Assembly: GCA_036172245.1 (NCBI GenBank)
Contig: JAYWIR010000053.1
Coordinates: 930,001-994,000, forward strand
DNA length: 64,000 nt
Direction: 5' to 3'
Origin: Raillietiella orientalis
Lineage: Eukaryota
Positions within the stretch are counted from its first letter, which is position 1. Each line of letters opens with the position of its first letter. A model generated the notes under the pieces. It made no database searches. It had not been told where the DNA came from and saw nothing but the letters and a program-made list of their open reading frames with translations. This document shows, piece by piece, positions 1-64,000 of the stretch. The translations under genes were made by a program, and so were the position numbers.

Positions 1-159
1 GGCTGATCTGCTGCCCCATCACGTGGGTTTCTTGCAGGCATACAATGTCGTAGTGCGCGATGGTTCGCGCAATCTTTTTCTTTTTGCCTGGTCGGTGAGT
101 CCATTGATGTTCCAGGAGGCGATCTTGATTCTCCTGGTGGTAGACAAGGACGAGGCCAT
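1..159 (-). pseudogene. N-terminus of LINE (L1/Tx1-type) ORF2 apurinic endonuclease, frameshifted, runs off the window edge
   Basis: From the ATG at 159 the minus strand reads MASSLSTTRRIKIASWNINGLTDQAKRKR, then after a frameshift YDIVCLQETH. These are the SWNxxG and DxxxLQET motifs of APE/EEP domains. Confidence 0.85.
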
Positions 160-3070
160 CAAGAGGATTTATTTCTTGCCTTTTCTTAGCTTCTTCGGGG
201 AGACCGTTGCAGCTTTCCCGATGAAAAAGCGGGCTTCTCGCTACCGGCATCGCTCTCCGTGCCGGTGAAGTCGGTGAGGTCTGTCTCCTCGGTCGAGCGC
301 TCGACCTTGGCGACCGTCTTGCGCGGGAGGATCTCCAAGTTGACCATGGCGCAATGGTTCGTCTTTCCTTTAGTGTGAAGCGAAACTTTCGAGCTTTCTA
401 GCGCACTCCTCCTACGAGGTGGATTTTATTCCCTTGGATTTCACGTGGAATGCACTCAACTCTGCGAACGCCATAGGAACCGAATCTGCGATTGCTAATA
501 ATTCTGCCTCCGTGACGCAGGACAAATGGTTTCCGCGAACTGACCTCAAGCAAAATCAACCATTTTTGGTATCACTTTATTTTATTTTCCGTGTTCCGAA
601 ACCGCCCACTGGCATGTCGAAAACCGAATCTTTTCCTCGTGAAGGCACTCGCAGGAGTCACCCGACTTCGGGCACTGGACACCTGTGTTCCCTCTCTCCT
701 GGAATTAGGCCGTGCTGCTCTTCCTCCATTGGGGATTCCGCGGCGGCACCGCGTCTCCGCGTAGGTTGCATCCCCGGAACCGTGCCTGCTGCGGGTCGAC
801 GTAGTCGATCCGTCGATCTCGATCACCACGCACCTGGAACAGTTCGGGATCCCAGGGAAATGAGGTGTGGACGCTCTTAACACTGGAGGTCTCAGTGAGC
901 AAAGAGTCAGACCTCTGTCTCCATTTCGGGAGCAGCACTGCGGCGTCCATAGTGAAATCAGGGACCACCAGTTCCCCGATAGTAGACAGACGAAGCAGTT
1001 GTCTCCATAGAAGCATTTTCTTGGCCGAAAACCGTATATAGTAGCTGTATCGCTTAGCTCTTTCGTCCTCAAAACGTCATGGAGTTTCGGGACTTTCGTA
1101 GTGGGACAGAAGGAACCACGCACACCCGGTTGGCCATCTTCATCGCTTGCCCTGAGTGCAAAAACACGCAGCATAGGATGTGACGTTCAGTCTGGATCAC
1201 TTACTGGAGTCCTACAGTGGCACCTTCAAGGGGATTCTTCTCAGACTCTTCAGGGCACTAAGCTCAAGCTCATTCGGAATCACTTACGGTCTTTACTCAG
1301 TTTACCACGGTCTCCTGCAGCCGCCAAGAGTTGAAGTTCCTGGTACAGGAGGAGATCCAGAGATGAAGCTGCAACATTCAGGCATTTTGCTTCAGAGAAT
1401 GCTGGAGATCACACTATAGAGCCCAGTGTAAGAGAAGCAGCACCACGTGCTTTCAATTCAAGAGGGAACACCGAAATGTTCCATCTTCATGGGGTTCACG
1501 ATCTCCTCCTGGCAGTCGACGCGCAGCTTCGCCTTGGACTGGACTCATTTAGAAGACATACGGGTACTCGGTGACGACCACGTTAGCGCCGCCCTCAGAC
1601 TCTGGGCGACGATCAGGTCTGTCAGCTTGAACCTCGGTCTGCTGCGGTCGGTAGGTAGGTCCTCGTCTCGTCGGAGCACAGGTTCAGCAGCCCTTTCTTG
1701 ATGAAGTTCATCAGCTTCTGCCGCTCCAGCTTCTCGTCGATGGACAGCATCGTGCCGAGCACCTTCACGCTCACCACGAGGACCCGGAGGACCCTGTGCA
1801 GGTCCAAGGCGACACCTCCGCTCTGAGGATCATTGTCCTGACCTTCTCGATCTTCCTCTTTGCCTGCAGGAACTCCGTCACCGTCATCCTCATGGTCTTC
1901 GGCACTGAGAAGTTCTCTTGGGGGTTGCCCTTGAGCTTGGAATTCCTCTGAGGCTAGCTTGGGGTCAGGTACGCTAAGGACCGCGAGACCTTCTTCTCCT
2001 CCTCTTCCTCTTCTTTTTCAGACGGAAACTCACTCGCTTACGTTGGGTCGTTCACTGGGATCACGTTCCACACAAACTTGCTCTTCTTGCACGGGATACG
2101 GTTGCTACTCCCCTTGTAGTCGTTGATGAGGCTGCCACCGAACCGGCACATCCCAGGGTCTCTCCCTTCTTCTCTTCCCTCTCCGGGCCCGTCATTCCGG
2201 GAACCACTTCCAGGCCGTCCTTCTAATTGAGGACGAACCAGTCCAGGCACCCGCAAATTTCTAGTTTGGGAGTGCACTCGCAGTGGCTCACGATGGACCG
2301 CCGAAGCTTCCCGAAGGTTTGCAGGAATGGCAGTCCTCCATCGTCCAGCATTCGCACCACATCCGCTGCGTGCGCGGCCCGTGCGTGCGGCTTCTTGAGA
2401 ACGGGCATCTGCGTCTCACAGCTATGGTGGCACGGGGAGAACGCCTCGGCAAGGATCTCAGCGAAGTCAGCATGGAAAGTGGATTGGCAGGAGGTAACGA
2501 CTTGGAGATGAACGGACCGACCACCTCCCTGCAAATTTAGATCCAGGAAGAGAATCACTTGGGCATCCTGCATGACCCAGCGTTAGTGCCCCTCAGGATG
2601 TTCAAAGGCGCGTAGCACGTTCCGGAAGGCGGGCGTGGCCACTTTCGCACCTCTTCGTCCTTCAGGACTCACGTGCGGAGGAAGAGAAGTGGGTGCAATC
2701 CATTGAAGGGCACGTTCCCAGGACTGGCTGCACCCTTTGGTCCGACGAGTCTCCTTATCTCTGGCAAGTGAGAAGTAGAGACGGGGGGATTCGCCAGAAG
2801 CGGGAGAAGCACCTCCAAAAAGAGGCAGGCTTTATGCGCACGCTCGGCACCTCAACCATGAGCACAGGAAGAAGCGGATGGACCAGTGCGAGCAAGAAAA
2901 GTACCCGCCCGCTGCTGCCAAATCTGTGCTGTCATCGCAGCAACGCTGCAGACAAACAACATCCGCATCCCAGCAGCGCGGTCCATTAGCAGTTTCCAGC
3001 CAAGAGGCCATCAAACACGGCTACTGCCTTGAGGCTAGCGTACTGCCCTCGATGCAAGGAAAGAGGACAT

Positions 3071-3760
3071 TCGCTTCCCTTTATCCTTTCCTTCTTTCTT
3101 CCCTTCCATCGTCCAGCATGCTCTCTAAAGTGCAGCCGCTGGGGCCTCCCAACGCCGTCGGGACTGGGAGCTGCACGGGGCGGACGCGCTCGTCGCGAAG
3201 CCAGAGAGGAGGGAGCTCCGAACCTCCAGCGAAGAGAACCGCAGAGGGAGGGTCCGGCGGGCCGAACGTGACCTCTCAGGCGAGTTCGGACCGCACCGGG
3301 GTGCAGCTGGGCAGCAAGGAGGGGACAGCCGTACAGTCGGGCCGTCTGCTTCCGTGAGTCCACGAACGAGGGTGTCGACTAGAAAGAGCCAATGGTCCCC
3401 GAGGCAGTAGGTGGATGCGTTCATCGCTGCACTTTGCCGGTCCGGCTGTGGGTGACCAGTGCACTTCTCCTCCCCATGGCGATCAAGGCAACGATCGTCG
3501 CCAGGAACTTTTTTTCCCCACAGGAATGACCCAGGGAGCCGAGAGCACTGTTGAAGAAAGGAGGAGAAAAAGAGAAGGAAAGGAGGTGGAGGAGGAGGGG
3601 AAGGAAGGAACAAGAGAAAAGAGGACGGGAGGAAGAGGAGGAGAAAAGGAGGGAGAAGAGAAAGGAAGAAAGAGCCTCCTCTTTCTCCTCTTTCCAGGAA
3701 AGGGAGGAAAATAAGGAGAAGGAACAGAGGAAGAGAAGGAAAAGAAAGGAGGAGGAGAAG
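3071..3760 (+). repeat. Copy 1 of a ~690-bp near-identical inverted duplication (partner 20502-21188), including a purine-rich GGA/GAA tract
   Basis: ORF-track translations match the partner in several frames (3415..3714+ equals 20545..20844-; 3276..3464- equals 20795..20983+). Mismatches were seen only at the edges. Confidence 0.95.
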
Positions 3761-5218
3761 GTGGAAGAAAGGAAGGAAAAAAAAGAAAGGTCTGCGTTTT
3801 CTTTTTTCCTTTTTTTTGTTGTTGCAAGTAAAGACAGTTGCTGGCCAGGAATGGGGAATTTTCCAGTCGGATTTCAGCTTCCCTACTCGTTCTGTGTAGT
3901 CCGCCAGCTCCGAGGTTCCTGGAGGAAATCCAAGGTTCTGAAAAACACCTCTGCGGAGCCCATAAAAAGACGACGAGTTCACTGGAAGTCCTCACCTTCA
4001 GCACGTGAGCGAGAAACCTTCTTCGCCTTCCGATTTCAGCGAGGAAAGTCAATCGCTTTAATTGCCTTCCTTTCGGACAGGGCTGTTGCCGGTTGCTATG
4101 CCAGAACTCCCCTGTTGGCGGTGCGTTTTCGAGGGACATCTAGGGACATCCTCCTCCTCGTGACTTCTTCCATTCCGCTGGTTCCCACAGCAGCGTGAAT
4201 GTGTTTTAGTTAACTCCATCATCTCTGTCCGTCCTTTGGGCGGTTCATCAGCATTCCAGAAGTGATGAAAACGATCCACTTTGCTCGCTCCACGAAGAAC
4301 TCTGCGGCCTTTTCGGCTTCAACACCTGGGGGGACCACTAGCCTGGACAGTCCAACCACCTCCCCAAGCCTGCTGCAGTCACCTTCACGTGGGGAACGCT
4401 GTTTTGTCTATCACGCCCAGGGGATGTAAGGTCATGGACCACCTCAGTTCTCCACCCAGTGCGTTCCGGGGCGTTCCAAGCTGTCTTTGGAGAGGTCCTC
4501 GTCTCATCGATGCGGCCTGTGCTGCTGAGAGCAGTGCGCGAAGCATTCTCCACCGCTCCCGCACGCAGGTGCTGAGCCGCGTCCACCGGCATCGAGTGAC
4601 ATTCCGCCCGAGGCGTTACTTCCCGGAGTCAACCTGAGGAGGGTTGCGGCTTCCAGCCGCCGCCTGCGCTTCCAGCCAGCGTCTCCGGGCTGCCTGGTTC
4701 GCGTCCTGCATGCGCATGAGCGCGCGGGTAGCGCTGCTCGCGCGCGTGGAAGATGCCTGGCTAGGGAAGTCACCCCGAAGACTTCGTTGGCGCTTTTATC
4801 ATGCGCCGTGTGAGCGGTAGGGAGGGGGAGCGAGGGCAACTCGCTGCTTCCACACCAATTCCCTAAACTTAAGCGCTTCGACATCGAGATCGACGTCCCC
4901 GGGAAACGCTGCAGAAGATGGTCCGGGAAGAATGCGCTCTGGAACACACCTCATTCCCGATGAGTCCCTCTGGCATCTCCTGTTCTCCCTCCGGCGCTCC
5001 ATCTTCCCCTGGGTCTCGGCGTCATATGCGGCCGGTGGCCCCCGTTCACTCGAGAACCCCTTCGGACAAGAAGTACTTGTTTTCTCACCCTTCCCCCTTC
5101 TCTAGGTCTCCATGGCATCCGGGGAGCTCTCGTAGGCCTGGGTCATACCTGGACCGGAGGCTCCATACAGCGCCGAGTCGGGTCTCAGAGAGGAAGCGAC
5201 GCCGATGCCCATAGGGCG

Positions 5219-6180
5219 GGTTCAGGTGGTTCCGCTTCAAATCCCCAACCTCGAAATTCCAAAGGATCATAAAAATAAATACATGTGCTGATTATGTATA
5301 TTAATCTTCATACTGATTTACATATGGATCTGTAAAGAAATCTATATACAAAGCCATATGTTCATCTACATGTTAATGCATATATTCATCTACATATCAA
5401 GATATATTAATCTTGTATAGAATATACTAATCAATATATCAATCTAAACACTAAGCTACATATTAATATACATACTAATCTATATATGAATGTATGTATT
5501 AATCTGCATAATGATCTCTACATTGATGTATGCATTGATCTACATATGAATCCATATATTAATCCATAAAAAAATCAACAATATGAAGCTGTATTTTCAT
5601 CTATATACTAATGTATATACTTATCTACAAACTAATCTACATATAAATCTGTATACAAATCCATATTAAACTGTATACTAATGGACATATTAATGAATGA
5701 ATTCTTAATCCAGCAATGATCCGCATATTTGTCGGTTTATTTATCAGTCTATTGATTCGCATATAAATCTATACGCTAATCTATATAGGAATTCACATAT
5801 TCGAAATAAACAATATTGGTGTGTAGATTAATATTTGCATTAATAAAGTGGAGTATATTGATATGGTAGATATCATTAGTGCGTAGATGAATATATAGCT
5901 TCATCTACACACTAATCTATCACATTAATGTATATATTAATCTAAATATGAAGCTATACGTTCATTCATACATCAATCTACATATTATTCTACACATCCA
6001 CACATGATTCTATATATTGATCCATGTTTTAATTTGTATATAAATCCATAGATTAATCTACATTTTAATGTACGTGTAAATCTACATACATAAAATAATC
6101 TATATATCCGTGTATATAATAAGAATTTGTAATTGTTTTTTATGATCTTTCGAGACTTCGGCGTTCGGGATTTCGATCGG
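5219..6180. mobile_element. Non-autonomous TIR (MITE/foldback-like) element with an AT-rich interior of degenerate ~12-bp units (AATCTATATATT-like)
   Basis: 5232-5280 (ccgcttcaaatccccaacctcgaaattccaaaggatcataaaaataaat) is an imperfect reverse complement of 6131-6180. The interior is very AT-rich, with recurring atctacatat/atctatatat. Confidence 0.6.
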
Positions 6181-6989
6181 TCAGAGGCGCACTTTGGGGA
6201 ACAGTTGTCCCCGACACATTTCCGGTCAGAACGTCAGCTTCTGCCCAAAGCACCCGGCATCAGTGACTCTGTGCTCGTCCCGTGGCTAAAGATGGATGCA
6301 ATGAGAACTTCTTTCCCGCAGCTTCTGACCTTGCCGACGGTTCGGGATGTTTGAGGCGGAAGAATGGTTCATTCCCAACACCGGCACGCCGGTCAGCACG
6401 TCAAGAGACGTCTAGGATGATCTAGTAGGGTCTCCTCCGAAGGCCTCTACGGTGGCCTTCCTCGAGGATAGCTTGCTCTTCCTGACCTCCTGGATGGGCG
6501 CCTTGTAGGCCCGGGCCACAAGAGAAGCTTACAATCTGCAGCTGCTTCAAGCTGCCCGCATCACAAAACCCGAAGGCTGCACCCTTCGCTCAATGGTTGA
6601 GAACACTCCAGTCTGCGACTGACACGGACAGGTGGACTTTGGGATTTTTGCTTGCATGCGCATGTGGCACAAGCCCTGGGGAGTTCGTCCGGACCAGTGA
6701 TGCAGATGGGAAGTGAAGGGTTGAGGTTTCCATCCGATCGAAAGCAGCGCAGGCCTTCAGCAAAGAGGGACATCGGACATGACTTCACCTTCGAGGAACG
6801 CACGCGAAGGCCGCCGGGCTTTGTAATCCCGTATCTTCTCCACAGGAATTTCCTGCTCGTTGAACAAAGGAGGAAGAGGAAGAGGAGGAGGGAGAACCGC
6901 TCACGTGCTGCTCCTTCGCGAGGCGTCTCGGCCGGAAAGAAGCCACACGTCCTGCGCTGGCCGCGCCTCTAGCGACTTGCATAGCACTG

Positions 6990-7515
6990 GAGATCGCGTG
7001 AGTGGCGGCTGGGTAGGCCGCCCGCGGAGCGCGCCGACTCCACTAACCACCGGGGGGACCGCCATTCAAAGTGCTCTCCGAGTCTGCTGCCGGATAGGGC
7101 TGAGAGTGCACGCGGGAAGCGGGAAGAGAGGGAAAGAACTCCGTCCAGCCAGTGCTGCAGTCTTCGCCTTTGTCTCACCTCGCCGCTGCCCACGTGGAAG
7201 CTGCCGGCGGACGGCCAAAGAGCGCTATGGAGGACCGGAAGGCGGCAGCGCCGCAACCGCGGTGATCGGCTGGAAGCTCCGGAAGGGCGCGTGGACATCT
7301 GGCCGAGCTAAACATTTCTCCCCTCCCTACGTTTCACTTTTTGTTTCCTTTGTTTACTTTATTCCTACCCCCGCGCTTTGGATGGGTCTCACCGGTCTTT
7401 GCACCAGCAGCCAAGTTGTCGTGGCGTGGTGAGCCTTTGGGTTCACCACGAGAAAATTTATTGTATTTTTATTTTTCGTAAATAAATGCCCCGGCATATC
7501 CGGGCGATCATCGGG
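6990..7515 (+). mobile_element. 3' end fragment of LINE family A
   Basis: The 3' UTR has a stem-loop at 7425-7450, AATAAA at 7481 and terminal GCCCCGGCATATCCGGGCGA, all shared with the copies ending near 23975 and 33070. Confidence 0.55.
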
Positions 7516-7696
7516 CCGCGTGAGGAATAGCCCACAAGGAGGGCCGAGGTGTAGCGTGGGGGTAGCCGGGAGCTTCCTGAACACCGAAGGTCGAGGGAGG
7601 AAGCCCAATGACGAAGAAGGGACCGCCTCCTTTTGCCTCGAGTCCCCGGGGCAGGGCCACCCATACCTTCCGGAGTCCCATCTCTGGAGGACGGCA

Positions 7697-9246
7697 GGTT
7701 CAGGCCAGTGCCCACCAAATCTCGTACCATGAAAACTCCGAAAGATCTTAAAATACATACATTAATATATGTATTTATATGTAGATTGATGTGCAGATTA
7801 ATATATATTGTGGAGAGTGTAAAAAATAAATGTGTATGTTTAGTATTATATGTATTGATTTATATATATTTAAATATGAGTTTATTTATCTATATTTATA
7901 TAAATACTAATTTATATATGCTTATATATAGACTAATCTGCATATTTTTATAAAAAGATCAATTTATATACATCTACATACAGACTAATTTATATGTATT
8001 TATATATGGACTAATTTATATGTGGCTTAATTAATTTATATTTATAAAATGACTAACTTGTATATAGTTACATATGGATTAATACTGTATACTTATATAT
8101 AGAAGAGTAAGATAATACATATATATATAGTCATTATTTATATTAACATGATTACTTATACTCTTACTATATAGATTTATATATAGATTGAAAATACGGT
8201 ATGAAGATTATCAACAAAAAATACATATGCCTTTTACGTATGTTACCATATACATAGATTCTATATGGATTAATTTGTACATTAGATAGATTAATGTGCA
8301 AATAGATTGATATAATACATACATTAGCATTGTATATGGATTGATAAGCAAATTCATTTTGAAATGCATATTTATTAATGTAATAAATATATGTGTTTAT
8401 CTTATGTGTTACTATATACGTCAACAGCAATAAGTGTATATGCACTGAATATGTAAACATCGACTTATAAGACTATATATTGGTAACTCCACCAAAATCC
8501 CCAAAATGGAAGTCGCCATTTCCCGAGGAACTTCCGTTGGCTGAGAGTTGGAAACGACGGAAAAAGGAAATACCAAATTTCTTTTTCGCTTTCTCTCATT
8601 CGTTTGCTCCTTTTTTTTCGCTTTTACCTTTTTCTTCTATTTTAAATTTCCATAATGATTTTTTATTTTTTAAGTTCAATACGTTCATATCCATTTCACT
8701 TATGTCCATTTAAGTATACGTAAATGTACACAATAAAGAGATACGTTCATATTTTACAATCTTCATTATTTATATTAGTAACACATAGTAATACATATTA
8801 TCAATTACATTAATGGATACGTACTTTAAAATGAATTTGTACATTAATCCATATATCAATGCACATGACAAGCATATGAATACTTATTTTTAAAATCTTT
8901 ATATTATATATTAATCTATATGCAAATATATATATTAATACAGAATAAACACCTTATTAATTATATCAATAATACGCTTGCTAATAAATGTCAATATATA
9001 TATATATATATATATATATGCTAAAATAATATCGCTATTAATAACCTATGCATGTTGATAAATATTAATAAATCTGTACGTTGAAATAAATTTGTTCATT
9101 AGTGTACATATAAATGTATACATTAATATGCATAATAAGCATATATATACCTGTGCCTTTTTAATCTATTTCATACGTACTAATCCACATATATAAATTT
9201 ATACATTAATATATATATATGTATATCGGAATTTCAAGCCCGAACC
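7697..9246. mobile_element. Second AT-rich TIR-bounded element of the same family as 5219-6180
   Basis: The left end (ggttcagg...caaatctcgtaccatgaaaactccgaaagatcttaaaatac) aligns with 5219-5282. The right end (ggaatttcaagcccgaacc) is a shortened inverted copy. The interior has the same units, largely in reverse orientation (tatgtagatt). Confidence 0.55.
8995..9019. repeat. (TA)n microsatellite
   Basis: About 12 perfect TA units. Confidence 0.95.
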
Positions 9247-10959
9247 AGTCCCGGCAAGTAGTGGGGTCGTGACCTAGAAGGTTTCGGACGCGACCTCTCC
9301 TGGAGCCACCGTTGCGACCAATCGCGGCGGTAGTGGGTCCTGCAGACCTGCCGGGTTTCGAAGGTCGGATGCAGAGGAAGCAGGGAGACGTGGAACCTTC
9401 GAGCGTGGTCCAGTGGACTCCAAGCTTTCCTTCGGACTCGCCTGTCAAAGACCTCGCAAGCTGGGATGGGGGGAGACACAGCTGGGAGAACACGCGATCT
9501 CGAGATGCCCTGAGTCCCTTCTCGTCTTCTCTCCGGGAGCGGGAAAGGCGTGTAGGGCCTTGTGACCTGGCAGCACGCCGAGAAGACGTGTCAAGGCGGA
9601 GACGCCTTCGGCCATGCTGCTGCGCGAAGGTCTCGGTCTCCGACCCTCCCGGAGGAAGGAATCCTCACCATCTGCTGCCCGGCATACTTGATGAGCGCCC
9701 CACGGCCTCCTCACGTGGCATCCAGCCCCGATGGAGGTCCCGCAAACCAAAGATCCTTCCACGAAACAGCTCCTTCCTCCCCAGCCTCCGGGGTGCTTTG
9801 CTTTGTCCGTCCTGCTCTTCCCAGCACGCGGCTTCGCTCGAGCGAAGGCTGCGGAAGGGTTGCGACACGATGGGCAGCTACACGGTCGGCGAGAACACGC
9901 CGCTCCTCCACGCCTTCGAATGACCTGAGAGCAAAGTTCCGAAACGAAAATGTCCCAGGGGCAGTCGGGTTGCCATTGGGATGATCCGCCCACCACGGCA
10001 AGAAGCCGACATGTTCTAGTCGTGGTTCGACCCTGGCGCGCCTATGCCGTGTCCGGTGGCGCGCGCGAGGCTGCACCTCCTGAGGACCTTGGAAAAACTG
10101 AACTGCGCCGAGAGTTTGTCCGAGTTCCTCCGGGCTTTTGGAAAAATCGCGGGCGGGTCGACCCACCCCGCGGAAGCATCATAGCCGCAACGCAGGTGGA
10201 CGCGGGCGCCACCTTGATTTTGGACCACGAGGGCTCCAAGCTTCCACCTCCTTGCCTGGGGCGAAACCTCCGCAGCAGCACCTCTTCCGTCATCCGCCCT
10301 GCTACCAGGAGAGGCTCCGACGGCAGAGCGACGCCGCAACTGACGTCTCCGCCGACCTGGAAAGCTCTGGACCGCGAATTCCCATCCGGCGCTCGGAGCT
10401 CGCACCCGGTGCCACCGCATGGAGCGCTAGCGACCCGTTTTCGCCATTTGCCCCAGACGTCGCAGGTCTCCCGGCAGTCCGGAGTTTCTCGCGCTGAGAG
10501 CATGTTGACGGATGAGCGTGTCCCGCGCACGCTCGCTGCCTGGGGCCCCCTGCTCGTCGCGCCTGCCGATCCATCATTCGACCCAAGCTTGACGCTGCTC
10601 CATCCTCGCCTCCCCCGCCCGCTTGTTGTCACCTCGCCTTACCAAGTCTCGCATCCTTCCTCGCAACTGTGACATGGCGGCACCTCCTCCTCTTCCGCCA
10701 CGGTTTTTCTTCCTTCTCCACCCCCTTTTTCCCTCCTCCGAGCTTGCCCGTCAGGTTACTCTCCACTCGTGGGAGTTGCGTCTGACGCGGAGCAAGAAGA
10801 GTTCCCTGCTCTCCTCGCAGACACGCTCAGGCATCGGTCGCTCGAGGAGCAGGGAGTACGGCAAAACATTCATCTGCAGACCCCAACGCCCTAAATCGAA
10901 AGGGCATCTACCTCCCCTGCTCCGGGCTGCCGAGCGCAGACACTTTCTCATAGCATACG

Positions 10960-11240
10960 CGTAAACGAGGCTGGGCATCCCAGTCGGTTCGCATCCGGTC
11001 CAGGATGCTCGCGAGATGGTTCGGGATGTTTCCCAGGTGGTGCCATCTCATGGCAGTCCTCAAAAAGATTCTCGTCCAGTGTATGGCGTCCCTTCCGTCC
11101 CAGACGCTTCTTGCGTTGCAGGCCGCCACCACCCCGCAAAGACAGCAGAGGACTGCGAGGGACGCGGCTGACGACAGTGTGGCGCTCACGCAGGAGCCGC
11201 GAAGGATTCGGGGCTGCTCAGGCTATCATGGAGGTCAAGG
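10960..11240 (-). mobile_element. LINE family A ORF2 C-terminal fragment
   Basis: AASLAVLCCLCGVVAACNARSVWDGRDAIHWTRIFLRTAMRWHHLGNIPNHLASIL is homologous to ORF 12041..12454- and to 32452..32800+. Confidence 0.8.
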
Positions 11241-11814
11241 AAATCCGTGAATTTGTTTTTCCTACTCCCCTTTCCCGCCGGCGGCGCTGCGAGCGGCAGC
11301 GGCCTTGGTCGCTCTAATCCGATTTCGTCCCTCCCCGCGCAACCATCCCCCACGAAGCCCAGCGCGGTTCCTTCAAGTCCTCATTTGCATCTCAAAGGCC
11401 ACTCCGGTGGAACTGTGCAAAAAAGTTGCAATTTGCGTCCGAGGTTTGAAGAGGACCGACGCGTGCCCCCGCGCGCCCCAGGAGCACGCGAGCGTGGTGA
11501 ATCGGAACTAGGGAAAGCTGCGCCTAATGCGGCCGGATTAGAAGGCAGGGCGGGTCCAATTAGATGGCGCATACCCTCGCCAATTGTGTCTCCTTTGTCC
11601 GTGAGGCTCGCGGCGGGCACGCGCCGCACGTCCGCCGGGATTTGTCAAAGCGCGGCGGTGGACGCGCGCGCGCACCGCTTCCGCGGAAGCTGCACTGGGG
11701 ATGAACGGAAGGACGAGAAGCCTCTTCTCCGAGAGCTTTCCGTGGGAAGGGCACTTCCCGCCGTGGGCGAGCGATGACGGCCACTGGAAATCGGTTCAGC
11801 ACGAAGGCGAGGAG

Positions 11815-12710
11815 GTTTTTCGCCAGGCTTTCCTGGGGATCTCTTATCGAAAATAATAAGAAAAATGCCGTTCAGTTGGTTCCACCACGTTCCCAGGTGC
11901 AGATGCGCAAACCGGCGAGGCCCACCTCGGCAGGGAGAACCGAAAACAAACAGAAACAAACAAAAAAAGGTGGGAAAGTTTTTCTTGGGGAGACGGAAGG
12001 GAAACCGAGGAAGGGATCACTGGTCGCTGCGAGGCGTCCTCTACATCGTGTCTCGGATGCTGGCAAGATTGCCCCGTATGTTGCCCAGGTGGGACCATCT
12101 CGAGGAGGTCTTTAGGAAGACTCGCTCCCAGTGGATGACGTCCCTTCCATTGTGGTTTCTTCTTCCTGCGTTCCAGTCGGCTACAATCCCGCGAAGGCAG
12201 CAGAGAACTGCGAGGGACGCGGCTGGAAACGGCGCAGCACCACTCACGAACAGGCGTTTGAAAATGTCCCTGGGGCAGCCCACCGGGATTCCGAGGTCCT
12301 CCCTAGGCGATCCCAAAGGGGTCAAAGGGCAGCACAGTCTAACGGCAGGTGCGGGAGTCTCCTTCCCACTCCAGTCGCACTGAGCGTCCACGCTTCCCCG
12401 TGTCCACAAACGAAGGCGTGCCTTGCACGGGATTCCCCCATGCAACACCAGCAACGCCGACTTCTGTCACTCGAGGGGAGGGTTGCGCTGTTCCGGCAGG
12501 ATGGGGTCCACTTCACCACTTCACCTCCTCTGGAAGGATAGCGAGCAGCTCGCCCCTGAAAACGAGGAAGTGCAGTGATGATGCTGCGGCAGTGAGGTGC
12601 TTTCGCTGCAAGACATTTTCGGAATTCCACCATTTGGGAAGGGAGGGGCACCGATTGATCTTTACAGATTGAAAAAGGAGTGGGAGGGCTGACGTGGAGA
12701 AGGGTTCTCA
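11815..12710 (-). mobile_element. LINE family A 3' fragment: decayed zf-RVT (CCHC) region plus 3' UTR
   Basis: Reads VLHGGIPCKARLRLWTRGSVDAQCDWSGKE...AASLAVLCC...KTSSRWSHLG. The 3' UTR motif tgccgaggtgggcctcgccggtttgcg matches the copies at 23837 and 32928. Confidence 0.8.
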
Positions 12711-13009
12711 AATGGCAGTTTAGAGAGGAGAGGACCGTCGCTCACGAAAGAGCCTGAATTGAAATCCGTGCGTTTTCGACGGCTGAGTCGCTAAGGGCTT
12801 CGGAAGAACACAGGCTCCAGGGCTCGAATCCCGAGGAGGTCGAGATGCGGATCATCTGGCAGGTTTCCAGAAAGTTCTGGGGACACCGCAACAACGGTGT
12901 GTTCTGCGCGCCAGCGTTCCGAAAAAATTTGGGCTAGAGAAGGAGACACGTGGAAGTTACGCTCTATTTTGGCAATCAGCATGAGAACAAGGCTAGAATC
13001 TGAGGTGTG

Positions 13010-13262
13010 GAGATGGTGGTCACATTTGACGTAGTTCGCATCAGATGGTGGATCGCAACAGATGGTATTTCCACTCTGAAGTGGCTCGCAACAGCTAGTG
13101 GTTCACATTAGATGGTGGTTCTCATGTGTGGTAGTTCTCCGCAGATGGTACTCCGCAGTTCGCATCTGAGGTGCCTCGCATCAGATGGTGGTCCTCATCT
13201 GAGGTGGTTCGCAACAAACAGTACCTTGTAATTCGCATCAGATGGTTGTTGCGAACTGATGC
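13010..13262. repeat. Degenerate minisatellite, ~16-17-bp unit (GCATCAGATGGTGGTTC / CATCTGAGGTGGTTCG)
   Basis: cagatggtgg and ttcgca recur at short regular spacing. Confidence 0.8.
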
Positions 13263-13869
13263 ACGTGACTTGGGAGGGCGGTCGTCTTTGGAAAACATAG
13301 TATTCGGTGCTCCCCGCTGTGAGATTCTTCTCCGCTTGAGGACGAAGCTTGCGCGGCGCGTGAGGTGCGACTGCCAAGCAAACCGTTAATCAGTGCACGT
13401 AAGGACACAGAGTATTCAAACAGTCGGCGCGTGCTGTCGACTTCTCGAGGATCCCTCCTTGCGAAGCCGACGAGCAGTAGGCTTCTAGCTGGACGTCGGG
13501 ACGTCATTGGTGCGAACGAAACCGAGCGCCTCGATGGATAGCCCCGTGCTCTGGGTCTTTTACTCATCCACGGAAGGCCTGACAGCAAACAGGCAGATGA
13601 AACTTCCTCTCACAGTGGCAGTGCCGACGAGCTGCTCGAGTCCTCAGGTCGAATTTCGGTTCGCTGCTCCTCAAGCTGGCATGTTTGATTGGCTGCCATC
13701 AGCTTTTGAACATCTGAGGTGCCTGACTTCTCGCCTTCCCGTTTTGCCCGACTCACCGACTTGCAGTTCACAGAGCAACCGCTCGATTGCCGAGGAGCTC
13801 GCATCTTCCTCGTCACGGATTTCTGGCTGGAAGATGGGAGATTGCCATCAGTTTCTGCAACACTGATCA

Positions 13870-14480
13870 CGGATGCTCATCAGCTTTTGATCCCTTCGTG
13901 AAGAAGGTCTTAGTTCCTCTACGGACAGTGAGGACGAGACTGGCAGTAGCACTAGTAGTAGGCACAAAGAGGACGTCTCTTAGGTCTCTGATATGCTTGC
14001 CTACCATTACAGACAGATTAAGAAACAAAAAAAAAAGACTGCTTCCACTGCAGAACGAGAGTGCTTTTAGAGTGTTAAACTGAAGAATTTGGAACCCAAG
14101 GTCGGTAGGAAAGTGGACGTAGAAAAAAACTGTTTGACGAAGAACCCAGATTATGACCTCCGCCATCCAGTTCAGTGGCTTTTTTGTTCGATTGGCAGTC
14201 CAAGTTCTCTTGCCCCGAGTATTCTTCCCTTGTTGTTCGGGAGTATATCTTGGGGACATTGTCTGGTGTGATATGAAGCCAGTGCTGATGCTTTCAAGAA
14301 TATTCTTCACGCGGTTCCTGACTTCGGTCTGTGCCAAGCTTAATGGATTCAGTAGTTCGTTCAGGGCATTTAACAGCGTTGTGGCTGGGCTCTTCGACTG
14401 ATGCAGGAAATTCCAGATCGGATATCCTGAAAGTGTGGGCTGAGGAAAGCGCCATCATTCGGCGTCACCTTGCACTGAAG
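13870..14480 (-). pseudogene. Ty1/copia-type LTR retrotransposon pol remnant (integrase core)
   Basis: Reads YPIWNFLHQSKS...QTEVRNRVKNIL...ISHQTMSPRYTPEQQGKNTRGKRT...PLNWMAEV, matching copia integrase (YxWxxFLKxKS, GIxHxxTxPYTPEQNGxAERxNRT, LPxxxWAEA). LRDVLFVP also resembles a copia motif. Confidence 0.7.
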
Positions 14481-14489
14481 AATGTTCTT

Positions 14490-14891
14490 GAAGGATTCAG
14501 AACCGAAATTCCAAGTGGAACACTTCCAGAATAGGGGGCAGACTATGATCCCTGTTCATTTTTCTGGCATTCGGGAATGATTTTCGATTTGAAGCGCTGG
14601 AAGAGAACGTCCAGTAACATGTGAGCAGCGATGAGGAATGTCGTTCCCTGTTGCTGGCGTTGGAGGCGGTGTGACCGCGTTCCCTTCGGGACTCCCTCCC
14701 AATATTAAGAGGAGCGGACTCCTTCCTTCGGAGCCTTCCTGGATTCATAGGGTGGTCCCCCCGGGTTTGTCCTCTTCAGCTTGAAGGGTTGCATGCACTG
14801 TTGGGTGACGTGGGCAGCGTTGAAAGAGCTTCGCGAGTCCCCCCAAGAAAGCCAACGGTTCTTCAGCACTTAGAAAACCAAATAAAAAGAA
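14490..14891 (+). mobile_element. tRNA-derived SINE, 3' part
   Basis: Carries the family core ttcctggattcatag, the 3' motif ttcttcagcact and an A-rich tail (aaaaccaaataaaaagaa). Confidence 0.75.
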
Positions 14892-15969
14892 TACAGCTGA
14901 TAGAGGAGCAACGAAAACAGAAGAACTTAGAAGGATTTCGGTCGCCCTAATTGAATTCTGCCTCCGGCTCAGATTTCTGCCGGGCAGAGATCTTTCTAAA
15001 GCAGCGCCATTTCGATCTGGCTAGCTGAAAAGCAAAATAAAAAATGAAATGTTTATCCATCCGTGCCCATTTAAACAAGACTGCTGCGTCACAACTTCTA
15101 GGCACACTTAAGCTCTGCATACGCCCTCCCTGAAGATCGCATTGGGATGAACGGGATTTTCATCTTTAGGGAGCTATAATGAACCGGTTACAGGGAGAAA
15201 AAATTTTCATTCAGAGTTTCACCTGAAGAGTTTCACCAGAGGGAAGAAACTTGGGAGCTCCTTCGATTTCGCTTCCCGTGGGGTCGGTGTCCTGATCAGA
15301 ATTAGAATAGGCCAGAATAGGCTCCGGAGGATCAAGAAATCGTGGACTACCTGACGAGTTGCATAGTCTTGGAGACTACGGTATCTGAGCGAGGCGGAAA
15401 GAGTTGAATTTCCAAAAGATAGGAACCAACTCACTGATAACTGACCATCATTCCAGCCCATCACTTGAAATCATCTGCTGCGAGCGATTTTTTGGCGGAA
15501 CGTGGAATGAGACTGCCTTCTCTTAAGGATGGATCTGAATGATGTTCCCTCTCTTGTGGGATTGTGGTTTCTTGGGATTTCCACAAGGGAGGAAATCCCA
15601 AGTAACCAGTGATTCCGTTGGACTCCCATCTAAAGGAACGGATATTCGGATAACATGGACTGACCCTGTTTCATCTCCTCGATAAACGGGCTGTCCTCAT
15701 TCGAGAGTCTCATACTGAGCACATGGTTCGAGAGCACCATCAAAGTGACCCAAATGAAGCAGCTTCCTCTGCATGAGGAGCATCCCAAGAGTGCAGTGCT
15801 CGCGGATGCTAAGTGTTCCGTGTCAGCAAAGATGTGATGCATATGGGAATCTCGAGATCTCTCCCGAATGCTGTTCGCTACCATTTGACCCAGGTGAGCA
15901 GAATGAGAAATGGTTTCCGCTTTCATCTCCCTCCCCACCTAGGCACAGATTGCTTTTGCTTCCCTCCAT

Positions 15970-16501
15970 GAAGCTGAGAAATCGTTTTCAAGGTGTCTCG
16001 ATGGAAAAACCTTGGAATCCCATCCTGACGCTGGCTAGCCTCGGCTGGCTTCCTGTGAGGCTCTGGCGGAAGCAGCCGAAGACTGGATGCCCCCGTTGAC
16101 AAGCCGGGGTCAGAAGCTGATCCACCATGGTCCTTACAGGAATCAAGGAGTCCTTAGGAGTTCCCTTCCGGTGGTGAAAAGAGAGATGGTGGATGCTCCC
16201 TTCAGGGAGTTGTCTCTGCAGAGTGCAAGAAGCGCGCTGTTCCCTTCGGGAAGAGCGCCCTTCAGAGAAATTGAGAGAGTCCCTTCAGGGGTTCGGTCCA
16301 GAGGAGGGGGAAACGCTTTCGTGTTCCCTCCGGAAAGGAAATTCCAGAAGCGTATTCTTTCCGGGTTTCATTCGGAGAATAAGCGAGGAGCCTTCCTGGA
16401 TTCATAAGTGAAACAGTGTTAAAAAGAGCTCCGTGAGCCCCTAGGCGAAGGCTTCTTGAGTACTCAGCGAACCAAAGAAAAGAAAATCCGAAAAAAAAAA
16501 A
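15970..16501 (+). mobile_element. tRNA-derived SINE, head missing or decayed
   Basis: Contains ctgacgctggct, ggatgccccgttgac, caggaatcaagg, internal cccttc(a/g)ggg sub-repeats, ttcctggattcata and an A tail. Confidence 0.8.
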
Positions 16502-19500
16502 GCTGTAAGGAAAACAGGGAAACAGGAAAGCACCCTAAAGGATTAGAATTTCCCTATGCCAGTGGCAACAGTCTCCTCATGTGTTTGTTATTGACCTTCT
16601 TTTTTGTTTAAAGAAAAAAAAAAAAAGACTCAAATCTTTGTAAGAAACATTTTGCCTGATCCTATAAACGTCACCAACTAAGGAGGGTTACGGACCAAAC
16701 AGCGATAACACCGGGACTTGGAATTTAAGAGTTGGAATTCTTCCATTGCCCATTGGTTGTAGATCGGTGTCTTCCCTGCTTCCATTTAGACATGAGAACT
16801 AGGATCTTAGAAGGGAATGTTTCTGAGAACCGATCTTCATGTGCGACGCAAGAGGATTGCAATCCATCTTCTATTGCTCGCATTCTCTTCTCGATTAGTG
16901 ACGCGTCGCATCGTCCCAATTTTCGAAGGAGCATTGCGGTCCTTTTCTGCTGCATTGCGTGGATTGATGGTTGGCTCTGTTAGTTCACTGGGAGGAGAAG
17001 GAGGAGTTCTGGGCGAACTCAAGAAACCCTAATCAGCGATGCGTTCCCGAAGCAACGATTGTTTTAGAAAACACACACACACACACAAGTTTTGTGAAAT
17101 TCTTCGATGAGATTTGCATCAGTTATTTCCCAGCCCTCGCCAATTCCTCCTTCAGTGCTGCTACCATTCGATCTCGTGGAAAACGAACGACCGGTCGGAA
17201 CAGGCAGTTCCCTGAGACCCTCGTGACCGTTTGCTGAGGGGCAGCTTCTTCCTCCGACAGTGATGCTGCCGGCTGAAGAAAAAAACAAAAAAACAAAAAT
17301 GAAGACGTTCGGGGCGAAATTCGGTAATCCCCGTTAATGGAACTGTGCTGTACCGCGAGCGAGCCCTCGGTCCACTTCTCGGAAACGGTATCGACGTCCC
17401 ATCGGAAGATACGTTCGGACGCATCCTCGCCGAGAGACGCGTAAATCTCTCTGGCACTCCGTGTTTGCACTTCGCCGCTTGTCAACACGTCAGGTCCGCA
17501 AACACCTGGCTGTGGGGCAGGCACTCGAGTGCGTGAAAGGATCCCGTGGCCACTCTTCGCTCCGCACAAGAGTACTGGCAAGCATGGTTCATACATAATC
17601 TAAGTAGGATGGAACTGCATGATTTTGTTATGGGGGCGAAGAGAAATGGCACTCGTTCTTCCTTTGCCGTCGGTTGAGCGCGGGATGCGTTGTCCTGTTT
17701 GCAGAGGTTTCCGCCAAATTCTCTGCGATTCGGTACGCGGACCTTCTCTTTCCCTTTTGTCTTTTGGCTCCACAAACGCGAGGTTTATCCAGATTCAGAA
17801 CGTTTCTCCCCGGATGACGGAAGGCAAAAGACATTTTGCGTTCCTCGTTCACTCACACGATGAGGGCTTCACGGCGAAATCGGACTACCTAAGGAACGCT
17901 CTGCCCGGACGACCAACACGTTCGATCAGCTGATCTTTTTTAAACGTCGGTCGAGCGCCATGACCGTCGCCCGACATTTGTTGTGTCTCCCCCCCCCCCA
18001 CTCCCTTCCCACCCATTTTCTGGAATTGATGTGCCCAAACGGGTATCCCAGCACTAAATTGATTCATTCCTTACTTGGAAATGTCTCTTCTGTCATTGCC
18101 CGCACACGAAAGCAGTCCCCATTACTACTCGCCGTCAAAATCCCTCTTTATTAAGCCCGTGAGAGCCTCTGGTACGACCCTGTTATAAGTTAGTTGTGTT
18201 TCCGATTCTCAGCGTTTACGATGGGAAGTCGGAGGTAAGCAGCCAACACAGTTTTCTGGAATGATCCTTCGGCAAAGCGGGGCGCCGAAACTCGTCGAAA
18301 AACTGCGCGAGCACATGAAAAACGTGCGGCATGAAGCAAAGAGAAATATTGATATAGGAGAGCTACATATATATATACATATATATCGGAGCGATGGGAT
18401 TCCTGTGCACATTCTGTTCCAGAGTGGAACGACGGATCTTGGTGTTCAAGAAGGCTTCCTTCCGCATCCATGAGTCTTGGAAGCCCCCTCCAAATACAAA
18501 CGCATTTCTATGCGCGCAAATGGGATTCGGGACTCTGGCATGAGCACGCCTCCCTCAGGAATGCAAAGCTGGAACGGCAACCTGGACCCACTTGAGCTTC
18601 CGTGCTCCTTTTAGTGAAATTACATGGCGGCGCGAGGGTTCTGGAGCATTCAGATCGGCCCGCATCGCGTGTTACCGTTCTCCTCTGTGCACAGAATAGT
18701 AAAGTGAGGAACAGAGGTGATAGAAACCTGCGGCATCCGAGCTCTGCTGAGATGCAGACACGCGTACACGTTCCAGAGTTCCATCCTTGCGTGCGAGGGT
18801 GTACACTGCACTCACAAATATGCGAAAGTTACTGTATCTTACCGCTGAGAAGAAGAATGGAATGCAAATGGCAAAATCACCTGCCCACTTAGATAGAGCT
18901 CCGCTGGCTAAGAGAATGGCTCTAAGGTTAGGACAGGAGCGCGCTCGACGGAGAGTGCTTTCGTCACACACAATTTTATTTATTTCTCTCAAGTTCATTG
19001 AAGAATCCTGGAACAAGGTCAGCGACCGCCGATGACTCGAGCGAAAGATAAGGTTCGCAACCCTCTATTCTTTCAGATAAGCGGACTGCTGCAGCAATTC
19101 TGGTTTCGTTCGTTTTCCTTGGAAAAATTGGCAATTTACAAAAAGAATCCCGAAAAATTCTTTTTTTAAAAAAGCCCACTGATTATTGAACTTCGAGATT
19201 TCAGGAACGAAACTCTTTGACTGCTGCATTTTGAGAATTACGGAAACAAAGCAACGGATTGCCGAATCTCGAGATCTGTTGCATCCCAGCTTTATGGATA
19301 TGCAGTCAGCAGGCATTACCGAAATTGCATAGTGCCGTTCTGTTTCGGAGAAACAGGAAATTCCATACTTTAGAAAAACAGGATAAATCCAAAATGAGAC
19401 GCATGCAAGAAATGCACCGTGCCTTTGACCCCTCCCTTATCGATCTCAGTCGCAAAAGGCTCACAGTAAAAACGAATAGAAATGGAGTAATTTTATCATT

Positions 19501-20501
19501 TATAATACTTCTGATGAGAATAAGCTTACAAAAACCATGACACCACGTTTAGCAAGGAATAGTGGAAACTTGCGGAATCGCTCCCGAGATCTGCCGGGAT
19601 GCATCATCAAAAATGCAGTTGTTGGAGGGCTCGTTTCGTCTGTCGCATTGCTGCGTGACACCCATCGAGGAATCATCGCGCTGGAAAGTATCCCTGTGGC
19701 TCTGCCATCATTCGTTTACTTACTACCGTGTTTGCCTTCTGGAGTCAGAATCATCAAGATGACTGGTGTGTGCCGCTGGGACAATATAAATGCATCGTCG
19801 TTTCATTCTCGCCCGGATTACTTGCTCCTGTTCTCCACTGCGAGTTTACTCTCTCGAAAGTGCAGCAGGAAACTCTTGCACTCGCGGTTTGCCCCCAGGC
19901 GCCACTGGAGAAAGAGAACTCTCCCTTCTCAGGGTTTCCTCCTTCCTTCTCCCCGTGCAGCCTTTCTTCCCCTTTGCTTTTGCCGTTGGCTGGTCTTTCA
20001 TGTTTCGCGATCGCGGCACGCAACGGGCACGCATCTCCTGCAGGATCCGCCGAACAGGCGCACCTATCCCTACACCATTTGTGCAGCTGTCCCCACTGAC
20101 GCATGCAGTTTGGCCCTCCCGTCTCTGGGGATTCGCTATGGATTTCCGCTGCCTCCAGTGCCACTCGCAAGGAGCTGCTTGGGAACCATGCTATCAAGCG
20201 CATCTGATGATTGCAGCTGATTAGCGGGACGGGGAAGAGAGGAACATTGGTAATCAAAAGAGGTATTGCATTCCCGCCCACGCTTTCAAACTGCTAAGCG
20301 ACTTGGGCATCCGCAAACATCCATATTTACATTAGTTGTTCGAAATCACGCTGATGCGAAGGCGAAAGGATGAAAAAATGAAAGGAGATTTCTCCCATCC
20401 TCGCAGCCTGCCGCTTCGCTCCGGCTGGTCTTCGTGATGACTCTGTAACACCAAAAGGGCTCTTTTATCACACGAATTAAACCATTAATTCTTCTGATGG
20501 A

Positions 20502-21188
20502 CTTCTCCTCCCTTTTTTTCCTTCTCTTTCTCTGTTCCTTCTCCTTATTTTCCTCCCTTTCCTGGAAAGAGGAGAAAGAGGAGGCTCTTTCTTCCTTTCT
20601 CTTCTCCCTCCTTTTCTCCTCCTCTTCCTCCCGTCCTCTTTTCTCTTGTTCCTTCCTTCCCCTCCTCCTCCACCTCCTTTCCTTCTCTTTTTCTCCTCCT
20701 TTCTTCAACAGTGCTCTCGGCTCCCTGGGTCATTCCTGTGGGGAAAAAAAGTTCCTGGCGACGATCGTTGCCTTGATCGCCATGGGGAGGAGAAGTGCAC
20801 TGGTCACCCACAGCCGGACCGGCAAAGTGCAGCGATGAACGCATCCACCTACTGCCTCGGGGACCATTGGCTCTTTCTAGTCGACACCCTCGTTCGTGGA
20901 CTCACGGAAGCAGACGGCCCGACTGTACGGCTGTCCCCTCCTTGCTGCCCAGCTGCACCCCGGTGCGGTCCGAACTCGCCTGAGAGGTCACGTTCGGCCC
21001 GCCGGACCCTCCCTCTGCGGTTCTCTTCGCTGGAGGTTCGGAGCTCCCTCCTCTCTGGCTTCGCGACGAGCGCGTCCGCCCCGTGCAGCTCCCAGTCCCG
21101 ACGGCGTTGGGAGGCCCCAGCGGCTGCACTTTAGAGAGCATGCTGGACGATGGAAGGGAAGGAAGAAGGAAAGGACAAAGGGAAGCGA
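20502..21188 (-). repeat. Copy 2 of the near-identical inverted duplication (partner 3071-3760)
   Basis: Its reverse complement matches 3071-3760, with identical multi-frame translations. Confidence 0.95.
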
Positions 21189-23299
21189 GGGTCTTCTCCT
21201 TGCGTCCTGCATCTTCCACCGCCGCTGACCTCTTGCAAAGGCAAGAGGCGTGCAGCGCGATGGCATCGCTTGGGCGCTCGGAGAGTCATATCCGGCCGAT
21301 ACCCGGGGATATTCCCGGGAACAAGCCTTGCAGGAGCCATGGACACTTAAGGTGTTGCAGTCTCCAGCTCGTGGAGTCATCGAACGATGGTGGTCTTGTG
21401 GATGAGGACTTACCCTAGGGACTCCTCCTGAACGACACGTCTTTCAGCACGTACGAAGCCGCCACATCTGGTGGAAAATTCCAGAAGATTCATGTTGTCC
21501 CGAGGTGTTCTATGAAAACTCCGAATGGACGACTACCGGTACTGCAGACTCCTCATGGGCTGGAGCTTTGTCACGAGAACGGACTGAAGGAAGTACTGAG
21601 AGCTCTAAGACGGAGGGCTCAGTTCGCCCTCCGTTCGTTTGTCCGCTCTCATCCAGCCCCCCTATTTTAGCACAGTCACAGGAAGCAAGGGAGCGAGACA
21701 GAGCCCCCAGGCGTGCTTTGACGAGCCCGGCAAGTGGGGAGTTCGGGACCCCGTAGAGGAAGCCGTGACCGCTGAAAGTGGATCGTCAAGAGAAGATGAG
21801 GAAAAATAGCGGCAGAGGCTCTGGAAGTTTTCTATTCTGTCTTTTTTTTCCTTCTCCTCCCTCCAAAGATCTCCCTGGATCGCACTGCTGTTGGTATCGC
21901 CCGCGATGACTTTCGCTTTCATGGAGGGAAGGAAACTACACTGCGCTCTCCTGTTCGCGGCCCCGTGGGACGAAAGGCAGCGTGGGTATGTCTTCCCCCC
22001 TTTGCGTTCCCAGTGTCCCAGGGGAAGGGAGCCCATAGCGTCCCCGCTTGATAAGGTTGTTTGCTCTTTCTTGCTTGCTTCCCGAGTGTAAACACAGAAG
22101 CTGAATGTCAGCGTTTGTTCCTGCGTTCCTAAGAAGGTAACTGCGACTCCCGGTGGCGGTATTCGCTCGAAAACTGATTGCAGGGGAATCTCCAGCTTCA
22201 CCATCTCAGCATCTTGAGACCGTTTTGCCTACGCAGCCGGCGATTCCAAGCGGCGAAAGCGGGAAACACCAGGAATTGCGTCCAAGAAAGCGATGGGAAG
22301 CTGCATCCCGAGAATGAGGGCTGGAGACGGAAGGAGTGCGTTTTTCCGGATGGACGCAGCCGTTCCTGGAGAAGAATGTGCAGAAGACCTGCGTCCATTT
22401 CGCTTTCGACCTGCGTTCCTTTTCTGTAGAGCAGGAGCAATTGTGATGATGGGTCAGCGCGCGTCCAGCGAGGAGATCCCGTTGAAGATGATGAACAGTT
22501 AGTGGGAACTTTCCCTTTCGAATATCCTGACTTGTGGTTCTGCCAAAATGACAGTGTTGGATTCCTTTCCCTCCTCCCCCTCTTGCCTTTATTCTCTTCT
22601 TCCCTCCTTCCTTCCTCTTTTCCTCTTCTCCTACTTTCTTCCTCTTCCACCTCTTCCGGCGTTTCTCTTCGTGGTAGCGGTCTGGTGGCGAAGGGAGAGA
22701 GGAAAGGAGCAGCCACGGTTTGTGCCGCCCGATGCGCAGTCGGGAGAGGCGCGGGCTCTTAGCGCGAATGCACAAAAACGCCAAGCGAATCTTTCTGAGA
22801 GAAAAGTGCGAGGGTCGCCGAACTCTGTGGGTGGTATCCCCAGGAGCGCGGTCGAGTTCAGCCCATCAGTTGCGCCTGAGCTCGGGGTCAGTATCGACCA
22901 AGACCGCTGGTCCCCGGGAGTGGCCAAGAGCTAACTGACCCCGGGAGGGCACTTGGCCGGCAGTAGTGGAGGCATCTGCCACCTCCACCGCTAGCGTCGC
23001 TGCAGGCGGCACCCCGGTGCTTCCACTCCGCTCCCTTATCATCCTGAGGTCATTCGTCAAACCCCTATTCCGGGAACTCGCCGTCGTGATTCATAGTGGT
23101 CGGCGCTCCCTTCCGATTCCTCCTTCTGGAGGCACCTCCGCCCTGGGAGTGGCGTGCGCCATCCGTAAAGGTCGTGAGGACGTACGCGCGCTCAAGTACA
23201 AAAAAAAAGGGAAGGAGAAGCGAAGAGGACACCCGCAAAGCGTTCCGCTGAACTGTCTCATCCCCATTTGAGATCCATCCGGTTGCCGAACCAGGGTCA

Positions 23300-23975
23300 G
23301 AGGGCGGCGGCGCTTCCGGCAAAGGGCGGTCCTGGAAGGTGAGCATGCGCATGCACCTTGCTTTCCCCTCCTCCCCTTCTCATTCTTTCGCACCTCCCAC
23401 CGACGGAGCAGACAAGGTGCCGCTACGAAGTCCAGCAAGACCGTTAAATAACAACCTAGCTCATCTCCTGCGTCCCTCGGTCCGGCAAGCGGATTGAGGG
23501 GCCCAGCCAGATGGATGCATGCTCGCCCTCGGGACCTCAGTGATGAAGCGTCTTTTTGTGCGCGATGTCCTTTCGCCTGCTGCCTCCCTAGCAGCTCTTT
23601 ACCGCCTACGAGGGATTGTAGCGGCTTGGAGCTACGCGAGAGGAGGACTTTGCGATAGATCTGTTTCACCCTGAGCTCCATGAGGACGGCAGCTAGATGA
23701 TCTCACTTGGGACATACTCAAAAGCAACTTGTCGGCATCCTGGAAAGGATGCAGAGGACACCCTTCCTCAACCCTCTTAATTTTGGGGTTCATTTTTGTT
23801 TTTTCTTTATTTTTGGTCTGCCCCCTCCCCCTCTGCTGCCGAGGCGAACCTCGCCGGCCTGCGTGCCGGTTACTCGGCAGGTTCCGATCGTTTTCGGACA
23901 ATGTAGGGCCCATGGCCCCACACATGTGCGTTTATTTTTTATAATAAACGCCCCGTTGTGGCCGGGTGATAACCA
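23300..23975 (+). mobile_element. LINE family A 3' fragment
   Basis: MRTAAR*SHLGHTQKQLVGILERMQR matches the family A C-terminus. The 3' UTR has tgccgaggcgaacctcgccgg, AATAAA at 23943 and gccccg...ccgggtga. Confidence 0.75.
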
Positions 23976-25227
23976 AGCAGGTCACTCTACCGAATCAGTC
24001 CCTTTGCCCGGAAGCGAGGAGTAGAGGCGTCCACCAAATCGCTGGCCCTACAGCCATCCAGGAGTTTCTGGACTCCTGCCAGTCTGCGGAAGAACTCCCG
24101 CTCTGCCGGTTGGCTGCTGTGCCATTTCTTGCTCTGGAGGCATATAGCGCTGCAACAAGGGGTGTGACGGCTATCCGGGACCAGGGCGTCCAATCCTGCA
24201 GATCCCCCAGCGGTTAGCGTAGGAGACCCTGCTGCGGTCTCAGTACTGTGGGCGCACCTCCAAAGTGATCCAGGGCTCCAGAGTCTCCTGCCGTCAGAAG
24301 TTTTAGTTTATGGAGCGGCAGAAAATCCAGGAGTCAGAATTTGGCAGCAGTGGGATTAGACAGCCTAGCATCGGCATCGGCGCCTCGCGCCTGTCCGTTG
24401 CCCTTGTGCCGCGATTGTTTCTGCTGCCCTCTCCGGGACGCTTTCCCCGGGCGGTCGCGATCCCCCTAACGAGAATGGATGATCCGCATTTTTCCGGGAG
24501 AACGCCAGCAGATCGGACCGCATTTCAACCCGAAGAATCCCCACTCCATCGCACTGAGATCTCCCGAGCCACCTGGAATCTGCGACGGAGCAGAATGGTT
24601 GAGGGACGCCTTTGAGCTGTCAGCTTGACGAAATCAAAGCAGCACTTTCCCCGCTGCCCGGAAAATGGGGATTTCTCCTCGCACTCTTCGTTCCATTTGC
24701 ATCGGAGTCGGGAAACTGAGCGCACCGTTACACGGGCCTTACGAGGGCGCTCAGAACCCAGACCCGAGGAGACACCAGGGGAGAGACGGAGAGCAGCCGT
24801 GGCAACGGCACCTGCCTTGACGAGATCTGCTGGACGGGATCTCCTGTTCCTCGAGTGGACCACCAAATGCTCTCAGTCGCGGTCTGAAGTTTCGATTCGG
24901 GATGTCCGTTGGGGTTGCTTCATGGCGAACTCAACGCAAGAAACCTCCGTATCGCAGTCACTGCTGTGGAGGAGTCTTCTGCTCTTCAAAGACACGTGGA
25001 ACGTTTGAAAAAAAATAACGTCGACTGAAAAAATATGTGTGTGACCACAATACTCAAGGTAACGCTTGCAGCACAATGCACCAACCCACCACCCACCCCT
25101 GCTCTGCCTTTGCAGCACCACAAAGGGGAAATCCTACGACCATCGACGGCAAGCAACCTTCCACCCCTTCCACCACACTCCTTCTCAAACAGCTCTCTCC
25201 ATCCAACCACCTTGCCATACACGAAGA

Positions 25228-25963
25228 CACTGCGGCCACGCGGCTGTCACCTCCACGCTCACACCAGGCGGTGCGGCCAAGAATTTTGCCGGGGGAAGGA
25301 TGGACGCCGAGAAACGGGGTGTGTGTCACGTTTTGAGTTCTCGCAGGCTGACGCTGGTCAACCTTAGGTTCGCTTCGGGTGTGGCAATGGTGGAAGCTGA
25401 AAAGTCGGATGCCCTCGTCGACTGGCCGGGATTAGAAGTTGACCTCTTGGATCATTCCAGGAATCAAGGGGCCCTTCGGGGTGTCCTTCTTGTTGTGAGA
25501 ATGGATCAGACTGGCACCCCCTCGGGGGTTGCCCTTCCAGAGTGTCAGAAGCATGCAGCTCCCTTCGGAGAGCGCCCTCTAGAGAAGTTCAGAAGCGTCC
25601 CTCGGGGTTCTCTTCAGAGGAGAAAACGGAGTGGTTCCCTTGCGGGTTCCCTCTGGAAAAGAAATAAGGAGTGTTCTCCCCTCTGAAGGTCCCTCTGAAA
25701 AGAATGAAGAAGAGGTGGTTCCCTTCAGGTTTTCCTTCGGTGGCATCCAAGACGCGAGTCCCCCTGCTAAGCGCAGGAGGAACGAAGAAGGAAGAAATTC
25801 AGAGTCATTGGATTCATAGGGAATTGCCTCCAGGATCACCCCCTTTCTTGAATACTCAATACACACCATTGGTTGGCATGGAAAGTGCTTGAAGAGCCTC
25901 GTGCTTCCCCTAAGGAGGCAAACCGCTCTTCAGCACTCTTTGAGAACTAAAGAAAAACAAAAA
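25228..25963 (+). mobile_element. tRNA-derived SINE, near full length, decayed head
   Basis: Contains gacgccgagaaa, gctgacgctgg, ggatgccctcgtcgactggcc, caggaatcaagg, sub-repeats, tggattcatagg, ctcttcagcact and an A tail. Confidence 0.8.
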
Positions 25964-27749
25964 TCTGTACCTCAATGCAAAACTCCGTCTTGTGGTTGCG
26001 CTCAATGACTCAGGTGGCAGCAACACTGCCCATACATCAGACACCTAATGGAGTGCACCAAACAGTTCTACCACGATTCCAAAATGCGACGTTGGAAAAA
26101 AAAAAAAGAATGACGGGTTTTGAACGCCGAGGTCCAACCACTGAGAGAATTAATGGCGAAATTCCTTGATTCGGAGACTCCGGACGTACCCAAAACACAT
26201 TTCCGTTCTATTCTTCATGGGTGGAAAGCTGTCAGGGTCGTCTTTACTGGTGGCCTTTGACACTGAAGAGAAATCCCATTTCTAACAAACAATCCCTGCG
26301 TTTCTCTTCATAGTCACCGTTTCTTCTGGCGTACTGAAGCTCAACGATTTGCTTCCCTTCGGAGAGAAGCAAATCGCTGAGCCTCTTCCGAAGAGATGGT
26401 GAAGGACTGTTTTCGCTCGCGCGGATTGCGATTTGATGGCGTTTCTGCGTGTCTGATCCTTCCAGTGCTTGCAATCACGGGAAGTGCAGCGAAGGCAGAC
26501 AAAGATGCAGCACAAGAATTTGTGGAAAAGGACCAATGAGTTAGTTAGAGGTCTTATTCGGCACCAAACTGCTGTGTTTGTGACCAGAGTTCCGTCTAAG
26601 GAATGCTCTATCACAAGTAATGACGGGGCTAGAAGAAAACAAGAGTTAATCAGCTGAAAATGGGTAGAAGGAAAAAATAAAAGCAAAGCAGTTCCTTTCC
26701 AGGAATTCCCTTGGCTGCTCGGATTCTCTAAAACCCGTAGAGAAGCGGGTTAATTTTTCCATGCACAGTTGGCAGACGAAAACTTCCTTTTTTTAATTTC
26801 ACAAATGCATGTGTATTTATCTGGTAATCTCCTCATATGTGATTATCAAGGGAAAATTCGAAGGCCAAAAAGCAGAGCTTGAATTCAACGTTTTCCCTGT
26901 TGCATTCATTGTCTTCAGCAGCTTACACTCACCGTCTTTTGCACCTTCCATTTTGCATTAATTTTTTCCCAAGGAACTGTTCAAATCTCCAATTTTATTG
27001 TCCACTGTTTCATTATTTCTACTCTCACCTGATCTGCAGCTTCACGTTATGCACTGTCTCGAGCACGGCTTTCACATCTAGTCTTTTGAGACTTCGGCAG
27101 CTACATACATCGGGTGGGATCTCGTGGTCTTTTCAGCGCTGCTGAGGGGATAACACTGCTATTTCCGATACCGAATTGCAGAACAGATGACCACCCCATT
27201 TTATCAGCTGCACAGTTTGCTGTACTCCATGCACCAGGAGTATCGAGGTCGGGCCGCTGCGGCACTTGCAAGAAACAGCAGCTTTCGGAATCAAATCATT
27301 TGGAGGAGGAGGACAGACAGTATATCGAGGAGCAGCGTCTTTCAAGGAGGCAGCTGAGAAACCGGTCTTTTTAAGCACCAACTAATATTTCATTCGGGAG
27401 AAAAGGCGGTGTGCAGTCTCCAAAACGGACGGGGAATGCATAATGGGAGAGACGTGGGCGAAAACGATTTGACAGTTGCGCACGGAGAAGAGCGACTTCT
27501 GGGAGCCAAAAAGCGCAACTGGAAACCTTACTCGAGTAAAAGGAAGCACCGAAAACTTTGCGTGGTTTCTTCTAAGAACCAAGAGAGTTCTTTAAGAGAG
27601 TTTCAACGTAGTCTTGGTGGACCTAGAGAACGTGATGTGTCTCCTTCAGTCCTCTTTATTTCGTCAACTCAACTCCAATCTAAGCAGTCTGCCCTTCCGA
27701 GATAATGCAATAGTTTCTCTGGAAGACAGGTGGCGACGGCTGCGATAGA

Positions 27750-30700
27750 TGAATGCATTCGCGTCCATGGATTTACTGGACCAGGGTGGCGCCGATTCCT
27801 TCACTAAATTTTCCGTTTGCCAGTGCGATCGGGAGGCATCCGACCGGGGTATTCAGACTGAGAATGGGCACCAGGGCTATGAGAATGCACTACTCCAAGC
27901 AGAGTGCAGGATACGAAATCGTAACCTTTTCCTCTCCTCTTCCAGAAAGAGTTCCCAAAGTTATGCAAACAGGAACAATGGCTGCGAGTCTTCAATTCTT
28001 CACTTTTTGGAGCCGAAGGAAAGCGAAACGAACGTTGTAGGTAGGGAGGAGAAAGATCCAGCCTCCAGCAAGACCAGAGTCCTTCTTATAGGCCGTTTGA
28101 TGCACGTCTAAGAGGGAAGCGTGCGATCTCCTTGGTGACTCTGGTTGGAAAATCCCACGATGACCGAACGCTCCCCAAAACGCGAGAGAATCGCGGGACA
28201 TCCGAACAGCCAAGCGCATACTTCGTCCAGACGGAAGCTGCAGCTGTGGAACCACAATTCCGATGGGCTTGAATTTTCGCCAAGGCACGTCGAAGCTGAG
28301 GAAGCGGGAAACACGTGGAAGTAGCTGCTGCCTAGAGCTCATGAGAGACCTCTGGCGCGGAAGAAGAAAATCACCAAGTCGCACAATGCCTGAGAAGAAC
28401 CCATCGGAAGGCCTTCCTTGACCGTTGCCGTTCTTTCGCTACGTGTGGGTGAGTGCCGCTGCCCAACAAGCGTGAGCATACTGAAAAATTTTACTAAAAT
28501 GGTACCGCTTCCAGACCAACAGCGAAGAAAGAAGGCATCGCGCAAGCTGCGAAGGACGTGTTCCCATAGTGCCGTGCGACCGCCTACGAAAGTGGAAGAG
28601 CTACGGATATTTCCCTTGCGGCTACTAGCCTCGTTTCTGGAAGTGCAACCCTGAATCTCCTGCTACCCAGCCAGCTGGAGGGTCCGACGGCGGCGGGAAA
28701 TGGTCATTCTCAGGCTACGAGCCTACAAATGCACCCTAAGAAACTTCGTTCCCTGAGACATCTCCGCAGCTATTTGCAGGAGGAGGTGCTGCAGGGCGAG
28801 GCGAAGTGGTCCCGTCTGGTCGCTACACCCCTTTCTGCAGCTCTGCTTGCCCTCAGGGCAAGAGAAAACAGTTGCCGACCAAGGACGGGTGCAAGTTCTT
28901 CCGCAGCAACGCAGGAGCGACCAAACCCCTGTGCGGCTGGAAGGCTGATGGATACCAGGGCTCCTTGTTCCAAGGCGAAGGGACCCCTTTGGTGGAGAGA
29001 ACATTCGGCTGCGTCTCCCGAAGGATTTGCGCTCCCTCCTTTGCGTCCGAATCCTCCCCCTTGAACTTGCAGTACGAGGTGCCGCAGCTTTCGCACTGGG
29101 ACCTCCAGTACAACCAGCGCCGGCACGTGGTCTCCAGAAGAGTTGCGTCCCTGAACTGCTTACGGTGAGGGGCGATCGAGCCGTTCCCGTACCTCCTGCT
29201 GGACTGCGGTGCCCTTCACGAACTGTGGTGGAGGTGTCTCCGGCGCTCTTGCACCCTGAGGACACCGCCGAAGACCTGCTGTGAAGATTTTTCGCGTGCG
29301 GAGAATTCTCGGTTGTGGTTGAGACAAGATGCTGGGTGCGTGCCAACGTCACAGCCCGCCATGTGCTGGAGTGTCTGGCTCAGCAAGGGGAGGTCATCCT
29401 CTTGGCGCTCTCATTTGGAAGAGAAAGTCGTGAAGGATCGTCTGCACTCTGCGCCGACAATAAACCAGGAGCGTCCAATGCAAAGACAAAGGTCCATTCT
29501 CCATTCTCCTTTCCTCCCGCTCTGGAATTCAGCAGCCAACCTGTGTGTCGGTGAACCGCCTCCACGGTCTTTTTGTTGTTGCCTTTGGGAACTATGTTCC
29601 CAATCTTTTTGTTTATTCTTGTCAAATGAAAGATCCTGCGCGACTGGATGAAAACAAGACCACCGCTCAACTTTAGTGGTCCACTCAAGAAGTTGTCCTC
29701 TTCAACCTCGCAAAATTTGGCTCCTGGAGAAGTAAATTTTAAGGCTGCGCATGGAGTCAGAGAAAACTCCTGCTGAGGGGAATGCACATCTTCTGCTTCC
29801 AAGGGTTGATACACGCGCAAGAGTTTCCTTGAGGTCTTAGAGACTCGAAGAGTTGCAGAATGCACACTGCGTGGGGAACGAACTCTTGGACGTGGCTTTC
29901 AGAAGTTTTGGAGGCGCCTTTTTGTGTCGTGGGCACGAACGGAACCGTCTTTTTGGCTCCACAGGATGGTTGCTTTCTGCCTGAAGGAGCCGTTTCGAGG
30001 TGATGAATCGCAGGCGACTCGGAGGAATGTATCAGCGGAAACAGCTGTGGGGATGCATTTCTGGCGTGCACCTGATGTTAGCAGACTGGAGAGATTACCC
30101 TTTGCACGCTCAAAGTACATTCCGGAAACATCCTTGCGATCCTTTCTGGAGCAAGGACTTTTCGAGCTCCAGGGCGTACATCTCTACACGAGGAAGAAAG
30201 TGCATCAGCTTTCGCCGAGTGGGAGCAGTCTTTTCCACGACTCTCAAGTTCACTTTCAGAGGCGCTCTCCGTTCTTCCGGTTTTGAAAAGACGAATCCAA
30301 GTTAACCTCGGTTTGCTTTTTATCCATAGCGTTGTTTCACGATCCTCGGTGTGCAGACACCAGACGTGCACGGTACGGATCGTTGCGAGTAGTGGCAACG
30401 TGTCGGAAGCTGTCTGTCGGATTCGCCAGCGAAAACGCAGCAAGCAAGGAGAGCGATTGGCCACCGGGTGGTCGATCACGGAGCGAATACCCCGACGGAA
30501 TCTCCTTGGCATCGGCATGGAAGCAGAGGAGGAACGCGATGCAAGCAGCGGTGCGAACACAGTCAGGCTTGGGCAAAGAAAACTCCACGATGCAGACAGC
30601 AGCCACGCAGAAAACACGCGTAGTAGATCAGCAGCGTTGGTGTGAGGATCAGCGCCAGCTGGTACTGAGGATAGCAACCGCCATCTTCGGTGGAGAAATC

Positions 30701-30800
30701 CTTCAGGATTCGCAGACACATTCTTGGTTGCAGAGAAATCGAGAGAACATAAGGACGCTGGAGGTCATTTTTCAAGCGGCCGTGCTTGAATTCCACAAAG
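27750..30800 (+). pseudogene. Heavily decayed LINE ORF2 (APE-RT)
   Basis: Scattered motif relics in the expected order: FTFWS (~28000), LPTKDGCKFFR (~28875, KxPGxDG-like) and GTMFPIFLFILV (~29590, QGxPLSPxLF-like). Many stops and frameshifts. Confidence 0.45.
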
Positions 30801-30825
30801 AGGATAGAGTGTTCGGCTGTTCGCG

Positions 30826-31507
30826 ATCGTTGATGGCCGTGTGCCTGCGGCCTCCGTGAGTGGTACCAAACGCTGCACGTTCAAATCCTGCCCAGACGAG
30901 GATCGACGCCGAGAAATGAGGGAGTGAGTCATGAATTTCGAGTCTTCCCCGCAGGATGACGCTGGCTGGCCTCGCTTGGCCTCGGGTGCGCCACTGGTGG
31001 AGGCAGACGGAAACCGAATGCTCCCATTGACTGCCGGGACTGGAAGTCGGCTCTCGGCGTGCCTCCCAGAAATCAAGGAGCCGGTTTCCTTCAGCGTTCG
31101 TTGCCCTCCGGTTGAGAAAATGGAGCCATGATTAATACATTCCTCGGGTGGTTGCCTCTCCAGAGCGTGAGTGCATCGCTCTCTTCGGAGTTCTTTTCAG
31201 GTAAGGAAACAAGGAGCGGATTCTTTCTGGATTCCTTCGAAGAGTTATCCTTCCGGAGAGAATAAGGAAGAGCTCTTTTCGGGGTTTCCTTCGGAAACAA
31301 CCTGGGCGAGGGTTCCCTTCGGGGCTCCCTCCCAAGCGTATGAGGAAGGAACTCCTTCCACTGAAATCTTCCTGGATTCATAGAGTTGCCCCCTAACTAG
31401 AGTCACGCGTAACCTCGGATGGCGTGAACGGTGTCAAAGAGCTTTATGAGCCCCTCTTAAGGAAACGCACGCTTCTTTTGCTCTCCTTGAGAAGCCAAAA
31501 AAGAAAC
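30826..31507 (+). mobile_element. tRNA-derived SINE, full length
   Basis: The head aligns with the reverse complement of 44270-44338. B-box GTTCAAATCC at 30879-30888, core ttcctggattcatag, A-rich tail. Confidence 0.85.
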
Positions 31508-31599
31508 TGGAAAGAAGGAAGCGAAAACAGAAGAACCCAGAAGGATTTCCGTCATCGCATCCTGAGGCTCCCTCCCTCTTTCCCTTGCTTTTTGTTTGC

Positions 31600-33070
31600 C
31601 CCATCCCACCTGACGTCAAGAGAAAGACCGATGACCTCCTGTGGGGCAAAGAGACCACAGGAGGTCATCGGAGGAGGAGAGTCCGCCTCAAAGACTTGTG
31701 TGCTCCGAGTAAGAATGGTGTACTGGACCTCCTTACGCTGTAGGGGATGTGGGGCGTCAGCTTTAGTTCAGAAGACTGGCCTTCTCGGGGATAATATGGA
31801 CCACATTCTGGTGTGAACCAGCACAGCTCCTTGCGAACAGCTGCGACCGGCTGCGAGGGACTCACATCGCATTGACTTCCTAGTCGCTCGCAAGAGATTG
31901 CTGAGGTGTTGCTGATACCAACGCTGTCAGATAGTTGCCCTACTGGAGATGAACAAATGGATCTCTTCCCTCCCGACGAACTACACTGCCTGGCTCCAGG
32001 AGTCGGTCTTCTCCTGGGGAAAGATCCACGAACAAGGCGGGGTACGCCTGCTTGTAGCGGGACATCAACAATCACAAATCGTTGGAGGAGATCGTCCGCA
32101 ATCCTCAGAAGATGCGGTGGGCCCCGTCTAACCCCCTTGCCTTAGTGCTGCCCCCTAAGGGACGCAAGAAACAGCATGACCCCGGCAAGGTGGGAAGCCT
32201 CCTGCTGCATAGCAGCAAAGACTTCAAATTCTGAAGGCATGGACAACTCTAGAAGTGACGAATGTTGCAATCCCGAGCGTCCTACCCCACGGAATTGTAT
32301 GCTGGGAGGAGCTGCTCTCCATTCCTTCAGAGGAGGTTAAGCGGCCCCTAGTGTGCTGGAACACTGACACTCTCTCCCTCAAATGGCAGGAGTTGGTGTT
32401 GCATGAGGAATCCTATGCAAAGCGTTTCTTTACCTGTGGACACGGGAAAGCGTGGACGCTAAGTGCTACAGGTGCGGGAAGGAGAAAGTCCTCCTGCACC
32501 TGCTGTTAGGCTGTGCTGCCCTCATACCCCTTTGTGATTGTCTAGCGACGATCCTAGAAATCCCAGTGAGATTCCCCAAGGGCATTTTCAAACGCCTCTT
32601 CGGGCGTGCCTCTCTGTCTCCAGACCCGTCCCTCGCAGCTCTCTGCTGTGTCAGCGGGATCGTGGAGGCTTGAAACACCAGAAGAGACCAAAATGTCAGG
32701 GATACTATCCACTAAGCATGGTTCTTCTTGAAGACCGCCTCGAGATGGCCTCACCTGGGCGTTACACGGACATAACTTGCTAGCATCCTGAACAGGGTGC
32801 AGAAGACTCCTGGAAGCGTACTGTAATCTCTTTCACGGTCTTATTCGCCCTCCCCGTGTATAATTTTTACTCCTGTATTTTTGTGTGTTTATTTTTTTTG
32901 TGGTTATTGTTTTCCCTTCCTTCACGTTGCCGAAGACGTCCGCGCCGGTCTGCGAACCGCTCTTTGACAGGTTCCTTGCATGTGGTAGAACCACGTGTTC
33001 TACCACGCAAATGCACTCTCATCAACTAATGTAATAAATGCCCTGGCATAACCGGGTGAGAATCATCATC
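31600..33070 (+). mobile_element. LINE family A 3' portion (post-RT, CCHC finger, 3' UTR)
   Basis: Reads LLWGK (~31640), VDAKCYRCGKEKVLLHLLLGC (CxxC...HxxxxC) and LKTASRWPHLG. Stem-loop at 32982-33006, AATAAA at 33033, terminal hairpin, then atcatcatc. Confidence 0.85.
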
Positions 33071-36000
33071 GCTTCCTGTGGTCTATCGAATCCCTGCCGA
33101 AGAGGGGAAGATCCCAGATGTGAAGATGCCAGAGGACTCTGGCTGCGCGCTGACAGCTCGAATGGGCCTCGCCTCACCTGTCGATGGAGAACTGAATGCA
33201 AACTGCCTGAGGGAGCCGTGCACTTCTTCGTTCCGACACCTCCGGATGCACGGATTCATTCGAATTCCAGACTCCACGACTGCAGCAGCTTTCGTCCGGC
33301 CGGAGGATGCGCTTCGCTGCTGCACCCCAGGGAAGACAGACTGACCAGGAGAGAGCCGCTTGAAGTTGCCTTCCTGGCCGTTTCTTTTGGCTCTCTGGGA
33401 GCCAAAGAATCCGGAAGTTTCCTGCGCGCTGTAGGACGAGATTCTGGGAATCGAAGAGAGAGGCCGGCTGGGTGCGGACGCCTATCGTCCTTTGAGGCTT
33501 TGGTTTCGACATACCATCGGTCCCAGACTGGAATGGACACGGTGGTGCACCCGACGCTGAGTCCACGAAATTCCCGCCAGGACTCACACATCCGAGACTC
33601 TTGGGAGAATCCTTGCAGTCGTGGTTATCTCATCCTGAGCGTTTCCAGGGCCCCTGTTTTGGAGGCGGAAGTGGCACTTTGCTCATTTCCACGCCTGTCC
33701 GTTCCACTCCGAGAGCACTCTCAGTCAGGACGATGCGGCGTCTCTGGATTCTGGAGTGGACTGGCGGGGAGAAGGCCGATCCACCTCGACTCCCGTGCTT
33801 TCCCGGACTCCGCACCGGGAAAGTCGAGAGGGGCTGCGAGAGAAATGACCAACTTCCCACTGCGACATTGCCTGAGGGAGCTCCAGAAGATGGTCCGGAC
33901 GGCGCCCACCCGATGCCACGAAGGATGAATCCTCCTGAGCCAACCGGACAGCTGCAGCATGCTTTTCATAGAAAAACCCTCGCAACAACTTTAGAAGAAT
34001 CTTCTCTCGCCTTCTCCTCGCTTAGGCGGTTGTGGCGCGTCTGAATCCGAGGGAGCTCTCCGCGCGTCACGCAGCAACGGCTGCTGCGAGGAACCCCGAA
34101 ATTCCAGCGACCGTCGGCTCCTCGCTGCCCGGCGTGCGGGATGTTGCAAGAGGTTCGATGACGTGCTGACGGGCGTGCGATCCGAGCCGCTTGAGAGGGC
34201 GCCTTCCCGTGCTCTGTGATTGGCGGCTATGAGAGTGAGCGGGTCTTCCCATTCCGCCTTATGCCACTCGGAACGAGCAGCCGCGTGGGAAAAGCACCCT
34301 TGCTTCTGGAGCATTATCATCTCCGGAAGGGAAGCTCGTTGGCATGGTATCTGCACCCGAAAGGATCCTTCTTCCCTTCTGGCATCATCTTCGCGCGCAC
34401 GCCGGCGTGATCCCGGCTTTCTTGCTCCTTCTTCACTGACCGTTCTGTCCCCGGAGCTTCGGAATGCTTGCGCCCGCAAGCATCACTAGCCATCGCGATC
34501 GCTCTGCACGACCACTCCCTCTCAACAGAAAGCCGCCCGAAGACCCCACAGAGGTGCTTTGCTTCGGCCAGCTTGCATTCCGTCAGAGGGAGTATCTGCT
34601 GGAAAACCAGGCAGATGACCGCCCTTGCCGCTTGAATCTGCGAGAGAATCAGACCGAAGGGACTCCTTCTGGAACCTCTCTGCTGTTTGCCTTCGCCGTC
34701 GCTCGTTCTTCCAGCTGCTCACTCGGTTGCGGCGCTCTTCAGCTTCTTCTCTTTGTTTGTCCTCACTTCCGCTCATCTGAAAGATCAATAACGGGGAACT
34801 TCGTGCTCGGTCGACTCCCTGCTGGCGCTGCGCCCGCAGAACCGTTTCGTGCAAAGGGACAGGAGCGTATGCCGCAAGGGCAGCATCCGCCCTTCTTCGA
34901 AGTGAGGAATCGTTCGCTTCTTCCAGGTCCTTCGTCGCGCTACTGCCTCTTCCCAATCAATTTTTTTTTCTTTCTCTCTTGCTCATTTTCATGCGTCATC
35001 GCGGATGGGATTGTCGGGTGACGAGCGCTCTCTGCCGGCACAAGGAGTGAGTAGTCCCCCGCGTCTGGAAGCGGGAGCTATTCTTCTCAGCTTTGGCTGT
35101 GAAATTCCCGATGAACCACGGGGGACCACGTCCCTTCTCATCCTTCCTGTCTGTCCTTCTCGACGCTTCCTGCGACGCCGTAAGACGCGGGAGAGCCCGC
35201 CCACCGGCCGGCGCATGGGAGGCAGGAAAGAAGTTCTGGAGAAGGGGAAGAGATGAGCTCCTGGGCGCGGCCCACGTTAGAAAACCCCACGCGTTGACTT
35301 GACAGCGGCTCCCGGCACACAGCCTGGCGAGTCTGCGGAGGCGCCATGTAGCCGCTCTTCGCTCCTTCCCCTGGCGGGGGACGAAGGACGCGGAAAAGAT
35401 GGGGAGAAAAGGCGGGAAAAAGAGGTCATGCCCTCTTGCCCGCCCGATGGTCGATGGCCGATCCCGTGGTCATCACAGGGCGCTTCCCTAGAGAGGGTTT
35501 TCTGCCCAAGTGTGCAACCGGGAACGAGGAATCTTCCTCCGCCGGCGGCTGGATGACCCTCTTTCGCCCCTTTCCCTCCCCCTGACGCCCTCTGTTGCAA
35601 GGCAGCTCTGGGGCCGAGCGCGCGCTAGCAAAATGAGATGATGATGATGGCGACAGTAGGAACGTGGGGTAATCTGCTCCCCCCTTGTTTCCATCGCTTT
35701 CTCCCCGTTCCCGAACCGCTGCCGTTCATCACCAACGGGAAGCGCGGGACTGGGAACAAACGACTTGATTTCCCCGGGAAACTTGGGAGGAAATTTTCAT
35801 CACGCGCCGGGACCATCACAATGAGGGAAATCAGGGAAGCCCCGCGGGAAAATGCGAGAACTGCGGACAAGGGAGGAGGGAGGAAGCGGGGAGTTTCTCC
35901 TGCGACTCCGGCATTCCTCAGGAAAAAAAGGGAACGCGTTTTCCCCCCCTCGGTCCGTCTCCCTCCCACCCCTCCTGGAGCCCCAGTTTCCCCTCGCGCT

Positions 36001-39000
36001 CCCTTCGACTTCTAGACTGCTCACGAATTTCTTCCCTTCCCGAGTGTGGGAAAGCCGAAAAGCAGCGCCTTCTCCCTCGCCCAGAGGTCTCGGGAGCACG
36101 AACCCTCGCTACTTCCCGGAGTTGCCGCTGCTCGCGCTGTCGTCGGCTCGGACTTCTCGGCCGAGCCGCTTGAGCTTTCGGAGGGTGCTGCGTCTTTCAG
36201 AGCCGTCGCCGCACCCTCCTCGGCGATCAGAGCTGGAAGGACGAGCGACGGCGAAGACAGTCGATCTTCTGGAATCTCTCTGAAACTCCTCCTCCTTCTG
36301 GAACATCTCTGCTGCCTTTCCAGCAGCAGAGATGTTCCAGAGTCCTTTTCGGCCTGATTCTCTCGAAGATTCTCCACAAGAACTGTCGTCTCCATTTGCG
36401 TTTTTCCAGTGCACCTGACGAGTATTTGGCAAGAATACTGCACTCACTCAATCGGCGGTTTATTAATATCTCACAAACAGCGCTGTATTTGGATGGTGCT
36501 CGCTAGCAATGGTGCTCGAGCGGTTGACATTTGCTAAGACAAACAGGTGCTGACCCATCTCGTGACGTCAGGTGGGTGATGAATCTGGTAGAGCCAGCAC
36601 GAGCGAAGTTTTCTCCCAGGAAAGAGGAGGGTCCCTCTGAGCAGAAGCGCGTGGTACGCAGCGGCGCTTCTCTCTCTCCGCATTATACCCGGCAAGTATG
36701 GCGGGCGAATCCTTGAGGCAACGCCCGGGACTCGCATCTTCTTCCTCTTTAGGCAAAAGCAGAGGTCGCTTGGGAGCCGAACGTGCGGAACAGGATCCGG
36801 AGTGCTCTGTTGTCTCTTGTGGGTGTCTTTCCGCCCCCTGCTGCACTCCGACAGCCACCTTAGAGACTTCCGCTAAGCTTTCATCTCAAAGCTTCGTCTT
36901 CCAGCGCAACTGGAGGCAAGCACGCGATGCAGCAAAGCCAAAAATGCTGCTTATTCGAGCCTCATTTGGGAGCTCCTCCTTATCCTGCATGTCCGAATTT
37001 CCCTGAAAGCAAAATTCCTTCCCGAAAGCATCTTGGCGGCGGGTTCTCTTGCCTATAGGGCACAGCTACAGTCCCGCTACTCAAAGACGCTTACGAACTC
37101 TGGATCAAACTGGAAAACTGGATGACAGGAGGACTTCCACGTAGGAGAAAGGAGTCTTTTTCTCCCGGGGCGCTGGATTTCTGGAGCTACCTCAAGCGAT
37201 GTCGGCGTTGTTTTCTGAGCCGAAAAGAATAAGCGAGGGTGTCCGAGTGTTACTTCTCTGCGGCATGCCTTGCGCCAGTTCGCTCCTGGAATGCACGCCA
37301 TCAGGAGCGCTGCTGGCCTCCTGACAAGACATCCACTCATGATGCCGGTGGGAGCAAGCGCCACAAGGTCGCGAGTGTGCACGCCCGTGCCCGGCTGGAG
37401 AGAAGGGCGCCGACCTACTACTTGAGTCCCTATGAACGCGCACTCCTTCCCTCGTGCAGACTCAGCTGGTTGCTACGGACGCTTCTCTTTTCCATTCTTC
37501 CCGCCGGAGGGAGTGCCCTTCGCGCAAGCGAACGCTGCCGGAGCCTTCAGCTTTTCCCATGGCAGCTGCTGGTCGCCTCTCTAGGAGGTGCTGTTGCCCT
37601 CAGAAAGGCAAAATGCCACAGGGCCTTCAGTTTGCCCGCCACAGTCTGCCCACACGAAGACGCACGTGTCGGATTCTCAGCGGGGATGTTTTTTGGAGTG
37701 CGTTTGCGATGGCAGCTTTTCATGACAAATCCTCGTAGCTGGCGCCGTGGCATACGACGCTGAAGGGGAATCTAAGCAACAGCCAGCGCCACTGAGGAGG
37801 CAGGCTGAAGCTCTGTTCGAAACTGAAGCAGAGGGGCAGAGTCACTACATGAAGACTGGGTCCCCCAAGCCGGAGACTGCAGCAGCAGTTTGTATACTGT
37901 GAGCCAGGGAGCCGGCAGAATGGTTCTAGGGAATCACTGTGGGTCCCGCATTGGTCCGTGGCAAGCGTCTCATCTGAGCTGAACTTGATCGTTTCTCACT
38001 CACGTCAGTAAGGATCTCTGGAGATTCTCGAGACTCTGTGGAAGACGTATTCGTGGTTCGGGAATTACTTTCGAATGCGGAAGGCAGCCATTTTCAAGCA
38101 CGATGCTTCGGAGAGCTCTGTTGTAGGGACCTCCTGAGACGGCGCAGCGATGGTGGCTCAATATGGCCTATGAAAAGCTTTGAAAGAGCGATTGAGTAGG
38201 CTTTCATGTGAAGGTAGAAGCTCATAAACTGTTAATAGAGCCATTTAAGACCTGACCGACTGCAAGTACCGGATTGATGTGTCCTCTTTTCTTACTGGAG
38301 GCAGTAGGCCCTACTTTTCATCGCTGTGCCGTGCTTGAAGGTGTACGGTTTATGTATTCTATTGGGACGATTGTCTTGGCAGCCACCCTGACATGAGACA
38401 GAGAGCCAATGAGCACGGACAATCCAGGCTTAAGGACTGCCAGCTTCTCTGTCCTACAAGGGAGTAGACCTCTTCTCTCTTGCCTGAGGGTGGTAAGGAG
38501 GAAGGCATCCTAAGTTCCGTGGAACTTTAAAGGTCCTCACTGGGTCCTAAAGCAAGCCAACCCGTCTTCATTGTGCTCCTCGCAGCCAGTATACCTACGG
38601 GATGGCAGATGGTGCATGAGCGTCTTCGACCCCTTCCTCCCTGGTCAGCTGAAATCAAATCATTCTCGTCCGCCTTGCTAACCTTGGAAGCCATTCGGAA
38701 TCCGGAAACGGCACCAGGAAGGCCAAATGGCCTCTTTGTTCGTTCGAGCGCCTTCCATTTTCTCCCGGTTGGCGGGGCGCTTCTGTTCCGAAAACAAACA
38801 GACGGCACGGATCGGCAAACGCACTAAACTGCAAGGGAGGGGACAAGACACCGATCAACTAAAAAGCGGGGAGGCGAGGGGTTGCCGGGCCACACCCACC
38901 GCGTCTTTTGTAACCAGCGTGCGATGCAGGTGGCGCCCTCTTCGACTCCAATTAGGTCACTTTGCCTCATCCTTCGTTACTGTGGGGTGGAGACCCGTGG

Positions 39001-40479
39001 TCCTTCTTCCCTGCTGGAACTCCTCTTCGGCATTCCGGGACACTGCCGTTCTTCCAGGAGCACTAGTAGGCAGATACCTCTCGATGCACTGGTGGATAAC
39101 CAGTGTCTAGACCAACCTCGATTCACTGGTAGGCAGGCACAGTCCACATCCACTTCGATGCACTGTTGGTATCCACCATCCTCCTGGACAGTTCCGCATC
39201 TCGGTGGCAAGACGAGGCGGCGTCTTTCCTACGCAGGGGTTTCCCGTAGGACGAACTCCGGACCACCGGACAAGAAAGTACGCGTCACGAATTGGGTTAG
39301 CTCTGGACTGCGAGTCCCTTCACGAAGGATGGCTGCGAATGGCAGCAGCCCTCCTGCATCTGGAAGACTCTCATCAGTAACAACTCTTTTGGCGTTTCTT
39401 CCACGCCGCAGGGCCTCTCGACCGTTGGGCCACTGGCGATGCTACATGGCACTGAGCTGCAACTCGCAATCTCGCCCAAAAGGTGAAACAGTGGCATCCC
39501 ATCTCTCTGCAATGATCAGGGTGTCCTGAACTCCATCCCGAAATCAATCGCCCCCTGCAGAGACCCGCTCCCCGCTCACTCTCCTTGATTTGCGGTGCAA
39601 GTGATCCGGGAGCCGGTGATCCACCTCCCTCTTAGTGCAAGTGACCCACGTATAACACGGATCCGTATGACGCAACAAGAGAACGGCAGCTGTTCTCGTA
39701 TAACGCGGTGAATCTGCCTCTTAAAAATTTCGTTACTGCGATCAGTTGAGCTGCTTTCGAAAAAGGCACTTTGCCCAAGAACACAGTATGTCAGTAGTCT
39801 GCATTCTGTTCTTTTCCATTTTTGTGAGCAAGATGGTGCAAGATAGATTTTTTAACAACGAGGATGATTGAGATTAATCTATGGGACTGTCTGAAGTAAT
39901 CTAATGTCAGTAAATCTCCAAAAAATATATGTATTTTTTTTTACTCCAGGTTCACAATAAACGTGAAGTCCATTTCTTTTTTTTTTTTTTGAGCTGAAGT
40001 GATGAATGGACATTTCGCAGGTTCAGGGAACAGTTGTCATTCTCCATAAATACCACCTCATCATCCACATAACCCAAGGGGCTCGTATCACGCTGCTCTT
40101 ACCCTCCTGGCTTATAGGGTAGTCCACTGCATGTTGCGCGAGTTGACCTTCCTATTTTGTTTTTCTGGGATGGATGTGATCTCAGAAGCGGTCGGAACGT
40201 AGGGCGGTGCCTGTCCCACGGATGACGCAGGCAACCCTCACCATGGGGGTCTGGGATGCTGACGCGAAGGGAAGCGGAAGAGTTCGAGGCAGGACAGTGG
40301 AAGAACGCCCTACGCTGACGAGGGAGTCTGATAGGTGTCCAAGCAGGAGGCTGCGTCCCTCGTACCCATACAAGAGCCTGTCAACTGCCATGCGAACCAA
40401 TTCCGTCGCTGTTCAACTAACAAAACCGTCCAGAATAGGAGCATGTAGCGGGAGACGTCTCTAATCTTGGCATATACTG

Positions 40480-40780
40480 GCTACTCACCGCATTCAGGGA
40501 AAGTGAAAAAACCAAATACCGCATACCTGCCAAATGTGCCTGCCACCTACCGCATACTGAGAGCTCGTATTTACCACCTATTGTATGTCAAGAACGTGTA
40601 TCTGCCATCTACCGCACACCAGCAAGGCGCACCTAACACCTACCGCATGCCAGGAATGTGTATCTATCCCTTACCGCATACCTACCACCTACCGCATACC
40701 GGCGAAGCGCCCTACTACCTGCCACATGCCGGGAAGGTGTGCCCATTACCTAGAGCATACTGGGTATGTACACCTACGAG
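40480..40780. repeat. Degenerate minisatellite, ~30-31-bp period, core CACCTACCGCATAC
   Basis: A taccgca(t/c)-like core recurs about 9 times at ~30-bp spacing. Confidence 0.8.
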
Positions 40781-40789
40781 CTACTGAGT

Positions 40790-43500
40790 CTCTCGAGTAT
40801 TCCAGATGGGCGGAGGCAGAGACCTCATCTGGAATATTCGAGGACCTCTGGAGTTCCCACCGTGAAGTTTCTTGAGGGGGACGGAGGCGAAAATGTGGGG
40901 ATTCTGGAGGAGAAGCCGTTCGAGTAAAGCGGACGCGCCTTGCCAGTCCCTGGCCGACGAGTTCCGCGACTCTCTGGCAAGAAAGCGCGTCCTCTTCAGG
41001 GAAGCCGGGGGCGGAACATCATCTTCGACGTTCTCCTGCTCATCTCGGTGGACGCTGCGTCGCTTTCTCAGGAGTCTGGCGTTTTCAGAGAGCAGCAACA
41101 AAACGCGCTTGAGCCCCTGGCGTTTCACTTCGGGGCTTCCGCGTTTTCCCGTTTTTGCACCATTCGTCACCTATATCCCGGAGATCTGAAGCTTACGAAA
41201 GACCCGGTGGACACGCTCGCACGTAGGCTTGCTACGCGCCACCTCATCCCCTCGCGCGCCCTTTCTATCACGCTGAAATGACTGCCTTACTCTCAGTGGA
41301 GCAGCTGCTGTTTCCCCTTGCACTCCTGTTTTTGAACAGCTCCCGGCCGTGTGGAATCTCTTTGTGCCCAAGGCGCTGACCTGGCTGAGGATTAACGGTG
41401 AAGGTGCATGTCATCGCCCTCCCCGCACGTTTGGGCGCTGTCTTTGCGTTTTCCAGGAACTTTCGTTCCTGTGTGCACATCGGCATCTTGTTGGTGTCTT
41501 CCTCTTGTCCCTCGTCGGTGCTTTGATGCGCCAAACCTGTATCCCTGCATTCTCTTCCGGCTGCAGGAGAGCAGCTTCCGCGATGCCTATCCTCTTCTCA
41601 GCAGGGGACTTCCGAAGGCTGTTATGCATAAAGAAGCATGGGAGTATCCCCCCACGTTCCATGAGAAACGATGAAAGTTCTTAGTGGAATGCTGGGAACC
41701 CTGCAGCTCTTGAAAACAGGTGCTTCGAAACGGACTCCAGGCAAGTCTTCCCCTCGAGCTGCCATCTTTAGGAAGGCATTTTTTTTTAGGAGAAGGACCA
41801 CAGAAGATCCTTTTGTGCACGGAAGAACCGACCACCGACCATCCTGGAGGCTTTACTCTCAGTTGTCCAGCATCTTTGTCGCGGTAGTCGCCGCTCGTCT
41901 CGGGCAGCAAGAATTTCTACATCTCCTGGAACTTTACCCTGATTTCCTCGAGGTCCGCGGTCTCCTGCGAGCTTATTGCCAGGACTCAAATGAGAATCTC
42001 GTCTCACTGACGTCCAAGACGATACGAGGGTTCGTATATGCCATAACGTCTGTTCCTAACTTCTTCCTGGGGAGAGGGGGGGAGGAAGTCTCACAAAACC
42101 CTTTAACACTGTCCACTCCACCCTAGAGTGCGTGTGACTCTTCAAGTTAGGATGTAATCCAGAAGGGACTACCCTGTGAATCCAGGAAAGCTCCGGAGGA
42201 AGGCGTCTGTTCCTCTTGTGCTTGATAGGGGAACCCCGCAGCGAATCCTTACCCTGGTTGTCTCCGAATGGAATTCCGAAGGGAACCAACTCTTCCTTAT
42301 TCTCTTCAATTTCTCGACACTGTTCCAACTGCTGGCGACAAACCGCATCCTTCGAATGACACCCTCGCCCTCCGGAAGAGAAGACGGAACTCGCAATGCA
42401 GCTTCCTGGAAATTCTGGTGATGCCCGCATCCACTGTCCTCACCAGGGACGGCTGGAACTACATCCGGATGTTTTCGAGACATTCCGAACCATGGCACGA
42501 CCGTGCAGTTATCACGAAGCGAAAGAAGCACCTTCTCATGACCACATCCCAGCTCATGGATCGCCAATCCGGGAGTCACCTGCCGGATTTTCGCAAGCAG
42601 GGACTGATGCCGATTGCAGCGACCTGACGAATCTGCGTCCGGCCGTCCCAGGGAAGAAAAGGAAGCTGTTGCCACCTTCGACGGTTCCTCTTCCTGTTCG
42701 AATGTTAGGGCCACTCCGATTTGCCACAGATAGCCGGAATCCACTGCGTGGGGACGCCCTCCGGCACGCATACACTCATACTGAACGCATACTCGCGACG
42801 TTTGAGTAACACACGTGTACGGCATTTGGGAATTGCTGTGTCGTGTCGAGATCGTGCGTTGGTAAGCAGGAAGGAGGAACGGAGGGAAAAAAACAATAGA
42901 CAATCCGATTACCACTGCTAAACGTGGCGGATATGCGGTGCCGTTCGATATTAAACGGAAGCAAACAAAGGATTTCCATGTGGACAGGAAATCAATACCA
43001 CTTTCAGGAAGTACCAGGAGAAATTAGCAAAAATAATCTCAAGGAGCGTACGACGAACAGCTTTTTGCTGAAACGTTCCCGGATATTCATCTGGAGTTCT
43101 CCGGGAAAGACATGACGCTATTCTCCAGGGTGCCCACGATACACAACGATATCGTTGATAAGACACAAGCTAATTTCTCAAAGTTTATCCCCCTTTCCAC
43201 TCCGCTTCGAGTGAATGCTGCCTGGATGATGAATCGTTCCCGCTTTCCCGACTTGCTCACACCAGCTGAACTTGAGAGTGAGCTGCACCAGGGCGAAAAC
43301 ATCTGCCCTTTCATTTTTCCTTCTTCTTCGGCCTTCCACAACTCGCTTCAGGTTTGCTGTCTCCTCCTGCCAACAGCCTCAGAGCGATCACAAATTTCCC
43401 GAGAACGAAATGCGGAAGTTTCAAGTTGCAGGTAGCCTCGAACGAAACGAACTGGAGCATCGTGTTTCCGGGTCCGTTCTTGATGGACGGCTCTCGTCAT
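40790..43500 (-). pseudogene. Decayed LINE ORF2 (APE-RT) interrupted by a SINE
   Basis: TNGAKTGKRGSPEVKRQGLKRVLLLL...ENVEDDV corresponds to NGxxT..GVRQG..YADD. Upstream are DRKGARGDEV (DxxKAFDxV-like) and RFFRAQKDLL. Confidence 0.55.
42060..42330 (-). mobile_element. tRNA-derived SINE, 3' part
   Basis: ccctgtgaatccaggaaagctccggagg is the reverse complement of the family core, with gaattccgaagggaac sub-repeats. Confidence 0.75.
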
Positions 43501-43659
43501 CAATCAGAAATGTAATCGACAAAAATGAATGAGCTGCCCCATTTTTCCCGTGATCGATACTAAAGACTGCTTGCTGTAACTAGATTGTGCAGACTAACGG
43601 TTTGATGATGCATTAACGTTTAAATCCAAAGCGATGATCCGGTGCTTAATGGTCTGACC

Positions 43660-44338
43660 TTTCTTTTTTGGTTTGACAAGTCCTAAAAACCGTCCTCCTC
43701 CTGAGGGGGGTTCACGAGGGTTTTAACATGGTTCACGCCACCCGAGGGTGCGCATGACTCTGCAAGTTATGGGGGGTAACCCCAGAAGGACTTCCCTAGA
43801 ATCCAGGAAAGCTCTGGGGAAGCAGTCAGTTCCTCTTTCTCTTGGGAGGGAATTCCGAAGGAGGGGATTACTCCTCATTTCTTCTCCGGAGAGAATCCGC
43901 AAGGATCTGCTTCTGGTTTCCTCCTCTGAAGAAAACCCCGAAGGACGCTTCCAAATTTTCTCTAAAAGATCACTCCCCCAAGGGAGCAGCTCACTTCTCT
44001 ACACTCTGGAGAGGTATTAATCAGCTAGCTCCATGACAGTCGATGAAGGATTCTTTTCGAGGATGAAAACGGCTCCATTCGCACAACCGGAGGGTTCCCT
44101 GATTCCCGGAAGGACTTTGGAAAGTCGGCTTACGATCCTGACCAGTCAACGGGGCATCCGCTTTTCCTAGTGCCACCATCGAAACCCATGAGCCAACCAG
44201 CGTCATCCTTCGGGGAAGGATAGAGATTCGAAACCCACTACCTTCCATTCTCAGCGTCCTTTTTTCCTCGGACGGGATTCGAACCCGCGACTTTAAGTGC
44301 CATGCGCGGAGGCTGCAACCACACTCCGCCAACGCGGT
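43660..44338 (-). mobile_element. tRNA-derived SINE, full length, best-preserved Pol III promoter
   Basis: Minus-strand A-box TGGCGGAGTGTGG (44319-44331) and B-box GGTTCGAATCC (44275-44285). The body is homologous to the other copies and ends in aaaccaaaaaagaaa. Confidence 0.85.
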
Positions 44339-44789
44339 TTCTAACTTTAGCTGCGACCGTACGCATTGTGTTTTTGCCAAAATGCATGAGGTAGGCAGCT
44401 CTTTCTGCCGCATGTGGCGGCAGCAATCAAACGACCACGGGTCGAATTGGCAATGTGGCCCTTTGTTTGCGCTGTTTGTCGCCAGCCTGAAAACCCGTTT
44501 CGGCACCATTGAGTATGACTGCCCATCTGCCGCGCGTGAGAATCTTGGCGAGCATTAATAGAGATCTTCATCTTTGCACCCTTGCTGCTGCTTAAAGAGC
44601 GAAGGCAATCTCGACGGAGCGTCGAAATCGTCTTCAGGAGATGATCCCTCTCGTGGGTGGAGTTAAAAATTTCGATCCGCTTGGATCAATCACAATTCAA
44701 TCGGTTCCAGTTCATCCGAGCGAGAACTCTTGGCGAACTCAACATAAGTTCGCCACCTAAAGTACTCTTTGTCGAAACGTTACCGAGCT

Positions 44790-45010
44790 TCAGCCAGACA
44801 AGGCCACGGGTTCAAATCCCCTCGTAGAGGATCGATGCCGAAATGGGCGCGTCGTGGGTTTCCTAGTTCCCCCGCTGGTTGGCCTCTGTTGGCTTCTAGT
44901 GCGGCACTGATGGAAACCAGATGTCCCTGTTGACTGGCCAGGATGGAATTCGACCCTCCAGGTTCCTTCCAGGAACCTTTGAGGGTTCTTCTCGTGTTGG
45001 AGAAGAACTG
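44790..45010 (+). mobile_element. tRNA-derived SINE, 5' fragment
   Basis: B-box GGTTCAAATCC at 44809-44819, followed by gatgccgaaa, cgctggttgg and gatgtccctgttgactggcc. Confidence 0.7.
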
Positions 45011-45012
45011 CT

Positions 45013-46680
45013 TGCTTAATGGTCTGACCCTTTCGGGTCAGGCCAAAAGTACAGAAATGGTGGATGGGAGGGACAGTGAACAGGTAAATAAAGGAAGGGT
45101 AGGAACAAGGGACGTTGGTTTCGGGCCGTCGCTTCATTCTGGAACCGATTCAGGGTGCCGGCGAACTTCGTGTTGATCTCCTCTTGCGGGTAAAGTCCTC
45201 TCGCAGTCGCCCTCATGTAGGTGGCTGCCATGAGGGCGACCTCCCTACGCTGCGCTTGACAGTCCAACGCATTATGGGTGGTGACGATGGCGATGACGCA
45301 GCATACCGTTATGGTCACGGCGCCTTTCAAGAGTGCGCCACACGCGAAGGTCCTTCGGCGATGTCATCCTATTGCTGGAACGATGAAGACACCTCCTCCA
45401 CTGTTCGTGAAAGGCACCGCAGCTGATGGCATCAGGTGTAGAGAACCTGCAACAGTTCGAGGATGCTGTTCATGCTGTTCTCCTGGTTCCCAGGAGTCTA
45501 CGTTGGTTGCACGAGAAAGTCCAGTGCAAAACCAGCAGCACGTCCTGTTTTCACCTCAACGGGAATACCGAAATCCTTTTTGGATTGGTTTCCTCAAACG
45601 TCTACTTTCGGTGAGAAGAGTAAAATTAAACGTGTTTTTTTAAAGGGAGGCATGGGGCATCCGAAACCATGGCTCCGCTCTTCCAGCGCTCGCAGCCATT
45701 CCTCAGCATTGAATACCGAGCGTACTGCTTGTGCAGAAGTGATGAGCTGAGATCGCCGAAGCAGTGAGAACACAGAAACTGGCATTTTGTACGGATGAGA
45801 AGATATATCCTAACAATCTGAAGCAAGGAGAACTCGGAACCTGGCATCCTGAGCGACGAGAATGCAGATTCTGATATTGCCAGAACATGTAAGTTGACAT
45901 TCTGAAACAGTGAGAACGTTTTTGATACTTCGATGCTCCTCGTAGGTCCCCATATGTTGATGCCATGAGGATTCGTGAAAAGTGTAAATAGTTTTCATGC
46001 AAACCTACCTTTGCTTCCAACCTTTTTATTTCACGGTGCGCGTTCTCTTATTTGTGTATCTCTGTGTCTTCATTTTAGATTAGACGTTGAGAATAGTCTG
46101 GAGTCCTTATGAGCCTGATGCACCATCTCTTGCATGTGGGGATTTCCTGTACTTGACTTTGCTTCTTGAAGCAGAAAATCAGATCAGCTCAGGAGCAACT
46201 AATCGAAATTCCATTTCCCCATGCAGCTGCCGCGAGCGAACACCTTGAAGTTCTCAAGGTCTCAACATGGCGTTCCCACGAAATTCCATGCACCTTCAAA
46301 CACACGAGGGAAGTTGAGCTGGTTCCACCACATGTTCACCACTTCCCGCACTCGTTTCTCCAGCTCAGTCGGAAAACAGTCCCTCTGAACCTTTCACATG
46401 CAGCTTAGGAAGTTTGGGAGTCGCCGAGGCCGCCCATTCTGGTCAGCCAACTCCATCCACTAGGATATATGTCTCAGACACGAGAACTTTTTCCAAACCA
46501 CCGGAAGTCAAGCAGACTTCTGTAGGCAGACTCCACAATGATGAAAGCAGTGAGATTGAATACTTGCTACAGATTCGCCTTTCTTTTCTTTCTTCGGATC
46601 GAGAGACTGTGCATTTCTTATAAAAAATGACTCCCGTTCTCGTTCCTTAGAAGAGCTCTTCTCGAAAATAAAACACTTCT
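45013..46680 (-). mobile_element. Decayed LINE 3' half with a terminal GAAA-tetraloop hairpin
   Basis: DFRWFGKSSRV...RMGGLG (46420-46510) matches the L1/Tx1 post-RT FxWxGKxxRV...GGLG motif. It ends in TGGCCTGACCC-GAAA-GGGTCAGACCA. Weak RT relics (RGLIPLLP near 48330) may extend it to about 49000. Confidence 0.55.
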
Positions 46681-49600
46681 GTTCGCGCTAGCGTCCTCGG
46701 GAAGAGATGGTGACGGGCCTACATGGAGACCTCAGGAACCGCCGTGGAGCAGGATGCTAGCGAGACGGAAGAAAGACGATAGGCTGCGAGACGGAGAAAC
46801 AAGTCGTGTACGTAGGGGGTAGGTGGAATAGGTTCATTTGCTGTCTTGTGGACCGCTTTCCCCGCTGTTCGAGATACTGATCACCGGGAATATGCAGGAA
46901 TGGATCTTCGGCTGGTCCTCCTCTTCCCGAATGGTTGCGCGCTCCGGCGGCTACTCAGCCAGTTTTCGACTCCTCCATTCCGAGCACGAGAAGGCGCGCT
47001 GCTCTCTCCATCGAAGATGCCGGGTTCGAAGACCCATTTCCAGGACAAGTCCTGGAGCTGCAGCAGGCTGGCGAACGAGCGATGGCTGATGAGCAACAAG
47101 ATGTCCTTCATGAGCTCCCTGTCAAATATCCGCTGGGCTGTCTGAACCCATGAGAACCAACCTCTAGGAGAACCGTGGAGACGGTGGTCAGTAAGCCAGC
47201 ACTGCCGGTCTGTTCGTCAGCCACCCCCTTCTCCGCAGCGGCGCACTCCACTTCCGAGACCCATGGCACTTGCCTACAGGCAAGGCTGGAGGTTTCCTGC
47301 GAAATTTCGGGCAGCGGGAAACCCCCAAGTGGCTGGACTGCGCGCCAGCTCGCTGACGCAACAAGAGTAACCTCTCCTGGGAGACTTGATTGCTAAACCC
47401 TAGAGGAGCTGGAGGTACCCTCGGTGATCGCATAGAACTCGTGCCTCAGGTGGCAGCAGTCCTCGCTGCTGACGTTGCATTGGCCGCGTCGCTACCGCTG
47501 GGCGAGTCGGAGCGTCAGTGCCAACTGAGCCAGGTGTGAAAAGAATAGGAACCTTCCCCGCCTGCTCGAGACGTGAGTTGCCCTGAGGGCATTATGAGAG
47601 CATTTCTCCCTTTCCCAGTGGGCAACCCAGTAAACATTGCGAGAGACCTCTTTGTGTAAAGTGCCTGCTGCCGCCGTCGCAGCGTAGCGCTGTCCACACG
47701 GGGTGTTCGTGTCGAAGAACGATGCCGAGAGGACGGTACGATAGGGGAACCACCACCCTCTTCGCCGCCACCCGGTTCCTTCCGATCTCGGTGAAGTGGA
47801 ACCACCCGCCAAGATACCCTTCTCTCTCCTTCCAATTCAAGCAGAAGGCTTCTTACTTTCATTTTCTAACCCCCTGCGTGGTAACGGTCCAAGCGAGGTG
47901 CAATACGTCTGCCTGCGAAAAGACACGTGTGCTCGTCATTCGCTGCGAGAGATCATGTGCCGCCCGCGAAAGACTTCGTCAACACTCTTTGCTTTATTAC
48001 TTCTTCCTTTAAGGCAAGCGAGGGACAGTCCCAATCCGGCAAGCTGGGAAGTGACGTGCTGCATTGCAGCCAAAAAGAAACTTCTGGGTGCGTGGAAAAC
48101 TCGAGAGATCACGGGCGCTGCGACGCCGTGTCTCACCCCGAGGACTTGTACGCAAGGGCGAGCTGCTCCCATTTTTCTGAAGGACATGAATTGGCTTCAG
48201 TGAAATCCGCCCCCTCAAGTGGCAGGACCTGGCGTTGCTGGTGATGCATGGGGGAATCCCATGCAGAGCGCGCGCCCTCACCAGTGGACACTTCATGTAA
48301 AATTTGGGTAAGCTTGCGGGAGGAGAGGAATCAGACCTCGGGTACGCAGCATTTGGAATGTGTACGAGGAATGATCGCACGTATTGGAACAATCCCAGAG
48401 ATTTCGCTTCGGATTTGATTTCATTAATGAACTGGATTCACTTTCGTAAGGAGACCGGAAAGACAATGGTGGAAATGGCATATAACATTCCTCCCCCGGA
48501 AAAGTCGTGGCGTGGCTTTTATACAAAGTGAATCCATTTCATGGCAATAAAACATGTCTGCGTATTGCTGTGAAGTCTCAGATTTCTTACGCCTTTCATA
48601 ACATGGAAATTCGATTTCATATTGAAGAAACTGCATTTATCTTCCTGAGATTGGAGACAACTTCTCTTTTTGAAACTTATCTTTCCCTTATCGCACGCGC
48701 ATGCCTGAAGTCTCTGCATGAACGATCGGGAACCCGTTTCCCGAAAAAACACATTTCCCTGTTCCCAGCCTTTCCGTCTATTTATGAAGGGCTCTTTTTC
48801 ATCAGAGACTTTCGGGGACGCTTCAGATGCGAGCGAGAGCTTCAGATGCCCTTCTCTATCTCGGGAGTAGGGAGCGTTTCGGATCAGCAATACCAAGTGT
48901 GAAAAATCATCGAAATAGAAGGTTCCCAAATGCCTTGCTCTTGCGTTCCTTCAAGAACTCAGTTGAGATGGAATCGTTTTCACTTCGGAGAATCGTTTTC
49001 ATTTTTTTTAAATCATCCGTGTCAAGACAATACCGTGGAAGCACATTTAGGCTAGATTGCAAGAAATCAGCCCTTCACCGATTCATCTGATTAGTCTCCT
49101 CGGAAGGGTCTTTCTCGTAGCTACAAAGTACCAGCATCTACAAAGGAAGCCAACTATGACACTCAAAACCTTCAAAGTGCACCCTGAAGCATGCCCTTCT
49201 AGAGCACAACACCTCAGAAAGAATGTTATGGAAATTAGGAATACTTTGGTAATCTTTCATCACAGACTTGCGTGTCATAGAAGCATTATATGGTTCTGTG
49301 ACACCTAGGGAGTATTTACCACAGCTACATGGTGCAAATCAAAATAATCATCAGCATTACTATATGATCACCACTTGCGGCACCTCAGTGAGAACTGATC
49401 ATGTGCATCCAGAGCACCACTTTCACTCCCAGTGCTCCACATTTCAGTCAGATATCATTTCCTTCTCCAATCCAAAGAATCTACCTACTAAGAAAACACT
49501 CAACATGTATTTATAAACAAGTATTTGGTTGAAAATCAAAAACATGCACACAATAATAAGATAGAAAACGGCAACCTTTTTAAAGGAAGCGACAAAATAT

Positions 49601-52600
49601 TCCCAGAACTAAAATTACCACCTAAAACAATGATTTAAAAAAACATGAGCATCTTGCAGTTATCATGACACATACAAAATTTTCTGATAGTCATTAGTCA
49701 TCACCTATGCAGAATCACTTGCATGCATACCCCCCTCGTACACAAACTCATGATAATCTAGTCTAATATAGGATGCCCCAAACTTTATTCACTAAGGTTC
49801 AAAGAATAACATTTAGCCTTTATTAGTAAGTTTCTTAAATGTTAAAGATGTCCCAAGAAACATACAAATTGCAAATGCTTCACTCACATTTAAGAGTATC
49901 CATTCAGAACAATCAAATTTTAGAACTGAAGTTTTCCAATTTTTTCTCTTTACTTCATTATGATAAACAATTACCAGGAAACTTTCATTTGATTTTAATC
50001 AATCTTAACAAATATATATATTTATATATCTTTTTGCATAGAAGATATTTTTGCACTTCAAATCTCTGGATTCCCATCTGCTCTTTTCTTATAAAATCTA
50101 TTCAATACTCAATAAATCCAACATCAAACTATGCCAGCTGTTTCTCTCAATTATTTTCCAGCTTCTTGGCTATTTATTTCTGCTATAAAAATCCCACGAA
50201 ACCATCAACACATCATCAAATAAATCTAAATCAGATGGATTTGCAACCATAAAATGTTTCCAACATTTACTCCAAATGCTTAGATTACTTCTTAAGAAAA
50301 TACATACTTTAACAGTTTGCAACATCTTTCACATTCCATTTGCGCCAACTCAAGAGCAGAAGCACAAGGCATTAGCTTTTTAGCTTTCGTATTCCAGATG
50401 AACACTAAGGAAAAGTCAGTATTGCAGTATTTCCACTTTGTATACTGTACATGAACAATGAGTTCATGGCTTTAGCTGCTGGAGGATGTGCTAACACACC
50501 ACATCAAAGCATCTTCTCTCATGAATTCCACAATGAAAATCAATGCATTTACTGTTCGCCATATTTGTTTTCAGCTGACATTTTTACTTACTATGAAACC
50601 ATGTACTTATCTCCACAAATTACCATGTTGCAGTGATTTGTGAATACAGAAAGCATAAGCATTAAGGTAAATAAGAGGTGAATAAGTGAATATATGTTAA
50701 ATACATCAATATTTAACATACGTACCCTTCCAGCACACTACCAACATCGATAAATGGTACACAGTCAAGAGACAACAATTAAGTAAATTAACCAAACTTT
50801 TCAACATATCATTTCAGAATTACAATTCAAGCATGGCCTAGCATGAAATGCATAAATCACTGGCATTTTCCTCTATTATACTCATCTTAATTATCCTTTT
50901 GATGTATAAATATGCAAGTCAAGAATTTTCCCATAGCCAGCAATTACAAGAAACTCAAATATGGATGAAATGTGAATCACATCCCATCTAGGATAAGGAA
51001 GCAATAGCATCAATATACTTATTTGTTGTCTTAAATTAGCATCACAACAATTCTCCTTTTATGAAATAGCAGAAAATTTACTGAGAGCATAATAAAATTT
51101 TAAGAAAGGACAACCAACTCTGAAATGACTGATGAGACTATTCCAATAGTGCATGTTGTAAGGACATCATTAGTGTCACTGTAAAGTATGGAAGAAACAT
51201 AAAAAAATTCCTCCAAAAAACAACCAAAGTAATTCATGTTCTTGAGAATCTTCATGTTCTTGAGTCATGCTCCTTAATATAGACATTCTGATTATAGAAT
51301 GAACATATGTAGACTTAAAACCAGTTCTGAACAATTAAATTTGAGGAAAACAAAAGTATTCTGTAATATACAGTTCTTTAATTTATTTGATTTTGAAAAT
51401 TATGTAATATAACGCTGCTTTTGCTTGGCATGAATGATGAACAGCTTCCAGATGCACTTTCATTTTTATGGACATTTCATTCCTGCTTTTGCAATCATTC
51501 TGAACTGTTGCCATTATTTTAATAATAAATGCAGTTGCTGACAACATTGCCGTATTCTAATTATTCACCAAAAAACACACTTTCATACCACTTTTGCAGC
51601 CTGTAAACATACATCCTAAATGCTATATCTATCTTTAGACATCACTCACTTTGAAATTAATCTTATCAAAACCAATATAAACATTTGGAACCTGCACAGG
51701 ATTAAAGTAATGGTCTTTAAGGCCATTCCTTCTTTAAAGGTATTGGTAGAAAATATGTTCGTATTTTCTGTTGGTTTGCTATATTATTTATTCCTCTTGC
51801 TAAAATGACCAATGTCTAATACTTCATGGAAAACAGAAGGCCAAGAAATTCTCTGGCACATTGCGTGCTTCAAATTCATTTCATGTTACGAGTATTACTT
51901 CACTATTGCTCACAATTTCTACTGCAAACTACCCAAATTTGAAACACTAAAATTGCTTTGCATTACCACAGCACTGATAGTAACCAGGTTTCTACTAACA
52001 ACTGCCTGTTAAAACAATTCCCCAGTTATTTGAGGCTCCAGTGTCTTGATGAAGTAACAACCAATTCCACCCTAATTTGAGGGTTTTCAATCCGGCAAGC
52101 AATGGGATAATTGAAGTCAGTAAACTAATTCGAAAACTACAGATATGGATGAAAACAGAACAAAACAAATTAAACCAGAATTATCCACTTTTCATATGTT
52201 CCTTCCTTATCAGAGATTTAGCGCCAGAGGGAATGCCTCTTCCATGAATTCTGACTTCCGAACGAGTTTCCGCATCTTGGTTGGTATCATGAAATTCCTT
52301 CTCTTTGACTTCTGCCTTTTTTTAATATACATATTCATTCAAACAGCAGTCCCTTTGATTCTACATGTGGTACTTGCTGATGGATTTGAAGCAAAGCACT
52401 TTTTCCATGTTGTCCAAAATGGGTGGCTTGCACATGGTTACCTGAGACGCACTGCCTCCTTCCTACACTGAAATATTCCATATCCATACGAACAAGATTC
52501 ACCAACTCTTAATTAGTTTAGCTGATCATACTGGGTGTAGTTGGTTCCCTTGAATCCCTTCCTTCCAGTTTCCTTCCCAAGTAGAAAGAGCCCTTTCTCA

Positions 52601-55600
52601 TGCCAGATTTTCCAGTCTTCTTTCATTTACACACTCTTCAGCTGATAACAAGGAGCAATTGGACAAATTTCCAGAGGATTTGCTCATCCTTTTTGGAGTT
52701 TGCATTTCTCCAGGACTGGTGCCACTACTAGACTCTGGTTGCCAGGCATTGAGGAGAAATTGCTTTCTGTTAGCCTCAGTTCGCCAAGACCTGTATTCTA
52801 TATTCTCCTGGTCTAATGGTTTCTGCAGTCTTTTGCTTTTGTAGGCCCTACAGCCCTGCGAAAGTAGCATCACTATGTTTGGCATAATGAAATGCTGAGT
52901 GCTAAGTATCCTTGCTTACCATATTTACTGCAGCAACCTTTCATGTAAGATGCAACCAAAGGCTGAGAGATCCTCACAAGTGTCTGGCTATTACCCGTAG
53001 ATTGCCTGTTGGAAGAAGGTGGGAGTGGTTCGTTTGTTAAGGTGTGGCAGGGAGTTTTGGAGCTTTGAAGAAACTACGACACCAAATATGCCTTCCTGAA
53101 CAGATGTATAACTGTGAGAGTGCTGTCTTTGACATGCCTAAGTATGCTGCCATTCAAGTTGATGTCTCAATCCACATAGGTCCTTAGGAGAGCAACGCCA
53201 TCAGTGTAAACGGGAAAACTATTCACCAAAGGCTCGATCGCCTAACGGATGAAGTTCGGGTCCTTTTGATTTAAAGAAAAATTAATTTCCCTCCTTGTGC
53301 CATTATAAATGAATTCTTATTTCAAATGAGATCATTCCAACCCCAGGTCCAGGAATTGAATCATGGTCTCTACATTCCTGGTTTCCCTTTTCAATTGAGA
53401 CTTTTTTCACTTCCCCCATGTAGTCTGCTTAAGTGGTCTACGCATAAGCTGCTGGTTTTGGTGATTTGAGCACTGTAACTTAGAACACCACCGGATTGAA
53501 CGCTGCCAAAGCTGCCATCGACACGATTCTTCGTGTGCAGTGTGGACCACTGCTGACAGCAATTCCACTGTACACTTTACACTACATCGTATTGTCACGG
53601 AGACCTCATCAGTTACGAGACTGCCATTTCTGATAACATCGGTTCAACATATGTAAACAAACCTTTTAGAAACCAAAGCAAAACTCGAAATCCAGCGATT
53701 CCAAAGTTGGCTTTGTTAAAATCACCGCTCATTTCTCCTTAATTAAAGTGTATTCCGAGTAAAACTCCAGTCAGTTGATAGATTCATATCTCGTTTCATT
53801 ATGCTGAAGCAAATCGTTCTCAGCTCAGGGATAATTCAACGATTCTGTGAATTACTTGGATTTCCAGTGTTGCGATTTCGTAAAGTTTACTTTCCCTGAG
53901 GGTTACTAATAATCCATTTCGAAATGCAATAAAAAAAATGTTTGTGGCTTCAGTTGGCCATACAAAGAGGTAGACAGTCATGAAGCATTTCTGAAAATTT
54001 GGCTAAATAGGATTGCACATCGGAATCCCACATCTCTTGGCTAACTGTTTCTTGCTCTTTTGCCTTATTAATGGCTTAAGCGTGCAGTTCAAAAAAGTCT
54101 CAGAAAAAAAAGGAAAATCCATCACTTTATACGCATTTCGTGAATCACAGCTTGCAAACGCTTTCCTGCATATAATTCATCTTGAAAATCTCTGCTGTCT
54201 GTCGGTAACTCGGACTTGAAAGAGGGCTACAGTTTCTCCTTCTTACTTTTGACAATCTTTTAATTTTTCATATTTATGTATACAAACACATTTATTATAA
54301 GATTATGAACAACGAAGATTACGAATAGATGCACCGTTTTCGGTTAGTTTTCTAATAATCTGGTAATAGATTATTACTACTTTAATTCCTACTTGAATTT
54401 GTTGTATTCTGTATCTAATAATCTGACTGCTTTTTCCTACGGTAGTCAAGGACACTTGTCATTGCATAAAATAGGCATTTATTCATGAATTTCTTTTAAA
54501 AAAAATTCTCCATGTTCCGCTTGCTAATGGTTCGTCTGCATATTATTATGTATTCTGAAATTCACACCTGAGGGGAATTTTAATACCAAAATTCTTGTGC
54601 CTGTTCACGGTTTCCTGGGTAACAACTGCTGCATCTGGAACAAGGAGACCCTCTTGTGCCTGGTTTGCAATGCTGAGAAAAATTTGAATTCCCAATTTGA
54701 AAGCAGTGAATCACCACAGTATGTTCATCTTCTACAACTGCTTGTTCGTGTCGAATATTCTCCAAGGGGATTTCAGTTTGCTTTCAAACCATGCTAAAAT
54801 GAAAATGGTGGTATTCTTCTGTGTGTATTCGTTTTCTATATAATTTTATTGTACACTTCCTTGTCCAAAGGACAATCTCACTCTTTCCTATGGATCGAGA
54901 TGTCCTGGAACTGCCATGCTCTTAACACACTTTATCACAGGAATATCAGCTTTTGAGCTTTCATTATTTATTTTAAAAAATATTAAACAGCTATCAGTTT
55001 GCATTCCATTCTTCTTGATTATCTTAACTTTGACTGCTGCACATGCAGTGGCCTGCAAAGAGAAGACACTTCTGGAGCATCTTGGATCGAACAGCTTCTG
55101 ACGCCTGAATTTCATGAAATGGTATCAGTGGAATTCGCGTTCCTGGGTTTGATCCCTGCTACTTTAAACGCAAGGCGCCGAGAGCGTCCCTGCACTTTCT
55201 CTTCCTTTTTTTCTTTGAATTTGATCTTTTCCTATTACTTTCAAATTTGTTGACAATACCCACTTCGTGATGACTGCATTCGTTTCACATTGCTTTCTGG
55301 TCCAATGAGATGAGGGATCGCAAAACGACTACTCAATAATTATGCACCCTGCTTTTCTTTGACCTCCAACTTCACTCCTGCGGATATGGTTTCATCTGAG
55401 TTTCTGCTTCTGAACAACAGATGAAAACGTGGAAAGCTGAGTTCTTTAACAAACTCTCTAAAGCAAATGTTTAGAATCCATCGTTTCTACTTCTTGTTGG
55501 CCTTATTTTCTATGGCTCGAAAGCAATAAAGAATTTACGAAGCAAGAGAACCTGCAGGCCAAGTTCTGTGCCTCTTCCAGCTTCCAGAAGCTCCTTCATC

Positions 55601-55629
55601 TCTCTTACAACTTTCTGACTCCCTCTGAT

Positions 55630-58600
55630 ACTTTGATTCGTAGATTTCTCAAGAGAAAAAAAATTGCATTCCCTGTTTTCTCGTACGCTCGAAGAAATAC
55701 TGAACGAACAGCCCCTGCTTGCAGTCCCAGTGCTCCTTCACCACTCGGACGGACGACGAACCCTGGACGGAAAAGAACGAGCTCTGGCTTCTTTACATTC
55801 CTCGAGACCTGTCTGGTACCGTCCTCTCGCCGTAATCATTTTCCTGGCGAGCGAGCGCGGAAGACAGCCCAAGACAGGCAAGGTAAATGGGAGCGCACCG
55901 ACCACTCCTTCTCCCGGCCACGTATAACAGCATCTGTGAAAAACAAGCAGCCTTATTCTCTTCCTCCATGCGTCATCTCCTGCATTTTGGATCGACTGCA
56001 CTGCAGGGCACGCGTGTTCCAGTTCCGTTTCCGCTCTTCACATCGACAGGAAGCTGCTCCCGTTGCCTCGCTGTTGCTCCATGCGACACCACACGTGCCC
56101 TGTCTGCACGCTGCTAGCATCGCGCGTTCCTCCTCAGCATTCCAGCGGCATAAGCAGATCGGGATCTGCCCCTCGAGGGACTATAGAGGATTCATCAAAG
56201 CGCCTCCGTGAGTCCGCGATTGAAAGAGCTTCGGCTTCCTGCTGTGCGAACACGTCAGCATGACTCTTCGGACCTCGGATGTCGGCAACAAAGGGGCGAG
56301 GACTTCGTCTTGGTCTCCTGGAATCCGATGCGAGATCCTGCCTTTCTTCCAGCTACTCTTGGACGACCTGCCACGGCTGCTCCTCCTTCCTGCAACGGGC
56401 AGAACCAGGGACCCGTTCTGGCACGCGGAGCTTTTCTTTCCCAAGAACCCGCATTCCGTCCCGTCTGTCGGAAGGCTCACCAGACGCCCAGCGAGAGGAT
56501 CTGCCTGGACCGGCAGGGAAGCTGACCCAGCAGCAAATCAAGCAGACGCGCCAATCTTGCCACTTTGTTTGGCGTGCTGTCTGCTCGAGTCGACGCCCTG
56601 ATGGGCACGCGGCAGGGAAGCCAGCTCGAAGACCGCATCGCGCCTTCCGCTGGCATCCGCAGTTCGCATCCATCTGACCCGGTGGCCTGCTCATGGTGCA
56701 GCTCGCACAGCGCGCCTCCCACGCCGCGCACTCGTTCGTCACCCGCCCAGGGCGACGGCTCCCCGATTCCTGCCGCTTCGCCCCACCCGGAAAGAGCGGG
56801 ATCTCATCCGGGTGACTGCCCAGGTTGGAACGGGAACACGGAAGTGCGCGAGAGGGACTCGCGTCGGTCTTTTTTCGTCGCAGGAGGAAACGACTGTTGC
56901 TGGCAGTTCCCTTCCCACTTCTTTCCACGGACGAATGGTACGTCTCGATCTTTCGGATACGGAACGCCACGTGGCCAGAGACTGAGCGGCAGCCTATCTT
57001 CGGCATCCCCTCCCCCCTTTCCATCTGCTCATCCTGGAGGCGGCGAATCCCCGCGGATCCCTTCTGGTGCCTGCGCGAACCATCGCAAGTCGGAACTGAA
57101 GAACCTCCCGACCGTCACTGCGCTGCATTCCCTTCCTGGAAGGGAGCGAAGCCGCTTCCGCTTGGAAATCCAGGAAATCTCCCTTCCAGGAATCCAAAAA
57201 AATTGGACGCCTTGTAGAGTCCCTCCCTTCGAGCCGAATGTGGGACGGCAGCCGAAAGTGTGACCCTTTCTCTACCGCGGTGCGAATCTTCCTTTCCTGC
57301 TCCCGGGACACCCCACGCGCCCGGATCTCTCGCCAGGAGCGTGGGGTCGTCTCGTCGAAGGAAGGGCTTTCATTCGACAAAGAATTCCGCGCTCCCGCGG
57401 CTCTGCAGGTGCCGGTAGCCGGTTGCTTAGAAACCAGTTCCCATCAAAATGTGGCAACCCTACAATCTTTGCATCCGCCGACGGATGCGTTTTCTCATCT
57501 GGGAAGAAAGATCGCAAGTAGCGCTGGAATCGACAAGCGAAGTAAAAAACCTGTCGGATCGCTTCTCGGTACTCTTTGGATTCGGCTGCTGCACCACGCT
57601 TTGGAATGCCTCATGCTTCAACAACCTTTTAGCGTTCGCAAGAGTTACCATGAAGGAACATGCAAAGATTGCGAGGTGAAATTTCGGCTCTCGATTGGGT
57701 CGCTTGTGGCAAAAGTTCACGTGAACTGTAGTCCAAATAGATTCGAGAAAGCATCTGGAGCTATCCTCAAGAAATCCGCGAGTACGTGAGTGGTTGATTC
57801 TATTCATGCGTGCTTTTCTTGCATGCAACTGGGCATCTGATCCTTGCGAGCGATAGTGACAGGAAAGTCTATGAAGAGCAGCGACTGCAGCTGGAAAACC
57901 ACCTGAATTTAGTGACAGTCAAATTCGTTGAGTCGGTCCAAGGTGCCTTGCTTCCTGCATCGAAAACTAAATGGGCTGTCCGTCTAGACCTAGTGAAAGA
58001 TAGTCCCCAAGGATGGCATCAGCTACTATGTGGAGCCGGAGAACGATCTCAATGATGCAGAAGAAGAGTAAAGGAAAGAGGCTGCCTTTCTGAAACGCAA
58101 GAAAAGGAAAAAAGTCAAAACAATCCCCTATTGTCTTCTTCCTGTCATTTGGAACGAGCCTTAAGATCACTTTTTGAAAAATCAACGGGATTTGGAACCA
58201 GCAAAAGCGAAGGCAGATCACGTGGATCATCAGGTATGACGATATCGTGTGTCTGCCCAAGATTCACGAGACCGACCTGCCTCGAACTCGAGAGACACCA
58301 GACGCCTAGCGGTTCGTAAGCGGAGGTCATGAGAGGAAGGTGGTGGCGATCCTCGTGAAGAACATCGCGCACCATCCTCGAGACGTTTTCTTTGTAGTTT
58401 GGTATCAGATCATCGGATTCAGATCCGGAAGTGTCCACTACTTCCTGGTGAAGATGTGCGGAAGCTGCCCAGACCCTCCTGCTCATCAAGGTCGCACCAA
58501 AGGACATATATATGCCATTTTAACGTTCTGGGCGACGTCATCCACTCCAAAGATGCCCCGGAAGGATGGCGTGCGTTTTACTCGAAGTGCTGGGACCAGA

Positions 58601-61100
58601 ACGAGAGGCCGACGTCTTCCGAAACATCAAGTGAGGAATCGGCGCGCTGGAGAAGAACATCTTCAAGGATGCGCTCTAAATGCAGTACGAAGACCAAGTT
58701 TTGCACACGTAGGGAGGAATCGTAAAAGCTTTCCAGAAGCACTGAACTTCCTACTTTCCACAAGATCTCTGCCCAGCAGAGCACAGGGTCATCATGCACC
58801 AGCTGTACAGAAAATTGATCCAGCTGCAGCAAGCTTGGCTCGACGATGAAATTTCCATGGAAAAAGTGAAGAGCGCGCTCGCAGGTCTACGCAAGGACGT
58901 GGCGGCAGGCCTCGATCGTGTGTCCATCTCCCACTATCAAAGGTACCCATACGCCTGCCTACGTCGGTTCCAGGAACTCACACTATGCATCCAGGAAGAA
59001 CACCGGCTCCCGGCTTTGTTTACCGAAGCAGGATGCGACTATTGCCCAAGACAAGCGAACTGACGAAAGTCATCCTGTAGCGGCCAATCTACGTTCTCCA
59101 CTCAGATGCCAAGAGATCTGGTATAGCCGCTTGAGTGCGCTTTCACCAGTGCTCGTCTCTCCAACCTAGACGTGCGCGTTGCCAGGATGCCTCGATGAGA
59201 AGTGTGCCTAGCAAGCCCCGGTTACAGCCGGCATATTGGCGATGGCCTGGTTCTGGGCTTCCCGTATATAGAGAAGACCTTCGACACTGTAGACCATAGG
59301 ATACTGCTCAAGATACTGAAGAAATTGGGCTTCCAGAGATACTTCAGCCAGCAAGCGGAGAGAATACTCGAGGAGCAGTGCTTCGGGATCTCAACGAACG
59401 GATCAGACACAGGCACAATGCGGATAGGGAGGGGAATTTGCCAAGGAGACGCCCTCAGTTTGATACTGTTCGTCATATGCCTGGAGGCTGTGTCGTCGCT
59501 GGTAGAGACAGAGGCGGTCGCCTTCGAGGAATTTCCAATGATGAATGCAGACTGACTCATCTAGGGTAAACAGACGATCTTCTCTTCTTCCTCAAGGACG
59601 AGAGGATCAGCTGCGTTCCTCGGTGTAATCAATTCTGTGGGAAAGTCCTTAAGATCAGTGCCCAGATGTTGCAACTCTTATTCACCAGGATCCTGGTTTT
59701 CTGCACATTAAGGGTGAAGGGAGTTCGAGTGGCGAATGGAGTCAATTATCTAAGAATCCACATCAACGACATCTCAACCGCGCACATTTTGTGGAAAGAA
59801 ATCCCAGAGAAAGCAGGAGAAGCATCAGCAAAGTACATCCAGGACGACTTTGGCATGGAGCAAGCGCCAACTTGCGGAATGGCGTTCGATTTCCCAAGGT
59901 GCTCTATGGAGCAACCTTCAGCCCAATGCACAAGACTCGGATGGAAGTGGAACCGTTGCAGAGAAAGCTTCTGTAGAGACACTGTAAACCGGGGTGAAGC
60001 TTGTATCATCCTCAAGGTGATAGAATGAGGTCTCTGGCACACTCTATGGAAATCATGTACCCTGGTAACTCCTGAATCTTACTCAGCGATTGGGGCAGGT
60101 GGCCATTTGCTGTGCACAGCACCCACTCGAGGTTGCTGAGCGGCTCCAGTGGCTTGAAGCAATCACAGGCCAAACAGAAGTGGGTGAACATCGATCCCAC
60201 GTGGGAAAGAAAAGACACTGGTGAAAATTTACCAAGTCAAAATGGCGCCTAGGAGCACAGAGCCATGAGAGGAAGAACTGGCCTCGGTAATGCCTTGCTC
60301 CCTTCCCATTCCACGGAAAACGTGGTATGGATAAGCGAAAATCCTAGGCTGAAAATCCGGGATTACAAGCAGTTCGTTAACAGTGGCAACTTTTGTCAGA
60401 TGCGACAGTTCAGATACATCCAGCAGGTGAAAGGAAGATACAACCACAAGAGGCATGAGCTTTGGAAGAATCTTACATCTTGTGCGTGGATGCTGATCAC
60501 GAAAGCTAACATTCGGGATGAAATCTTGAATGCACACAAGGACAACTCCCTCGCAATGTGAACCTGCGAGCGGTTGGAGCGACCGTTTGGAGGAGTGTCC
60601 ACGATGCCCTGCTTGTCCTTTACCACGAAGCCGTCCTGAGAGGTTCCAGGACAAAACATCAGAAGGAAAATCTGCAAGATGAGATCTGCGTGGCGTTTTT
60701 TTGGAGACAGGGAAACCCAGCTCCACGTCCTCAGCTCCCTGACGTTGCAATGATATTGGAAGGCACTCAAGGCAATGACAGATCTGCAGAGCAGCACGAG
60801 GATGACGATCCCGGCAGGACTGTTTAAAAGGAGACGGAAATGTTTCTCGATAAATCCCACGGCCAGAACAAAAGTCGCTCACTTGATCACGAGCATCGTG
60901 ATCACAAGATGGAAGCAACAGAAAAATGCAGCTCCAGCAATGAAAATAGTGAATGAAGAGCTCCTGAAAAAGAGATAGGACTTAAAAGCTGCGCAAGAAT
61001 CCAAGCCTAAACAAAACTGAAGAAAACTTCCACATGCGAGGGAACTCCAGTGTCCCCTAGTGCAAACCGTCACACCAAAGCCAACCAATATAAAGTGTAA
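55630..61100 (+). mobile_element. Near full-length but inactivated L1/Tx1-type LINE (ORF1 relic, APE, RT, C-terminal Cys motif)
   Basis: RT motifs appear in order: SALAGLRKDVAAGLDRV (58870), RPIYVLHSDAK (59082), IEKTFDTVDHRILLKILKKLGF (59268), GRGICQGDALSLILFVICLE (59426), HLG*TDDLL (59558, YADD) and VNYLRI. CPRC lies near 60595. APE and ORF1 relics at 55650-57900 are weaker. Confidence 0.85.
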
Positions 61101-62630
61101 TATGAAGTGACCCGAGTGACGCCAACTCGCCGTCGCTCCAAATTATTACGTGCATTGCCGGTTTCTCTCTTGCACCGTAAACATTTCGCCTTCAAGTAAA
61201 ACCACTTCACGGATATGCGGAAAATTGTGACCTTCGGACGAGCATACGGATGAGGAAGCTGTATTCTATTGCTGTCAGGTAGACAAGACTGCAGCGATGT
61301 CCAGCAAAAGATCGTGACGAGCGCAAATTCGATTTTGCTTCACTTTTCTCTGGAGTCGTCTGCAAATTAAGTGAGCACATCATTTCGGGTGCTTACGATT
61401 TCAGAGATATCTGGCAAACAGGCAGCTTTGTCTTACTCTGAATTCTCTTCAGGGCAGCCTTGTTCAGGGGGAAGACTCCGTTGAATGGGATGTTTCCAAT
61501 GAGCGCTGACGTTGGATTGTAATGAAAACAGAAGACGGGAACGGATACAACTTTTTAAAGTTTTGAAGATACCACAACCCATGTACGAAAGAAGAGTTTT
61601 CTTCCCCATCTTGAAAAGAATAAAGGGTTGGAAGCAGCATGCAATCCAAGTTGCTCTTTGATTTGCTTCGCTGCGTCCTTATTGCTGACGCCAATATATG
61701 ACGAGCTTACTTGGAACCCATCGGCTCGTTTTGGGCACGTTTGGTTTGCGTTGACACCGATGAGGTGCACTTAAAACCACGAAGTTGGTTTTCTTTGCAC
61801 GGATTTTCTGACCAAAGTTAGGTGTAAAGGCAGGCTGCTGAGCTGTTCTCCATAGAAAAAGTGTTTCCATCGTTGGGGCATCAGTAGGTGAAAGAATACC
61901 TACTGCACACCCCGAGGAACACTTGGAGTCTATTGCCCATGCCTCGGAATGCGTCGTGCTTGGGGCAAAATCCCCAATCTTGTCACTGATGTTCGCAAAA
62001 TACAGCGAATACATGTTCTATTTTGTGTGTTGCGTGTTAATCGCTACCTAACTCCCTTATCCCATTGTCTTTCAAGGGGATTCCCATGTCGTTAGCAGAG
62101 TCAGCGATGGGAAAGCTAAACGACGGAATAGAGGGGGGAAAGCAAAATCTAAAGCGTGTTCTGAAGCTGCAAATTCATTGGAAGATGTGGAAGAAAAATT
62201 CATATTTCGTAATGCAGAGGAACTCTGCTGCCAGGCAGCAAGAACCTGGCACGTTGCGTATACAGTATCTTCCTGAAGTCTCGAGTAGGGTTACTCGAGG
62301 GCAGTTACTGAGTCGTTCAGTGAAAACGCCCTGGTGCAGGACACATGGGAGGATTCATAAAACCAGAGCTCGTTTCGATAACTGAATTGCGCGGCTGCTA
62401 GATGAAAAAAAAAAGAAGCTGACACTTCATCTTCACTTATCCAAAGCTGATCTTCCTTAATATCTCTGTTATAACGAAGGATCAATTTCAACATCGGCTG
62501 AATGAGTGCAAAAGATATGATAAATACGAGCATGAACAAACGAAAATGGGCTTGCGAACGGTTATTTCTACTGATGTGCTTTCCTTATTTCGTATTCCAA
62601 GGTGACACGAAAAGAACTAAGAATCGGAAA

Positions 62631-63588
62631 TTACCCAATGCACCATGAGAAATGAACAGCATACGAGCATATTCGACATGGTCTCATTTTAATAGCTAGG
62701 CAACAGCCCTGGTATTTGGAATCGAAGATGATTCCATTCTTCAGTGATTCTATGAAGCCGTATTGCACGTGCCCCACATCATCTTTTGTGAAGTCGACGA
62801 CAGTAATTCGCTCTCCGTTGTATAGGTGGGCTGCATCAGCCTTCCTACAGGAGTGCATGTATATTGCGTCCTTTTTCAGAAATAAAAACGGGGCCATGGT
62901 TGTTTTGCCAGTGTTGCCACAGGTATCGTGACACCAGTGGATTTTTCGTGGATTGGCTTTGCGGCGGATGATGTCCACAATATCCATTTGCCGCTGTTTG
63001 AGTTGGAGCTTTGCCATGGGGTTAGGGTGTTGTCTGGTCCTTGACAGCCGAAAGCACACTTTTATGAAATTTACATTTTTCGAGTAAAACTGTGTGTGAT
63101 TTTTTAAAATGTAGAGCTCGTCTGCTCCGTTTTCGATGAGTTGCAGGATCTGAAAGAGGAGAATTTGATTTTATCGTCATCGGTTTTTGGTAACGAACCT
63201 GTTCTTGGTATGATTTTGGTTCGGTGCTTTCGTTGAGAGATCCGTGTGTCCAAGGATTCCTATCTTCTTTACTGCAGTACCGAATGTCGCTCTGTGGCGT
63301 GCCTTCTGCTCGCTCCAAGTGAGTCTTATGGAATGGTTTGCGGTGCGAACCGGGCAAAGTTCTCGGTCCCTTGAGTTGCCTGGAGCCTTGCAAGTGAGGC
63401 GTCCCGGTCTCAGCTGGTTCGCGTCCAATGCAGGCGGAGCAGCACTTCAGTCGGCACCATCGCTTGATGTCTTTGGATTCTTGCTCGGTGCAATTGCAGA
63501 AAGTGATGCACCAATTGAAGTTAAGTGCGTAAGGCACAGTGACGTACGCGAAATTCACTGAAGGTAAGACTGCGGTGTGGAGGTTCAT
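62631..63588 (-). CDS. rep: CRESS-DNA-virus-like replication initiator Rep (HUH endonuclease + SF3 helicase), endogenous; predicted spliced join(63588..63199,63149..62631), 302 aa
   Basis: Motif I WCITFCN, motif II TPHLQG, motif III HLERAEGTPQSDIRYCSKE, Walker A GNTGKTT, Walker B ITVVDF, and YGFIESLKNGIIFDSKY. Removing a 49-nt GT-AG intron joins the two ORF-track frames without a stop. Helicase motif C is not recognisable. Confidence 0.92.
63150..63198 (-). other. Predicted 49-nt phase-0 spliceosomal intron in rep
   Basis: Donor CAG|GTTCGT, branch-like ATGAC, polypyrimidine tract and acceptor TTCTCCTCTTTCAG|ATC. Removal restores the frame exactly (130 codons plus exon 2). Confidence 0.8.
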
Positions 63589-63593
63589 GGTGG

Positions 63594-63601
63594 TTTATAT
63601 A
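63594..63601 (-). promoter_or_regulatory. TATA box of rep
   Basis: The minus strand reads TATATAAA between the origin hairpin and rep. Confidence 0.65.
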
Positions 63602-63631
63602 CTGGCTAACTGCGCAGTATTTTGTGTTAGC

Positions 63632-63659
63632 GCGATCTGGTCAGTATTACCCACATTGC
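63632..63659 (+). promoter_or_regulatory. Rolling-circle origin stem-loop with nonanucleotide CAGTATTAC (63642-63650)
   Basis: GCGATCTGG-TCAGTATTAC-CCACATTGC forms a 9-bp stem with one mismatch and one G-T pair. The loop fits NANTATTAC and lies about 55 bp from the rep start. Confidence 0.85.
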
Positions 63660-64000
63660 ACAGTAATCATCCGACACCGTGGGAAGCTGTTATGTAAGCA
63701 TTTTCATTTTGAGTGCCTGGTTTTTTTTATCCGCAGTCGTGGAGGACTTAGGGATGCGCAAAAGCGATATGCTTTCCAGCTCAAGTGTCTGGTTTCACCC
63801 GACCTCGTGGAAGGCTAGTGTAGTCGGGTGGGCATGGCCCACCAGCTCAGAGTTGAGAGGGGTGGGGGGATCGAAAAATCCTCAGCAAGCTTTCTAGAAG
63901 CCGAACGGTGGCGCTACGTCGTTTTGTCTCTCGAAAAACGAAGGCATCGAGTCATTCGAAATCGTGGAAGCGTCGTCGACTGACCAGATTGTGGTCCGGT

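Follow-up and report, generated by a model that had tools for sequence, protein, structure and literature searches.

Near one end of the 64,000-nucleotide stretch of DNA analysed here (the window), the minus strand carries the two halves of a viral replication-associated protein (Rep) in open reading frames that are out of frame with each other and 49 nt apart. It raises the question of whether these 49 nt are an intron or a broken piece of coding sequence, whether such an intron belonged to the virus or was gained in the host, and whether it gave two proteins in the manner of the Rep and RepA of geminiviruses and genomoviruses. Judging from the sequences compared, the intron is real, and it was probably borne by the virus, most likely being spliced constitutively.

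The viral fragment and its host genome

The first exon of Rep (63199..63588, minus strand) encodes the HUH endonuclease in 130 stop-free codons, with motif I (W26), motif II (PHLQG) and motif III (Y104). It matches the Pfam family Viral_Rep (PF02407) at E 6.5e-7, the sole Pfam match of the Rep at E <= 0.1, with no match to a geminivirus family, and its PDB matches are endonuclease domains of circoviruses (E 1e-7 to 1e-5) and nanoviruses. The second exon (62707..63149, minus strand), delimited by genome matches and paralogues, encodes the oligomerisation domain, Walker A (approximately 62918-62898) and Walker B, and its Atlas matches are Cressdnaviricota clusters. The frame from 63149 is open through Walker A down to a stop at 62631, and homology to the paralogues stops at about 62707, just past the helicase KY; helicase motif C and the arginine finger are present in the paralogues and absent from the window copy. 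The possibility of another intron at 62707 was dismissed, as the paralogues continue in frame there. The gene is thus cut off in the helicase, so that no complete Rep could come from the window copy even if it were spliced, and for this truncated fossil itself the intron matters little. An ATG lies 8 codons before motif I in 17 of the 24 copies in which motif I was located. The corresponding position in the window is approximately 63537, where there is no ATG; the sole in-frame ATG of the window copy, at 63588, lies 5 nt behind a TATA-like box (63594..63601, minus strand) situated between the origin and Rep, and many copies have such a box at a similar position, 79-100 nt before motif I. In paralogous Reps the arginine finger is followed by a C-terminal tail, conserved and rich in Ser and Pro, that is 50 residues long or more and shares sequence with the convergent capsid gene at the 3' end of the latter (L003, L006, L007, L009, L012, L015, L020).

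The viral fragment as a whole (62707..64000 and on to approximately 64272 past the window edge, without a single strand) measures about 1.57 kb by blastn against the paralogues (62707-64272). It lacks both of its ends and lies within a host repeat: its left and right flanks match, at 69-78% identity, one paralogue of that repeat about 8 kb further on, which is empty of virus. The replication-origin hairpin (63632..63659) is on the plus strand, opposite Rep, with the nonanucleotide CAGTATTAC at 63642-63650, and it is also present in 8 other loci among the first 20. Its stem has decayed in the window copy (-1.2 kcal/mol) and is intact in the paralogues (-5.1 to -10.2 kcal/mol in 8 hairpins). Beyond it starts the capsid arm (63856..64000 and past the window edge, plus strand), whose Arg-rich N-terminus is frameshifted in the window copy. 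Paralogous capsid ORFs reach 317 codons without interruption, and that of L043 (308 aa, open) matched Cressdnaviricota clusters with a score of 0.96, Circo_capsid being annotated on 14-49% of the members of those clusters. Family-wide, then, there is a Rep with HUH endonuclease and SF3 helicase, a NANTATTAC hairpin, a capsid gene and host flanks, in an ambisense arrangement with NAGTATTAC on the capsid strand as in the layout of Circoviridae (Cyclovirus). By these sequence features, the window element is a decayed, 3'-truncated endogenous CRESS-DNA virus of cyclovirus-like layout. Between origin and capsid, the window (63700-63860) and its paralogues share a conserved stretch with one open frame (about 70-120 codons) in many copies; it may represent an additional small ORF or have a regulatory role. 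Two origins are found in several insertions, which form tandem or head-to-tail arrays (L015, L020, L043; clustered matches on C4, C40, C68, C33 and C72), as expected from the integration of rolling-circle concatemers.

The genome that holds these copies is 210 Mb in size and has animal-type actin. Its COX1 is 77% and 76% identical to Armillifer and 75% identical to Linguatula, other matches reaching 71-74% and coming nearly all from insects. In a tree that carries a long-branch warning and from which crustaceans other than pentastomids are absent, this COX1 groups with pentastomids (SH-aLRT 99). The host thus groups with pentastomids and is referred to here as a pentastomid-like arthropod, a placement that rests on COX1 with long branches. 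With regard to a nematode host, a search of the genome for SL1, run without a positive control, gave no match. The 54 COX1 matches in the genome mean that nuclear DNA carries this mitochondrial gene in many copies, which suggests a genome prone to taking up foreign DNA. A fragment of a non-LTR reverse transcriptase lies in the window at 59199-59555 (plus strand; RVT_1, E 7.6e-6), and LINE-like endonuclease sequence adjoins several of the virus copies (L003, L011).

The 49-nt intron and its origin

The 49 nt (63150..63198, minus strand) form a GT-AG intron of phase 0 by their sequence, by conservation of the site in paralogues and by the size of host introns. The intron begins with GTTCGT, a weaker donor than GTAAG, which most copies have, and its final CAG is preceded by a pyrimidine run; exon 1 ends and exon 2 starts on a codon boundary, as checked for each half separately. 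Twenty-eight paralogues, some of them near-duplicates, have both flanks (out of 32 different acceptor contexts that the first set of loci gave), and at the same codon GT is found in 27 of the 28 and AG in 25, or in 26 if L035, whose AG lies 4 nt earlier, is included. Their introns range from 36 to 55 nt and fall into all three length classes modulo 3 (10/13/5), and median pairwise identity is 0.51 inside the intron as compared to 0.63 and 0.72 in the flanks. A GT-AG pair was also found in 27 of 35 further, mostly more diverged copies, two having displaced donors that are probably decayed. Host introns are similarly short: 59 introns predicted by spliced protein-to-genome alignment, with some boundaries imprecise, in ten actin-family and chaperonin genes have a median of 47 nt, and 40 of the 59 are 55 nt or shorter. 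The 49 nt of the window are therefore confirmed, to the extent that comparison of copies can do so, as a real U2-type spliceosomal intron beyond chance, since the same gap with GT...AG stands at the same codon in paralogues; the GT donor, the YAG acceptor with its pyrimidine tract and a size within the host range are those of a U2-type intron. The proposal of an earlier note on this DNA, that a 49-nt intron joins the two Rep ORFs, is borne out: taking out 63198-63150 restores the frame, in phase 0 and without a stop.

The genome has at least 151 matches to the helicase half of Rep and at least 106 to the endonuclease half, and many of the helicase-half matches begin at residue 1. When the halves were paired by coordinates, 41 of the 42 tightly bounded copies had a gap of 36-55 nt and the remaining one had a gap of 219 nt, so that none was near 0. 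One search of the genome with an exact pattern found no intronless (processed) copies. A looser set of 66 pairs included five gaps of 21 nt or less, three of which are extrapolation artefacts or deletions with intron sequence visible; a fourth copy (L014) has a 47-nt intron and the fifth is a deletion across the junction. A search for branch-point motifs in the introns found none at a fixed position. Among the paralogues, those of the most diverged virus sub-clades (L060-L068, for example C5:2318328-2318365) carry introns that measure just 36-40 nt, near the bottom of the host range, and in two copies (L072, L073) the intron has expanded to 166 and approximately 219 nt. The diverged copy L055 (C43:1278528-1278565) has at the site a stop-free stretch of 36 nt that starts with GC and lacks an AG, and this may be decayed or possibly an exonised intron. 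Within the host, the very short introns (median 47 nt) belong to AT-rich actin-family and chaperonin genes (L022-L025, L101-L107), and two GC-rich actin genes have longer introns of 60-195 nt.

Both frames are open around the site in the window copy, as would also be seen if the 49 nt were coding sequence of the linker, disrupted by a frameshift, whether simple or programmed. However, the three length classes, the internal stops (in 14 of 28 copies) and the fixed splice dinucleotides of the paralogues exclude a frameshift, to which we assign next to no probability. The alignment to viral Reps that had been proposed as a check agrees with this. The two halves were aligned separately to 150 library Reps, and in the 34 for which both ends could be scored the continuous proteins are colinear with the spliced form, the implied gap at the junction having a median of 0 and lying between -4 and +7 residues in 29 of the 34. 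The spacing between motif III and Walker A, with a median of 108 in 102 homologues versus 104 in the spliced and 120 in the retained form, is not a sharp test, being 118 or more in 20 of the 102. The unspliced product aligned past residue 135 in 26 of the 150 homologues.

As to the origin of the intron, 19 ungapped paralogues compared to the window copy gave pN/pS of 0.12-0.37 (median 0.23) at pS of 0.44-0.96, synonymous sites among the copies being near saturation. A median of 0.23 at pS values this high shows that the copies diverged under coding selection. Moreover, a branch with an SH-aLRT of 93, below the tool threshold of 95, separates 49 copies from the 60 best library Reps, all of them unnamed, in a quick tree of 148 columns. 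The intron is present in both of the deepest sub-clades (L062, L065 and L068, and the rest). Since one site is shared by all sub-clades of a single virus clade that diverged under coding selection, we infer from the fossil copies that the intron was carried by the viruses and not gained in the host, and the simplest reading is that it was gained once, in the ancestor of the virus lineage. It has the modal intron size of the host, and its interior has drifted while GT and AG were kept.

The earlier note had also considered that the intron was gained in the host. This would mean that the host acquired it after one insertion and that the copies then multiplied in the genome as a transposon-like element, for which one may point to an intron of host size and composition (GC 0.32 versus 0.36 in short host introns) and to the free relatives that were searched for and not found. 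But host-sized introns are to be expected in a virus that uses the host spliceosome, the differences between copies are mostly at synonymous sites, and the copies retain long uninterrupted capsid ORFs as well as origin hairpins, with ends that differ from copy to copy. We consider a host gain very improbable, and that suggestion went unsupported. The searches for free viral relatives confirmed none in viral_contigs with the helicase half, gave one weak match there with a profile and none with the capsid, and found none in metagenome_contigs with P0122 as query; word-based protein searches likewise gave no free relative for the helicase half or the capsid. P0122, the best profile match (E 1.5e-46), was rejected as a relative, as its score comes from a duplicated helicase segment and it lies outside the group of the copies in the tree. 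An IMG/VR relative of P0122, L059, has a continuous Rep.

On the favoured reading, the window holds a dead chromosomal piece of an ambisense CRESS-DNA virus whose lineage repeatedly infected a pentastomid-like arthropod. The ancestor of this lineage probably acquired a single U2-type intron where the endonuclease and oligomerisation domains of Rep meet, and in the living viruses the host spliceosome presumably removed it to give full-length Rep, splicing being, in this scheme, essentially obligatory in the lineage. From unspliced RNA one would usually expect a protein limited to the endonuclease, ending in a short, arbitrary tail; it was most likely a by-product and not a RepA kept by selection.

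The unspliced product

The unspliced frame of the window copy had been described as a nuclease-only protein of 188 aa. The frame is indeed open from the ATG at 63588 to 63022, and its read-through tail (63022..63198, minus strand) has 58 codons and then a stop (63024-63022); yet that ATG is not shared by the family and the tail is unique to this copy. Among the 28 copies, in which post-insertion decay blurs the counts, the retained tail ranges from 2 to 299 codons (5, 6, 6 and 24 in the four nearest relatives of the window copy), and a stop closes the retained frame already inside the intron in 14 copies and by codon 60 in 22, and in 6 the frame continues for more than 100 codons. Four canonical introns of 3n length are stop-free (L045, L048, L049, L054), so that read-through would give full-length Rep with an insert; the same holds for L084 and L085, and sister copies agree on it (L045 with L084; L049 with L054 and L085). 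In exon 2 the alternative frame is not maintained: a stop comes after a median of 13.5 codons. As neither the length nor the frame of the tail nor the alternative frame of exon 2 is conserved, a RepA-like protein with a selected tail is unlikely. The idea of Rep/RepA-style alternative products therefore gained little from the comparison, the more so as the Rep is of the Viral_Rep (circo/nano-like) type.

A purposeful endonuclease-only form, comparable to circovirus Rep', is possible though improbable, and here the position of the junction has to be considered. Exon 1 ends 26 residues after the motif III tyrosine, at residue 122 of the Rep of porcine circovirus 2 (PCV2), and exon 2 starts at PCV2 residue 122 or 123 by way of a conserved glycine and the bridging proteins P0171 and P0138. 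The splice donor of PCV2 Rep' we take to follow codon 122. With that donor codon, the intron would coincide, to within one residue, with the place at which circovirus Rep' diverges from Rep. Two PDB searches put the end of the alignment to Rep' (8H56) at residue 121, those to Rep extending to 137-140. The endonuclease of PCV2 Rep occupies residues 1-118 and its oligomerisation domain residues 119-157, as given in a passage of PMC10747457, so that the donor stands at this domain boundary, within one residue of 122/123.

It could be argued from this coincidence, reached by two anchors, that retention was regulated and that the virus made the spliced full-length Rep and an unspliced endonuclease-only protein on purpose, as a mirror of circovirus Rep', the short form serving either as an additional nickase or to repress the Rep promoter. 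PCV2 requires both Rep and Rep' (in part of the text of PMC8134455), and a 2026 preprint reports that Rep isoforms without the oligomerisation domain act in TYLCV as repressors of the Rep promoter and emerge in different CRESS families (excerpts of 10.64898/2026.02.19.706752); on the other hand, PCV Rep' does not repress the promoter, according to a passage in the review PMC2690592. The early end of the retained frame in 22 of 28 copies fits a short form but is also the default for any retained intron, the tail is conserved neither in length nor in frame, and six copies would read through to Rep with an insert while close relatives stop in the intron. Moreover, introns are tolerated at domain boundaries in any case, and the coincidence may be convergent. 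We therefore regard regulated retention as improbable. Doubtful, too, is the broader proposal of an undescribed family-level lineage of pentastomid CRESS viruses with its own intron at the circovirus Rep' donor boundary, whose retention gives a Rep'-like endonuclease-only protein. If it were true, animal ssDNA viruses would have at this boundary a splice switch, either recurrent or ancient, that has been used both ways.

For the virus-borne and most likely constitutively spliced intron that we favour, there are several implications. It would be an intron gain in a CRESS Rep documented by dozens of fossil copies, beyond single predictions, and it would tie a lineage of CRESS viruses to a host that is pentastomid-like. 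The match in size between a viral intron and the very short introns of its host is a possible signal for host prediction; term searches of two papers on the hosts of CRESS viruses (PMC9615429, PMC7493932) gave no mention of introns in the text covered. ORF-based searches can overlook split Reps of this kind. The agreement in position with the PCV2 Rep' boundary is also relevant to the recent proposal that Rep forms without the oligomerisation domain arose repeatedly in CRESS viruses.

Comparison with known Rep introns

One parallel in strategy is the rep of mastreviruses, becurtoviruses, capulaviruses, grabloviruses and genomoviruses, in which, as in the window lineage, full-length Rep needs splicing and unspliced RNA gives a shorter N-terminal product. 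In those viruses the intron probably sits further downstream, so that RepA keeps the oligomerisation domain. By contrast, the window lineage has a Rep of the Viral_Rep family (PF02407), an animal host and an intron of 36-55 nt at the start of the oligomerisation domain, with neither a geminivirus-type Rep nor a conserved C-terminal extension on the unspliced product. The suggestion that it shared the strategy of mastreviruses and genomoviruses does not agree with the Rep family and the unconserved tail. The Rep introns of geminiviruses and genomoviruses have been attributed to one origin and that of circoviruses to a second (Zhao et al., 10.1101/687855, in the part available), and the window-lineage intron looks like a further independent gain.

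Porcine circovirus Rep/Rep', a closer analogue than Rep/RepA, shares with the window lineage splicing at or next to the endonuclease/oligomerisation boundary, and its short product keeps motifs I-III and loses the helicase. However, the arrangement is the inverse. In porcine circovirus, one continuous ORF encodes Rep and splicing gives the short, frame-shifted Rep' (passages in PMC11639455 and PMC2690592), whereas in the window lineage the gene is split and splicing would give the long form, and use of the short form is improbable.

Cycloviruses resemble the window lineage in being ambisense, in carrying the nonamer on the capsid strand and in having putative GT-AG introns in rep. Introns of 56 nt in CN9E and 169 nt in RI107 have been predicted (PMC8622408, section 12; PMC9241739, in part). 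The CN9E intron, as described there, lies behind motifs I-II with 231 aa downstream and is thus earlier in the gene than that of the window lineage. Both are predictions from single genomes, whereas the window-lineage intron is backed by dozens of diverged copies.

A literature search, thin on subscription journals, found no paper on pentastomid endogenous viruses, on this lineage or on its intron. Endogenous CRESS-DNA elements of other invertebrates such as mites, ants and nematodes (portions of PMC6186406) likewise consist of decayed Rep, capsid and origin fragments. The window genome differs from these in its at least 151 helicase-half matches and in the lack of a close relative in the protein libraries searched, and the window lineage stands apart by its pentastomid-like host and by an intron that extends throughout the clade.

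Follow-up and report, generated by a model that had tools for sequence, protein, structure and literature searches.

A truncated Rep gene with an adjoining replication origin, probably an endogenous element from an unclassified CRESS virus lineage

In the sections of Liu et al. (2011, PMC3198968) considered here, endogenous Rep genes of circovirus-like and nanovirus-like types are reported to be widespread in eukaryotes, nematodes among them. The passages considered of Kinsella et al. (2020, PMC7493932) and of PMC9615429 treat such endogenous elements as an accepted route for assigning hosts to CRESS viruses. The locus described here is located 350–400 nt from the right end of a 64-kb stretch of DNA (hereafter, the window) and resembles the endogenous Reps in those sections of PMC3198968 in two respects. 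A Rep of a circular ssDNA virus appears to be embedded in a eukaryotic chromosome, and it clusters with, not inside, established virus families. In particular, like the "nanovirus-like" Reps of Liu et al. (PMC3198968, same sections), it combines a circovirus-like N-terminal domain with a C-terminal domain of another type. The window copy also retains a nonanucleotide, adjoining repeats, and a putative intron; the terms "stem-loop" and "intron" are absent from the text of PMC3198968.

Among free viruses, the top helicase identity to the window sequence is found in uncultivated CRESS viruses of ~3.0–3.4 kb with Reps of 433–499 aa (P0156, P0004, L001, and L002). The helicase of P0156, the nearest match found for exon 2, is 53% identical over 93 aa, and that of P0004 is 46% identical. 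The nonamer CAGTATTAC of the window recurs in L001 and L002, and L001 has a right stem arm, CCACACCC, similar to that of the window, CCACATTGCAC. However, the stem-loop of L001 and L002 is positioned on the 3′ side of Rep, within the tail of the Rep ORF, whereas that of the window is upstream. Uncultivated ambisense CRESS viruses of ~2.0–2.3 kb from IMG/VR (L003, L006, L010, and L013) are 28–36% identical in the helicase, and their nonamer, (C/T)AGTATTAC, likewise precedes the Rep start codon on the strand opposite to Rep, at a distance of ~30–50 nt. A capsid gene of these viruses diverges from that origin, their stems are perfect, and their Reps are complete and unspliced (L006 examined), whereas the window has a truncated Rep with a putative intron, a weak stem, and no visible capsid gene. 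The Rep-only circles L009, L011, and L012, which by N-terminal sequence and size we take to be like Nanoviridae DNA-R or Alphasatellitidae, carry one gene per 1.0–1.4 kb. They share the helicase signature with the window (the Rep of the 1.1-kb circle L011 is 36% identical to exon 2 over 80 aa, E 1e-15), and L012 uses CAGTATTAC.

The Rep of the window is encoded by two minus-strand ORFs. As proposed in the preliminary description, they join across a 49-nt GT..AG intron into 302 codons (130 + 172). When the putative intron is excised, the frame is restored, and alignment with relatives (compared to P0001) has no gap over the junction. Exon 1 scores 30.6 bits against the Pfam Viral_Rep profile (cutoff 26, E 4e-7), which answers the profile check suggested earlier. 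It also matches Rep endonuclease domains in the PDB (best 7kii_A, E 1.4e-7), and Circoviridae Reps (7lar, 2hw0, and 7kii) align with all three motifs at E 1e-5 to 1e-7. All the columns that are invariant in the alignment to relatives (E57, H65, Q67, Y104, and K107) are retained. The nearly invariant T29 is still present in motif I, a degenerate form of FTLNN. Exon 1 therefore has the HUH endonuclease of a Cressdnaviricota Rep: motif I, motif II of the HUH/HxQ type, and motif III with the catalytic Tyr. The three rolling-circle motifs and both Walker motifs are each present at the position claimed beforehand (Table 1).

Table 1 Features of the Rep locus and its flanks, in window coordinates
Feature	Coordinates	Strand	Remarks
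Rep exon 1, HUH rolling-circle endonuclease domain, 130 aa	63199-63588	minus	Pfam Viral_Rep and PDB matches
Rep motif I, CITFCN	63493-63510	minus	in exon 1
Rep motif II, PHLQG	63385-63399	minus	in exon 1
Rep motif III, YCSKE	63265-63279	minus	in exon 1
Putative intron, 49 nt	63150-63198	minus	5′ GT, pyrimidine tract, 3′ TTTCAG
Rep exon 2, linker and SF3-type helicase core, 172 aa	62634-63149	minus	phmmer homologues
Walker A, GNTGKT	62901-62918	minus	in exon 2
Walker B, ITVVDF	62790-62807	minus	in exon 2
In-frame TAA closing the Rep ORF	62631-62633	minus	precedes relatives' conserved C-terminal block (motif C region, LSxDRW-like)
20 more codons in the same frame, then TAG (62570-62568)	62568-62630	minus	possible C-terminus remnant, weak evidence
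Nonanucleotide CAGTATTAC, origin nick-site motif	63642-63650	plus	opposite the Rep strand, 54 nt upstream of ATG
Degraded origin stem-loop, loop T+CAGTATTAC	arms 63630-63640, 63651-63661	plus	fold energy
TATA-like box TATATAAA	63594-63601	minus	ends 5 nt upstream of Rep ATG
Four CAGTAWW heptamers	63598-63604; 63615-63621, 63642-63648, 63661-63667	minus (first); plus (other three)	around the nonamer
17-nt imperfect direct repeat	63605-63621 / 63632-63648		beside the nonamer
6-bp hairpin, CAGTATTTT in loop	63605-63610 / 63626-63631		
Decayed reverse-transcriptase fragment of a flanking retroelement	59199-59552	plus	outside the viral element; RVT_1 26.2 bits, E 7.6e-6
Open frame without ATG, leaving the window	63857-64000	plus	11 K/R in last 31 residues

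Exon 2 contains the SF3 Walker A and Walker B motifs of a Cressdnaviricota Rep, and the helicase residues G78, G81, K82, and D119, which are invariant in relatives, are all kept. A phmmer search with exon 2 returns 2511 Rep-type helicase matches at E ≤ 1e-3 (423 at E ≤ 1e-10), and a Viral_Rep domain is present in 17 of the 20 best. The Pfam RNA_helicase profile on its own gives 14.4 bits, under its cutoff of 21.5. While the endonuclease domain aligns with that of Circoviridae, exon 2 matches no Rep chain of the PDB at E ≤ 10, the circovirus Rep hexamer 7lar included, and is not a helicase of the circovirus type. Together with the match to L011, this agrees with the earlier view that the helicase resembles nanovirus/alphasatellite-like and unclassified CRESS Reps more than circovirus Reps. 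The AF2 model of exon 2 has a mean pLDDT of 83.5, with the final 12 residues below 50. A Foldseek fold search with this model returns nothing at E ≤ 0.001; the best match, a weak one, is a redondovirus Rep hexamer (E 0.065). In VIA, the matches are generic AAA+ domains with Z ≤ 6.7. The RepHel protein of Helitrons has a helicase of the Pif1-like SF1 kind. The locus does not share this feature: its helicase homologues are of the Viral_Rep plus RNA_helicase (SF3) type, and the protein has a length of 302 aa.

The Rep frame ends ~25–30 residues short of the ends of its relatives. In the alignments, the nearly invariant N, S, D, and R of motif C (Asn) and of the C-terminal block have no counterpart upstream of the in-frame TAA, so the ORF is not intact as previously described. 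The comparison past the stop uses a MAFFT alignment in which the stop is written as X; conserved columns are taken from smaller alignments, the larger ones being too diverse for pattern scans. A tblastn alignment crosses the TAA in one of 150 relatives (P0102), which is weak evidence, and the 20 codons that follow may be a remnant of the original Rep C-terminus.

Neither exon contains a stop or a frameshift. With the nuclease residues kept as well, prolonged neutral evolution would probably have left more damage than is seen here, so the copy either is recent or spent some of its past under constraint. On the other side, the terminal branch of the window sequence in the helicase tree is 2.1, compared with a median of 0.74. 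The Rep has 17 Cys in 302 residues, higher than in all 177 relatives, and its Cys/His content is extreme. In the helicase, the LRxWQ block has R in place of W, and R122 and S143 are replaced by K and D, respectively. Instead of decay, a divergent lineage that is still living could account for the long branch and the odd composition. The CpG observed/expected ratio (0.94 in the element, 0.87 in the window) shows no contrast with the flanks and is of no use as a clock. Taken together, the copy is well preserved yet already damaged.

The open exons, along with the retained E57, H65, Q67, Y104, K107, Walker A, and Walker B, could also be read as the marks of a co-opted host gene, in which a spliced Rep with an intact HUH nuclease and a shortened ATPase would serve a cellular or antiviral use rather than viral replication. 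The intron has good splice signals, the start codon has the context ACCACCATG after an AT-rich box, and conserved, expressed endogenous Reps are reported in the sections considered of Liu et al. (PMC3198968). However, retention of origin-like DNA, loss of the C-terminus, and the extreme Cys/His content are also compatible with drift, and the last 12 residues are those modelled with low pLDDT. We therefore consider co-option unlikely.

The origin motif adjoining rep, CAGTATTAC, is a CRESS nonanucleotide of the form NAGTATTAC and is common to L001, L002, L003, L007, and L012, which bears out the earlier identification of the nonamer. The 64-kb window holds two copies of AGTATTAC, with 0.33 expected, one of them at 63643–63650. 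The hairpin described around it fares less well. The arms GCGCGATCTGG and CCACATTGCAC form eight Watson–Crick pairs and one G–T pair, with two mismatches. The stem folds at −1.2 kcal/mol (z +0.79), nearly unstable, and is equalled or bettered by 154 of 200 shuffles; for the 106-nt origin region, z is 0.28. The stems of relatives are perfect, with 7–11 bp, and the two that were folded whole give −10.3 and −11.1 kcal/mol. Thus, unlike in a CRESS origin, no stable stem presents the nonamer of the window in its loop. The degraded stem and the truncated helicase are lesions that bar autonomous replication, as expected of an endogenous viral element, and the view that Rep and origin were kept together as a working module is overstated.

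The TATA box named in the preliminary description is present as TATATAAA, and TATA-like boxes abut the ATG at the equivalent position in L003 and L010. Because only 5 nt separates TATATAAA from the Rep ATG, its role as a standard −30 box for this start codon does not hold. Matches to CAGTAWW number 25 in 64 kb, and four of them fall inside 70 nt around the nonamer, where ~0.03 are expected. These heptamers, the direct repeat, and the 6-bp hairpin (63598–63667) are candidate iterons or a candidate partial duplication of the origin.

The strand of the nonamer bears on whether the locus could be one copy of a capsid-less, mobile or multi-copy rolling-circle element, such as an alphasatellite-like episome or a Rep-based transposon. 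The helicase type occurs in the 1.0–1.4 kb Rep-only circles L009, L011, and L012, no capsid is detected in the window, and virus-derived Rep transposons in fungi are reported in the portion considered of PMC3198968. However, all three Rep-only circles have the nonamer on the Rep-coding strand, whereas in the window it is on the opposite strand and upstream of Rep, as in the capsid-encoding relatives L003, L006, L010, and L013. The locus therefore lacks the same-strand Rep and nonamer, on a single-gene circle of 1.0–1.4 kb, that characterize Nanoviridae and Alphasatellitidae. In addition, comparison of 58–64 kb with the rest of the window reveals no self-similarity and no second copy, no terminal repeats are seen around the element, the stem is weak, and the helicase is truncated. 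The capsid-less alternative raised in the preliminary description is accordingly disfavoured, and we regard it as very unlikely.

To the left of the element, the window is 62 kb of contiguous sequence with no further viral match. The preliminary description placed the element in TE-rich DNA among LINEs. Among the 301 other ORFs of at least 90 aa, we find one family match, the reverse-transcriptase fragment, which is below the RVT_1 cutoff of 29.6 bits and has eukaryotic RVT_1 as its nearest Atlas clusters; the surrounding LINEs are thus not borne out. Rfam and tRNA scans of the window return nothing. To the right, the sequence continues past position 64000. Capsid ORFs of ten relatives give scattered matches in the window only, at E ≥ 0.08. 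The open frame that leaves the window at its right end is basic: by K/R content, its last 31 residues are among the highest 1.4% of 31-aa windows without a stop. It may be a decayed capsid N-terminus, but it has no similarity to the capsids of ten relatives. The plus-strand ORF at 62041–62382, modelled with AF2 as a possible capsid C-terminus, is predicted as a single long helix (pLDDT 62.5).

The position of the element close to the window end, with putative junctions, would also suit a contaminant or assembly chimera, in which the sample or the reagents contributed a free CRESS virus that was misjoined to a host contig, and CRESS genomes are described as frequent sequencing contaminants in the part considered of PMC12877143. 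However, a replicating virus needs a stable hairpin and a full helicase, both of which are defective here, and no near-identical sequence was found in the viral or metagenome collections. A chimera is therefore very improbable.

The nearest Atlas clusters of the Rep are labelled Cressdnaviricota (score 0.95), and the source contigs of its relatives are 1.0–4.2 kb. The Viral_Rep match, the 2511 helicase homologues, and CAGTATTAC establish a Cressdnaviricota-type Rep with the type of origin found in its relatives, as first described. Neither viral contig nor metagenome contig collections yield a near-identical relative, consistent with the earlier suggestion of an undescribed lineage. The source genome of P0156 is not found among viral contigs, and word-index searches with single exons give no match. 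A phage collection yields one weak and uninformative match (Pinkberry virus Rep, 31.9%, E 7e-7). The phylogeny called for in the preliminary description was built from the helicase columns of 103 rows (hits of at least 230 aa among P0004–P0074 and P0153–P0179, together with the Reps of 10 loci; P0003 and hits below this length are excluded). The window sequence has a long branch within a basal group that lacks resolution, and no sister to it gains support, so it is assigned to no lineage. The Rep-only circles form their own clade apart from it.

We conclude that the locus is probably an endogenous viral element. The CRESS lineage that it derives from would be an unclassified one, and its helicase is of the nanovirid/alphasatellite type. 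The case for an endogenous copy rests on the lesions and on the 62 kb to its left, which are non-viral. It would be a known kind of viral fossil, and its source lineage has no close sequenced relative. The insert in the eukaryotic chromosome would be a DNA copy, partial or complete, of a small circular ssDNA genome of the Cressdnaviricota, and would have brought with it the spliced viral Rep gene and the adjoining replication origin. While the virus was free, the N-terminal HUH nuclease of its Rep would have bound the repeats beside the stem-loop, nicked the CAGTATTAC loop on the capsid-sense strand, and stayed linked to the DNA through Tyr104, and the C-terminal SF3 helicase would have driven rolling-circle replication. 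The donor genome would be ambisense, with Rep and a capsid gene diverging from the origin, and any capsid gene is therefore expected to the right, past the window.

The retained origin and spliceosomal-type putative intron indicate integration at the DNA level and replication in a eukaryotic nucleus. Since the intron is kept and the origin is not transcribed, we infer entry as DNA, presumably by illegitimate recombination of the replicative form. Retroposition of an mRNA is rejected on the same reasoning. The copy would no longer be under selection for replication: its stem has lost pairing, its frame ends short of the last conserved helicase block, and its protein would have drifted. Most likely, the element now neither replicates nor moves.

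A partly active module is conceivable, in which the HUH nuclease of the truncated Rep, made from the spliced transcript, would recognise the CAGTAWW repeats and the neighbouring CAGTATTAC. The locus could then undergo nicking, excision, or amplification into a capsid-less circle, or could interfere with incoming related viruses. We hold this to be highly improbable; if true, a Rep/origin pair would have been domesticated together in an invertebrate genome. The clusters nearest to the reverse-transcriptase fragment and the 49-nt intron ending in TTTCAG are a faint hint that this host may be a nematode.

No new mechanism is revealed by the locus. As an endogenous Rep, it would show directly, at the genomic level, that a CRESS lineage otherwise seen only in environmental contigs had at some time infected this host or its germline, and the copy would record the layout of a donor without a living representative, ambisense and with the nonamer on the capsid strand. 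Its value lies in the mapping of host range, in dating if orthologues exist, and in a divergent reference for the classification of Reps.

The window gene is a Rep, as the preliminary description had proposed from its motifs. Exon 1 scores above the Pfam Viral_Rep (PF02407) cutoff (30.6 versus 26 bits, E 4e-7) and matches Rep endonuclease domains in the PDB, best 7kii_A (E 1.4e-7) and 2hw0_A (3.4e-6), followed by the weaker chains 6h8o_A (0.0055) and 2hwt_A (0.013). In an alignment with 30 relatives, residues E57, H65, and Q67 (motif II) and Y104 and K107 (motif III) occupy invariant columns and are all kept in the window Rep, as is the nearly invariant T29 of motif I, which reads CITFCN rather than FTLNN. 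Exon 2 alone stays under the Pfam RNA_helicase cutoff (14.4 versus 21.5 bits). Searched exhaustively with phmmer against 1.84 billion representatives, it has 2511 matches at E <= 1e-3, 423 at E <= 1e-10, and none at E <= 1e-30; Viral_Rep is present at E <= 0.001 in 17 of the 20 best matches scanned. The Walker A residues G78, G81, and K82 and the Walker B aspartate D119, all invariant columns, are present, and the closest ESM Atlas clusters carry the label Cressdnaviricota (score 0.95). The AF2 model of exon 2 (pLDDT 83.5) is confident save for the last 12 residues; its top Foldseek match, a redondovirus Rep hexamer, is weak (E 0.065), and VIA returns weak fold matches to generic AAA+ domains (Z up to 6.7).

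The gene lies in two minus-strand ORFs with overlapping ranges, 63022-63588 (188 aa) and 62631-63059 (142 aa). The end of exon 1 (..KSYQEQ) and the start of exon 2 (ILQLIENG..) abut gaplessly against relatives on the block G.R.DL..L...I..G, indicating that removal of 49 nt restores both frame and colinearity. From the sequence, we infer an intron of this length. The two exons sum to 302 codons, the length previously given for the spliced protein.

Features of the Rep-origin locus (window positions)
Feature	Position	Strand	Remark
Rep exon 1	63588-63199	minus	translates to 130 aa
Putative intron, 49 nt, GT..AG	63198-63150	minus	exit at CAG/GTTCGT; entry after pyrimidine tract ending TTTCAG/
Rep exon 2	63149-62634	minus	translates to 172 aa
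TATA-like box TATATAAA	63594-63601	minus	ends 5 nt before Rep ATG
Imperfect direct repeat, 17 nt	63605-63621 / 63632-63648		covers left stem arm and CAGTATT
Hairpin, 6 bp	63605-63610 / 63626-63631		loop holds CAGTATTTT
Nonamer CAGTATTAC	63642-63650	plus, opposite Rep	54 nt from Rep ATG
Open frame right of origin	63857 to window end		basic, 11 K/R of 31 (top 1.4% of windows); without ATG

Among Rep chains of the PDB, exon 2 matches none at E <= 10, missing even the circovirus Rep 7lar that exon 1 matches, but it aligns (36% over 80 aa, E 1e-15) with the Rep of L011, a viral contig of 1.1 kb that carries one Rep ORF. We take L011, like the viral contigs L009 and L012, to be nanovirid/alphasatellite-like. 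Both results agree with the earlier remark that the helicase resembles nanovirus/alphasatellite-like and unclassified CRESS Reps more than circovirus Reps. In the relevant passages of Liu et al. (PMC3198968), 'nanovirus-like' endogenous Reps combine a circovirus-like N-terminus with a different C-terminus, and the window Rep shares this combination.

No closely related known sequence was found. Profile scans yield 13 viral contigs (1.0-3.4 kb, 27-44% identity) and 20 metagenome loci (at most 44% identity), and exact-peptide scans of IMG/VR and the JGI metagenomes reveal no near-identical sequences. Among the ordinary Reps found, P0156 (470 aa, on a 3.2-kb contig) comes closest: its helicase core is 53% identical over 93 aa, and its endonuclease 31% over 89 aa. 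A rapidly built maximum-likelihood tree from 103 helicase rows places the window Rep in an unresolved basal group without a supported sister, on a terminal branch of 2.1 (median 0.74).

The top-scoring representative match to exon 2, the 354-aa public protein P0003, owes its score to two tandem helicase copies, whose cores are ~90% alike by eye; the protein lacks an endonuclease domain and may represent another rearranged or endogenous Rep derivative. P0174, a 473-aa public protein with Viral_Rep, has a longest contig of 3.4 Mb, while the contigs of all other matches measure 1.2-4.2 kb; P0174, too, is probably a CRESS Rep integrated into a chromosome of some large genome. In the metagenome loci L019-L024 and L027-L031, Rep is distributed across two or three frames separated by short gaps, which suggests introns or frameshifts, at positions that differ from the window intron. 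L021, L024, and L031, in each of which two Rep copies are spaced about 3.1-3.2 kb apart, look like concatemer assemblies.

The octamer AGTATTAC occurs twice in the window (both strands; 0.33 expected), one copy being at 63643-63650. Among the 13 viral contigs, nine carry one exact copy, opposite in strand to Rep in eight of them; in three further viral contigs, a nonamer spans the contig junction or lies close to it, on the same strand as Rep. The window's arrangement, with the nonamer opposite Rep, is the relatives' own. Its layout, with the nonamer at the Rep start, is that of L003, L006, and L010, where the nonamer lies about 30-50 nt upstream of the Rep start on the opposite strand, and of L013, where it lies on the opposite strand inside the first codons of the called Rep ORF; in all four, a capsid ORF diverges from the nonamer. 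In contrast, the nonamer is on the 3' side of Rep in L001, L002, L007, and L008, and on the Rep strand in L005, L009, L011, and L012. Exact CAGTATTAC is also found in L001, L002, L003, L007, and L012, and occurs in 29 of the published papers searched, several of which seem to concern invertebrate CRESS viruses. In L001 and L002, circular CRESS contigs of 3.2-3.4 kb, the CAGTATTAC stem-loop (L001:1205-1255; L002 near 1376) sits within the 3' tail of a long Rep ORF (453-499 aa), on the opposite strand, rather than in the 5' intergenic region. The window's other AGTATTAC, at 51891, is within an AT-rich block.

The preliminary description had also reported a TATA box. A TATA-like box does precede the Rep ATG, as in L003 and L010, but at a spacing of 5 nt it cannot serve as the usual -30 TATA box of any transcript containing that ATG. 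Most TATATAAA matches of the window sit in AT-rich tandem arrays at 5422-5682 and 7853-8021 (periods 12, 26, 30, and 36 nt). Four CAGTAWW heptamers lie within 63598-63667, against about 0.03 expected from 25 matches in 64 kb. Together with the direct repeat and the small hairpin, they are candidates for iteron-like repeats bound by Rep, or for a partial duplication of the origin.

The origin hairpin is not borne out in the form described earlier. The window arms (63630-63640 / 63651-63661) form eight Watson-Crick pairs and one G-T pair with two mismatches, and the fold (-1.2 kcal/mol, z +0.79) is equalled or bettered in stability by 154 of 200 shuffles; the 106-nt origin region has a folding z of 0.28. 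The nonamer stems are perfect, 7-11 bp, in all nine relatives shown; folding energies are -10.3 kcal/mol (z -2.2) for L001 and -11.1 kcal/mol (z -5.9) for L007. The helicase is also damaged. The Rep ORF ends at a TAA (62633-62631), whereas relatives run about 25-30 residues further, through a nearly invariant Asn in the region of motif C and an S.DR block that is likewise nearly invariant; the C-terminal truncation is firm. When the stop is written as X, MAFFT aligns it with the Asn column and sets the next 20 codons against the relatives' tail. Homology of this putative read-through is weak, because a competing BLAST alignment sets AVHF of the window Rep in place of A-NF, and the alignment continues through the stop in just one of 150 relatives (P0102). 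Other nearly invariant positions are altered (W to R in LRxWQ, R122 to K, S143 to D). Cysteine makes up 17 of 302 residues (5.6%), more than in any of 177 relatives (mean 1.9%, maximum 4.2%), and only two of the 177 surpass its histidine content.

These lesions bear on two alternatives. A multi-copy or episomal capsid-less element is quite unlikely, since both the nonamer strand orientation and the lesions of stem and helicase disfavour it. A contaminant or chimera is very improbable, since without the stem and a full-length helicase a virus would be unable to replicate. Neither exon contains a stop or a frameshift, and the nuclease residues are all in place, which runs counter to heavy decay; therefore, the integrated copy would be either young or constrained for a time. 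That the Rep is a co-opted host gene seems unlikely to us.

Around the locus, tblastn of 150 relatives against the window gives 222 HSPs, all within 62.5-63.5 kb, at the Rep locus only. No capsid similarity was detected anywhere in the 64 kb, although the basic frame right of the origin may, from its composition, be a decayed capsid N-terminus. The surroundings had been called TE-rich, with LINEs, which is weakly borne out: among the 301 non-Rep ORFs scanned with Pfam (28 + 150 + 123, of 303 stop-to-stop ORFs of at least 90 aa), the sole family match is a sub-cutoff RVT_1 fragment (59199-59552, 26.2 bits). The nearest Atlas clusters of this fragment are eukaryotic, with Nematoda commonest among just 3-4 members of known phylum. 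Taken with the 49-nt intron ending in TTTCAG, this offers no more than a faint hint about the host. The plus-strand series of medium-length ORFs around it (58300-60800) is probably one frameshifted non-LTR retroelement with only the RT core recognisable; 21 further short plus-strand ORFs at 57.2-62.6 kb have no Pfam match. The 58-64 kb stretch has no repeats elsewhere within the window, and the window has no tRNA or Rfam matches. The left-side ORF 62041-62382 is predicted, with low confidence, to fold as a single helix. The CpG o/e of the window is 0.87, which we take to be not vertebrate-like. GC falls to 0.32-0.41 in the AT-rich block 49000-55500, and CpG o/e to 0.22 at 50-52 kb; outside it they are about 0.5 and about 0.87. 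At 40605-40760, a C/A-rich tandem unit of 79 nt occurs twice (74% matches).

Retention of the putative intron and of the untranscribed origin speaks against LINE-mediated retroposition of a Rep mRNA. We consider it probable that the locus is an endogenous viral element, to which an ambisense CRESS virus of unclassified lineage would have contributed its Rep-origin part, perhaps more, by insertion at the DNA level; the copy would now be decaying. Endogenous CRESS Reps are, in the relevant passages of PMC3198968, well documented across eukaryotes, including nematodes, and parts of PMC7493932, PMC9615429, and PMC10193959 describe their use in host assignment. The window element is a divergent, unusually complete addition to these sequences, of a kind already known.
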